Assembly (NCBI GenBank): GCA_041494705.1
Contig: JBGQBI010000001.1
Location: 30,001 to 62,000, forward strand
DNA: 32,000 nt
Origin: Candidatus Methanoperedens sp.
Lineage (GTDB): Archaea > Halobacteriota > Methanosarcinia > Methanosarcinales > Methanoperedenaceae
Direction: 5' to 3'
The notes below the pieces were generated by a model. The model worked only from the letters and a program-made list of their open reading frames with translations, did not search any database and was not told where the DNA came from. The translations under genes and the position numbers were made by a program. Below, piece after piece: positions 1 through 32,000 of this stretch; positions within the stretch are counted from its first letter, which is position 1; each line of letters begins with the position of its first letter.

Positions 1-342
1 AAGTGCATAAAACGTTGTATCCGTGCTGAGGCCCCCCAGCCCTTTCACCCAGATATATTTCATCCCACCGATGGATGCCGTGATTATGAACGCAAGACAC
101 GCGGATGCGATCGCGCCGCCCACAAGCGACCAGGGAAAGACGGCGCCCCTTTTTTCAAAGAACACCGAAGCGATAACGAAGCCTATTGAGAATATGAACA
201 GGATGAGATATGGCGGAAGCGGAAATGAATTGCTCTCCATAATATACGTAATCCCGTAAGCTACGGAAACCATGATAAAAGCCATTCCGGCTACAATCCC
301 GAGCATTTTCACGAAATCATTGGATTCTAATTTAATATCCAT
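1..342 (-). CDS. integral membrane protein, 3'-partial (runs off the window start)
   Basis: Absent from the ORF track because it has no stop in the window. The reverse frame from ATG (complement of 340-342) is open to base 1 and reads MDIKLESNDFVKMLGIVAGMAFIMVSVAYGITYIMESNSFPLPPYLILFIFSIGFVIASVFF... with several helix-length hydrophobic stretches. The + ORF 23-259 is its antisense shadow. Confidence 0.55.
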   Translation of the reverse strand, partial: MDIKLESNDFVKMLGIVAGMAFIMVSVAYGITYIMESNSFPLPPYLILFIFSIGFVIASVFFEKRGAVFPWSLVGGAIASACLAFIITASIGGMKYIWVKGLGGLSTDTTFYAL

Positions 343-488
343 CCCTTCAAATCAAAATATAATTAAAAGTATTTAAACAATTTGATAGCCTCCACAAACA
401 AATAGCAATAATTTAATAATAAAACGTATCAATATGTTCTTCAAGACTGTAAAAAATTATAGCAATACATTTGGGAGAAAAAAAACTA

Positions 489-1439
489 ATGAAACTTCCT
501 GTCATCCACCTGCCAGATATCCAGGCGAACCAGCCTGAGATTCCGATTACATTAACGCGCGTGGGAGTGACCGACGTCAAGAAACTTGTTGAAGTAGCAA
601 GAAAAGACAAACGTCCAATCGTGCTCGTCTCCATATTTGATATTTTTGTGGATTTGCCCTCGAACCGCAAAGGTGCGAATCTCTCAAGGAATTTTGAAGC
701 CATAGATGAAGTGCTTGAGGAGATGATTGCCTCGCCCGTTTATGAGATAGAGGATTTATGCGGCGAAGTCGCAAAGCGTCTCATCGACAGGCACGAGTAC
801 GCCCTGAATGCAGAAGTGAGAATGAAAAGCGAATATATATTAAAACGCGAAACCCCGGCAACAAAAATAAAATGCCAGGAAGTTGTGAATATTTTCGCAG
901 AAGCGAAGGCAATTCGCGGAAAAACCCTGACAATAAGGAAACTCGTCGGGGCAGAAGTCCTCGGAATTACTGCATGTCCATGCGCCCAGGAAATCATGAG
1001 GGATAAGGCAAAAAAGGAATTGAAAACACTTGGCGTGGAAAGTGATATTATAAGAAAATTCCTGGGTAAAGTACCCATGCCCACCCATAACCAGAGGGGG
1101 CGCGGCATTATTTCGATTGAAGTTCATGACAATCATTTTGTTTCCCTTGAGAAGATCATTGAAATTATTGAGAATTCCATGAGTTCGCAGATGTTTGAAC
1201 TGTTAAAGAGGTCGGACGAGGCTGCAATCGTGGAACGGGCGCATAAGAATCCCAAATTCGTGGAAGATTGCGTGCGGACAATGGCGCAAAAAATAGTAAA
1301 TGAATTTCCCGAGCTGCCTGATGATTCGATTATTATTATCAAGCAGATAAATGAGGAGAGTATCCATCGTCACAATGCGTTTGCGGAGCGAAAATCCACG
1401 CTTGGGGAACTGAGGCAGGAAATTAATAGTATCGTTTAA
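489..1439 (+). CDS. mptA: GTP cyclohydrolase IV, MptA/FolE2 family
   Basis: About 316 aa with the [10 protein letters not shown] (CPC) motif and HNQRG, typical of archaeal Fe(II)-dependent GTP cyclohydrolase MptA. ATG 489 is preferred over the track's TTG 471. Confidence 0.85.
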
Positions 1440-1517
1440 CCCAAGAATTTATTATTTTACCATTTATACGATTTAAGCGTAAAGCCGGTTCATCCTTTCC
1501 TTTTGGTGCTGGTATGA

Positions 1518-1525
1518 TTTTTTTT
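1518..1525 (+). terminator. oligo-T tract (T8) downstream of mptA
   Basis: Run of 8 T about 80 nt after the mptA stop. Archaeal terminators are oligo-T tracts. Confidence 0.3.
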
Positions 1526-1544
1526 AAGTATTCACGGCTCCATG

Positions 1545-1552
1545 AAAAAAAA
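1545..1552 (-). terminator. oligo-T tract (T8 on the minus strand) downstream of the small basic ORF
   Basis: A8 on the + strand equals T8 on the - strand, in the convergent intergenic region. Confidence 0.25.
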
Positions 1553-1668
1553 TGACCTCTAGACATAAGGGTACCATAACGCGCTAAAAACATGAAAAAT
1601 AGAGCACGTCACGCCTCATCCTCATGTCTACAGGTTTAAGAAAATTGTTTAAATGCCATGCTATCTTC

Positions 1669-1806
1669 TTATTTCGGCTGAGGTGCCTTGCGGGCTCTCA
1701 GTTTTGCATTAAAAGCATCCAGTCTCTTTTTCTCAGCGGGATCTTCTTTTGCTTTGACTTTTTTCGCAGCAGCTGCATTATCCATTGAGCTTTCTAGTCC
1801 GACCAT
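1669..1806 (-). CDS. small Lys/Ala-rich basic protein (45 aa), hypothetical
   Basis: Internal ATG of track ORF 1669-2169(-), preceded by a canonical GGAGGTGA Shine-Dalgarno with 5-nt spacing (reverse complement of 1807-1822). Encodes MVGLESSMDNAAAAKKVKAKEDPAEKKRLDAFNAKLRARKAPQPK. The upstream part of the long ORF overlaps the 1907 gene and looks non-coding. Confidence 0.45.
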   Translation of the reverse strand: MVGLESSMDNAAAAKKVKAKEDPAEKKRLDAFNAKLRARKAPQPK

Positions 1807-1906
1807 TTTTTCACCTCCTGTTGAATCTATTCTTTCATATATTTTAAATCTTTCGGCTGTTATAAAGTTATCCGATACAAAAAGATAAATTGACCCCGAA
1901 CATAGA

Positions 1907-2845
1907 ATGCATGTGCCAAAAATCGCAATTACGGCTCTTGTGCCCCCTGAATTAATTTTCGCCTGCGGGGGAGAGCCGTTTGATGTCAATAATGTCATAC
2001 CCGCATCTAAAAAAACACCCAGGAACAAACTTTGTGCATGGACTGCAATATGGCAGGAGATGCTGGTAAAAAGAGAACAGAAAATTGACTCATTAATCGT
2101 AGTTGCAGGCGGCGACTGCCATAATGCTCTTGTTGACGGGCAGAAAGTGGCCATGAGCGGGATTCCCACCCACTTTTTCTTTTACCCTTTCGATGGAGAT
2201 GCAGGATACCTTGAATCGCAATTATACAAACTACGCGACTTTCTCGGGAACATCGAATACCCGGAAAAATTCAGGGAAATCGAGAAACTCAAGAAAACCG
2301 GGCAGCAAATCGACAAGAAAAGGCTTTATGGGAAAATCTCTTCGGTAGACGCTTTTCGCATCCTGGTTTCTTTTAGCGATCTTCGAGGCGATTTGAATGA
2401 TTTTCAAAAAGCCATTGCGGAAGTGAAGGAGAGCGATATCGATTTGAATAACAGGGTTGCATTGATTGGCGTGCCCCCGATATATCATGATTTTCATGAA
2501 GTAGCGCAATCACTTGACCTTCAGGTAGTATTTGATGAACTTCCTTTTGAATTCATAAGACACTCAGGGGTTAATATAAAGGAAGTTGCGCGGGATTACA
2601 GCGACTATACCTTTGCCAGGCCGCTTGATTTCAGGATAGGATTCCTCCAGAAGGAACTTGAAAAACGCAAGGTTGACGGGATAATACATTATACGCAGTT
2701 TGCCTGCCATCACACACTTGAAGATGAGGTCATGAGGCAAAAACTGGATTATCCGATGTTGACCCTCCAGGGAGACATGCCGGGAAAAACCCCGGAGCAA
2801 ATAAAATTGCGCCTTGAAGCCTTCAGGGAGATGATTGCGCGATGA
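1907..2845 (+). CDS. 2-hydroxyacyl-CoA dehydratase / benzoyl-CoA reductase BcrC-BadD-HgdB family protein
   Basis: 312 aa with family-like conserved Cys contexts (ELIFACGGEPFD, VVAGGDCHNALVDG, YTQFACHHTLEDE). ATGA overlap with the downstream activase gene. Confidence 0.7.
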   Translation: MHVPKIAITALVPPELIFACGGEPFDVNNVIPASKKTPRNKLCAWTAIWQEMLVKREQKIDSLIVVAGGDCHNALVDGQKVAMSGIPTHFFFYPFDGDAGYLESQLYKLRDFLGNIEYPEKFREIEKLKKTGQQIDKKRLYGKISSVDAFRILVSFSDLRGDLNDFQKAIAEVKESDIDLNNRVALIGVPPIYHDFHEVAQSLDLQVVFDELPFEFIRHSGVNIKEVARDYSDYTFARPLDFRIGFLQKELEKRKVDGIIHYTQFACHHTLEDEVMRQKLDYPMLTLQGDMPGKTPEQIKLRLEAFREMIAR

Positions 2846-3528
2846 TCGGCCTGGATGTGGGCAGTACGACAGCGAAAATGGTCTGGATAGAGGACGGGGA
2901 AATTAAATACAGGATAACAGAGACGCATAACTGGAAAGACCTCCTGAAAGGAATTGAAAACGAGGATATAATTTCAACTGGATATTTTCGAAAATCGGTT
3001 CCACATAAAGCGTCGGTGACCGAAATAACCGCAGCGCAATTCGGCGTGAAACATTATTATCCGGATGTTGATGTGATTGTGGATATCGGCGGGCAGGATA
3101 CAAAAGTAATCGACATAAGGAAAAACCAGTTCATAATCAACGACAAGTGCAGCGCAGGCACGGGGGCATTTCTTGAGTTTGTGGCAAATTACTTCAAAAT
3201 TGACTTGAAGGACCTGGGTTCACTTCATAGCAGGGCAAAGAGAATCCCCCAGATAAACAATACATGCGGTGTATTTGCGGTTTCCGAGATGATTTCGCAG
3301 CTTGTGGCAGGTTATTCAAAAGAGGAGGTTATTGCAGGGATGCATTACGCTTTTGCGCGCCGCATCTCGTTTATGATACCAGAGGCGAAGACGATTGTCC
3401 TGATAGGCGGGGCGGTTAAGAATAACGGGATGGTCTCAGCCCTGCGGGATATCCTGAAAAAAGAAATACTGATACCTGATGAGCCCCAGATAGTGAATGC
3501 GCTGGGGGCGCTTGAGTATGGGCATTGA
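2842..3528 (+). CDS. BcrAD/BadFG/HgdC-type ATPase (dehydratase activase)
   Basis: N-terminal GLDVGSTTAKMV (ASKHA phosphate-1 motif), DIGGQDTK, and the two cluster-bridging Cys contexts KCSAGTGAFLE and NTCGVFAVSE. Confidence 0.8.
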   Translation: MIGLDVGSTTAKMVWIEDGEIKYRITETHNWKDLLKGIENEDIISTGYFRKSVPHKASVTEITAAQFGVKHYYPDVDVIVDIGGQDTKVIDIRKNQFIINDKCSAGTGAFLEFVANYFKIDLKDLGSLHSRAKRIPQINNTCGVFAVSEMISQLVAGYSKEEVIAGMHYAFARRISFMIPEAKTIVLIGGAVKNNGMVSALRDILKKEILIPDEPQIVNALGALEYGH

Positions 3529-3560
3529 GTTGATAGTAAAAGACGTTGCTGAAAAAATAG

Positions 3561-4028
3561 TCAAAGCTCCGCAATAATGCCTTTCTTACCCTTCTTCCTG
3601 ATATCCCTTTTAAGTTCCTGATTCTCACGCAAGAACGATGTCGCATCGGATTCGATCTTTTTCTTATCGATTTTCTTTCCCTGCCCTACTCCAGGACAAT
3701 CCACAACAGGTTTAAGCTTCATCATTGGTTCATCGGAATATGAGACCTCAACAATCCTGAAGGGAAGCAAACGGCATACAAGCGGCTCGTTTTCCCGTAT
3801 AGTGCATTCAAGTTTTTTCCCATTGAAAAAGCACTTTCCTTCTTTTCCCTTAATCTTGAATACATTATTTTTTTCATCAAAATCAAGGAAATCATCAGGT
3901 GAATATCCCAATCCTTTAATCCTTTTTATATCTTCAATTGTAAGCTGGATACCCTCGGCGCAGCACTTTGCGCCGCATTTTTTGTATTCGCACTTCCACT
4001 TATCGATATTTTCAAGGATATGAATCAT
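3561..4028 (-). CDS. YkgJ-family cysteine-cluster protein (CxxCxxCC, putative Zn/Fe-chelating domain)
   Basis: KCGAKCCAEG motif near the N-terminus and a central ECTIRENEPLVCRLLPF motif, matching the YkgJ/UPF0153 pattern. Confidence 0.65.
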   Translation of the reverse strand: MIHILENIDKWKCEYKKCGAKCCAEGIQLTIEDIKRIKGLGYSPDDFLDFDEKNNVFKIKGKEGKCFFNGKKLECTIRENEPLVCRLLPFRIVEVSYSDEPMMKLKPVVDCPGVGQGKKIDKKKIESDATSFLRENQELKRDIRKKGKKGIIAEL

Positions 4029-4142
4029 ATGCTTTAATTGACTTTCTTATAATTTAAGGATACCCATATCTGGCGAGCATAAAATGACAATTGTATAATT
4101 ATGGAATTGACAGGGCAAGCTCGAATATATCAGCTCATCCCA

Positions 4143-4967
4143 TTATCCCAGATCCTCCAAATACAGATACTCCTGTGCGTACCCGCAATATTTCCCGAAA
4201 TATTCTCGCGCAAATTCAGCAATCTCTTCCCTCTTTTTGCTCTTCGAACCTTTGAATTTGTCGCCATAGAATCTCTCCATTATCTGTTCGATATGCGTGT
4301 CCACAGGAAATGATTCAAGCTTCCCGAATGCAAAAAGCAGAACACAATCCGCAATCTTGTTCCCCACGCCGTCTATTTTCATAAGTTCTTTGCGCCCCTC
4401 TTCGTAGGACAGGTTTTTTATCCCGTATAGGTCAAATTCATTTTTCGTTATCATAGACGCGATCTTGAGGACACGGGGGGCGCGAAAACCAAGCCTGCAC
4501 TGTTCCATGTCGCAGAGATTAAGCTCAGAGAGCGAATCGGGTGTCGGGAAGGAATAATATCCATCATCGGTTTTTCCTCCAAAACATTCGCACATGCGCC
4601 TTATGGAATTCCTGATGTTCCTGATGGTGTTGTTGCTTGAGCAGATATACGACACCAGGCATTCCCACGGGTCCTGGCGTATGAGGCGCAGCCCCCTGTA
4701 TTTTCTGATTAACGATGCTATTTTTTTGTCTTTGTTGATGGAAGCGTATATTTTCTCCATGTCATCGTCGAGCCTGAAATAATCCCGGATGAATTTTTTG
4801 TCAAGCGGCGAGTCGATGATAACCTCGGCATCCACCTGTTTTGCCCTGATAAGATTTCCGTTTACAACGCCAGTCCAGCACTCGTTTTTTTCCCACCTGA
4901 AGACCTGCCCGCAGGAAAGAGTAAGGTCAAGATTAAAATCCTTTGTATTGATGCGGTACACATTCAT
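4143..4967 (-). CDS. ogg: 8-oxoguanine DNA glycosylase / N-glycosylase-DNA lyase (HhH-GPD, Ogg type)
   Basis: HhH-GPD signature MKIDGVGNKIADCVLLFAFG followed by PVDTHIEQI (catalytic Lys/Asp contexts). N-terminal LTLSCGQVFRW. Confidence 0.8.
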   Translation of the reverse strand: MNVYRINTKDFNLDLTLSCGQVFRWEKNECWTGVVNGNLIRAKQVDAEVIIDSPLDKKFIRDYFRLDDDMEKIYASINKDKKIASLIRKYRGLRLIRQDPWECLVSYICSSNNTIRNIRNSIRRMCECFGGKTDDGYYSFPTPDSLSELNLCDMEQCRLGFRAPRVLKIASMITKNEFDLYGIKNLSYEEGRKELMKIDGVGNKIADCVLLFAFGKLESFPVDTHIEQIMERFYGDKFKGSKSKKREEIAEFAREYFGKYCGYAQEYLYLEDLG

Positions 4968-5031
4968 GGATACTTTACAGGCTTAAAATACATTACGGTT
5001 TTAAGGATGCACGACAATAAAATAAAATCTC

Positions 5032-6432
5032 ATGAATTTCAGGACAAAGCAGTATCTTCGGAAAAGGTTCGGGGATTATTATCAGTCTTCCAATCTTACC
5101 CTGCCGCCGGAGCTTGAACGGCGCGAATGGGGTTTCATATTCTTTGATGAACTGCCAGAGGTAGTAATGCGCCGCCATAAGGCGTTTTCAAGAGAAAACG
5201 AAGCATTTGATTATATCCGGGGAATGGTGCCTGCGCATGTGTACCATTCGGCTGCGTATTACAAGTTTCCCGGCGCCGCTACAATGAAGGAGAAGCAGTG
5301 GCAGGGCGCCGATTTGATTTTCGACCTTGATGCCGACCATCTTCCCATGAAGGCAAGGTCGTATGCCGAAATGCTTTCCAATGTGAAAACTGAAACCATG
5401 AAGCTTCTCGATTTCTTGCTTGAGGATTTCGGATTCTCTGAAAATAATATTAGCGTGGTGTTTTCGGGAGGGCGCGGCTATCACATCCATGTGCGAGACC
5501 CGAAAGTTCTGGCGATTGAGAGCGCAGAGAGGAGGGAGATTGTGGATTATGTCAGCGGGACAGGATTATCCATCGATTTTTTGTTTAAATCCGCGAAACA
5601 TAAAGTCTATGACGATGGAAAATTTAAGAAAAAAGAATTAACAGCATCAAGGCGGATAACGTCTTTTGAGGAAGTATCGGGGGGATTTGGCTGGGGGAAA
5701 CGCATCAGTAAATACCTCGTTCATTTTTTAAAGGATATTTCAGCGAAAGATGACGCTGCGGCAATACAGGAAATAACTGATTTGATAAAGGATTATAAGA
5801 AGAAAAATGCATATGCTGAAACGCTCCCGGATGATATTATTAAACGAATTATAGATATGAAAACTGAAAACAAAAGAATCGGTCTGCAAAAAATAGCAGA
5901 AGATGTGGGGGTCAGACCTGAAAAAGTGCGGGATATTTTGATAGTAAATGATATATGGGATTTTAAGACGGAGGCTTCAGTGAAATTAAAATCCATTAAA
6001 AACATCTCAACAAATTCCCGGGCGCTTGGCATGATAGAAAATAATGGTATTATCGAGGAATCGTATATTTTTGATGCGATTGTCCAAAAAGCAATTGAAG
6101 ATAATATTATCTATCTGGGAAGCGCCCACACAGACGAACCCGTCACCGCAGACATCAGGCGTCTCATCCGCATGCCCATGTCCCTTCATGGCGGCTCGGG
6201 GATGCGGGTAGTTCCTCTCACGCTTTCTGAACTTACGAAATTCGAGCCGCTGAATGACGCCGTGGTATTCAGCGAAAAAGAAACAAAAATCGATGTTCTA
6301 AACCCGCTCAAACCGCAGAATTCTCTGGTTGAAATGAAAGGAAAAAGCTTTACTGTCACAGAAGGTATCAACACTTTGCCAGAGTATGCGGCAATATATC
6401 TCATGTGCCGCGGAGCAGCCGAATATGCCTGA
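5032..6432 (+). CDS. priS: DNA primase small (catalytic) subunit PriS
   Basis: AEP primase motifs DLIFDLDADH (DxD), SGGRGYHIHV and RRLIRMPMSLHG. Confidence 0.9.
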   Translation: MNFRTKQYLRKRFGDYYQSSNLTLPPELERREWGFIFFDELPEVVMRRHKAFSRENEAFDYIRGMVPAHVYHSAAYYKFPGAATMKEKQWQGADLIFDLDADHLPMKARSYAEMLSNVKTETMKLLDFLLEDFGFSENNISVVFSGGRGYHIHVRDPKVLAIESAERREIVDYVSGTGLSIDFLFKSAKHKVYDDGKFKKKELTASRRITSFEEVSGGFGWGKRISKYLVHFLKDISAKDDAAAIQEITDLIKDYKKKNAYAETLPDDIIKRIIDMKTENKRIGLQKIAEDVGVRPEKVRDILIVNDIWDFKTEASVKLKSIKNISTNSRALGMIENNGIIEESYIFDAIVQKAIEDNIIYLGSAHTDEPVTADIRRLIRMPMSLHGGSGMRVVPLTLSELTKFEPLNDAVVFSEKETKIDVLNPLKPQNSLVEMKGKSFTVTEGINTLPEYAAIYLMCRGAAEYA

Positions 6433-7084
6433 AAATCCTGATAAACCCAGAATCAACCTCCATAATATCCTGAGAGAAGAGCGAAAATCAAAACTTGTTC
6501 CTCTTGAGAATGATTTCTATGAAAAAGTGGCAGCACAGATACGCGAACTTCAGGAAGAAAAAACCAGGATTGAAGATATTTACGGCACAAAATACGCAAT
6601 TATCGATGATGAGCTTAAAACTGCAAGGAAATCCATAGAGAACATTATCGAGAGACGAATAGGTAAAATAATCAAAGAAGCATCCCTTCGCGCGTCATCC
6701 AAACAGAAAGAAAAACAGGACATTGAGTCAATGACGCAGGAGGAACGGCGGTTCTATAACCGGCTGCTCGAACTGAATACGGAAATCAGAAGGGAACTTC
6801 TTGATAAAATATCCAGGAACGAAAAACTTGCCTCCGGTTCCTTGGCGGCGGCAACCCTGGAAATCCATGAAAAAGAAACCCCAAAAGAAACTACTCTTGA
6901 AGACAAAAAGGATATAAGCAAAGAGTACATTGTGGTGCGCTTGCTGAAAGACATTCCGACATTTGTCGGAGTCGATGGACGCAATTATACTTTAGCAAAA
7001 GAAGATATTGCTGTTTTATCGACCGTTAATGCTAAAGCTTTAATCAACCGTAAAGCAGCCATTCAAATTACAGTTAAAAGGTGA
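6425..7084 (+). CDS. GINS-like DNA replication complex subunit (Gins51/Gins15 type)
   Basis: ATG 6425 overlaps the priS stop by 8 nt (ATGCCTGA). N-terminal [30 protein letters not shown] resembles the GINS A-domain. priS-gins adjacency is a known archaeal arrangement. The call rests on weak motif memory plus context. Confidence 0.5.
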
Positions 7085-7088
7085 CTTC

Positions 7089-7373
7089 ATGAAAATACCA
7101 AAGAATTTCAATACTTACTGCCCAAATTGTAAAACCCATACCCCGCATGTAGTGGAAAGGGTGAAAAAAGGACAGGCTTCGACGTTGACCCGTATCTCGA
7201 GACAAAAGGCAAGACATACAGGCATCGGGAACTCTGGAAAATTCTCAAAAGTGCCCGGTGGGGACAAGCCCACAAAGCGCATTAACCTGAGATACAGATG
7301 TAAGACCTGCAAGAAAGCTCATCAGAAACCTAAATGCTTCAGGGCAGGGAAATTCGAACTTGTGGAGTCATAA
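7089..7373 (+). CDS. rpl44e: 50S ribosomal protein L44e (eL42)
   Basis: 94 aa zinc ribbon [10 protein letters not shown]...CKTCKKAH with an overall L44e-like sequence. Confidence 0.9.
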
Positions 7374-7375
7374 GC

Positions 7376-7549
7376 ATGGAACCCAAAAGCAGATTTTTAA
7401 AAGTAAAGTGTAATGATTGCGAGAATGAACAGGTCATTTTTGGATGCGCAAGCGCTCCTGTGACCTGTCTTGTATGCGGAAGAACTCTTTCAGAACCAAC
7501 TGGCGGGAAGGCATTTATAAAAACGCAAATCGTTGAGGTTCTTGAGTAA
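7376..7549 (+). CDS. rps27e: 30S ribosomal protein S27e
   Basis: [46 protein letters not shown], the C4 zinc ribbon of S27e. ATG 7376 lies 2 nt after the L44e stop and is preferred over the track start 7334, which overlaps L44e. Confidence 0.9.
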
Positions 7550-8343
7550 TGGAAAGAACCGGCTGGCCTGAAACCAGTGATCTTGTAGTATGCAGCGTTA
7601 AGAGGGTCACCGATTTCGGGGCTTTCGTAGAACTGGATGAATACGGTCATAAAGAAGGGTTAATCCATATTTCGGATGTGGCTTCCGGCTGGGTAAAGTA
7701 CATACGTGACCATGTCAGGGAAGGGCAGAAGATAGTATGTAAAGTATTGTACGTGGATACGGCCAAACATCATATCGACCTGTCGCTCAAGGATGTTAAT
7801 GAACACCAGCGACGTGAAAAAATCCAGGAATGGAAGAACGAGCAAAAAGCCGAGAAATGGATACAGTATGTGGCCAAAACCACAAAACAAACCCCTGAGG
7901 ATCTTAATACATTAATCAGCCTCTTATATGAAAAATTCGGAAGGGTATATTCGGCTTTTGAGAAATCAAGATTTGAAGGGACTGAGGTCCTGACAAAAAT
8001 CGGGATTGCCAAAGAGATTGCAGATGCAATCACAAAGGTGGCGCACGAGAACCTGAAAAAGCCGCAGGTGGATATTTCAGGTTATGTTGATCTTACATGT
8101 TCTCTTTCCGACGGGATTCAGTATATAAAGAAAGCATTGATTGAAGCTAATGAAGTCGATGGGGAGGATGTCAAAGTGGATATCTCTTATATCGGGGCGC
8201 CGCGATACCGGATACATGTAATAGCCCCGGATTATAAAAAAGCTGAAGGCATTCTTAAAAAATCGGCGCAATCTGCCATTAAAATCATTGAAAAAGCAGG
8301 CGGAAGCGGAGAATTCCACAGATATACTGAACAAAATACCTAA
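7549..8343 (+). CDS. eif2a: translation initiation factor aIF-2 alpha subunit
   Basis: N-terminal S1 domain (VVCSVKRVTDFGAFVELDEYGHKEGLIHISDVASGWV). 264 aa. TAATG overlap with S27e. Confidence 0.9.
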   Translation: MERTGWPETSDLVVCSVKRVTDFGAFVELDEYGHKEGLIHISDVASGWVKYIRDHVREGQKIVCKVLYVDTAKHHIDLSLKDVNEHQRREKIQEWKNEQKAEKWIQYVAKTTKQTPEDLNTLISLLYEKFGRVYSAFEKSRFEGTEVLTKIGIAKEIADAITKVAHENLKKPQVDISGYVDLTCSLSDGIQYIKKALIEANEVDGEDVKVDISYIGAPRYRIHVIAPDYKKAEGILKKSAQSAIKIIEKAGGSGEFHRYTEQNT

Positions 8344-8348
8344 AGATT

Positions 8349-8501
8349 ATGGTATCAAAAATAAGAAAATGCCAATGCGGGAGATATACGCTCAAAGAAG
8401 TTTGTCCTGTGTGCGGTTCTCTGGCAAAATACTCCAGGCCTGCACGGTTTTCTCTTGAAGACAGATATGGGAAATATAGAAGGATTACCAAAAAGACATA
8501 A
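8349..8501 (+). CDS. nop10: H/ACA RNP protein Nop10 (50 aa)
   Basis: Below the ORF-track cutoff. Own translation: MVSKIRKCQCGRYTLKEVCPVCGSLAKYSRPARFSLEDRYGKYRRITKKT, showing the Nop10 zinc ribbon plus the RFS-x-ED-x-Y-x-x-YR tail. Conserved position after aIF2alpha. Confidence 0.85.
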   Translation: MVSKIRKCQCGRYTLKEVCPVCGSLAKYSRPARFSLEDRYGKYRRITKKT

Positions 8502-8504
8502 ATT

Positions 8505-9266
8505 ATGATTAAAACTACAATCTTAAGGGGTAAAAAACCGCGACTCAAGAATCCGGTACTTATTGAAGGGCTTCCCGGTGTGGGGCATGTCGGGAAACTG
8601 GTAGCGGAGCATATGGTCGAGGAACTCGGCGCGAAAAAGATAATGGAGATATACTCCCCCCATTTTCCTCCCCAGGTCATAGTCGAAGACGATGGTACAA
8701 TCCGGCTTGTCAGGAACGAACTTTTTGCATATAAATCAAAAGGCAAACATGACCTCCTGATACTGGTGGGCGACCACCAGAGCGCTACAAACGAAGGTCA
8801 TTATGAGCTTTGCGGAGTATTCCTTGATATTGCTGAAGAATTCAAGGTTGAACGTGTATACGCGCTTGGAGGTTACGGGGTGGGGCAGCTTGTTGAGACC
8901 GAATCTGTAATGGGAGCTGCAAATAACATAAAACTTGTGAAGGAGCTTAAAAAATATGGCGTGGAATTCAAGGCAAACGAACCGGCTGGCGGTATTGTAG
9001 GCGCATCCGGACTGCTTCTGGGCTTAAGCGAGCTTCGCGGGATTGATGCCGCATGTCTTATGGGAGTTACATCGGGTTATCTCGTTGACCCGAAGAGCGC
9101 TCAGGCAGTGCTGAAAGTGCTGTGCAAGGTTCTTGAGATTGATGTGGATATGGCGGCCCTGGAAGAGCGGGCTGCTGAAATGGAAAAGATTGTCGCGAAA
9201 CTTCGCGAAATGGAGCAGGGGCAGATGCCGCCTACTACGGATGAGGATTTGAGGTATATAGGTTAA
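8505..9266 (+). CDS. PAC2-family proteasome assembly chaperone-like protein
   Basis: PVLIEGLPGVGHVGKLVAEHMVEELG N-terminus typical of archaeal PAC2/PbaA-B proteins. Conserved neighbourhood. Confidence 0.7.
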   Translation: MIKTTILRGKKPRLKNPVLIEGLPGVGHVGKLVAEHMVEELGAKKIMEIYSPHFPPQVIVEDDGTIRLVRNELFAYKSKGKHDLLILVGDHQSATNEGHYELCGVFLDIAEEFKVERVYALGGYGVGQLVETESVMGAANNIKLVKELKKYGVEFKANEPAGGIVGASGLLLGLSELRGIDAACLMGVTSGYLVDPKSAQAVLKVLCKVLEIDVDMAALEERAAEMEKIVAKLREMEQGQMPPTTDEDLRYIG

Positions 9267-9268
9267 AG

Positions 9269-9296
9269 AGGAATGGGCAAAAGCCACCCATTTCCT
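9269..9296 (+). terminator. stem-loop followed by a T-rich tract after the PAC2 gene
   Basis: AGGAATGGG (9269-9277) pairs with CCCATTTCCT (9287-9296), giving 9 bp with one bulge. It is followed by TATTCGATTTT. Confidence 0.3.
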
Positions 9297-9427
9297 TATT
9301 CGATTTTCAGCGGCGTCTTTTTCTCGACCTCTGTCTTTGGCATTTTTATTTCAAGTACGATTGTACTTAAAATTAATGCTAACACAAAAGTTATTTGCTG
9401 AACCAGAATTATCTATAATCTAAAAAG

Positions 9428-10063
9428 GTGAATATTGTGGGAGATGAAAAAATCAAACTCTTCGGCATTTGCGGCAGCCCCAGAAAAGGAGCCACCGATT
9501 ATATCGTGCAGGAAGCGTTACGTTATGCAAAAGAGAAGTACGATGTAGAGACCGAATACTTCTCCGCAATGGGGAAAAAACTAAACTTCTGCATTCACTG
9601 CGATTACTGCATACGCGAGAAGAAAGGATGCATCCACAAAGACGACATGCAGGAAGTCTATGAAAAGCTGAAATGGGCTGATGCGCTCATAATCGGCACG
9701 CCTGTGTACCAGGGAATGGTGAGCGGCCAGACAAAGGTAATAATGGACAGGTGCAGGGCGGTTGCAGCGCATGACCCGCATTTTATCCTGAACAAGCCCG
9801 GCGCGGCTCTTGCCGTGGGCGGTGACCGCATCGGCGGGCAGGAACCATCGCTCCAGGCAATACTTGATTTTTATGTCATAAACGAAGCGCTTCCCGTAGG
9901 CGGAGGGTCGTTCGGGGCAAACTTGGGCGGGACTTTCTGGTCAAAAGACATGGGCGCAGATGGGGCAAAAGAAGACGAGGAAGGATTGAAAAGCATGCGC
10001 AAGACCATTAACAGGTTAATTAAATTGGCTTTAATGATAAAGAAAACAAAAGAAACCCTGTAA
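9428..10063 (+). CDS. iron-sulfur flavoprotein (Isf) / NADPH-dependent FMN reductase family
   Basis: Compact Cys motif FCIHCDYCIREKKGCIH (CX2CX2CX6C) as in Methanosarcina Isf, and flavodoxin-like GICGSPRKG. The start may be GTG 9437, which has GGTGA 5 nt upstream. Confidence 0.75.
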   Translation: MNIVGDEKIKLFGICGSPRKGATDYIVQEALRYAKEKYDVETEYFSAMGKKLNFCIHCDYCIREKKGCIHKDDMQEVYEKLKWADALIIGTPVYQGMVSGQTKVIMDRCRAVAAHDPHFILNKPGAALAVGGDRIGGQEPSLQAILDFYVINEALPVGGGSFGANLGGTFWSKDMGADGAKEDEEGLKSMRKTINRLIKLALMIKKTKETL

Positions 10064-10148
10064 TTTCGTAATTACAAACTGCCGCATAAAACCAAAATTA
10101 GCAAATTTTTAGAAATCTTCAAATAAACCAACTGCAATATCTTAATCC

Positions 10149-11228
10149 ATGAGCTTAAATAGTGTATTTGAACCTCTGGGGATTAATAAAATTACCCTGC
10201 CTAACCGTATTGTTTTTCCGGCCTGCCAGACAAATTATGCAACATCCGACGGGTTTGTCACCGAAAGATTGCTTCGTATGTATGGAAAGCTCGCAAAGGG
10301 TGGAAACGGTCTGGTAATTGTCGGGGGCGTGGCGGTATCGGATAACGGAACCCCACACACAAATGCTTTGAAAATCAACCATGACAAATATGTAAGCGGG
10401 CTAAAAGAACTTTTTTCACTCATCAGGGAAAACGGCGCAGTACCTGCAGTCCAGTTGTTACACGCCGGAAGGCAGACCCTTTCGGTGATGACAGGGCACC
10501 CCCTTGTCGCCCCATCCGCCATACCATGCCCTCTTATGAAAGAGACCCCAATTGAACTTGACAGGAACGGGATAAAAAAGATACAGGATGATTTTGCGGA
10601 TGCTGCGGGCAGGGCGAAAAAAGCCGGGGCAGAACTGATTGAACTTCACGGCGCTTTTGGTTACCTGATAGGCGCATTTATGTCACCGTATTCGAATAAG
10701 CGCAAGGATGAATACGGCGCGGATAAAGCGCTGTTCTTTACCGAGATAATAGAAAAAGTAAAAAGAAAAGTCGGGGATACGCCGATATCATGCCGCATCA
10801 GCGCAGATGAATTCGTTGATGGCGGGCTTACCCTCGATGAAACCGGAAAAATCGCTCCCCGCCTTGTTAAAGCCGGGGCAGATGTCATCAGCGTCGGCGC
10901 TGGAACGTACGCAAGCATGAAACACATGGCGCCCACAATGGATATGGGCGAGGGCGTACATGTGCACCTCGCTCGAGCTATACGTGATTCTGTTGACGTG
11001 CCTGTGATATGCGCGGGCAATATACGAAGTCTTGAATATGCAAACAGTGTTGTTTCGGAACAGGAAGCAGACCTTGTTGCAATATGCAGACCGCAGCTGG
11101 CAGACCCGTTCTTTGTTAAAAAATCAATGAACAAAGAACCATTCGTGGAATGTATTGACTGCGGTACATGTTTATTCTTCCTGCACGGGGCGAGCGCTGT
11201 TTCATGTCCTCAAAACCCGGAACTTTAA
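10149..11228 (+). CDS. Old Yellow Enzyme-type NADH:flavin oxidoreductase
   Basis: OYE TIM-barrel motifs (QLLHAGRQ, ELHGAFGYLIGAFMSPYSNKRKDEYG). Extra C-terminal Cys cluster ECIDCGTCLFF...SCPQNP. Confidence 0.8.
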   Translation: MSLNSVFEPLGINKITLPNRIVFPACQTNYATSDGFVTERLLRMYGKLAKGGNGLVIVGGVAVSDNGTPHTNALKINHDKYVSGLKELFSLIRENGAVPAVQLLHAGRQTLSVMTGHPLVAPSAIPCPLMKETPIELDRNGIKKIQDDFADAAGRAKKAGAELIELHGAFGYLIGAFMSPYSNKRKDEYGADKALFFTEIIEKVKRKVGDTPISCRISADEFVDGGLTLDETGKIAPRLVKAGADVISVGAGTYASMKHMAPTMDMGEGVHVHLARAIRDSVDVPVICAGNIRSLEYANSVVSEQEADLVAICRPQLADPFFVKKSMNKEPFVECIDCGTCLFFLHGASAVSCPQNPEL

Positions 11229-11231
11229 AAA

Positions 11232-12977
11232 ATGGAAAATATTGAAAAACCAAAACTCAAAGCATTATCCGATATTGCGTCAATAGATATCTCTCTTGAA
11301 TTTAACGATATCTTACGAAGCATCCTTAAAATCATATGCGAAGCGATAGGCGCAAAATCCGGAACCGTAATGCTGGTTGATGAATTGGATAACAATATCA
11401 GGATGGTGGCGTCATACGGATTGCCGCGAGACTACATCGAACGTGTATATAAAGCGGCAGAAAAGGCGGGTGTGGAACTATCATCAAGTCCTTCCGGCAC
11501 GGTATTGGAGACAGGTAAATATTATCTTGTTCCAAACACCTTTGAAGAACCCAAAAATAAGCCATGGAATGATTTACCAAAGGAACTTGGATTTTCATCC
11601 CAGATATTCACTCCCATGAAAAAAGGAGTGAAGGTAATAGGTTTGCTGAATGTCTATTGGGCAGAGCCGCGCCGGTTTACGGATGAAGAGATTAATTTTG
11701 TAACCATCGCAGCATCGCAGGCATCATCCGTGGTTCAAAACGCCAGGTTGTGCGGCAGCTTGGAAAACAATGTTTTGGAACTTAAACAGTATAAAGAGCA
11801 CCTTGAAGATAAAATAAAGGAGACGCATAAGAAATTATATGATTCCGAAAGGTATCTCAGGACGATTATCGAGTCATCCCTTGACGGAATACTTGTAGTG
11901 GATGAAGAAGGCAGGTTTGAGTTCGGGAATGATTCGGCTTTCAATATACTGGGCTGGCCGGAGGAGGAATTAATCGGACAATTTTTCATGAAAGTTTTCC
12001 CCGTGGATATGGAAGAATTCATGCTTGACCGCTGGCATGATATTCAAAAAGGAAATGAAACGCCTTATGAAACCAGGATAATTACAAAAAGTAATGAGAT
12101 AAAATACCTGTATGTGTCCCATTCGCACGGCGTAATCAAAGGAAAAAGAAAATATATTGTGGTTATCAAGAATGTCACGGAGAATAAAAAATTAGAACAG
12201 CAGCTTAAGGAATACCATGAAAAATTAGAGAAATCCTGCGAAGAACTCAAAGAAGCCGACAGGATAAAAACAGAGTTCATTTCAAATTTGACACATGAAC
12301 TGATGACCCCCCTTACCTCCATTAAGGGATTTGTTGAACTGCTTAATGACGAAGCAATAGGCACGATAAATGAAGAACAGAAAAAGAGCCTTGGAATAAT
12401 TCATCGCAACTCGGAGAGGTTAATACATCTTATTAAAGAGTTACTGGATATTTCCCATCTTGAAAAAAATAAGCTGGGACTGCAATTCGGATTGGTTTCG
12501 ATAAACGATATCCTGTCAAAATGCATACTGGATATGCAGCCCCTGGCAAAAGAAAAACAAATCTCCTTATTCCAGGATGCACGGCCGCTTCCCGTGATAT
12601 GGGGAGATGAAGAAAGACTTACCCAGGTTATAATAAACTTACTTGCAAATGCAATAAAATTCACTCCCCAAAATGGAAAAATAACCGTGATATCGCATGA
12701 CTTCACAGAACAGGTTAAAATAAGCATAAGAGATACGGGCATAGGAATCCCCGGTGACCGGCTTTCACGCATTTTTGACAGGTTCTACCAGATAGACAGC
12801 TCAACGAAAAGAAAATATGGCGGTACCGGAATAGGGCTTTCTATATGTAAGAACGTAATTGAAAAGCACTATGGTTCCATATGGGCCGAGAGCGATGAAA
12901 ACGGAAGCACTTTTCATATTCTTTTACCCAAGTTGACACCAAGAAATGGAGTTAGCAATGTTAGACCCGAATCTTGA
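11232..12977 (+). CDS. cytoplasmic GAF-PAS sensor histidine kinase
   Basis: H-box FISNLTHELMTPLTSI, N-box LLANAIKFT, G1 DTGIGIP and G2 GGTGIGLSI. GAF-like N-terminus and a PAS-like segment (ESSLDGILVVDEEGRFEFGNDSAFNILGW). No TM helices. Confidence 0.85.
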   Translation: MENIEKPKLKALSDIASIDISLEFNDILRSILKIICEAIGAKSGTVMLVDELDNNIRMVASYGLPRDYIERVYKAAEKAGVELSSSPSGTVLETGKYYLVPNTFEEPKNKPWNDLPKELGFSSQIFTPMKKGVKVIGLLNVYWAEPRRFTDEEINFVTIAASQASSVVQNARLCGSLENNVLELKQYKEHLEDKIKETHKKLYDSERYLRTIIESSLDGILVVDEEGRFEFGNDSAFNILGWPEEELIGQFFMKVFPVDMEEFMLDRWHDIQKGNETPYETRIITKSNEIKYLYVSHSHGVIKGKRKYIVVIKNVTENKKLEQQLKEYHEKLEKSCEELKEADRIKTEFISNLTHELMTPLTSIKGFVELLNDEAIGTINEEQKKSLGIIHRNSERLIHLIKELLDISHLEKNKLGLQFGLVSINDILSKCILDMQPLAKEKQISLFQDARPLPVIWGDEERLTQVIINLLANAIKFTPQNGKITVISHDFTEQVKISIRDTGIGIPGDRLSRIFDRFYQIDSSTKRKYGGTGIGLSICKNVIEKHYGSIWAESDENGSTFHILLPKLTPRNGVSNVRPES

Positions 12978-13746
12978 AGCAGGAAGGATTTCCGCTTCAT
13001 TTTACAAAAGCTGGATAATGGCGAAACGGAATTTCTTCACCATTTTTGAAGTAATATTCTGGCCGTTTATCGGTCTTATGTCTATCGGCCTTATGGGTAC
13101 TTTTTTTTCGTTGAGCCCGAATACAATTTCTTTTATCCTTATTGGAGCGATAGCGTTTAGCATCATCCAGGTATGCCAGATAGATATCGCATACGTGATG
13201 CTGTTTGACATGTGGAGCAAAAGCATAAAACACACTTTCATGGCGCCTGTCAGGGGTCACCACCTCATCATCGGCTCTCTTCTTTTCGGTATCCTGCGAA
13301 GCAGTCTTGTTTTTATTATCCTGATGGTTCTCAGCTTCTACGCTTTTGGTTTTAATTTCCTGATAGCAGGTGTCATTCCCGTGCTGGTTTTCATGGCGGG
13401 ACTGTTCCTGACCTCAGCATCGGTCGGGATTCTGGTCTGCATCTCGATTCTCAGGTTCGGTCAGCGCGCAGAGGTTGCTGCATGGACAATAACAGGGATA
13501 ATGATGTTCCTTTGCGGCATTTACTATCCCGTTTCCGTGCTGCCGGAAAGCGCCAGGATTGTAGCGCGTGCTATTCCTCTTACGTATTTCCTTGAATATA
13601 TGCGCTCATTTTACGGTTTTGGCGAGGCAAATGTAATGGTCGGGTTCGGGCTTGGGATTTTCTATTTCGCCATCGGGTTAATTGCGCTGGAGAGGGCGAT
13701 TATCATGGCGAGGCGGTCGGGGATACTGCTGCGGCTGTCGGAATGA
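12946..13746 (+). CDS. ABC-2 type transporter permease
   Basis: About 6 hydrophobic helices with an ABC-2-like layout. Overlaps the kinase 3' end (start could be ATG 12958). No ATPase gene nearby. Confidence 0.65.
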   Translation: MELAMLDPNLEAGRISASFYKSWIMAKRNFFTIFEVIFWPFIGLMSIGLMGTFFSLSPNTISFILIGAIAFSIIQVCQIDIAYVMLFDMWSKSIKHTFMAPVRGHHLIIGSLLFGILRSSLVFIILMVLSFYAFGFNFLIAGVIPVLVFMAGLFLTSASVGILVCISILRFGQRAEVAAWTITGIMMFLCGIYYPVSVLPESARIVARAIPLTYFLEYMRSFYGFGEANVMVGFGLGIFYFAIGLIALERAIIMARRSGILLRLSE

Positions 13747-13824
13747 ACGGCTCACCGCAAAGGCGCAGAGAACGCAAAGATGAGCAGCAAAATTTTGCAA
13801 TCTTTGCGTGCGGTGTAACAGAAT

Positions 13825-14964
13825 TCAGGCCAGCCCGTACATATCCTTTAACCCGTGCCCGGTCGCAAGACAGACCACTGTCCCGGGCAGCTCCTTTTTC
13901 AAGAATCCTGCATATGCAACAGCGCCGCTGGGTTCTACAAAAATCCCGTTCCTTGCAAGCGTATCCCGTGCGGAAAGCGCCTCGCCATCACTGACCTTGA
14001 TGGCAAGACCGCCTGAATCCCTGATTGCCCGAAGCGCCGCAAGACCGTCTATAGGGTCGCCGCATGCGATTGCAGTTGCTATTGTATCCGGGTTTCGCAC
14101 AGGTATTATCTCAGAAAGCCCGTTCTCCCACGCATGCACCACAGGGGCGCAGTTCTCAACCTGTACCCCGATAATACGTGGTATTTTATCAGTAATCCCG
14201 ACAAGTGAAAGCTCCCGGAAAGCTTCATAAATGCTCCATATCAGGGTACCGTTGCCTACAGGCACCACCACGTAATCGGGGACATGCCAGTAAAGCTGGT
14301 CTGCTATCTCAAAACCCACGGTCTTTGTACCTTCGCTGCGCCATGGATAATCGCCTGTTAAAAACGAGTCGCTGTTGGAAAGAACATATTCTTCAGCCCG
14401 CTTCATCGCAACGGAATAATCACCTTCCACAAGTATTGTCTCGGCGCCGTAGGCTTTTATCTGCATTATCTTTTCCTTACCTGCAATATCAGGAATGAAC
14501 ACTTTGCACTCAAGCCCGGCAAAAGCCGCATAAGCAGCCATGGATGCGCCCATGTTGCCCGTGGATGCGAGCGCAACCTTGTGTTTTTTGAACTCAAGCG
14601 CTTTTGCTATTTCAAGTGAGGAACCCCGGTCTTTAAAGGAACCTGTAGGATTTGCGGCTTCATATTTTATGAGTAATCGTCCCGCTTTTGAAAGTCTTTT
14701 GTTTTCAAGAAGTGGCGTACCCCCTTCTCCCATTGTGATCCTTTTTGAGAGGTCTTTTACAGGCATGAAAGCCCAGTATTTCCAGTGTGTCGGCTGGCTT
14801 CTCATGAATTCATCGCGGAGGATGACTTTCTGTATCGATTTGTAATCATATTCAGCATCGACAGCCGAGCCGCATTCGCATCTCGGTATCGGAAGCTTTT
14901 CTATTTCATGCGGTTTATGCGTTCTCCCGCATCGGAAACACTTAAAACCTGTAACATATACCAT
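13825..14964 (-). CDS. thrC: threonine synthase
   Basis: PLP-lysine motif PTGSFKDRG and an N-terminal zinc ribbon (CFRCGRTH...CECGS), as in archaeal ThrC. 379 aa. Confidence 0.88.
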   Translation of the reverse strand: MVYVTGFKCFRCGRTHKPHEIEKLPIPRCECGSAVDAEYDYKSIQKVILRDEFMRSQPTHWKYWAFMPVKDLSKRITMGEGGTPLLENKRLSKAGRLLIKYEAANPTGSFKDRGSSLEIAKALEFKKHKVALASTGNMGASMAAYAAFAGLECKVFIPDIAGKEKIMQIKAYGAETILVEGDYSVAMKRAEEYVLSNSDSFLTGDYPWRSEGTKTVGFEIADQLYWHVPDYVVVPVGNGTLIWSIYEAFRELSLVGITDKIPRIIGVQVENCAPVVHAWENGLSEIIPVRNPDTIATAIACGDPIDGLAALRAIRDSGGLAIKVSDGEALSARDTLARNGIFVEPSGAVAYAGFLKKELPGTVVCLATGHGLKDMYGLA

Positions 14965-15254
14965 GATTATTAATTCACGCGCTTTTGTTAAATATTATTC
15001 GACAAAAACCGGAAACGCTTCGGATGGATAACGAGGACTTTTGTCATCAGGACGGGAAAATCAAAAAATTGTCAATAAATCCAGGCTTTTTTTATTGGTT
15101 TTTGGTCGTTTTCCGGCATATTTTTTGGTTTTATTATTAAATTTTTAATAAAAATTAAAATCGCTATGCATTGAGGCAATAAGCTATATATGCTTTGAGA
15201 ACAATTAGAGACCGAAGGAATTAAAGTACTGAAGGCATGAAATTAGGAATGAAT

Positions 15255-15295
15255 ATTGTTACAAAAAGAAATTTTTATAACAATATATTTTATAA
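15255..15295 (+). promoter_or_regulatory. candidate gyrB promoter: TATA-like AT boxes embedded in a 7-bp inverted repeat
   Basis: ATTGTTA (15255-15261) and TAACAAT (15278-15284) flank CAAAAAGAAATTTTTA. TTTTTATAA (15272-15280) and ATATATTTTATAA (15283-15295) lie 20-45 nt upstream of ATG 15317. Confidence 0.3.
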
Positions 15296-17875
<2,580 letters not shown>

Positions 17876-17902
17876 ATATGATATGTTTGGAGTTGATTCA
17901 CA

Positions 17903-18265
17903 ATGCACTTAAACATCGCACAAATTTCAAAAGACAAGAAAATTCAGGACGCATTCACCGATATCATCCAGAGCATAATCAGCAACTATGCCCCCCAGAA
18001 AATTGTGCTTTTTGGTTCTTACGCAAGAGGAGAAGCGCATGAAGGCAGCGATATAGACCTCATGTTGATAAAAGAAACCTCTAAAAGGTTCATAGATAGG
18101 ATTGCAGATGTAATAAAGCTGAATAATACGTTCCTTTCATTGGAACCATTGATTTATTCTCCCTTAGAGCTTGAAAAAATGAAAAAAGAAAAAAGGGATT
18201 TCATACTGACTATTGAAGAAGAAGGAATTGAAATATATGATGCGAGACGCAGAAAGATGGCTTAA
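17903..18265 (+). CDS. minimal nucleotidyltransferase (MNT) antitoxin-type protein
   Basis: Pol-beta NTase motif LFGSYARGEAHEGSDIDLMLI (GS-x9-DxD). 120 aa. Overlaps the downstream HEPN gene. Confidence 0.85.
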   Translation: MHLNIAQISKDKKIQDAFTDIIQSIISNYAPQKIVLFGSYARGEAHEGSDIDLMLIKETSKRFIDRIADVIKLNNTFLSLEPLIYSPLELEKMKKEKRDFILTIEEEGIEIYDARRRKMA

Positions 18266-18632
18266 TCAGGCAAAAAATGACCTTGAAGCAGCGAAATGGA
18301 ATTCAGAAGGGAAATTTTATGCTCATGCATGTTTTCTCTCCCAGCAGGCTGCCGAAAAAGCGCTGAAAGCTTATCTTTATTCAATCGGGAAAAGAAAGAT
18401 AATTACGCATTCTACATTTACTCTTGCCAGAGAATGCGCGCAAGAAAACAATGAGTTCAATTCGATTTTGTCCATTTGCGCAGAACTTGATAAACACTAT
18501 ATACCTTCCCGTTATCCCAATGGACTTCCAGATAGTACCCCTTCTGAAGTCTATCTTAAACAAGATGCAGAGGTTAGCATTAATAATAGTCAAAAAATTT
18601 TAGATTTTATTTCGAAATTAGTAAATATTTAA
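18237..18632 (+). CDS. HEPN domain protein (toxin-type partner of MNT)
   Basis: About 130 aa, helical. AERWLNQAKNDLEAAKW N-terminus, R-x4-H (RKIITH) and IPSRYP motif typical of the HEPN (PF05168-like) family. The track start 18213 is also possible. Confidence 0.8.
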   Translation: MMRDAERWLNQAKNDLEAAKWNSEGKFYAHACFLSQQAAEKALKAYLYSIGKRKIITHSTFTLARECAQENNEFNSILSICAELDKHYIPSRYPNGLPDSTPSEVYLKQDAEVSINNSQKILDFISKLVNI

Positions 18633-18659
18633 CTTATGTCAATTTGAGTTGATACTATC

Positions 18660-21179
18660 ATGACCGACCCAGAACCCAAAAACCCGCAGCAAAAGCTCGT
18701 AGTTGAAAAAATCACAGATGTTAACATCGAAGTTGAAATGAAACGCTCATACATCGACTACGCTATGAGTGTCATCGTTGGGCGCGCGCTTCCGGACGTC
18801 AGGGACGGCCTGAAACCCGTTCACCGCCGCATTTTGTATGCGATGAACGAGCAGGGTATGACCCACGACAAGCCATACAAGAAATCAGCAAGGATAGTGG
18901 GAGATGTTCTCGGTAAATACCATCCGCACGGCGATATCGCTGTTTACGATTCTCTCGTAAGGATGGTACAGGAGTTCTCGCTTCGTTATCCGCTTATCGA
19001 CGGGCAGGGGAACTTCGGCTCAATCGACGGCGATAGCGCCGCAGCGATGCGATACACTGAAGTCAGACTCGGAAAAATAGCAGATGAAATACTGGGCGAT
19101 ATCGACAAAGAGACCGTTGATTTCGTGCCAAACTACGATGATTCATTAAAAGAGCCTTCAGTTCTTCCATGTAAGCTTCCCAACCTCCTCATCAACGGTT
19201 CGACAGGCATCGCGGTCGGCATGGCGACCAACATGCCGCCGCACAATCTCGGGGAAGTTATTGACGGAATTATAATGGTCATAGATAATCCGGCTGTCGA
19301 ATGGACTGAACTCATGAACGCAGTCAAAGGACCTGATTTTCCCACAGCTGGATTCATATACGGACGGCAGGGCATCCGGGATGCGTACTCGACAGGCCGC
19401 GGCTCAGTAAAAATGCGAGCCAGGGCAATAATCGAGGAAGTAAAGAACAAGGAAACGATTATCGTTAATGAGCTTCCCTACCAGGTGAACAAGGCAAAAT
19501 TGATAGAAGATATTGCAGGGTTAGTTCGCGATAAGAAAATCGCGGGGATAACCGACCTTCGTGATGAATCTGATAAAGATGGCATCCGCATCGTAATGGA
19601 GGTATCAAGACAGGCGCAGGCGAATATTATTTTGAACCAGCTATATTCGCACACGCAGCTTGAGACCACTTTTGGCGTTATCAACCTTGCACTTGTCGAT
19701 GGGAGGCCAATTGTTCTTCCGTTAAAGGAAATAATCGTCCAGTATATTTCACACAGGAAGAATGTAATAATAAGAAGAAGCCAGTTCGAGCTCAAAAAGG
19801 CACAGCAGCGTGCCCATATCCTCGAAGGTTTGATAATTGCGCTTGATAATATCGATGAAGTAATCAAGCTCATAAGAGCTTCAAAGACACCAGATGAAGC
19901 TCGCGATGGTCTTGTAGTAAAGTTCAAACTCAGCATTGAACAGGCAAAAGCTATCCTCGACATGAGGCTTCAGCGGCTCACGGGTCTTGAGCGCGAGAAG
20001 ATAGACGCCGAGTACAGCGAGCTTTTGAAGACGATTGCATGGCTCAAAGAACTCCTGGCAAGTGAAATAAAAATACTTGCTGTCATAAAAACAGAACTTG
20101 CAGACCTCAAGGCCCGCTTTGCGGATAAACGGCGGACTGAGATCATTGAAAGTACAGGCGACCTGGTCACAGAGGATCTCATTCCGAAAGAGGACGATGT
20201 CATCACAATCACGAACAGCGGATATATCAAACGCATAGCTGTAGATGCTTACAAGCAGCAGCGCCGTGGCGGGAAGGGTGTCATGGGCATGGAGACCAAG
20301 GAAGAGGATTTCGTAAGCGACCTCTTTATTGGCAATACACATGATTATCTCCTTTTCTTCACTGACAAAGGCAAGGTTTACTGGCTGAAAGTATATGGGA
20401 TACCCGAGGCAGGAAGGCAGGCGCGGGGCACTGCCATTGTCAACCTGCTGCAGCTTGAGCAGGGCGAGAAGATAAACGCGTACATACCCATCAGCAAGTT
20501 TGATGAAAAGCACTATCTTCTGATGGTTACAAAGAAGGGCACAGCGAAGAAGACTGCGCTCACTGATTTCTCAAATCCCAGGAAGACAGGCATTATCGCC
20601 ATTTCTCTTGAAGAGGGGGATAAACTTGTATCCGTGAAGCTTACGGATGGGACAAAAGAAGCGGTTATCGGCACAAAGCATGGAAAGGCCATCAGATTCG
20701 AGGAGAACGACGTGCGCGACATGGGGCGCAGTGCTTATGGAGTGCGAGGCGTGAGGCTAGTAGGCGAGGATGAAGTGGTGAGCATGGCTGTTGTGGAAGA
20801 AAGTACAACACTTCTCACAGTGACCGAGAACGGCTTCGGGAAGCGCACAGAATTTGAGGAATACCGCACCAGCAACCGCGGCGGGCAGGGCGTGATTACC
20901 ATCGACGTGAACGTAAGGAACGGGAACGTGGTGGATATCAGGAGCGTGCGTGAGGACGATGAGATAATGGTCACGACCTCGAACGGCATTATCATCCGCG
21001 TGCCTGCGAGCGGGATTCGCGTGCAGGGAAGGAATACGCAGGGTGTTAAGATAATGAATGTCGGGGAGAAGGACAGGGTTGTTGGGGTGGCGACGCTTGC
21101 GAAAGAGGAGGAGACAGGGGAGGAGAAAGCGGTGCAGGAGAAGCTGGAAGAGGTGGAAGAGCCTGCTAAGGAGACCTAA
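18660..21179 (+). CDS. gyrA: DNA gyrase subunit A
   Basis: [42 protein letters not shown], the active-site AAMRYTE Tyr, a C-terminal beta-pinwheel repeat region and an acidic tail. Confidence 0.95.
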
Positions 21180-21373
21180 TTAATAAATTGATTTGATAAT
21201 TCTCCAAGGTGCTTCTTCTCTCTGGGTGGCGCGCTCCTCCGGCTCGATGACAGGGCGGCGCCGCAGAACAACCACAGATAAATTTGAGTTCGTATCAAGT
21301 TCGTACCAGTTCGCTGCCAATAACCGTAATCCTGGCTCAGAAAGAATTTATAATTGTGTAAAACAGATATTAC

Positions 21374-21721
21374 ATGAATTCATCCATGATATCAAAAGAA
21401 AAAATCACAGGCATTGCCAAAAAGATAGCCGAATGTTTCAATCCAGAGACGATAATCCTTTTTGGCTCTTATGCATGGGGAAAACCCGACAGGGACAGCG
21501 ACCTCGACCTTTTTGTGATAATGGAATCCGCAGAAAGACCGATAAAGCGCGCTGCATCCCTCAGGCGTGTATTAAAAGACCGCTATGTTCCTATGGATAT
21601 ACTCGTTCGCACGCCGGAAGAACTCAAGCATAGAATTGATATTGGAGACCCTTTCATAAAAAAGATATTAAGGGACGGGCAGGTGATATATGCGCGAGAT
21701 AGTGCGAGAGTGGGTCAATAA
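21374..21721 (+). CDS. minimal nucleotidyltransferase (MNT), second copy
   Basis: LFGSYAWGKPDRDSDLDLFVI motif. 115 aa. Overlaps the downstream HEPN ORF by 32 nt. Confidence 0.85.
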   Translation: MNSSMISKEKITGIAKKIAECFNPETIILFGSYAWGKPDRDSDLDLFVIMESAERPIKRAASLRRVLKDRYVPMDILVRTPEELKHRIDIGDPFIKKILRDGQVIYARDSARVGQ

Positions 21722-22061
21722 AGGCGAAAGTGATTTTATTGCAGCAAAAACACTTGCTCGGCAAAAAGGACTTGAGGACCAGACAGGATTCCACTGCCAG
21801 CAGGCTATTGAGAAGTGGCTGAAAGCATATCTTATCAAGCAGGGCGAGGAATTGCGAAAAATCCACGACCTGACCGCTCTTGTCATTGACTGTGAAAAAT
21901 ACAACCCTGCTTTTGAAGAGCTTGAACCTCTTGTGGAAGGGCTCACCGACTTTGCAGTTGAGTTCCGTTATCCAGGCGAAAGTGCGACTCCTGAAGAAGT
22001 ACAGGATGCCCTCGATAAAACTGTCAAAATCAGGAAATTCCTGACGTCAAAAATTGAATAG
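21690..22061 (+). CDS. HEPN domain protein, second copy
   Basis: 123 aa. VREWVNKGESDFIAAKTL, CQQAIEKWLKAYL, KIHDL and EFRYPGE are HEPN (PF05168-like) features. Confidence 0.8.
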   Translation: MREIVREWVNKGESDFIAAKTLARQKGLEDQTGFHCQQAIEKWLKAYLIKQGEELRKIHDLTALVIDCEKYNPAFEELEPLVEGLTDFAVEFRYPGESATPEEVQDALDKTVKIRKFLTSKIE

Positions 22062-22119
22062 GCAGAGGTTACTTACAAACCAACTGCCATCAGTCCTCAT
22101 TCAGGCGTGCCCTCCTCGG

Positions 22120-22731
22120 TTATTCCGCTTCTTTTTGACCGAAGAAACCGCTGTAAACACGATATACTTTCATATACATGTCACCTGCTTTCGGGTTTTG
22201 CCAGTTATTCATCCATTCGGAAACGGTTTGCATCCATGTGCAAGGTACCACGCCAGCCTGTATCATACGTTCTACGGCCATATTGTGGGCATACAACGTT
22301 TCTGAACCAGCGGCATCCATCACGCCAAACACATCAAATCCTGCACGCAAGCCATGGAGTGAGGTCAAAGACATACACATGCTCGTCCACAAACCTGATA
22401 AGACCAATTGTTTTCGTCCGGTTTTCTTAACCGCGTCAAGTAATTCCTTGTCATCAAACGCATCAAAACCCGGCATTTTGCGGTCAATTACCGGAGCATC
22501 AGGGAACATCTCCACAATTTCAGGTAAAAACACCCCGTTGTTTTTTGCGTTGATGGTTGTCAGAATGGCAGGAATACCAAGTACTTCAGCACCTTTTGCC
22601 AGGGCCATCACATTGTTTTTAAGACTTGTGCGGTCATGCGACTCAATGCCATAAACCATTCTTGCCTGATAATCTACCAACAGCAATACGCTGTTGTTAG
22701 CTTCTAACAATTTACAGAATTTGTTCTCCAT
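22120..22731 (-). CDS. isochorismatase-family cysteine hydrolase
   Basis: LLVDYQ N-terminal motif, and LVLSGLWTSMCMSLT containing the family's catalytic Cys context. SD AGGAGGT upstream. Confidence 0.8.
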   Translation of the reverse strand: MENKFCKLLEANNSVLLLVDYQARMVYGIESHDRTSLKNNVMALAKGAEVLGIPAILTTINAKNNGVFLPEIVEMFPDAPVIDRKMPGFDAFDDKELLDAVKKTGRKQLVLSGLWTSMCMSLTSLHGLRAGFDVFGVMDAAGSETLYAHNMAVERMIQAGVVPCTWMQTVSEWMNNWQNPKAGDMYMKVYRVYSGFFGQKEAE

Positions 22732-22827
22732 TTTCTAACCTCCTATTTATGATGATATTTTATCCCTGATAAGTTTTTCTACCTTTCCGCTGATTAAAAA
22801 ACCGAAGATAAATGCAGAAGGATTCCA

Positions 22828-24513
22828 TTACCATCTGCCTGAGCGAATAATCGAAACAAGCAGCCCAAGCCCTAGAAAACCTGCAAGAAGAAACCCGAAA
22901 ATCCCCAGAAACGGCACACCAAAAAGGCTGGGCTGCATTCTGGTCTGGATAACGAGAGAAGAACCCACAATAAGCGCAGCAATTATCATACTAAAAGACA
23001 GCCTGTTGCTCAGTATATCCATTCCCTCAACAAGGGTTTCAAGCTCCAGGTGTTCCAGTTCAAGCTTAAGCGTTCCTTTTTCTGCCTTCGCAAGGATATG
23101 ATTGACCCTTCTCGGGAAAGTCTTGACAAGGCGAATATAATCCAATACCGTTTTTTCAGCCTCTTTTATTAGATGAGAAGCTTTAGCACGTTCTTTGAGC
23201 ATCTCATCAACATACGGTTTAGTCAATTCCCCAAAATTATGCTCAGGATCGAGTTTGCGGCTAATTTCATCCCGTATAACAAGAGTTTTTGACAGGAGCA
23301 TTATATTCGAAGGGATTTTTCCCTTGCTTTTGGCAAAAATATAGATAATATCACGCAAAAACGCTGTGGGGTCTATGAATTTACTGGATAAGTCGTAATA
23401 TTTGTTCAAGAATTCTTCAAGTTTTATCCGAAGTTGCGGACTCTCACCTCCGGCGTCGCTAATCAGCCCTATCTCTGCGAGAGCTTCTATAAGAACATCT
23501 ATATCATTCAATTGTATCGCTATTATGAGATTCGCGAGATTTTCGTGAAGTATGGGGTCTATGTGCCCCGCCATTCCAAAATCAAGAAAAATAACAATCC
23601 CGTCACGGGAAACAAGGATATTCCCGGGATGCGGGTCGGCATGATAAAACATGTCCTCAAAAATCATTTTCAGATACGCATTTGCAATATCGATTGAAAT
23701 TTTTTTCTTGTCAAGGCCAATAGATTCAATCTGTTTGATTTCCGTTATTTTGATGCCATCTGAAAATTCCTGGGTCAACACATGTTTTGTAGTGCATTCC
23801 CAGTACATTTTCGGGATTCTGACTGTTGCGCTCCCCTTGAAATTTGAGTAAAACCTGTCAGCATTCTGGGCTTCATGGGCATAATCAATTTCTTGTTTCA
23901 TGACCCTGGAAAATTCATCAACGAAACCCACCGGATTAAAAAATTTGCTTTCTTTTATATGCTTTTCAGCAAATATTGCAAGGCTCATCAATATCGCAAG
24001 GTCTGTTTCAATGATGTCCTCAACGCCCGGCCGCATCACTTTGACCGCTACCTCTTCGCCTCCCGACAACGTTGCGCGATAGACCTGCCCTATCGAAGCA
24101 GATGCAATTTGTTCAGGATTGAAGGATTGGAATATTTCTTCAAGTTTCTTTCCGAGTTCCTTTTCGATTACTTTTTTTGCCTCCGAAAATTCAAAAGCCG
24201 GGGCACTGTCCTGAAGTCTGGAAAGTTCCCGTATATACTCTTCAGGGATGAGGTCATACCTTGTGCTTAATATCTGCCCGAATTTAATAAAGGTGGGCCC
24301 GAGTTCTTCTAAAGCAAGGCGCAGTCTTTGCGCTTCCGACAGTAGAAGCATTTGTTCCCTGAGAGGTCTGGGCCCGAACAATTTCTCGCGAAAAGACCGA
24401 AAAGGGCGCAGCCCAAACCTGTCAACAAGGTAACCGAATCCGTGCTTTATCATCACGTCAACGATTTGCCGGTATCGTTTGACGTAAGCAACTTGTTTAT
24501 CAAACAGACGCAC
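22828..24513 (-). CDS. ABC1/UbiB-family atypical protein kinase with C-terminal TM helices
   Basis: LGPTFIKFGQILSTRYDLIPEEY, ASASIGQVYRA...VAVKV, HADPHPGNILV and DFGM motifs. Two hydrophobic helices at the C-terminus. Confidence 0.85.
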   Translation of the reverse strand: MRLFDKQVAYVKRYRQIVDVMIKHGFGYLVDRFGLRPFRSFREKLFGPRPLREQMLLLSEAQRLRLALEELGPTFIKFGQILSTRYDLIPEEYIRELSRLQDSAPAFEFSEAKKVIEKELGKKLEEIFQSFNPEQIASASIGQVYRATLSGGEEVAVKVMRPGVEDIIETDLAILMSLAIFAEKHIKESKFFNPVGFVDEFSRVMKQEIDYAHEAQNADRFYSNFKGSATVRIPKMYWECTTKHVLTQEFSDGIKITEIKQIESIGLDKKKISIDIANAYLKMIFEDMFYHADPHPGNILVSRDGIVIFLDFGMAGHIDPILHENLANLIIAIQLNDIDVLIEALAEIGLISDAGGESPQLRIKLEEFLNKYYDLSSKFIDPTAFLRDIIYIFAKSKGKIPSNIMLLSKTLVIRDEISRKLDPEHNFGELTKPYVDEMLKERAKASHLIKEAEKTVLDYIRLVKTFPRRVNHILAKAEKGTLKLELEHLELETLVEGMDILSNRLSFSMIIAALIVGSSLVIQTRMQPSLFGVPFLGIFGFLLAGFLGLGLLVSIIRSGRW

Positions 24514-24533
24514 GTTCTACTTCCAAAAATTTT

Positions 24534-24851
24534 CTATTTTTTCGCCATGGAGTGGACTGTTTTTTCAAGTTTCTCAATTTTCCGCTCAAGAGCCGCAAAA
24601 TCGCTTTTCATCACAACGCCGCTCTTTCCCAGCGTCTCTTTCACTCTTTTATTTATTTTATTTTCAATGTCCTTCATCTGCTTTTCTTTCTCTGAGAGGA
24701 CATCCTTTACGAATTTCTTCCCTTCTTCTTTGCTCATTTCTCCCTTTTTTATCATTTCCTGGGAAAATTCCTCAATCTTTTCCTGAGTCAGGGAAATTAC
24801 CCCGATACCGAATAGTCCCATTTTCCTAACCATATCTGACATTTCTGACAT
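24534..24851 (-). CDS. phasin-like coiled-coil protein (COG3937-like), partner of the ABC1 kinase
   Basis: 105 aa, charged and helical (GLFGIGVISLTQEKIEEFSQEMIKKGEMSKEEGKKFV). Strong SD AAGGAGGA. Lies 20 nt upstream of the ABC1 kinase on the same strand. Confidence 0.55.
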   Translation of the reverse strand: MSEMSDMVRKMGLFGIGVISLTQEKIEEFSQEMIKKGEMSKEEGKKFVKDVLSEKEKQMKDIENKINKRVKETLGKSGVVMKSDFAALERKIEKLEKTVHSMAKK

Positions 24852-24969
24852 ACTTTTCCTCCTTAATTAAACCGTAAAGCAACTGACTTTTTTCAGGCGC
24901 AAGATTTAATATAACGCCCCAATATGGAATTGGTTTATTAATTGATAATCTTTTTGATAAAGGAGAATA

Positions 24970-25716
24970 ATGAAACTGGTTTTTAGCGGAATAATGATTC
25001 CCGTATCGACAATAGACTGGTACGGCAGGTCTGCGTCTGTTGTTTTCTTCAATGGCTGCAATTTTAAATGCATTTATTGCTCCAACAACAGGTTTATCGA
25101 GGTATCAAATCGCCTGGAGCCGCTCTTTAAAGGTGGGGTCGTGGTTGATATCGAAGAAATCGAAAAACATATCCTTCACGCAAAAAGTTTCATCAGCGCC
25201 GTGGTTTTTTCCGGCGGCGAGCCGACTACACAATATGATGCGCTGGAACACCTTTCAAAATTCGCAAAAAAGCAAGGTTTGCTTGTGGGAATAGAGACAA
25301 ATGGGTATTACCCCGAGCGCCTTTCAAGATTAATCCAGCAAAAACTCCTTGATAAAATTTTCCTTGATATCAAAGCCCCGCTTGACGATTCGCACAAATA
25401 TAGCCTGATAACAGGCGGTAAAGGGGATGCAGCAGAGCGCGTTTTGCAATCCTTGAATCTCAGGGGAGTTCCTATTGAGGTCAGGACGACTGTTTTCCGA
25501 TCGCTTGACAGGGTTTTGGAAATTGCAAAGTTTCTTGTGAACAAAGATTGCACTTATGTGCTTCAGCAGGGTATTCCTGAAAATGCTCCCGATGAAAGAA
25601 TCCAAAAAGAAAAACCTCTTTCCAGGGAAGAATTAATCGACCTGGCCCGTAGTATTTCTTTTTTAAAAGATGTAAGGATAAGGACAAAGGAAAAAGGGGA
25701 GGAAAAAATTATTTGA
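24970..25716 (+). CDS. radical SAM activating enzyme (anaerobic RNR / PFL activase-like)
   Basis: STIDWYGRSASVVFFNGCNFKCIYCSN, i.e. the CX3CX2C motif in an NrdG/PflA-like context, and GGEPT. Confidence 0.8.
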   Translation: MKLVFSGIMIPVSTIDWYGRSASVVFFNGCNFKCIYCSNNRFIEVSNRLEPLFKGGVVVDIEEIEKHILHAKSFISAVVFSGGEPTTQYDALEHLSKFAKKQGLLVGIETNGYYPERLSRLIQQKLLDKIFLDIKAPLDDSHKYSLITGGKGDAAERVLQSLNLRGVPIEVRTTVFRSLDRVLEIAKFLVNKDCTYVLQQGIPENAPDERIQKEKPLSREELIDLARSISFLKDVRIRTKEKGEEKII

Positions 25717-25721
25717 AATAC

Positions 25722-25880
25722 CTAAAAAATCTCACCCGTGGTATTCCTGACCACTCCCCCGATTTGCAGTTTATTTTTGCCGATAATTTTTGTGGTCATG
25801 CCTTCGATGATGCCGTCTGTTTCAATAAAATCCCCATCATTTAATTTCTTAACTAATACAGTATATTGTGTTTTTAACAT
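25722..25880 (-). CDS. hypothetical small protein (52 aa)
   Basis: Own translation of the reverse strand: MLKTQYTVLVKKLNDGDFIETDGIIEGMTTKIIGKNKLQIGGVVRNTTGEIF. Only a weak AGGA upstream. The + ORF 25738-25935 is the alternative and looks non-protein-like. Confidence 0.3.
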   Translation of the reverse strand: MLKTQYTVLVKKLNDGDFIETDGIIEGMTTKIIGKNKLQIGGVVRNTTGEIF

Positions 25881-25992
25881 TTTTCTGTCCTATCGCATCT
25901 GTTTCTTATTCGTTAGTATATATACGAATGAGTGACTTATATATTTTATGCATCACATAAGTTATTTTGCATCGTAAACTATCTAATGCCCG

Positions 25993-26853
25993 ATGAATCT
26001 CGCTCTGAATAAGTTTGAAGGATACGGCGAAATAATTGCCGCTTCAATCCTCTGGAGTCTTGCAGGAATACTTGGGAAAATGATATTCGGCATGTCAGCC
26101 CAGAGCATTATTTTCTACAGACTCGCGTTTGCATGGTTTTTCTTTTTTATTGTCCTTTTGATTTCAGGCAACCTGGATAAAATCAGGTTAAAGGATAAAA
26201 AAATCTACCTTTTGTTATTCAGTATTATGCAGGCAATGACAATGCTAACGTATTTCATAGCTATTCTAAAAGGCTCGGTCTCAGTTGCCGTGTTATTGCT
26301 CTATACAGCGCCTGTGTACGTGACGCTGTTCTCTCCCTGGTTATTGAAAGAACGCTCCACAAAGAAGGGAATAATCGCACTTGTTTTGTCAATCGCGGGT
26401 ATCCTTCTCATAATTGACCCGGGAAAACTTGAATTCCAGGGATATTATATCGGAATAATGGCCGGGATTGTGTCCGGCATAACCTACGCTTTCCAGATAA
26501 TAACATCAAAATATATCAGCCAGACATACCGCGGATACACCCAGGCATTCTGGAGTTTCATAATCGCAGTCCTGATTCTCCTCCCGGTAGGGCTTGCGCC
26601 GGTAAATATAGTTTCAGACAATATGATTAATCTTATCCTGCTTGCGATATTTCCGACAATACTTGCAGTATCTCTTTATTTTAACGGCTTGAAAAAAGTC
26701 CGGGCACAAAGCGCCAGCATCCTCGGATTAATTGAACCCGTGAGCGCTGTTATTTTAGCAGTTATCATCCTCAAAGAAGACATTTCAACCCTGGAATTAA
26801 TCGGCGGCGCGCTTATATTGATAGGAGCAGCATTAGTTACAAGGGAAAAATGA
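25993..26853 (+). CDS. EamA/DMT-family transporter
   Basis: 286 aa with about 10 hydrophobic helices and a duplicated EamA-like architecture. Confidence 0.85.
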   Translation: MNLALNKFEGYGEIIAASILWSLAGILGKMIFGMSAQSIIFYRLAFAWFFFFIVLLISGNLDKIRLKDKKIYLLLFSIMQAMTMLTYFIAILKGSVSVAVLLLYTAPVYVTLFSPWLLKERSTKKGIIALVLSIAGILLIIDPGKLEFQGYYIGIMAGIVSGITYAFQIITSKYISQTYRGYTQAFWSFIIAVLILLPVGLAPVNIVSDNMINLILLAIFPTILAVSLYFNGLKKVRAQSASILGLIEPVSAVILAVIILKEDISTLELIGGALILIGAALVTREK

Positions 26854-27203
26854 AAAACTTTAAGAAAGTTTTATCAAAAACCGTCGCGCCGCTTTACTTC
26901 GCAGACACGTATGGCTTTGCCATACGTAAACCTTTAAGAAAGGTTTATCAAAAACTTTTAGAAAAGTTTATTAAATTCAACACGTATGGCTTTGCCATAC
27001 GTGGACACTGCGTAAACCGAAGTTTCGGTTTTCAAACGACAGGTATGCAACGCATACCTGAACACCACGTAAACCGGGGTATCGGTTTACGTGGACACCA
27101 CATAAAGCGAGGTGTCGCTAAACTTTTAGAAAAGTTTATTAAAGACAACACGTATGGCTTTGCCATACGTGGACACCGCATAAAGCGAGGTGTCGCTTTA
27201 TGA
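26850..27203 (+). CDS. hypothetical basic repeat protein encoded through the hairpin array (coding status uncertain)
   Basis: 117-codon open frame whose ATG overlaps the EamA stop (ATGA, 26850-26853) and whose TGA overlaps the map ATG (ATGA, 27200-27203). Repeats read as NTYGFAIRGH and LLEKFIK. There are no family motifs, and the sequence is dominated by palindromes. Confidence 0.25.
   Translation: MKNFKKVLSKTVAPLYFADTYGFAIRKPLRKVYQKLLEKFIKFNTYGFAIRGHCVNRSFGFQTTGMQRIPEHHVNRGIGLRGHHIKRGVAKLLEKFIKDNTYGFAIRGHRIKRGVAL
26854..27202. repeat. dense array of 12 short hairpin/palindrome units (three related families) plus an approximately 79-nt direct repeat
   Basis: Hairpins at 26854-72, 26907-27, 26928-46, 26952-69, 26982-27002, 27014-31, 27040-60, 27067-92, 27106-19, 27120-37, 27150-70 and 27179-202. 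Stems are 5-10 bp and loops 2-6 nt. ACGTATGGCtttGCCATACGT occurs 3 times identically. 26953-27008 repeats at 27121-27176 (54/56 identical). Confidence 0.9.
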
Positions 27204-28039
27204 ACGATACTATTCATGAATATTATCTGGAAGCAGGGAAAATCGCAGCAGAAGTCAGGAAAGAATCCCTTGGCAAAATAAAAGAAGGCATTCCGCTGCT
27301 TGATATCGCCCAATACGTTGAAAACAAAATAAAAGACCTCGGGGGAGTGCCGGCATTCCCCTGCAATATTTCAAGAAATGAGGTTGCGTCCCATTATACC
27401 CCACAGGACAATGTGCCGTGTTTTAAAACAGGTGACGTTGTCAAGCTGGATATCGGGGTGCATATAGAAGGATATATTGCAGATACTGCGACCACGGTGG
27501 AGGTGGGGACAAATAATCACCAAAAATTGATAAAGACCTGCGAAGAAGCACTTGAAAAAGCTATTGCATCGGTCAAAGACGGCGTCCAGACCAACACCAT
27601 TGGCAGGATAATCGAGGAAACCATTAAAAAAAATGGTTTCCATCCAATCAAGGATTTAACAGGGCACAGCCTTGAGAGATACAGACTGCATGCGGGCGCT
27701 ACCATTCCAAATTATAAGAGTTTTTTTGGCAATAAGATAAAAAAAGATATGGTTTTTGCTATTGAACCTTTTGCAACTTATGGTGAGGGTAGAATAAAAT
27801 ACGGGAAACCTTATATTTTTGCAATAAACGACGGGTGCAAAGGAGAAATTGCGCAGGAAATCAGGGAGAGGTTCGGTCCGCTGCCTTTCACTCCCAGATG
27901 GATTCCCGGAATAACGGGCAAAGAACTGAAGGGAGCAAGGGAATATTTTGAACTGATTGAAGAAAGCGGTAATATTGTTGCCCAGTCAGAGCATACGGTG
28001 ATTGTCAAAGAAGATGGGTGTGAAGTAATAACAAAATAA
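27200..28039 (+). CDS. map: type II methionine aminopeptidase
   Basis: Metal-ligand contexts VKLDIGVHIEGYIADTA, LTGHSL, FAIEPF and SEHTVIV. Archaeal length (279 aa). Confidence 0.9.
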   Translation: MNDTIHEYYLEAGKIAAEVRKESLGKIKEGIPLLDIAQYVENKIKDLGGVPAFPCNISRNEVASHYTPQDNVPCFKTGDVVKLDIGVHIEGYIADTATTVEVGTNNHQKLIKTCEEALEKAIASVKDGVQTNTIGRIIEETIKKNGFHPIKDLTGHSLERYRLHAGATIPNYKSFFGNKIKKDMVFAIEPFATYGEGRIKYGKPYIFAINDGCKGEIAQEIRERFGPLPFTPRWIPGITGKELKGAREYFELIEESGNIVAQSEHTVIVKEDGCEVITK

Positions 28040-28085
28040 GGAAAAGTAATAAGAGCTACCAGACACAATTAACTAATGTGGGAAA

Positions 28086-28697
28086 ATGACAACCAAAGAT
28101 ACCATATTGTATGAAGCGCACGGTAACCTGTATCTCAACATTACGAACAGGTGCACTGCCGAATGTGTTTTTTGCATTAAAAGGTATTCTGACGGCGTTT
28201 ATGGTTATAATCTCCGGCTTTCAAAGGAACCCTCATTGCCAGAAATCATTAAACAACTTTCAGGGCTTGAACTTTCAAAATACAAAGAAGTTGTTTTTAC
28301 AGGTTTTGGGGAACCACTTGTGCGTCTTGATGATGTCCTTGAAATCACAAAATGGCTAACAACCCGGGGCATCCGCGTACGGCTTGATACAATCGGTCAT
28401 GCCAAACTCCTGTATGCTGACAGGGATGTAGCCTCGGAACTTGCCGATTCCGGTATGAAAGTTGTCTCAATAAGCCTTAACGCGCAGGATGCGAACACAT
28501 ATAACCAGTTGTGCGACCCAAAATACATTAAGGCATACGATAAAATGCTTGAGTTTGCCAGGGATGTTTCAAAAGTCGGCCTTGACCTTCGGTTCACGGT
28601 GGTTAATCTGCCGGTCGTGGATATTGAAAAATGCAAGAAAATAGCAAAAGAATACTGCGCCGACTTTAAAGTCCGGGGATATAGTAATACAGAGTAA
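28086..28697 (+). CDS. small radical SAM protein (TatD-associated rSAM-like)
   Basis: LYLNITNRCTAECVFC (CX3CX2C) plus FTGFGEPL. About 200 aa. The family assignment is from memory of TIGR04038-like proteins. Confidence 0.7.
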   Translation: MTTKDTILYEAHGNLYLNITNRCTAECVFCIKRYSDGVYGYNLRLSKEPSLPEIIKQLSGLELSKYKEVVFTGFGEPLVRLDDVLEITKWLTTRGIRVRLDTIGHAKLLYADRDVASELADSGMKVVSISLNAQDANTYNQLCDPKYIKAYDKMLEFARDVSKVGLDLRFTVVNLPVVDIEKCKKIAKEYCADFKVRGYSNTE

Positions 28698-28767
28698 ACT
28701 TTTTTACCATAAGCTATAATTATTAGGATATTCATGTATCCACTGTGACCGGATAGGAGCAGAATTT

Positions 28768-29055
28768 TTGAAAAAGCTACTATGGTATCTGATTGCAGGA
28801 ACACGCGGGGGGCATACCCGTGCATTAATCCTGAAACTGCTTATTGACAGGCCTTATAATGCAAACCAATTAACTGAGGCTATGGATATGGATTATAAAA
28901 CCATCCGGCATCACCTCGATGTTCTCACCAAAAACGGTGTAATCACAATGGAAGGCGACAAATACGGCGCTATGTATTTCCTTTCCAAGGCTATGGAGGC
29001 AAATATAAATGAATTTAATCAAATTTGGGAAAAAATTGATAAGCAAAGTAAATGA
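28768..29055 (+). CDS. ArsR-like winged-helix transcriptional regulator
   Basis: TTG start with AGGAG 8 nt upstream. RALILKLLIDRPYNANQLTEAMDMDYKTIRHHLDVLTKNGVI is a classic ArsR HTH. Confidence 0.7.
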   Translation: MKKLLWYLIAGTRGGHTRALILKLLIDRPYNANQLTEAMDMDYKTIRHHLDVLTKNGVITMEGDKYGAMYFLSKAMEANINEFNQIWEKIDKQSK

Positions 29056-29121
29056 ACATACACAGGAGGAAATTTTATTCAGATAACTGATATCGCGTAT
29101 TATATCACCGCAGGTAACATC

Positions 29122-29394
29122 GTGTTACTGCTTGTACTTCTTGTTTCATACATTCAGATATACAGTAAGATAAAGTCCAACTTTACACTCGGACTTATTA
29201 TATTCACTGTTGCGCTGCTGCTTCAGAGTTTTTCACGCGCTATCCTGTTATTACTTATCATAGCATCTCCTCCTCCACAGCAGGTATATCCTATAATAAT
29301 TAATTTATTGGGGTATAATCCGATATACGTGGTAATACCGGATGCGCTTGAATTTATAGCTTTGAGTATCCTGCTGTATTTTACCAGGGAATGA
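29122..29394 (+). CDS. small membrane protein (2-3 TM helices)
   Basis: Hydrophobic segments LLLVLLVSYIQI, LGLIIFTVALLLQSF and IALSILLYF. The frame is open upstream to 29056, with GGAGGA at 29065-29070, so the true start may be a non-canonical codon near 29077. Confidence 0.5.
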   Translation: MLLLVLLVSYIQIYSKIKSNFTLGLIIFTVALLLQSFSRAILLLLIIASPPPQQVYPIIINLLGYNPIYVVIPDALEFIALSILLYFTRE

Positions 29395-29502
29395 AATCAG
29401 ACCTGTTCTTTCCATTTTTCCCTCTTTTTTCCCCCTCATACTTTTCGGAATTCTACAATTTGTTCTGATGAAAATATATTAAGCACTAATCCCAATATTA
29501 TA

Positions 29503-30342
29503 ATGGGTGTCAGAATGAGGATTTCATGCGCATCATTGTTTCTCTGGGAATACGATATCTATGATATAATGGAGATACTGCTGGACGCGGGTATAGAAAG
29601 CGTTGAATTCTGGGCAGAGACGCCAGATTATTGGATGAACAGAAATGATGAGATTGCGACAGCAGGACTCTTGGAAGCAATATCCATTATGCCAGGCGGG
29701 TGCACTTTGCACGCCCCGATAATGGATTTAAACCCATCGTCATATAATGATCTTGTCCACGAAGCTGCAATAAAGGAGACTTTATGGTCGCTTGAACTTG
29801 CAAGGATGCTTGAGGCAAGAGCTGTCACAATCCATCCCGGCAAAAGGACAGCCCGCCGTACTCCAACAAATGAGGACTGGGATAAATTCAGAAGATTTTT
29901 AAATATATGTAAAAACAGGGCTGATGAACTTGGTATTAATCTTTCGCTTGAAAATAGCATGAGGGATGTTTCATCGATGTGTTCAATCCCGGGTGAGATG
30001 GAAAAAATCCTCAATGAATTTCCCGGTCTTTATTTTACTTTTGATGTGGTTCATGCGTTCATGGATTCTCCACAAACCCCCCTCTCCTTTATCGACCGGC
30101 TTGGCGACAGGATAATTAACGTGCATGTGGGGGCGCCGCATGACGGGAAGCCGCACTATCCTTCGCATCGCGTGAAGAAGAATATGGATGCAGTGTTGCG
30201 AAAACTCAACGGTTCCGGATATAACGGCGACCTGACCATCGAGATTGATGATAAGGTGTATTCCAGACCATTGTCGAGAGAGGATAAAGTAAAAGAATTA
30301 ATTGGGGAGAGAAAGTACTTGGAATCGATATTCGATGTGTAA
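29503..30342 (+). CDS. sugar phosphate isomerase/epimerase (xylose isomerase-like TIM barrel)
   Basis: AGIESVEFW, AVTIHPG, LSLEN and NVHVG motifs characteristic of the AP endonuclease 2 / xylose isomerase-like fold. Confidence 0.75.
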   Translation: MGVRMRISCASLFLWEYDIYDIMEILLDAGIESVEFWAETPDYWMNRNDEIATAGLLEAISIMPGGCTLHAPIMDLNPSSYNDLVHEAAIKETLWSLELARMLEARAVTIHPGKRTARRTPTNEDWDKFRRFLNICKNRADELGINLSLENSMRDVSSMCSIPGEMEKILNEFPGLYFTFDVVHAFMDSPQTPLSFIDRLGDRIINVHVGAPHDGKPHYPSHRVKKNMDAVLRKLNGSGYNGDLTIEIDDKVYSRPLSREDKVKELIGERKYLESIFDV

Positions 30343-30432
30343 TTTGTAGGAGTAGTTGGCTTATCCCAAAAAAATATATACTTTTATGATTAATAAAAAG
30401 AGAATCGAAAGTTTGCTGAACTATTAAAAAGC

Positions 30433-30963
30433 ATGAAAAAAGATTTAGATTGTTCAGCAAAAGAGAAAAATGAACAAAAAACAAGCCTTTTATTGGATTG
30501 GAATTATTGCAAGTATTTTAGGAATATTAGTTTTGGACTTTATTGCTATGACAAGTGGACGGAAGTTAAATACGAAGGAGAATTAAAAACTTATTATGGT
30601 GACACAAGAGTTATTTTCGGTAGTAATATTTTTATTGGAACCCCCAATATTTTGGTTGTAAACGAAAAGCCGATTTTTACCTCAGCCGTCAAAAATGGTA
30701 AACTGTTTATAAGCATAATTATTTTTGATCGTGATGGAAAAGTTGTTGCCCAAATTGATGAGAATAAATGGTTTATCAATAAAAATAACTACTTCAGAAT
30801 GGATATTTCAAACTCAGAAATAAAAGTAACTAATCAACAAGGTGAAGTTGCATTGGATGCTATTGCTCTGCCTGATGGGGCGGTCAAGGTTAATGGGACA
30901 TTCTATATAGGTGGGAGAAAAATAATTGCAACTGATCAAGGGCTAACAATTATGGCGGATTGA
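30433..30963 (+). CDS. hypothetical beta-rich protein, N-terminus probably frameshifted
   Basis: Only long ORF in an AT-rich patch. A different frame from ATG 30470 to the stop at 30584-30586 encodes a clean signal-anchor, MNKKQAFYWIGIIASILGILVLDFIAMTSG. The annotated N-terminus (DCSAKEK...WNYCKYFRNISFGLYCYDKW) looks non-native. Confidence 0.4.
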   Translation: MKKDLDCSAKEKNEQKTSLLLDWNYCKYFRNISFGLYCYDKWTEVKYEGELKTYYGDTRVIFGSNIFIGTPNILVVNEKPIFTSAVKNGKLFISIIIFDRDGKVVAQIDENKWFINKNNYFRMDISNSEIKVTNQQGEVALDAIALPDGAVKVNGTFYIGGRKIIATDQGLTIMAD

Positions 30964-31061
30964 ATGGTCTGCCCCTGCCCGACATTAAGAGTGGCGGCGC
31001 TTGCGAATCCGATATTAACAATTATTAAGCAGATACCGATAATTAATTTGTTGTATGCCAT
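30936..31061 (-). pseudogene. truncated gene fragment: signal peptide plus the first residues of a secreted (beta-helix-like) protein
   Basis: Own translation: MAYNKLIIGICLIIVNIGFASAATLNVGQGQTIQSAIIVSP*. GGTGA 4 nt upstream. The mature N-terminus resembles the xIxVxxGxSIQxAI start of NosD/pectate-lyase-like proteins, but it stops after 41 aa inside the convergent ORF. Confidence 0.35.
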
Positions 31062-31118
31062 AATCTCACCATAATGGAATCGTTTTCCAGCTTTAAAAAG
31101 ATTGTGAATTAATGCAGT

Positions 31119-32000
31119 TCAACTTGAATTGCTTGCATTAATTCTTACACTGATTGTCTGGATACTTGGGGCGGTTCGCATTAAGTTGTAATATAACCCG
31201 AAGCTGTAATTGCCAGTTGTGTTGAAGATGTATTCTGCTTTCCCAGCTCCTCTGAGTGTTATATTGGCTATCTTTTTATCCGTCTCAACTATGGTGTATG
31301 TGGTATCTTCCATATTATCCCACAGCACTTTATCCCCGGCGTTTATTTGATGAGTCGGGTAAACAAACTTATCACTTTTTACTCTTGAATAAACAGATAT
31401 GCCCGTTGGTGTGGCTACGACCACTGGTTCTGGGGTGGGTGTTGGAGTCAGTGTAGCGGTTACGTTGATTGTTGGCGCCGGGGTTGGCGTGGGTGTCGGT
31501 GTGGGAGAAGGTGTAGGCGTTGGTGTAAACTCCCTGGTTTCTCCTGAAAGCAGCGTTATCGGGAGTGTCCTTGCTTCTATCTTCTGCCCATTTGCAGACA
31601 AGGTAATAGTGACTTCATAAATGCCTGCGAGGCTTTTGCCCTGTCTTTCCTTCTCAGTCGGGAAAACTGCGCTGAGCATTTTCTTTTCCCCGGGTTTAAT
31701 CAGGTAATATGGATTCTCACTGGAATCAAAATCTATTGTTTTAATCCCTGTTTTCTTTTCATCGCTCATGGTTTTTAAGTACAGGTTTGCAAGGGTATCA
31801 TCAAGCGTATTTACTTTGGCTTTTATTTCAACTGTTTCATTGGTAATATTTTCTGTCCCGGCATTTAGCACCATAAGCTCAGCCGTGACCTTTTCCCCGG
31901 CTCTGATGTCATTCCTGTCAAATTTTAATTCCGTCACTGTCGCATCAAGATTTGGGTCGGGATGTTCGAGCCTTTGCACCTGTACCGTAGCTGTATTGAT
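31119..32000 (-). CDS. secreted/cell-surface two-domain protein with Pro-Thr linker, 5'-partial
   Basis: The frame is open to the window end. N-terminal beta-sandwich (CARDB-like: DIRAGEKVTAELMVLNAGTENITNETVEIKAKV), then a TPTPTPSPTPTPTPTPAPT...TPTPTPEP linker, then a C-terminal approximately 95-aa beta domain. Confidence 0.7.
   Translation of the reverse strand: MNTATVQVQRLEHPDPNLDATVTELKFDRNDIRAGEKVTAELMVLNAGTENITNETVEIKAKVNTLDDTLANLYLKTMSDEKKTGIKTIDFDSSENPYYLIKPGEKKMLSAVFPTEKERQGKSLAGIYEVTITLSANGQKIEARTLPITLLSGETREFTPTPTPSPTPTPTPTPAPTINVTATLTPTPTPEPVVVATPTGISVYSRVKSDKFVYPTHQINAGDKVLWDNMEDTTYTIVETDKKIANITLRGAGKAEYIFNTTGNYSFGLYYNLMRTAPSIQTISVRINASNSS
31425..31526 (-). repeat. Pro-Thr (PT) low-complexity linker coding repeat
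   Basis: aa 152-185 of the ORF. Its mirror image produces the spurious GVGVGV ORF on the + strand. Confidence 0.85.

What the first reader, a model, noticed from the sequence alone, without database searches (positions are those of the whole stretch)
26850..27203. The EamA-map spacer is a mosaic of 12 hairpins whose family members differ by compensatory stem changes
About 350 nt are almost entirely 5-10 bp stems with 2-6 nt loops, falling into three families.

Family A:
- AAAACTTT-aag-AAAGTTTT (26854-72)
- AAACCTTT-aag-AAAGGTTT (26928-46)
- AAACTTTT-ag-AAAAGTTT (26952-69 and 27120-37)

Family B:
- AAACCGA-agtt-TCGGTTT (27014-31)
- ACGTAAACCG-gggtat-CGGTTTACGT (27067-92)
- CATAAAGCGA-ggtg-TCGCTTTATG (27179-202)
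- a decayed copy (27106-19)

Family C:
- ACGTATGGC-ttt-GCCATACGT, three identical copies (26907, 26982, 27150)
- CAGGTATGC-aac-GCATACCTG (27040-60)

Within each family, a change in the left arm is matched by the complementary change in the right arm: A-T to C-G in family A, C-G to G-C in family B, and G-C to C-G plus an inserted G-C pair in family C. That pattern is the signature of selection on pairing, either RNA structure or palindromic DNA sites, rather than on primary sequence. Several units are joined by the same connector, ACGTGGACAC. An approximately 79-nt super-unit (26953-27031) recurs at 27121-27199.

I know of no described archaeal element with this organisation. It is not a CRISPR array, not a tRNA, and not a simple tandem repeat. 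It could be a structured ncRNA or leader, a REP/BIME-like palindromic element cluster, or a bank of dimeric-regulator operators.
Basis: seen in the sequence. Interest (0 to 1): 0.78.

Follow-up and report, generated by a model that had tools for sequence, protein, structure and literature searches.

The report
Translatable hairpin-repeat insert between genes
The "spacer" between the EamA and map genes is one copy of a repeat family scattered through Candidatus Methanoperedens genomes: a mosaic of perfect DNA hairpins that sits in the 4-base stop/start overlap of neighbouring genes and stays an open reading frame, so that translation could pass from one gene to the next.

Summary
Window 26850-27203 holds 11 perfect hairpins plus one decayed copy, about 31 per kb against 0.5 per kb in the rest of the window.

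The region is not a unique non-coding spacer:
- **It is an ORF.** It is exactly a 117-codon reading frame. Its ATG overlaps the EamA stop (ATGA), and its TGA overlaps the map start (ATGA).
- **It is dispersed.** The same modules occur in more than 100 loci, almost all from Candidatus Methanoperedens, in different orders and often at contig ends.
- **It is an insertion.** An empty site lies in this same window: genes overlapping at ATGA, 2842-2845. Relatives carry arrays there, bracketed by ATGA and GTGA or ATGA.
- **The reading frame is kept.** 44 of 48 unique arrays have a stop-free sense frame (19 antisense, 13 expected). 24 of 27 arrays bounded by an ATG and a TGA are in frame. The same DNA module is read in different frames in different arrays, so openness is conserved and the peptide is not.
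- **The last hairpin carries start signals.** It holds GAGGTG, which resembles a ribosome-binding site, 7 nt before the downstream ATG.
- **Pairing is strict Watson-Crick.** Stems covary, G-T pairs are not tolerated, and loops occur in both orientations.

Best reading: a BIME/REP-like palindromic mosaic that behaves like mycobacterial MIRUs. I found no earlier description of it. How it moves is unknown, and translation is inferred, not shown.

The parts
26850..27203 (+). The whole array, which is also a 117-codon ORF (MKNFKKVLSK...IKRGVAL). It has 25 K+R against 5 D+E residues.
   Evidence: No Pfam or NCBIfam hit. It is called as a gene in the source-like contig L109.
26850..26853 (+). Left ATGA: the EamA stop TGA (26851-53) overlaps the array ATG (26850-52).
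   Evidence: The same ATGA boundary is seen at many other sites.
26854..26872 (+). Family A hairpin AAAACTTT-aag-AAAGTTTT, the usual first module of arrays.
   Evidence: It is the first module in most arrays.
26880..26906 (+). Module D, ACCGTCGCGCCGCTTTACTTCGCAGAC. It is at most weakly palindromic and recurs in other loci.
26907..26927 (+). Family C hairpin ACGTATGGC-ttt-GCCATACGT, copy 1.
   Evidence: The exact 21-mer is found in 41 stretches of genome contigs, almost all Methanoperedens.
26927..26947 (+). Family A hairpin TAAACCTTT-aag-AAAGGTTTA.
26952..26969 (+). Family A hairpin AAACTTTT-ag-AAAAGTTT, copy 1.
26981..27003 (+). Family C hairpin, copy 2. The stem is 10 bp with its flanking C and G.
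27014..27031 (+). Family B hairpin AAACCGAA-gt-TTCGGTTT.
27040..27060 (+). Family C variant CAGGTATGC-aac-GCATACCTG.
27065..27094 (+). Family B hairpin CCACGTAAACCG-gggtat-CGGTTTACGTGG, 12 bp.
27101..27119 (+). Internal copy of the terminal module, CATAAAGCGAGGTGTCGCT. It lacks the TTATG end and is joined directly to the next A module.
   Evidence: The same junction occurs in other loci.
27119..27138 (+). Family A hairpin, copy 2. It begins the second copy of the 88-nt super-unit.
27149..27171 (+). Family C hairpin, copy 3.
27179..27202 (+). Terminal hairpin CATAAAGCGA-ggtg-TCGCTTTATG. Its 3' arm contains the map start codon.
   Evidence: It is the most frequent hairpin in the family. In most copies TTATGA follows it.
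27187..27192 (+). GAGGTG, a Shine-Dalgarno-like hexamer. It lies partly in the loop of the terminal hairpin, 7 nt before the map ATG.
   Evidence: Complementarity to the archaeal 16S 3' end (..CACCUCC) is from general knowledge and was not tested here.
27200..27203 (+). Right ATGA: the map ATG (27200-02) overlaps the array stop TGA (27201-03).
25993..26853 (+). Upstream gene, an EamA-family transporter.
27200..28039 (+). Downstream gene, an M24 methionine aminopeptidase (map).
2842..2845 (+). An empty site for the same element family. The genes are a double-cubane-reductase-like gene (1907..2845) and an acyl-CoA dehydratase activase (2842..3528), and they overlap at this ATGA. Relatives carry arrays exactly here.

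Best explanation
Window 26850-27203 is one copy of a family of short modular palindromic repeats. The family is non-autonomous (it encodes no enzyme of its own) and is found only in Candidatus Methanoperedens.

**Shown**
- The family is dispersed, with dozens of copies per genome.
- Arrays are mosaics of the same hairpin modules in varying order.
- Content differs between close relatives at the same site. Some orthologous sites are empty.
- Typical arrays sit in the ATGA stop/start overlap of two co-directional genes, with ATGA or GTGA on both sides.
- One sense frame is kept free of stop codons.
- The last module places GAGGTG 7 nt before the downstream start codon.

**Inferred: how it works**
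1. A ribosome finishing the upstream gene terminates at the TGA and re-initiates on the overlapping ATG of the array.
2. It translates through the hairpins and melts them. This includes the last hairpin, which pairs the downstream AUG with CAU and holds part of the ribosome-binding site.
3. It terminates on the TGA that overlaps the downstream ATG and re-initiates there.

The insertion would therefore preserve translational coupling and cost the host little. The peptide would be a by-product. This is the logic proposed for mycobacterial MIRUs.

**Inferred: DNA level**
The perfect Watson-Crick palindromes and the loop flips point to a process acting on DNA. Candidates are recognition of single-stranded DNA hairpins, or recombination between the two arms. 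Such a process would account for spread and for array growth and shrinkage. The enzyme is unknown.
For: **Dispersal**
- The exact C hairpin occurs in 41 stretches of genome contigs, almost all Methanoperedens MAGs, many at contig ends.
- The terminal module occurs in 67 metagenome contigs.
- It was absent from viral contigs.
- 37 predicted proteins match; the few that carry a source name are from uncultured archaeon or Methanoperedens.

**Mosaic make-up:**

**Insertion and turnover**
- The window has an empty site: ..GCGCG-ATGA-TCGG at 2842-2845.
- L017 carries GCGCG-ATGA-[157 nt]-GTGA-TAGG at that site. L011/L037 and L005 carry other arrays there.
- At the EamA-map junction I saw four different arrays: 117, 113, 35 and at least 110 codons.
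- The flanks at that junction are 90-94% identical.

**An 81-nt three-hairpin unit** lies between ATGA and ATGA at nine or more unrelated gene junctions.

**Open frame**
- Stop trinucleotides by phase relative to the terminal TGA number 2, 100 and 53. Counting distinct contexts gives 2, 35 and 16, P = 1.7e-7.
- On the antisense strand the counts are 81, 56 and 59.
- 33 of 35 unique arrays are open right up to the terminal TGA.
- 44 of 48 arrays have a stop-free sense frame, against 19 antisense and 13.4 expected. For arrays of at least 150 nt the figures are 21 of 25, 4 and 2.9.
- 24 of 27 arrays bounded by an ATG and a TGA are in frame with no internal stop. These include arrays that contain modules whose length is not a multiple of 3.

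**The peptide is not conserved.** The same module is read in different frames in different arrays.

**Position and orientation**
- In 27 of 35 unique sites the start codon after the array opens an ORF of at least 90 codons or runs off the contig.
- The downstream gene is in sense 26 times and antisense 6 times.

**DNA-level symmetry**
- 349 of 400 hairpin instances are perfect.
- Among distinct variants, G-T mismatches (5) are no commoner than A-C mismatches (4).
- Loops occur in both orientations: TTC/GAA, TTT/AAA, CGCA/TGCG.

**Precedent:** MIRUs.
Against: - There are no expression data, so transcription through the array, translation and coupling are all inferred.
- The open frame is as common outside gene pairs (22 of 25) as between them (22 of 23). 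It is therefore a built-in property of the modules. Selection at each site is not demonstrated.
- Most modules are open in two of three frames, which lowers the surprise somewhat.
- Several arrays lie in other contexts. Some follow promoter-like sequence without an ATG. Some are nested in other palindromes. A few are antisense to their neighbours.
- No transposase was found. The ATGA on both sides could be a target-site duplication or part of the element.
- The loci were fetched by matching two particular modules. Statistics on how arrays end are conditional on that choice.
Confidence: 0.6

Rival explanations
1. The hairpin arrays are a host-selected RNA device in cis. They would stabilise or process polycistronic mRNA, or set the expression ratio of the flanking genes. 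The terminal hairpin would gate initiation at the downstream AUG. The open frame would be only a side condition.
For: - The predicted fold is very stable, z = -12.7.
- The AUG and part of GAGGUG lie in the terminal stem-loop.
- Arrays are mostly in sense to the downstream gene.
- The EamA-map site is occupied in all relatives seen.
Against: - Folding is equally strong on the other strand.
- Stems show no enrichment of G-U pairs over A-C mismatches, and 87% of hairpin instances are perfect Watson-Crick.
- Loops flip orientation.
- Content at one site differs between genomes whose flanks are 90-94% identical.
- Some orthologous sites are empty.
- There is no Rfam family.
- The flanking genes are functionally unrelated from site to site.
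Confidence: 0.2
2. The arrays are DNA sites for a protein, and that binding is their main role. They could be dimeric operator banks, or sites for a nucleoid or topology factor, as E. coli REP/BIME elements bind gyrase and IHF.
For: - The palindromes are perfect at DNA level and symmetric on both strands.
- A few conserved cores recur, such as GTATG..CATAC.
- Linkers such as RACAC and ACGTGGACAC are conserved.
Against: - This does not explain why only the sense strand keeps an open frame.
- It does not explain why the ATG and TGA boundaries are in frame.
- It does not explain why arrays end at start codons with a ribosome-binding-like motif.
- The stem positions outside the core vary freely as long as they pair. 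That is unusual for a sequence-specific operator.
Confidence: 0.1
3. The ORFs are true genes for small, very basic proteins of modular make-up. The palindromes would be incidental.
For: - The frames are open with good start contexts.
- ORF117 has 25 K+R against 5 D+E residues.
- Gene callers predict them: 37 protein clusters.
- In some loci an array is preceded by a GGAGTGAT motif and an ATG of its own.
Against: - The same DNA module is translated in different frames in different arrays. Examples are RIKRGVA or HKARCRF, TVAPLYFAD or KPLRRFTSQT, and TYGFAIR or RMPTGIR.
- The nucleotide palindromes are perfect, third codon positions included.
- Many arrays lack a start codon.
- There is no family hit.
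- Length and order vary between close relatives.
Confidence: 0.05
4. The region is neutral local duplication debris unique to this locus.
For: An internal 88-nt duplication exists.
Against: The modules are dispersed over more than 100 loci from many independent assemblies. They show preserved pairing and a preserved open frame.
Confidence: 0.01

Closest known systems
MIRUs, mycobacterial interspersed repetitive units (Supply et al. 1997, as described in PMC12548453 section 11 and PMC3184786 section 9)
   Same: - Both are short repeats (40-100 bp) lying between genes of operons.
- Both appear mobile, with filled and empty sites and tetranucleotide direct repeats.
- Both insert at start codons.
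- Both carry an ORF whose ends overlap the flanking genes at -4 spacing, which is thought to make the insertion harmless through translational coupling.
- Copy number varies between strains in both.
   Different: - The host here is an archaeon, not a mycobacterium.
- No shared sequence is expected, though I did not compare them.
- The units here are mosaics of several families of perfect hairpins in variable order, not head-to-tail tandem copies of one unit.
- The last module here carries its own ribosome-binding-like motif.
REP / BIME elements and REPIN-RAYT systems of proteobacteria (PMC2817692, PMC3116915, PMC3733652)
   Same: - Both are short palindromic units in high copy number.
- Both are clustered into mosaics with conserved linkers.
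- Both lie between genes and are transcribed with operons.
- Stems are kept by compensatory change in both.
   Different: - No alternating orientation of units is seen here; modules keep one orientation and only the loops flip.
- No GTAG or CGTC tag was noticed, though I did not count them.
- No RAYT-type gene was found.
- The arrays here are open reading frames bounded by stop/start overlaps, which REP/BIME elements are not.
Rickettsia palindromic elements, RPEs (PMC10969869 section 4.2)
   Same: Both are palindromic repeats that remain translatable, and so persist where a reading frame matters.
   Different: RPEs are about 150 bp and insert in frame inside protein-coding genes, with a conserved peptide. 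The arrays here sit between genes and their peptide is not conserved.
Archaeal MITEs of Sulfolobus, Halobacterium and Haloquadratum (listed in PMC10969869 section 3.1)
   Same: Both are small non-autonomous dispersed repeats in archaeal genomes.
   Different: MITEs are defined by terminal inverted repeats matching a parent insertion sequence. No terminal inverted repeats and no parent element are seen here.

Membership tests
MIRU-like intercistronic translatable repeats | Located between co-directional genes of an operon. | tested here: met
   In the window the array lies between EamA and map. Among 48 unique arrays, 17 had sense genes on both sides and 3 had antisense genes on both sides. The downstream gene was in sense 26 times and antisense 6 times.
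MIRU-like intercistronic translatable repeats | Contains an ORF whose start and stop overlap the stop and start of the flanking genes (-4 spacing). | tested here: met
   The window has ATGA at 26850-53 and at 27200-03. 24 of 27 arrays bounded by an ATG and a TGA are in frame with no stop. 33 of 35 are open up to the terminal TGA.
MIRU-like intercistronic translatable repeats | Filled and empty sites exist, with tetranucleotide direct repeats. | tested here: met
   The empty ATGA at window 2842-45 corresponds to ATGA[array]GTGA or ATGA in L017, L011/L037 and L005. Whether the repeat is a target-site duplication or part of the element cannot be told.
MIRU-like intercistronic translatable repeats | Head-to-tail tandem copies of one unit, varying in number. 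| tested here: not met
   Arrays are mosaics of different modules. Only partial block duplications occur: an 88-nt block twice in the window and a 78-nt block twice in L112.
MIRU-like intercistronic translatable repeats | Sequence relationship to mycobacterial MIRUs. | not tested
   No MIRU sequence was available to compare. The host is an archaeon, so I claim analogy only.
REP / BIME (REPIN-RAYT) | Short palindromic units dispersed in high copy number outside genes. | tested here: met
   A single exact 20-21-mer hits up to about 10 contigs of one MAG and more than 20 contigs of one metagenome.
REP / BIME (REPIN-RAYT) | Units in alternating orientation within clusters. | tested here: not met
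   Modules keep one orientation relative to each other in all arrays. Only the loops of family C occur in both orientations.
REP / BIME (REPIN-RAYT) | An associated HUH tyrosine transposase (RAYT) gene flanked by the repeats. | tested here: inconclusive
   tblastn of RayT and IS608 TnpA against 587 kb of fetched loci gave nothing below E = 0.6. The two query sequences were recalled from memory and whole genomes were not available, so this test is weak.
REP / BIME (REPIN-RAYT) | A conserved GTAG or CGTC tag at the foot of the hairpin. | not tested
   I did not notice one in the sequences read, but I did not count.
MITE | Terminal inverted repeats plus a target-site duplication. | tested here: not met
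   The array ends, AAAACTTTAGGAAAGTTTT.. and ..AAAGCGAGGTGTCGCTTT, are not inverted copies of each other. A 4-nt direct repeat is present.
CRISPR array | One constant repeat alternating with unique spacers. | tested here: not met
   There are several repeat families and no unique spacers.
Known structured RNA family | A match to an Rfam covariance model. | tested here: not met
   Only one sub-threshold hit: 21.1 bits against a gathering score of 39.8, E = 0.18.

The most novel reading that the evidence does not exclude
Each hairpin module may be an independently proliferating DNA unit that has evolved to be "codon-phased". Its length and content would be such that any mosaic of modules stays translatable. 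Arrays could then grow, shrink and reshuffle inside operons while ribosomes carry translation across them. Hosts may have come to depend on this: the terminal hairpin locks the downstream start codon, so that gene would be made only when the upstream gene is translated. That would be a new class of archaeal element combining BIME-like DNA behaviour with enforced translational coupling.
Probability: 0.2. Interest if true: 0.8.

Novelty: new variant of a known kind. Interest (0 to 1): 0.62.

Why it matters
- **A possible first for archaea.** As far as my searches show, this would be the first archaeal counterpart of MIRU-type "translation-transparent" repeats. It is also the first built from a mosaic of perfect hairpins.
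- **A natural test of coupling.** It provides dozens of gene pairs with and without an inserted mini-ORF. These could test termination-reinitiation coupling in archaea, and show how selfish DNA adapts to operon architecture.
- **Practical effects on genome data.**
  - The repeats break Methanoperedens MAG assemblies at contig ends.
  - They can produce what looks like a chimeric join (L110).
  - They are annotated as dozens of spurious hypothetical proteins.
  - Their variable content at fixed sites could serve as strain markers, as MIRU-VNTR typing does for mycobacteria.

Tried and rejected
- **Family searches.** Rfam gave one sub-threshold hit only. Pfam and NCBIfam gave no hit for ORF117.
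- **RNA versus DNA pairing.** I compared G-T with A-C mismatches in stems and found no asymmetry: 5 against 4 distinct variants. RNA-specific pairing is therefore not supported. The fold is equally strong on both strands.
- **Site-level selection for the open frame.** Arrays between sense genes were open in 22 of 23 cases and arrays elsewhere in 22 of 25 (P = 0.61). This is inconclusive. Openness looks like a built-in property of the family.
- **Transposase search.** tblastn with RayT and IS608 TnpA against all fetched loci found nothing. The queries were recalled from memory, so the test is weak.
- **Viral or extrachromosomal origin.** Two module patterns had no match in viral contigs. Borg elements could not be checked.
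- **Terminal hairpin and gene sequence.** By eye, the bases before the terminal hairpin do not covary with the gene's bases after the ATG.
- **Empty EamA-map site.** I looked for one and found none. All relatives seen are filled.
- **P0017.** A look-up of this protein on a 2-Mb contig returned nothing.
- **Literature.** Searches on Methanoperedens or ANME-2d combined with palindromic, MITE or repetitive elements found no description.
- **CRISPR, tRNA and simple tandem repeat** were rejected from the anatomy.
Full report
**1.

- The C hairpin ACGTATGGCTTTGCCATACGT occurs three times, and only here in the 32-kb window.
- ACGTGGACAC occurs three times, against 0.56 expected.
- The super-unit is 26952-27039 against 27120-27207, at 88% identity.
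- Eleven perfect hairpins with stems of at least 7 bp lie in 354 nt, plus one decayed copy.
- That is 31 per kb, against 0.54 per kb in the rest of the window. Shuffles of the region gave a mean of 0.14 and a maximum of 2.
- The region folds with z = -12.7 on both strands.

**2. It is an ORF, not a spacer.**

The ORF list shows that 26850..27203 is exactly a 117-codon ORF.
- Its ATG overlaps the TGA of the EamA gene (25993..26853).
- Its TGA overlaps the ATG of the M24 methionine aminopeptidase gene (27200..28039).
- The product, MKNFKKVLSK...IKRGVAL, is very basic, with 25 K+R against 5 D+E.
- It has no Pfam or NCBIfam match.
- In the source-like contig, JGI 3300052988 Ga0534151_0000026, it is called as a gene.

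**3. It is a dispersed family.**
- The exact C hairpin is found in 41 stretches of genome contigs. Almost all are Candidatus Methanoperedens MAGs, several per MAG, and often within 100 nt of a contig end.
- The terminal module ATAAAGCGAGGTGTCGCTTT is in 67 metagenome contigs from many independent samples.
- Neither of the two module patterns I scanned for, the terminal module and the A hairpin, occurs in viral contigs.
- A protein search with ORF117 finds 37 predicted proteins. The few that carry a source name are from uncultured archaeon or Methanoperedens, and none has a domain.
- In these loci the same modules recur in different orders and numbers.
- The commonest simple form is an 81-nt unit of three hairpins: ATG-AAAAACTTTAGGAAAGTTTTATCAAAAGAAGGGTATGCTTCGCATACCCTATACCTCATAAAGCGAGGTGTCGCTTTA-TGA. 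It lies at nine or more unrelated gene junctions.

**4. Arrays are insertions that turn over quickly.**

The window contains an empty site. A double-cubane-reductase-like gene (1907..2845) and its dehydratase-activase partner (2842..3528) overlap at ATGA. At the same junction:
- L017 has GCGCG-ATGA-[157-nt array]-GTGA-TAGG.
- L011/L037, two contig ends of one genome, carry a different array.
- L005 carries a third array, together with loss of about 130 nt of the upstream gene.

The EamA-map junction is filled in every relative I found, but the content differs each time:

| Source | Array ORF length |
|---|---|
| Window | 117 codons |
| L112 | 113 codons |
| L073 | 35 codons |
| L048 | at least 110 codons |

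The flanks of L112 and L073 are 90-94% identical to the window's. All four keep the ORF.

**5. The open frame is a property of the family.**
- For 36 unique arrays ending ..GTCGCTTT(A/G)TGA, stop trinucleotides fall in phases 0, 1 and 2 relative to that TGA 2, 100 and 53 times.
- Counting distinct sequence contexts gives 2, 35 and 16, binomial P = 1.7e-7. The antisense strand has 81, 56 and 59.
- 33 of 35 arrays are open all the way to the terminal TGA.
- Of 48 unique arrays of any context, 44 have a stop-free sense frame, 19 have a stop-free antisense frame, and 13.4 are expected from shuffles.
- For arrays of at least 150 nt the figures are 21 of 25, 4 and 2.9.
- 24 of 27 arrays with the typical ATG start and TGA end are in frame with no internal stop. 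These represent at least 13 different architectures. Some, such as L050, contain modules whose length is not a multiple of three.
- The peptide itself is not conserved. The same DNA is read as RIKRGVA or HKARCRF, as TVAPLYFAD or KPLRRFTSQT, and as TYGFAIR or RMPTGIR.

One caution applies. Arrays outside gene pairs are open as often (22 of 25) as those between sense genes (22 of 23). The data therefore show a built-in design of the modules. They do not demonstrate selection at each site.

**6. Position and signals.**
- Among 104 copies of the terminal module, TTATGA is the commonest continuation. The base after the ATG is then nearly always A, so the TGA is kept.
- In 27 of 35 unique sites that ATG opens an ORF of at least 90 codons or runs off the contig.
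- The downstream gene is in sense 26 times and antisense 6 times.
- The terminal hairpin CAUAAAGCGA-GGUG-UCGCUUUAUG pairs the start codon with CAU. It presents GAGGUG 7 nt upstream of the start.
- That GAGGUG is complementary to the archaeal 16S 3' end is general knowledge, not something I tested. Some other genes in the window have GGAGG-type motifs 4-11 nt upstream.

**7. Pairing looks like a DNA-level constraint.**
- Of 400 hairpin instances, 349 are perfect Watson-Crick.
- Among distinct variants with a mismatch, G-T (5) is no more common than A-C (4) or other types.
- For 47 distinct family-C variants, 97.6% of cells pair and 4 of 8 pairs change on both sides. Only one G-U pair is seen. 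Covariation exceeds all 500 shuffles and all slid controls.
- Loops of family C occur in both orientations on the same stem: TTC/GAA, TTT/AAA, CGCA/TGCG and CACG/CGTG. CTTTG/CAAAG and CTTCG/CGAAG also occur, on stems that differ in the outermost base. This suggests inversion between the arms, or hairpin-templated copying.
- No Rfam family matches.

**8. Interpretation.**

The best-supported reading is a Methanoperedens-specific family of modular palindromic repeats. It resembles BIME/REP elements at the DNA level. It occupies NTGA stop/start overlaps and stays translatable.

Ribosomes would then pass from the upstream gene, through the array, to the downstream gene by termination and re-initiation. 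This is the logic proposed for mycobacterial MIRUs. MIRUs insert at start codons, carry an ORF coupled at -4 spacing, and show tetranucleotide direct repeats at filled sites.

Translation and coupling are inferred. The mobilising activity is unknown, and a weak tblastn test for HUH transposases in 587 kb of loci was negative.

The rivals explain fewer of the facts:
- a host RNA device;
- protein-binding DNA sites;
- genuine small basic proteins;
- local duplication debris, which is refuted outright.

**9. Comparison and novelty.**

Membership of the MIRU family cannot be claimed. The host is an archaeon, the arrays are not tandem copies of one unit, and I did not compare sequences. The working principle is the same.

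Against REP/BIME, three features are missing or untested:
- alternating orientation of units is not seen;
- no RAYT gene was found;
- no GTAG or CGTC tag was noticed, though I did not count.

There are no terminal inverted repeats, so it is not a classical MITE. RPEs are translated palindromic repeats too, but they sit inside genes and their peptide is conserved.

Searches of the paper library found no description of such elements in Methanoperedens or ANME-2d. I rate it a new variant of a known kind.

**10. Caveats.**
- Arrays were delimited with a k-mer library heuristic, and unique sites were chosen by flank similarity.
- Loci were ascertained through two specific modules.
- Gene orientation was judged from long open frames only.
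- Whole genomes could not be scanned, so copy number per genome is a rough lower bound.

Noticed in passing
L110 1700-2160 (GCA_041480985.1, JBGPBB010000006.1): The map gene is identical to the window's, but the DNA upstream is GC-rich and unrelated, with a CDP-alcohol phosphatidyltransferase gene. The join falls inside the last array module (..catttccGTGGACACCGCATAAAGCGAGGTGTCGCTTTATGA). This is probably a chimeric assembly join at the repeat. A real rearrangement cannot be excluded.
   Followed up: partly
L049 2114-2160 and 2320-2366; also L082 140-190 and 362-420, L108 609-830, L052, L061, L101: Arrays are bracketed by direct copies of a 36-47 nt hairpin with a long loop, TTTGATGAAyCC-(about 23 nt)-GGGTTCATCAAA. 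In some copies the loop contains AAAAAGGAGTGAT followed by ATGGGTTCATCA. The array then has its own ribosome-binding-like motif and start codon. L108 has three copies.
   Followed up: partly
L002 3935-4086, L003, L007, L012, L030, L033 (one MAG, CAYXIP01); L009 and L028 in reverse: This is a different dispersed element of about 150 nt. It carries the same C hairpin at its centre and an E-like hairpin (GCCCTCCCGAGGCGCGACTCGGGGC), and is flanked by GCGTTCATC motifs. Hairpin modules are therefore shared between element families. L028 is binned as Planctomycetota, which is probably a mis-binning.
   Followed up: no
L038 1019-1346, L041, L042 3714-3830: Arrays are nested inside another palindromic element (AACTCGTACGAACT..AGTTCGTACGAGTT). 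The flanks are ACGAACTG and ACGAACTC rather than ATGA.
   Followed up: no
L057 5070-5260, 6301-6344, 7270-7345, 10583-10642; L059; L072: Three-hairpin units are embedded in stretches rich in CCGTG/CACGGA repeats. Several occur within 6 kb and in both orientations.
   Followed up: no
L005 (- strand, sense coordinates 2433-2623): At the junction that is empty in the window (2842), this genome has an array and has also lost about 130 nt of the 3' end of the upstream gene. That gene now stops at a TAA inside the first module.
   Followed up: partly
window 15134-15160: AT-rich overlapping palindromes, TTATTAAATTTTTAATAAAAATTAAAA, lie in an intergenic region. They are unrelated to the hairpin family.
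   Followed up: no
window 27032-27313 (- strand): A 93-codon antisense ORF overlaps the array and the start of map. It is most likely spurious.
   Followed up: no
L021 about 4030-4060, L050 about 215-240, L091 4605-4689: A second type of terminal hairpin occurs here: (T)CATAAAGGGG-cgtaa-CCCTTTATG(A). It also pairs the downstream start codon. In some copies the array ORF stops at the TAA in its loop, 6 nt before the ATG.
   Followed up: no

Follow-up and report, generated by a model that had tools for sequence, protein, structure and literature searches.

A dispersed hairpin-mosaic repeat between the EamA and map genes of Candidatus Methanoperedens and its putative relay reading frame

Can one stretch of DNA be held at the same time to a series of hairpins and to an open reading frame? 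The question is raised by a hairpin-mosaic array at 26850..27203 (+) of a 32,000-nucleotide stretch of a Candidatus Methanoperedens genome (the window), located between the gene of an EamA-family transporter (25993..26853, +) and map, coding for a methionine aminopeptidase (27200..28039, +), both taken from the ORF listing. The array is also an ORF of 117 codons, which opens with the ATG at 26850, ends with the TGA at 27201-27203 and has an ATGA overlap at each end: the EamA stop (TGA 26851-26853) falls within the ATGA that opens the frame, and the map ATG shares the ATGA at 27200-27203 with the final TGA. Both overlaps had been described in an earlier note on this DNA and are confirmed on the sequence. 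EamA Pfam matches were obtained on the near-identical L207 gene, the C-terminus of the transporter (...VTREK and the stop) is kept in relatives, and map orthologues have the same start Met in 48 relatives.

Module composition of the array

At least six hairpin types are combined in the array, all given here on the forward strand. The array begins with the 5′ module hairpin TGAAAAACTTTAAGAAAGTTTTATCA (26851..26876; folded at -4.8 kcal/mol), whose 5′ arm contains the EamA stop together with bases 2 and 3 of the relay ATG; the same hairpin closes both other frames, with TGA at 26851 and TAA at 26861, and the 5′ module opens 127 unique arrays across the genus. The first copy of a 23-nt hairpin, CACGTATGGCTTTGCCATACGT(A) (26906..26928), is followed by two A-type hairpins, AAACCTTTAAGAAAGGTTT and AAACTTTTAGAAAAGTTT (26928..26969; repeat family D3, spacings of 74, 23 and 168 nt), which belong to the family of the 5′ module hairpin but with the frame passing through them in other phases (KPLRKVYQ, LLEKFIK), and then by the second copy, CACGTATGGCTTTGCCATACGTG (26981..27003). 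Three distinct hairpins occupy 27014..27094, namely AAACCGAAGTTTCGGTTT (27014-27031), CAGGTATGCAACGCATACCTG (27040-27060) and CCACGTAAACCGGGGTATCGGTTTACGTGG (27065-27094), each of which is found again elsewhere in the genome. The region 27101..27171 contains a partial internal copy of the terminal hairpin (...CATAAAGCGAGGTGTCGCT, 27101-27119), a further A-type hairpin (27120-27137) and the third 23-nt copy, CACGTATGG (27149-27171). Spacings of 75 and 168 nt separate the three copies, as the earlier note had it; a 32-nt repeat at 27088-27119 returns at 27166-27197, 78 nt or 26 codons from start to start. The array is closed by the terminal hairpin CATAAAGCGA-GGTG-TCGCTTTATG (27179..27202), with a 10-bp stem folded at -13.4 kcal/mol; the last three pairs of the stem are made by the map ATG, and the apex bears the Shine-Dalgarno-like motif GAGGTG. 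This hairpin, or its CATAAAGGGGCGTAACCCTTTATG variant, closes 90 of the 127 unique arrays that open with the 5′ module.

The segment folds far more stably than its shuffles (z = -12.7), and its frame 0 stays open in 6 of 20,000 mononucleotide shuffles. The only in-frame stop is indeed the terminal TGA; the out-of-frame stop triplets number 14 (8 in phase 1 and 6 in phase 2), one more than had been counted. The 117-aa product is as basic as described, with 25 K+R versus 5 D+E; LLEKFIK does occur twice, but the full NTYGFAIRGH is present two times and not three, with TYGFAIR as the part shared by three copies. The parallel drawn with the gyrB intein (17041-17105) does not extend to the repeat family, as a whole-genome BLAST search with the array gave no copy there. 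No RNA family was detected anywhere in the whole window by Rfam at gathering thresholds.

Insertion of a dispersed repeat at the ATGA junction

Related arrays were located at about 56 merged loci of the 2.06-Mb genome, and four contig ends of this genome are broken inside the repeat, which therefore probably contributes to assembly breaks in Methanoperedens. The repeat is present in 23 of 24 Methanoperedens genomes, and 16 genomes of the same order outside the genus gave one weak match; among the genomes compared, it is found only in the genus Candidatus Methanoperedens. The 92 unique arrays contain 374 perfect hairpins, which cover approximately 60% of their bases.

The junction between EamA and map is bare, ...gggaaaaATGAac (...aaaATGAac...), in three of the seven closest relatives that were compared and also in 19 relatives at greater distance. 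In the tree built on EamA and map, the empty sites are nested among the filled ones, and a separate gain occurred in L021, the sister of the empty L022. The array is thus shown to be an insertion, placed precisely on the ATGA in which the EamA stop met the map start, and the ATGA found at both of its ends belongs to the element and to the site it entered rather than to a gene. The same holds elsewhere: the empty orthologous sites are all intact gene starts beginning with ATGA, except for site S6 in L174, and the arrays lie directly on such starts. The ATGA that is single in empty sites and present at both ends of filled ones could reflect a 4-bp duplication, or else one copy is the target and the other came with the element; the nesting of empty sites in a filled clade, with the ATGA/TCAT flanks observed, may reflect seamless excision or repeated independent insertion.

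As for the mode of movement, the array differs from a classical MITE in lacking terminal inverted repeats: its 5′ end, ATGAAAAACTTT, and the reverse complement of its 3′ end, TCATAAAGCGAC, are, by reading, not inverted copies of each other. A Y1 transposase or RAYT as a simple mobiliser was set aside, as the gene is missing from the genome itself and its distribution in the genus is unrelated to how abundant the arrays are. PF01797 (Y1 transposase) gave 0 matches in this genome, which is 99.5% complete; none was found in the array-rich G005 and G023, versus 10 and 6 in the array-poor G003 and G004. A search of viral contigs with the 5′ module gave no exact match.

The hairpins are nearly all perfect Watson-Crick palindromes, and those with a single mismatch comprise 1 G.T versus 9 A.C. 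Selection on sense-RNA helices, for which G.U pairs would be expected, is unsupported by these counts, and the hairpins resemble DNA palindromes more than helices under selection as RNA.

The open frame and its possible explanations

Five other species carry different arrays at the EamA/map site, of 159-291 nt. The six arrays now known at this site (354, 291, 159, 186, 189 and 258 nt) are composed of different modules, and all are open and multiples of 3 in length, with 3-8 stops in their other frames. The earlier note had asked whether related arrays keep the frame when the hairpins vary, or contain in-frame stops or frame-breaking indels; they stay open in all six cases. Of the 23 orthologous arrays compared at 10 further sites, 21 are open to the downstream start and end on xTGA (L197 being counted as open from reading by hand), the remaining two stop 6 nt before the ATG, and none ends early. 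In the interiors of the 92 unique arrays, stops number 0, 85 and 82 in the three forward phases and 120, 95 and 38 in the reverse ones, as counted on copies that share descent, so that such counts overstate the independent events. The frames range from 21 to 130 codons, and none of the 92 is fused in frame to a host gene. A few arrays depart from the rule, being broken, as at C3:278404, or ending early, as at C4:308788. In 73 arrays the relay stop and the next start share a 4-nt overlap; 15 arrays have the stop 6 nt ahead of that ATG, and in the last four it is within 19 nt of it.

The segment, a copy of a dispersed modular hairpin repeat, probably has in its stop-free frame a relay ORF that preserves termination-reinitiation into map. 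The element supplies a start codon in its first module, rebuilding the ATGA with the upstream stop, and one stop-free forward frame; its last hairpin hides the downstream ATG in the 10-bp stem, displays GAGGTG at the apex and ends the frame in a TGA overlapping the ATG. The terminal hairpin, with the ATG in its stem, and the scarcity of oligo-T runs on the sense strand are compatible with read-through. According to this proposal, ribosomes finishing EamA, or loaded at the former map ribosome-binding site, could restart at the element ATG, translate across the hairpins, melting them, terminate at the map ATG and reinitiate there, so that map expression would be hardly disturbed by the insert; selection would then remove arrays with an in-frame stop, the peptide being a by-product. 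Termination-reinitiation at ATGA overlaps operates in archaea, and a spacing of about 20 nt abolishes coupling (PMC6728339, PMC10666635); structures masking a downstream start are unfolded by translating ribosomes (PMC12548453). No co-directional upstream gene was detected for 18 of 91 arrays, so that coupling to an upstream gene does not account for every case.

A rather unlikely alternative is that the array is a translated spacer, which shields the operon transcript from premature translation-sensitive termination or decay (polarity), with the downstream gene initiating via the Shine-Dalgarno-like loop motif. The GAGGTG at the tip of the last hairpin agrees with it, as does the strong avoidance of oligo-T runs on the sense strand (4 runs of T>=5 versus 139 of A>=5), which fits uninterrupted transcription; archaea are known to show polarity that depends on the termination factor FttA/aCPSF1. 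Such a spacer, however, leaves unexplained why the stop is placed, with rare exceptions, at -4 or +6 nt relative to the following ATG and hardly ever at +16, and why a stem of -13 kcal/mol should enclose that ATG.

The open frame could also be an accident of the repeat architecture, with modules that lack stops being recopied and the array acting as an untranslated structured spacer. Repeat units are not independent, and whole arrays are copied as blocks, such as that at C2:21813, which has 97% identity to the present one over bases 1-270 only; besides, newly arisen one-step stop variants in otherwise identical contexts (0 in frame versus 5 out of frame, P ~0.1) come from an underpowered comparison that is not significant alone. 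Against such an accident, the modules have no fixed register: most frequent 9-mers occur in two or three phases, yet the phase that would bring a stop into frame was used in 0 of 750 instances, whereas for stop-free 9-mers the rarest phase was used in 125 of 4,426. The 35 distinct array lengths over 11 sites imply at least 24 length changes, 23 of which are multiples of 3 and preserve the frame. The length class q mod 3 = 1, where the frame would stop 16 nt before the start, holds 1 of 98 arrays, and none of the other five frames is free of stops among the 92. A by-product of this kind is thus improbable, and the proposal that palindromes are tolerated as coding sequence, one of those advanced for this segment, is favoured over it.

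Domestication by the host as a regulator, in which the stacked hairpins would set the ratio of EamA to map translation or render the latter dependent on temperature or helicase activity, is very improbable. A start codon sequestered in a stable stem and the variation in array length among species at the same site would suit such a role, but the site is empty in the relatives mentioned above, the element is also located at unrelated genes, and its presence and absence turn over quickly, which is what a selfish element would show and not a conserved regulator.

The peptide itself is not conserved. Substitutions are spread evenly over the codon positions (14.1, 12.4 and 13.8%), and the codon-position check that had been suggested does not support peptide conservation; the near-identical strain L207 was rejected for this analysis, as its differences are only at the contig end and resemble assembly noise. 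One DNA module gives different peptides depending on the array, GVTR or RDS, KPLRKV or TFKKG; the reading of modules in two phases, with the even substitutions, means that openness alone is conserved. A search of Pfam gave no match to the 117-aa peptide, and its few named relatives, of 37 in the databases, are hypothetical or uncharacterised proteins of Methanoperedens or an uncultured archaeon. A small basic repeat protein, for instance a nucleic-acid binder, from a fast-evolving gene family has in its favour the start, the stop and the 117-codon frame, as well as the annotation of such ORFs as hypothetical proteins by public gene callers, but it is the least probable reading, given the missing Pfam domain, the phase switching, the even substitutions, the variable lengths and the close relatives devoid of the gene at EamA/map and other sites; with it goes the suggestion that the palindromes were domesticated as coding sequence. 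Taken together, the comparison of arrays indicates that the open frame is under selection and the peptide is not, and that the dual constraint of hairpins and reading frame, which the earlier note regarded as unusual, is real.

Known palindromic repeats and significance of the array

The mycobacterial MIRU is the closest known analogue of the Methanoperedens array. MIRU is presented (Supply et al. 1997, as summarised in PMC12548453) as a dispersed repeat inserting at start codons, with an internal ORF coupled to the host gene at a spacing of -4 nt, an arrangement believed to keep its impact on expression low. The Methanoperedens arrays are similarly dispersed, between co-oriented genes and on gene starts, and the overlap of exactly -4 recurs in 73 of 92 arrays, including this copy. 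The host is an archaeon, in which homology is not to be expected, and the likeness is drawn by description and not by sequence. MIRU is built from a single 40-100 bp unit repeated directly in tandem, whereas the Methanoperedens array is a mosaic of many perfect hairpins, with the downstream start buried in a stem and a Shine-Dalgarno-like motif at its apex.

REP/BIME elements of enterobacteria and pseudomonads, associated with RAYT transposases, resemble the array in that short palindrome types form mosaic clusters between co-transcribed genes, and in the variation of copy number and composition between close relatives. REPs lie after stop codons and are untranslated. The Methanoperedens array instead opens and closes a reading frame of its own and is found at gene 5′ ends, and the source genome has no Y1 (RAYT/TnpA) transposase, nor do Y1 genes follow array abundance in the genus.

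The Rickettsia palindromic elements are described (Ogata et al. 2000, as summarised in PMC10969869) as translation-compatible palindromic selfish DNA, and the coexistence of hairpin and reading-frame constraints is shared with the Methanoperedens array. These elements are located in frame inside host genes and have a conserved peptide; the Methanoperedens one is a separate intergenic mini-ORF (0/92 fusions), whose peptide is not conserved.

IS200/IS605 elements and the palindrome-only PATEs also have no terminal inverted repeats, hairpin ends, and a fixed tetranucleotide flank, here ATGA (TCAT on the other strand), and share the seamlessly empty sites in close relatives. In one relative, a tnpB-only IS is present at the identical ATGA of the EamA/map site. 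The ends of this IS have no evident sequence similarity to the array, by reading, and the source genome is rich in arrays and devoid of a Y1 transposase.

A literature search for palindromic or MITE-like repeats in Methanoperedens found no paper, and the chances are about even that the arrays represent an undescribed class of DNA-palindrome mosaic in this genus, transparent to expression and defined by ATGA targeting, its own start, one of six frames open, a Shine-Dalgarno-like motif, a stop on the host ATG, absence of sense oligo-T, movement of whole arrays and no tracking with Y1 genes. If this holds true, Methanoperedens would offer the first example in archaea, on a genome-wide scale, of joint selection on palindromes and open frame, and a natural experiment in termination-reinitiation through very stable RNA structure.

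The small basic "hypothetical proteins" annotated between Methanoperedens genes are most likely repeat relay frames and not genes. In this archaeon, selfish DNA seems to match the mycobacterial MIRU solution to life within operons, using stacked perfect hairpins. The dozens of filled and empty alleles, with arrays of approximately 70 to 400 nt, provide natural tests of archaeal termination-reinitiation through structured RNA, and they could also reveal how tight the constraint on the stop-to-start distance is.

The array between the EamA and map genes

The EamA-type transporter gene (25993..26853, + strand) and the methionine aminopeptidase gene, map (27200..28039, + strand), flank a mosaic array of hairpins, which is at the same time a stop-free frame of 117 codons with its own ATG and TGA (26850..27203, + strand), here called the relay ORF; the ORF listing and the sequence confirm the earlier note on this point, including the ATGA overlap with both neighbouring genes. 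No stop lies in frame before the terminal TGA, as that note had stated, while the out-of-frame stop triplets amount to 14 (8 and 6 in the two frames) and not to 13; the frame stayed open in only 6 of 20,000 shuffles of the segment. The hairpin CACGTATGGCTTTGCCATACGT is present in three copies, at the spacings of 75 and 168 nt reported previously and recovered by repeat analysis, together with four A-type hairpins and several others, and single-strand folding of the array gave z = -12.7. As to the peptide, TYGFAIR is indeed found three times, the longer NTYGFAIRGH only twice. No Rfam family was found at the array and no Pfam match for the 117-aa peptide; in public databases, array products are either without a name or labelled hypothetical or uncharacterised. 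In the predicted fold the map ATG supplies the three final pairs of a 10-bp stem of -13.4 kcal/mol whose apex displays GAGGTG, whereas the same junction without an array is predicted to be unstructured. The parallel drawn earlier with the in-frame inverted repeat of the gyrB intein (17041-17105) is not supported as a family relationship, as BLAST gave no match of that repeat to the array family.

A dispersed family inserted at ATGA

Iterated BLAST with the 354-nt array as query identified about 56 merged loci, totalling about 5.8 kb, in the source genome (G000; 2.06 Mb, six contigs, the window being C1:30001-62000), most copies being co-oriented with the flanking genes. The family is present in 23 of 24 genomes of the genus, and the titles of public records place it in Candidatus Methanoperedens; outside the genus, 16 genomes sampled from its order yielded a single weak match (E 1.4e-4), and viral contigs no exact match to the 5′ module of the array. 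No paper describing the repeat was found in the literature on Methanoperedens. Most copies have ATGAAAAACTTTnnGAAAGTTTTATCAAA as their 5′ end and the hairpin CATAAAGCGAGGTGTCGCTTTATG or CATAAAGGGGCGTAACCCTTTATG as their 3′ end, the last three bases of the terminal hairpin being the start codon of the next gene, followed by A. Four contig ends of the source genome break within array copies (C1:1-88, C5:1-88, C3:7-113 and C4:7-113), each adjoined by a second repeat rich in CTCTGTG/CACAGAG, and the two repeats probably caused the assembly gaps. One copy (G000:C1:332304-332394) lacks the ATG module and lies between two direct copies of a host segment of about 38 nt (...GTCTAAAAAGGAATGATAATCAATGGGTTCATCAAA...). 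Outside the window, the tRNA-Tyr(GTA) gene (G000:C4:75475-75645) contains, according to aragorn, a 96-nt intron at the canonical 37/38 position, which carries two modules of the family, AAACCTTTAGAAAGGTTTATCAAA and GGGGTATGCGAAGCATACCCC.

EamA and map are adjacent across the genus: the two genes directly abut or overlap in 22 relatives, including three of the seven closest ones compared (map identity 87-93%; junction ...gggaaaaATGAac...), and this is the empty site, while six species, counting the source, have an array there (filled site). In the EamA+map tree, the empty regions L015, L016 and L020 are nested among the filled L019, L014, L013, L018 and L017, and in a distant clade L021 is filled and its sister L022 empty; there were therefore at least two gains at this junction, besides which the tree would imply either seamless losses or several further gains. 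In L019 (genome G010), modules totalling about 78 nt (AAACCTTTGGGAAAG...CGAAGTTTCGGTTT) lie inside the loop of a CGCCCTCCCGA/GGCGTGACTCGGG hairpin, which looks like a nested insertion, and the frame is still open.

The joined flanks of 13 further arrays of the source genome were searched in five close relatives, with 52 regions compared. At all sites but S5, at least one relative was filled or empty in contrast with the source genome; S5 was located in G053 alone and is filled there. Empty sites are intact gene starts beginning with ATGA, the sole exception being S6 in region L174. Sites S2, S12 and S13 are empty in each relative where they were resolved; therefore, array activity is recent. 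Moreover, the array at the ferredoxin/geranylgeranyl reductase junction (G000:C2:21813-22088) shares 97% identity with the first 270 nt of the window array (26850-27119), and its site is empty in four of the five close relatives, the fifth (G019) not being resolved, indicating that an array of several hairpins is copied in one piece when it reaches a new ATGA site.

The array has no terminal inverted repeats, and ATGA flanks it on either side, as is compatible with a 4-bp duplication or, alternatively, with a target-plus-end arrangement of the IS200/IS605 type. A Y1 transposase was ruled out as a simple mobiliser, since none is encoded in the source genome and, across the genus, the number of Y1 genes does not follow that of arrays, Y1 genes being absent from the array-rich G000, G005 and G023 and numerous in the array-poor G003 and G004. 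The EamA-map junction of another relative (L041:210-1500, from G009:C73) contains a 1,291-nt insert at exactly the same ATGA, with ATGA on both sides; on the reverse strand it encodes a 390-aa protein with a zinc-finger region (...CSNCG...CVKCG...), read as putatively TnpB-like. The insert showed no TnpA ORF, and in the orientation of this IS the flanking tetranucleotide is TCAT. Among distinct hairpins of the family, 117 are perfectly Watson-Crick paired versus 22 with one mismatch; the mismatches include one G.T versus nine A.C, the opposite of what selection on a sense-RNA helix would predict, so that the hairpins look like DNA palindromes rather than selected RNA structures.

Conservation of the open frame

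From ATG to TGA, the six EamA-map arrays measure 354, 291, 159, 186, 189 and 258 nt and differ in module content; despite this varying hairpin number, a comparison that the earlier note had singled out, all six are multiples of 3 and open, the other two frames containing 3-8 stops each. At ten other sites, 21 of 23 orthologous arrays (among them L197, read by hand) are open up to an xTGA overlap, in the remaining two the frame ends 6 nt ahead of the ATG, and early stops are absent throughout. By our own tally the 11 sites display 35 distinct lengths, therefore at least 24 length changes, 23 of which are multiples of 3. Genus-wide, 127 unique arrays start with the 5′ module, that is, the first hairpin with its ATG, and in 98 of them (92 unique sequences) the end is defined and an ORF of 80 aa or more comes next. 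Within the interiors of the 92 (7.8 kb) the relay frame is free of stops, whereas the two remaining forward frames contain 85 and 82 and the three reverse frames 120, 95 and 38, although copies share descent and such counts overstate the independent evidence. In 73 of the 92, the relay stop and the next start share 4 nt; in 15 the stop lies 6 nt upstream, and in the other four within 19 nt of the ATG; fusions to the next gene are absent from this set. The length class q mod 3 = 1, in which the frame would stop 16 nt upstream, is represented by one of the 98 arrays and one of 41 distinct lengths. The 29 arrays outside this set are mostly intact too, and about five look broken. A direct, underpowered test on newly arisen stops gave none in frame versus five out of frame.

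A fixed register as the cause of the open frame was ruled out, since the phase in which a module is read varies from array to array and stop-bearing phases are avoided: phase counts are 21, 7 and 0 for GGCGTGACTCGGG and 14, 8 and 0 for AAACCTTTAAGAAAGGTTT, the zero being in both cases the stop-bearing phase. Of the frequent 9-mers, those that are stop-free occur in their rarest phase in 125 of 4,426 instances (2.8%), while those with one stop-bearing phase occur in it in 0 of 750. In L021, one module stands in the phase that is usually forbidden, and there it reads TGT in place of the TGA of other copies; individual cases of this kind look compensatory. Substitutions are evenly distributed over codon positions (14.1, 12.4 and 13.8%; P = 0.86), hence selection does not act on the peptide itself. 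Thus, of the ideas raised earlier, a repeat protein is not supported by the phase switching and the even substitutions, whereas the open frames across arrays support a palindromic element that is tolerated as coding sequence and doubly constrained.

A possible translational relay and related elements

Oligo-T tracts are archaeal terminator signals, and the sense strands of the 92 unique arrays contain 4 runs of T≥5 versus 139 of A≥5; the scarcity of T runs fits a need for transcription through the array. The stop of the upstream gene is the TGA within the ATGA of the array in 43 of 91 arrays and lies within 15 nt in most others, while for 18 of the 91 no co-directional upstream gene was detected, and these arrays occupy the former initiation region of the downstream gene. 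Termination-reinitiation coupling at ATGA overlaps operates in archaea (PMC6728339, PMC10666635) and is almost abolished by a spacing of about 20 nt (PMC10666635), and structures masking a downstream start are opened by translating ribosomes (PMC12548453). Most likely, we infer, a ribosome would restart on the array's own ATG, read through the hairpins and melt them, stop on the ATG of the host gene and reinitiate there. Such a relay would explain why the array carries a start codon and no internal stops, why its frame usually ends at -4 or +6, and why the +16 class is almost missing. In a variant, array translation would mainly shield the transcript from polarity; this accounts for the open frame but leaves the placement of the stop unexplained.

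The array has its closest functional analogue in the mycobacterial MIRU, a mobile element which, as summarized in PMC12548453 (citing Supply et al. 1997), inserts at start codons and limits harm by coupling an internal ORF to the gene with a spacing of -4 nt. The array would work alike but is not a MIRU: it resides in an archaeon, is a mosaic of hairpins instead of tandem direct repeats, and its downstream start codon is sequestered in a predicted stem. REP/BIME elements are similar in architecture but differ in position, in transposase and, probably, in translation. With the Rickettsia palindromic elements, as described in PMC10969869, the array shares the compatibility of palindromes with translation; unlike them, it forms its own mini-ORF, without a conserved peptide. 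The array is relevant to research on both archaeal translation and mobile DNA.
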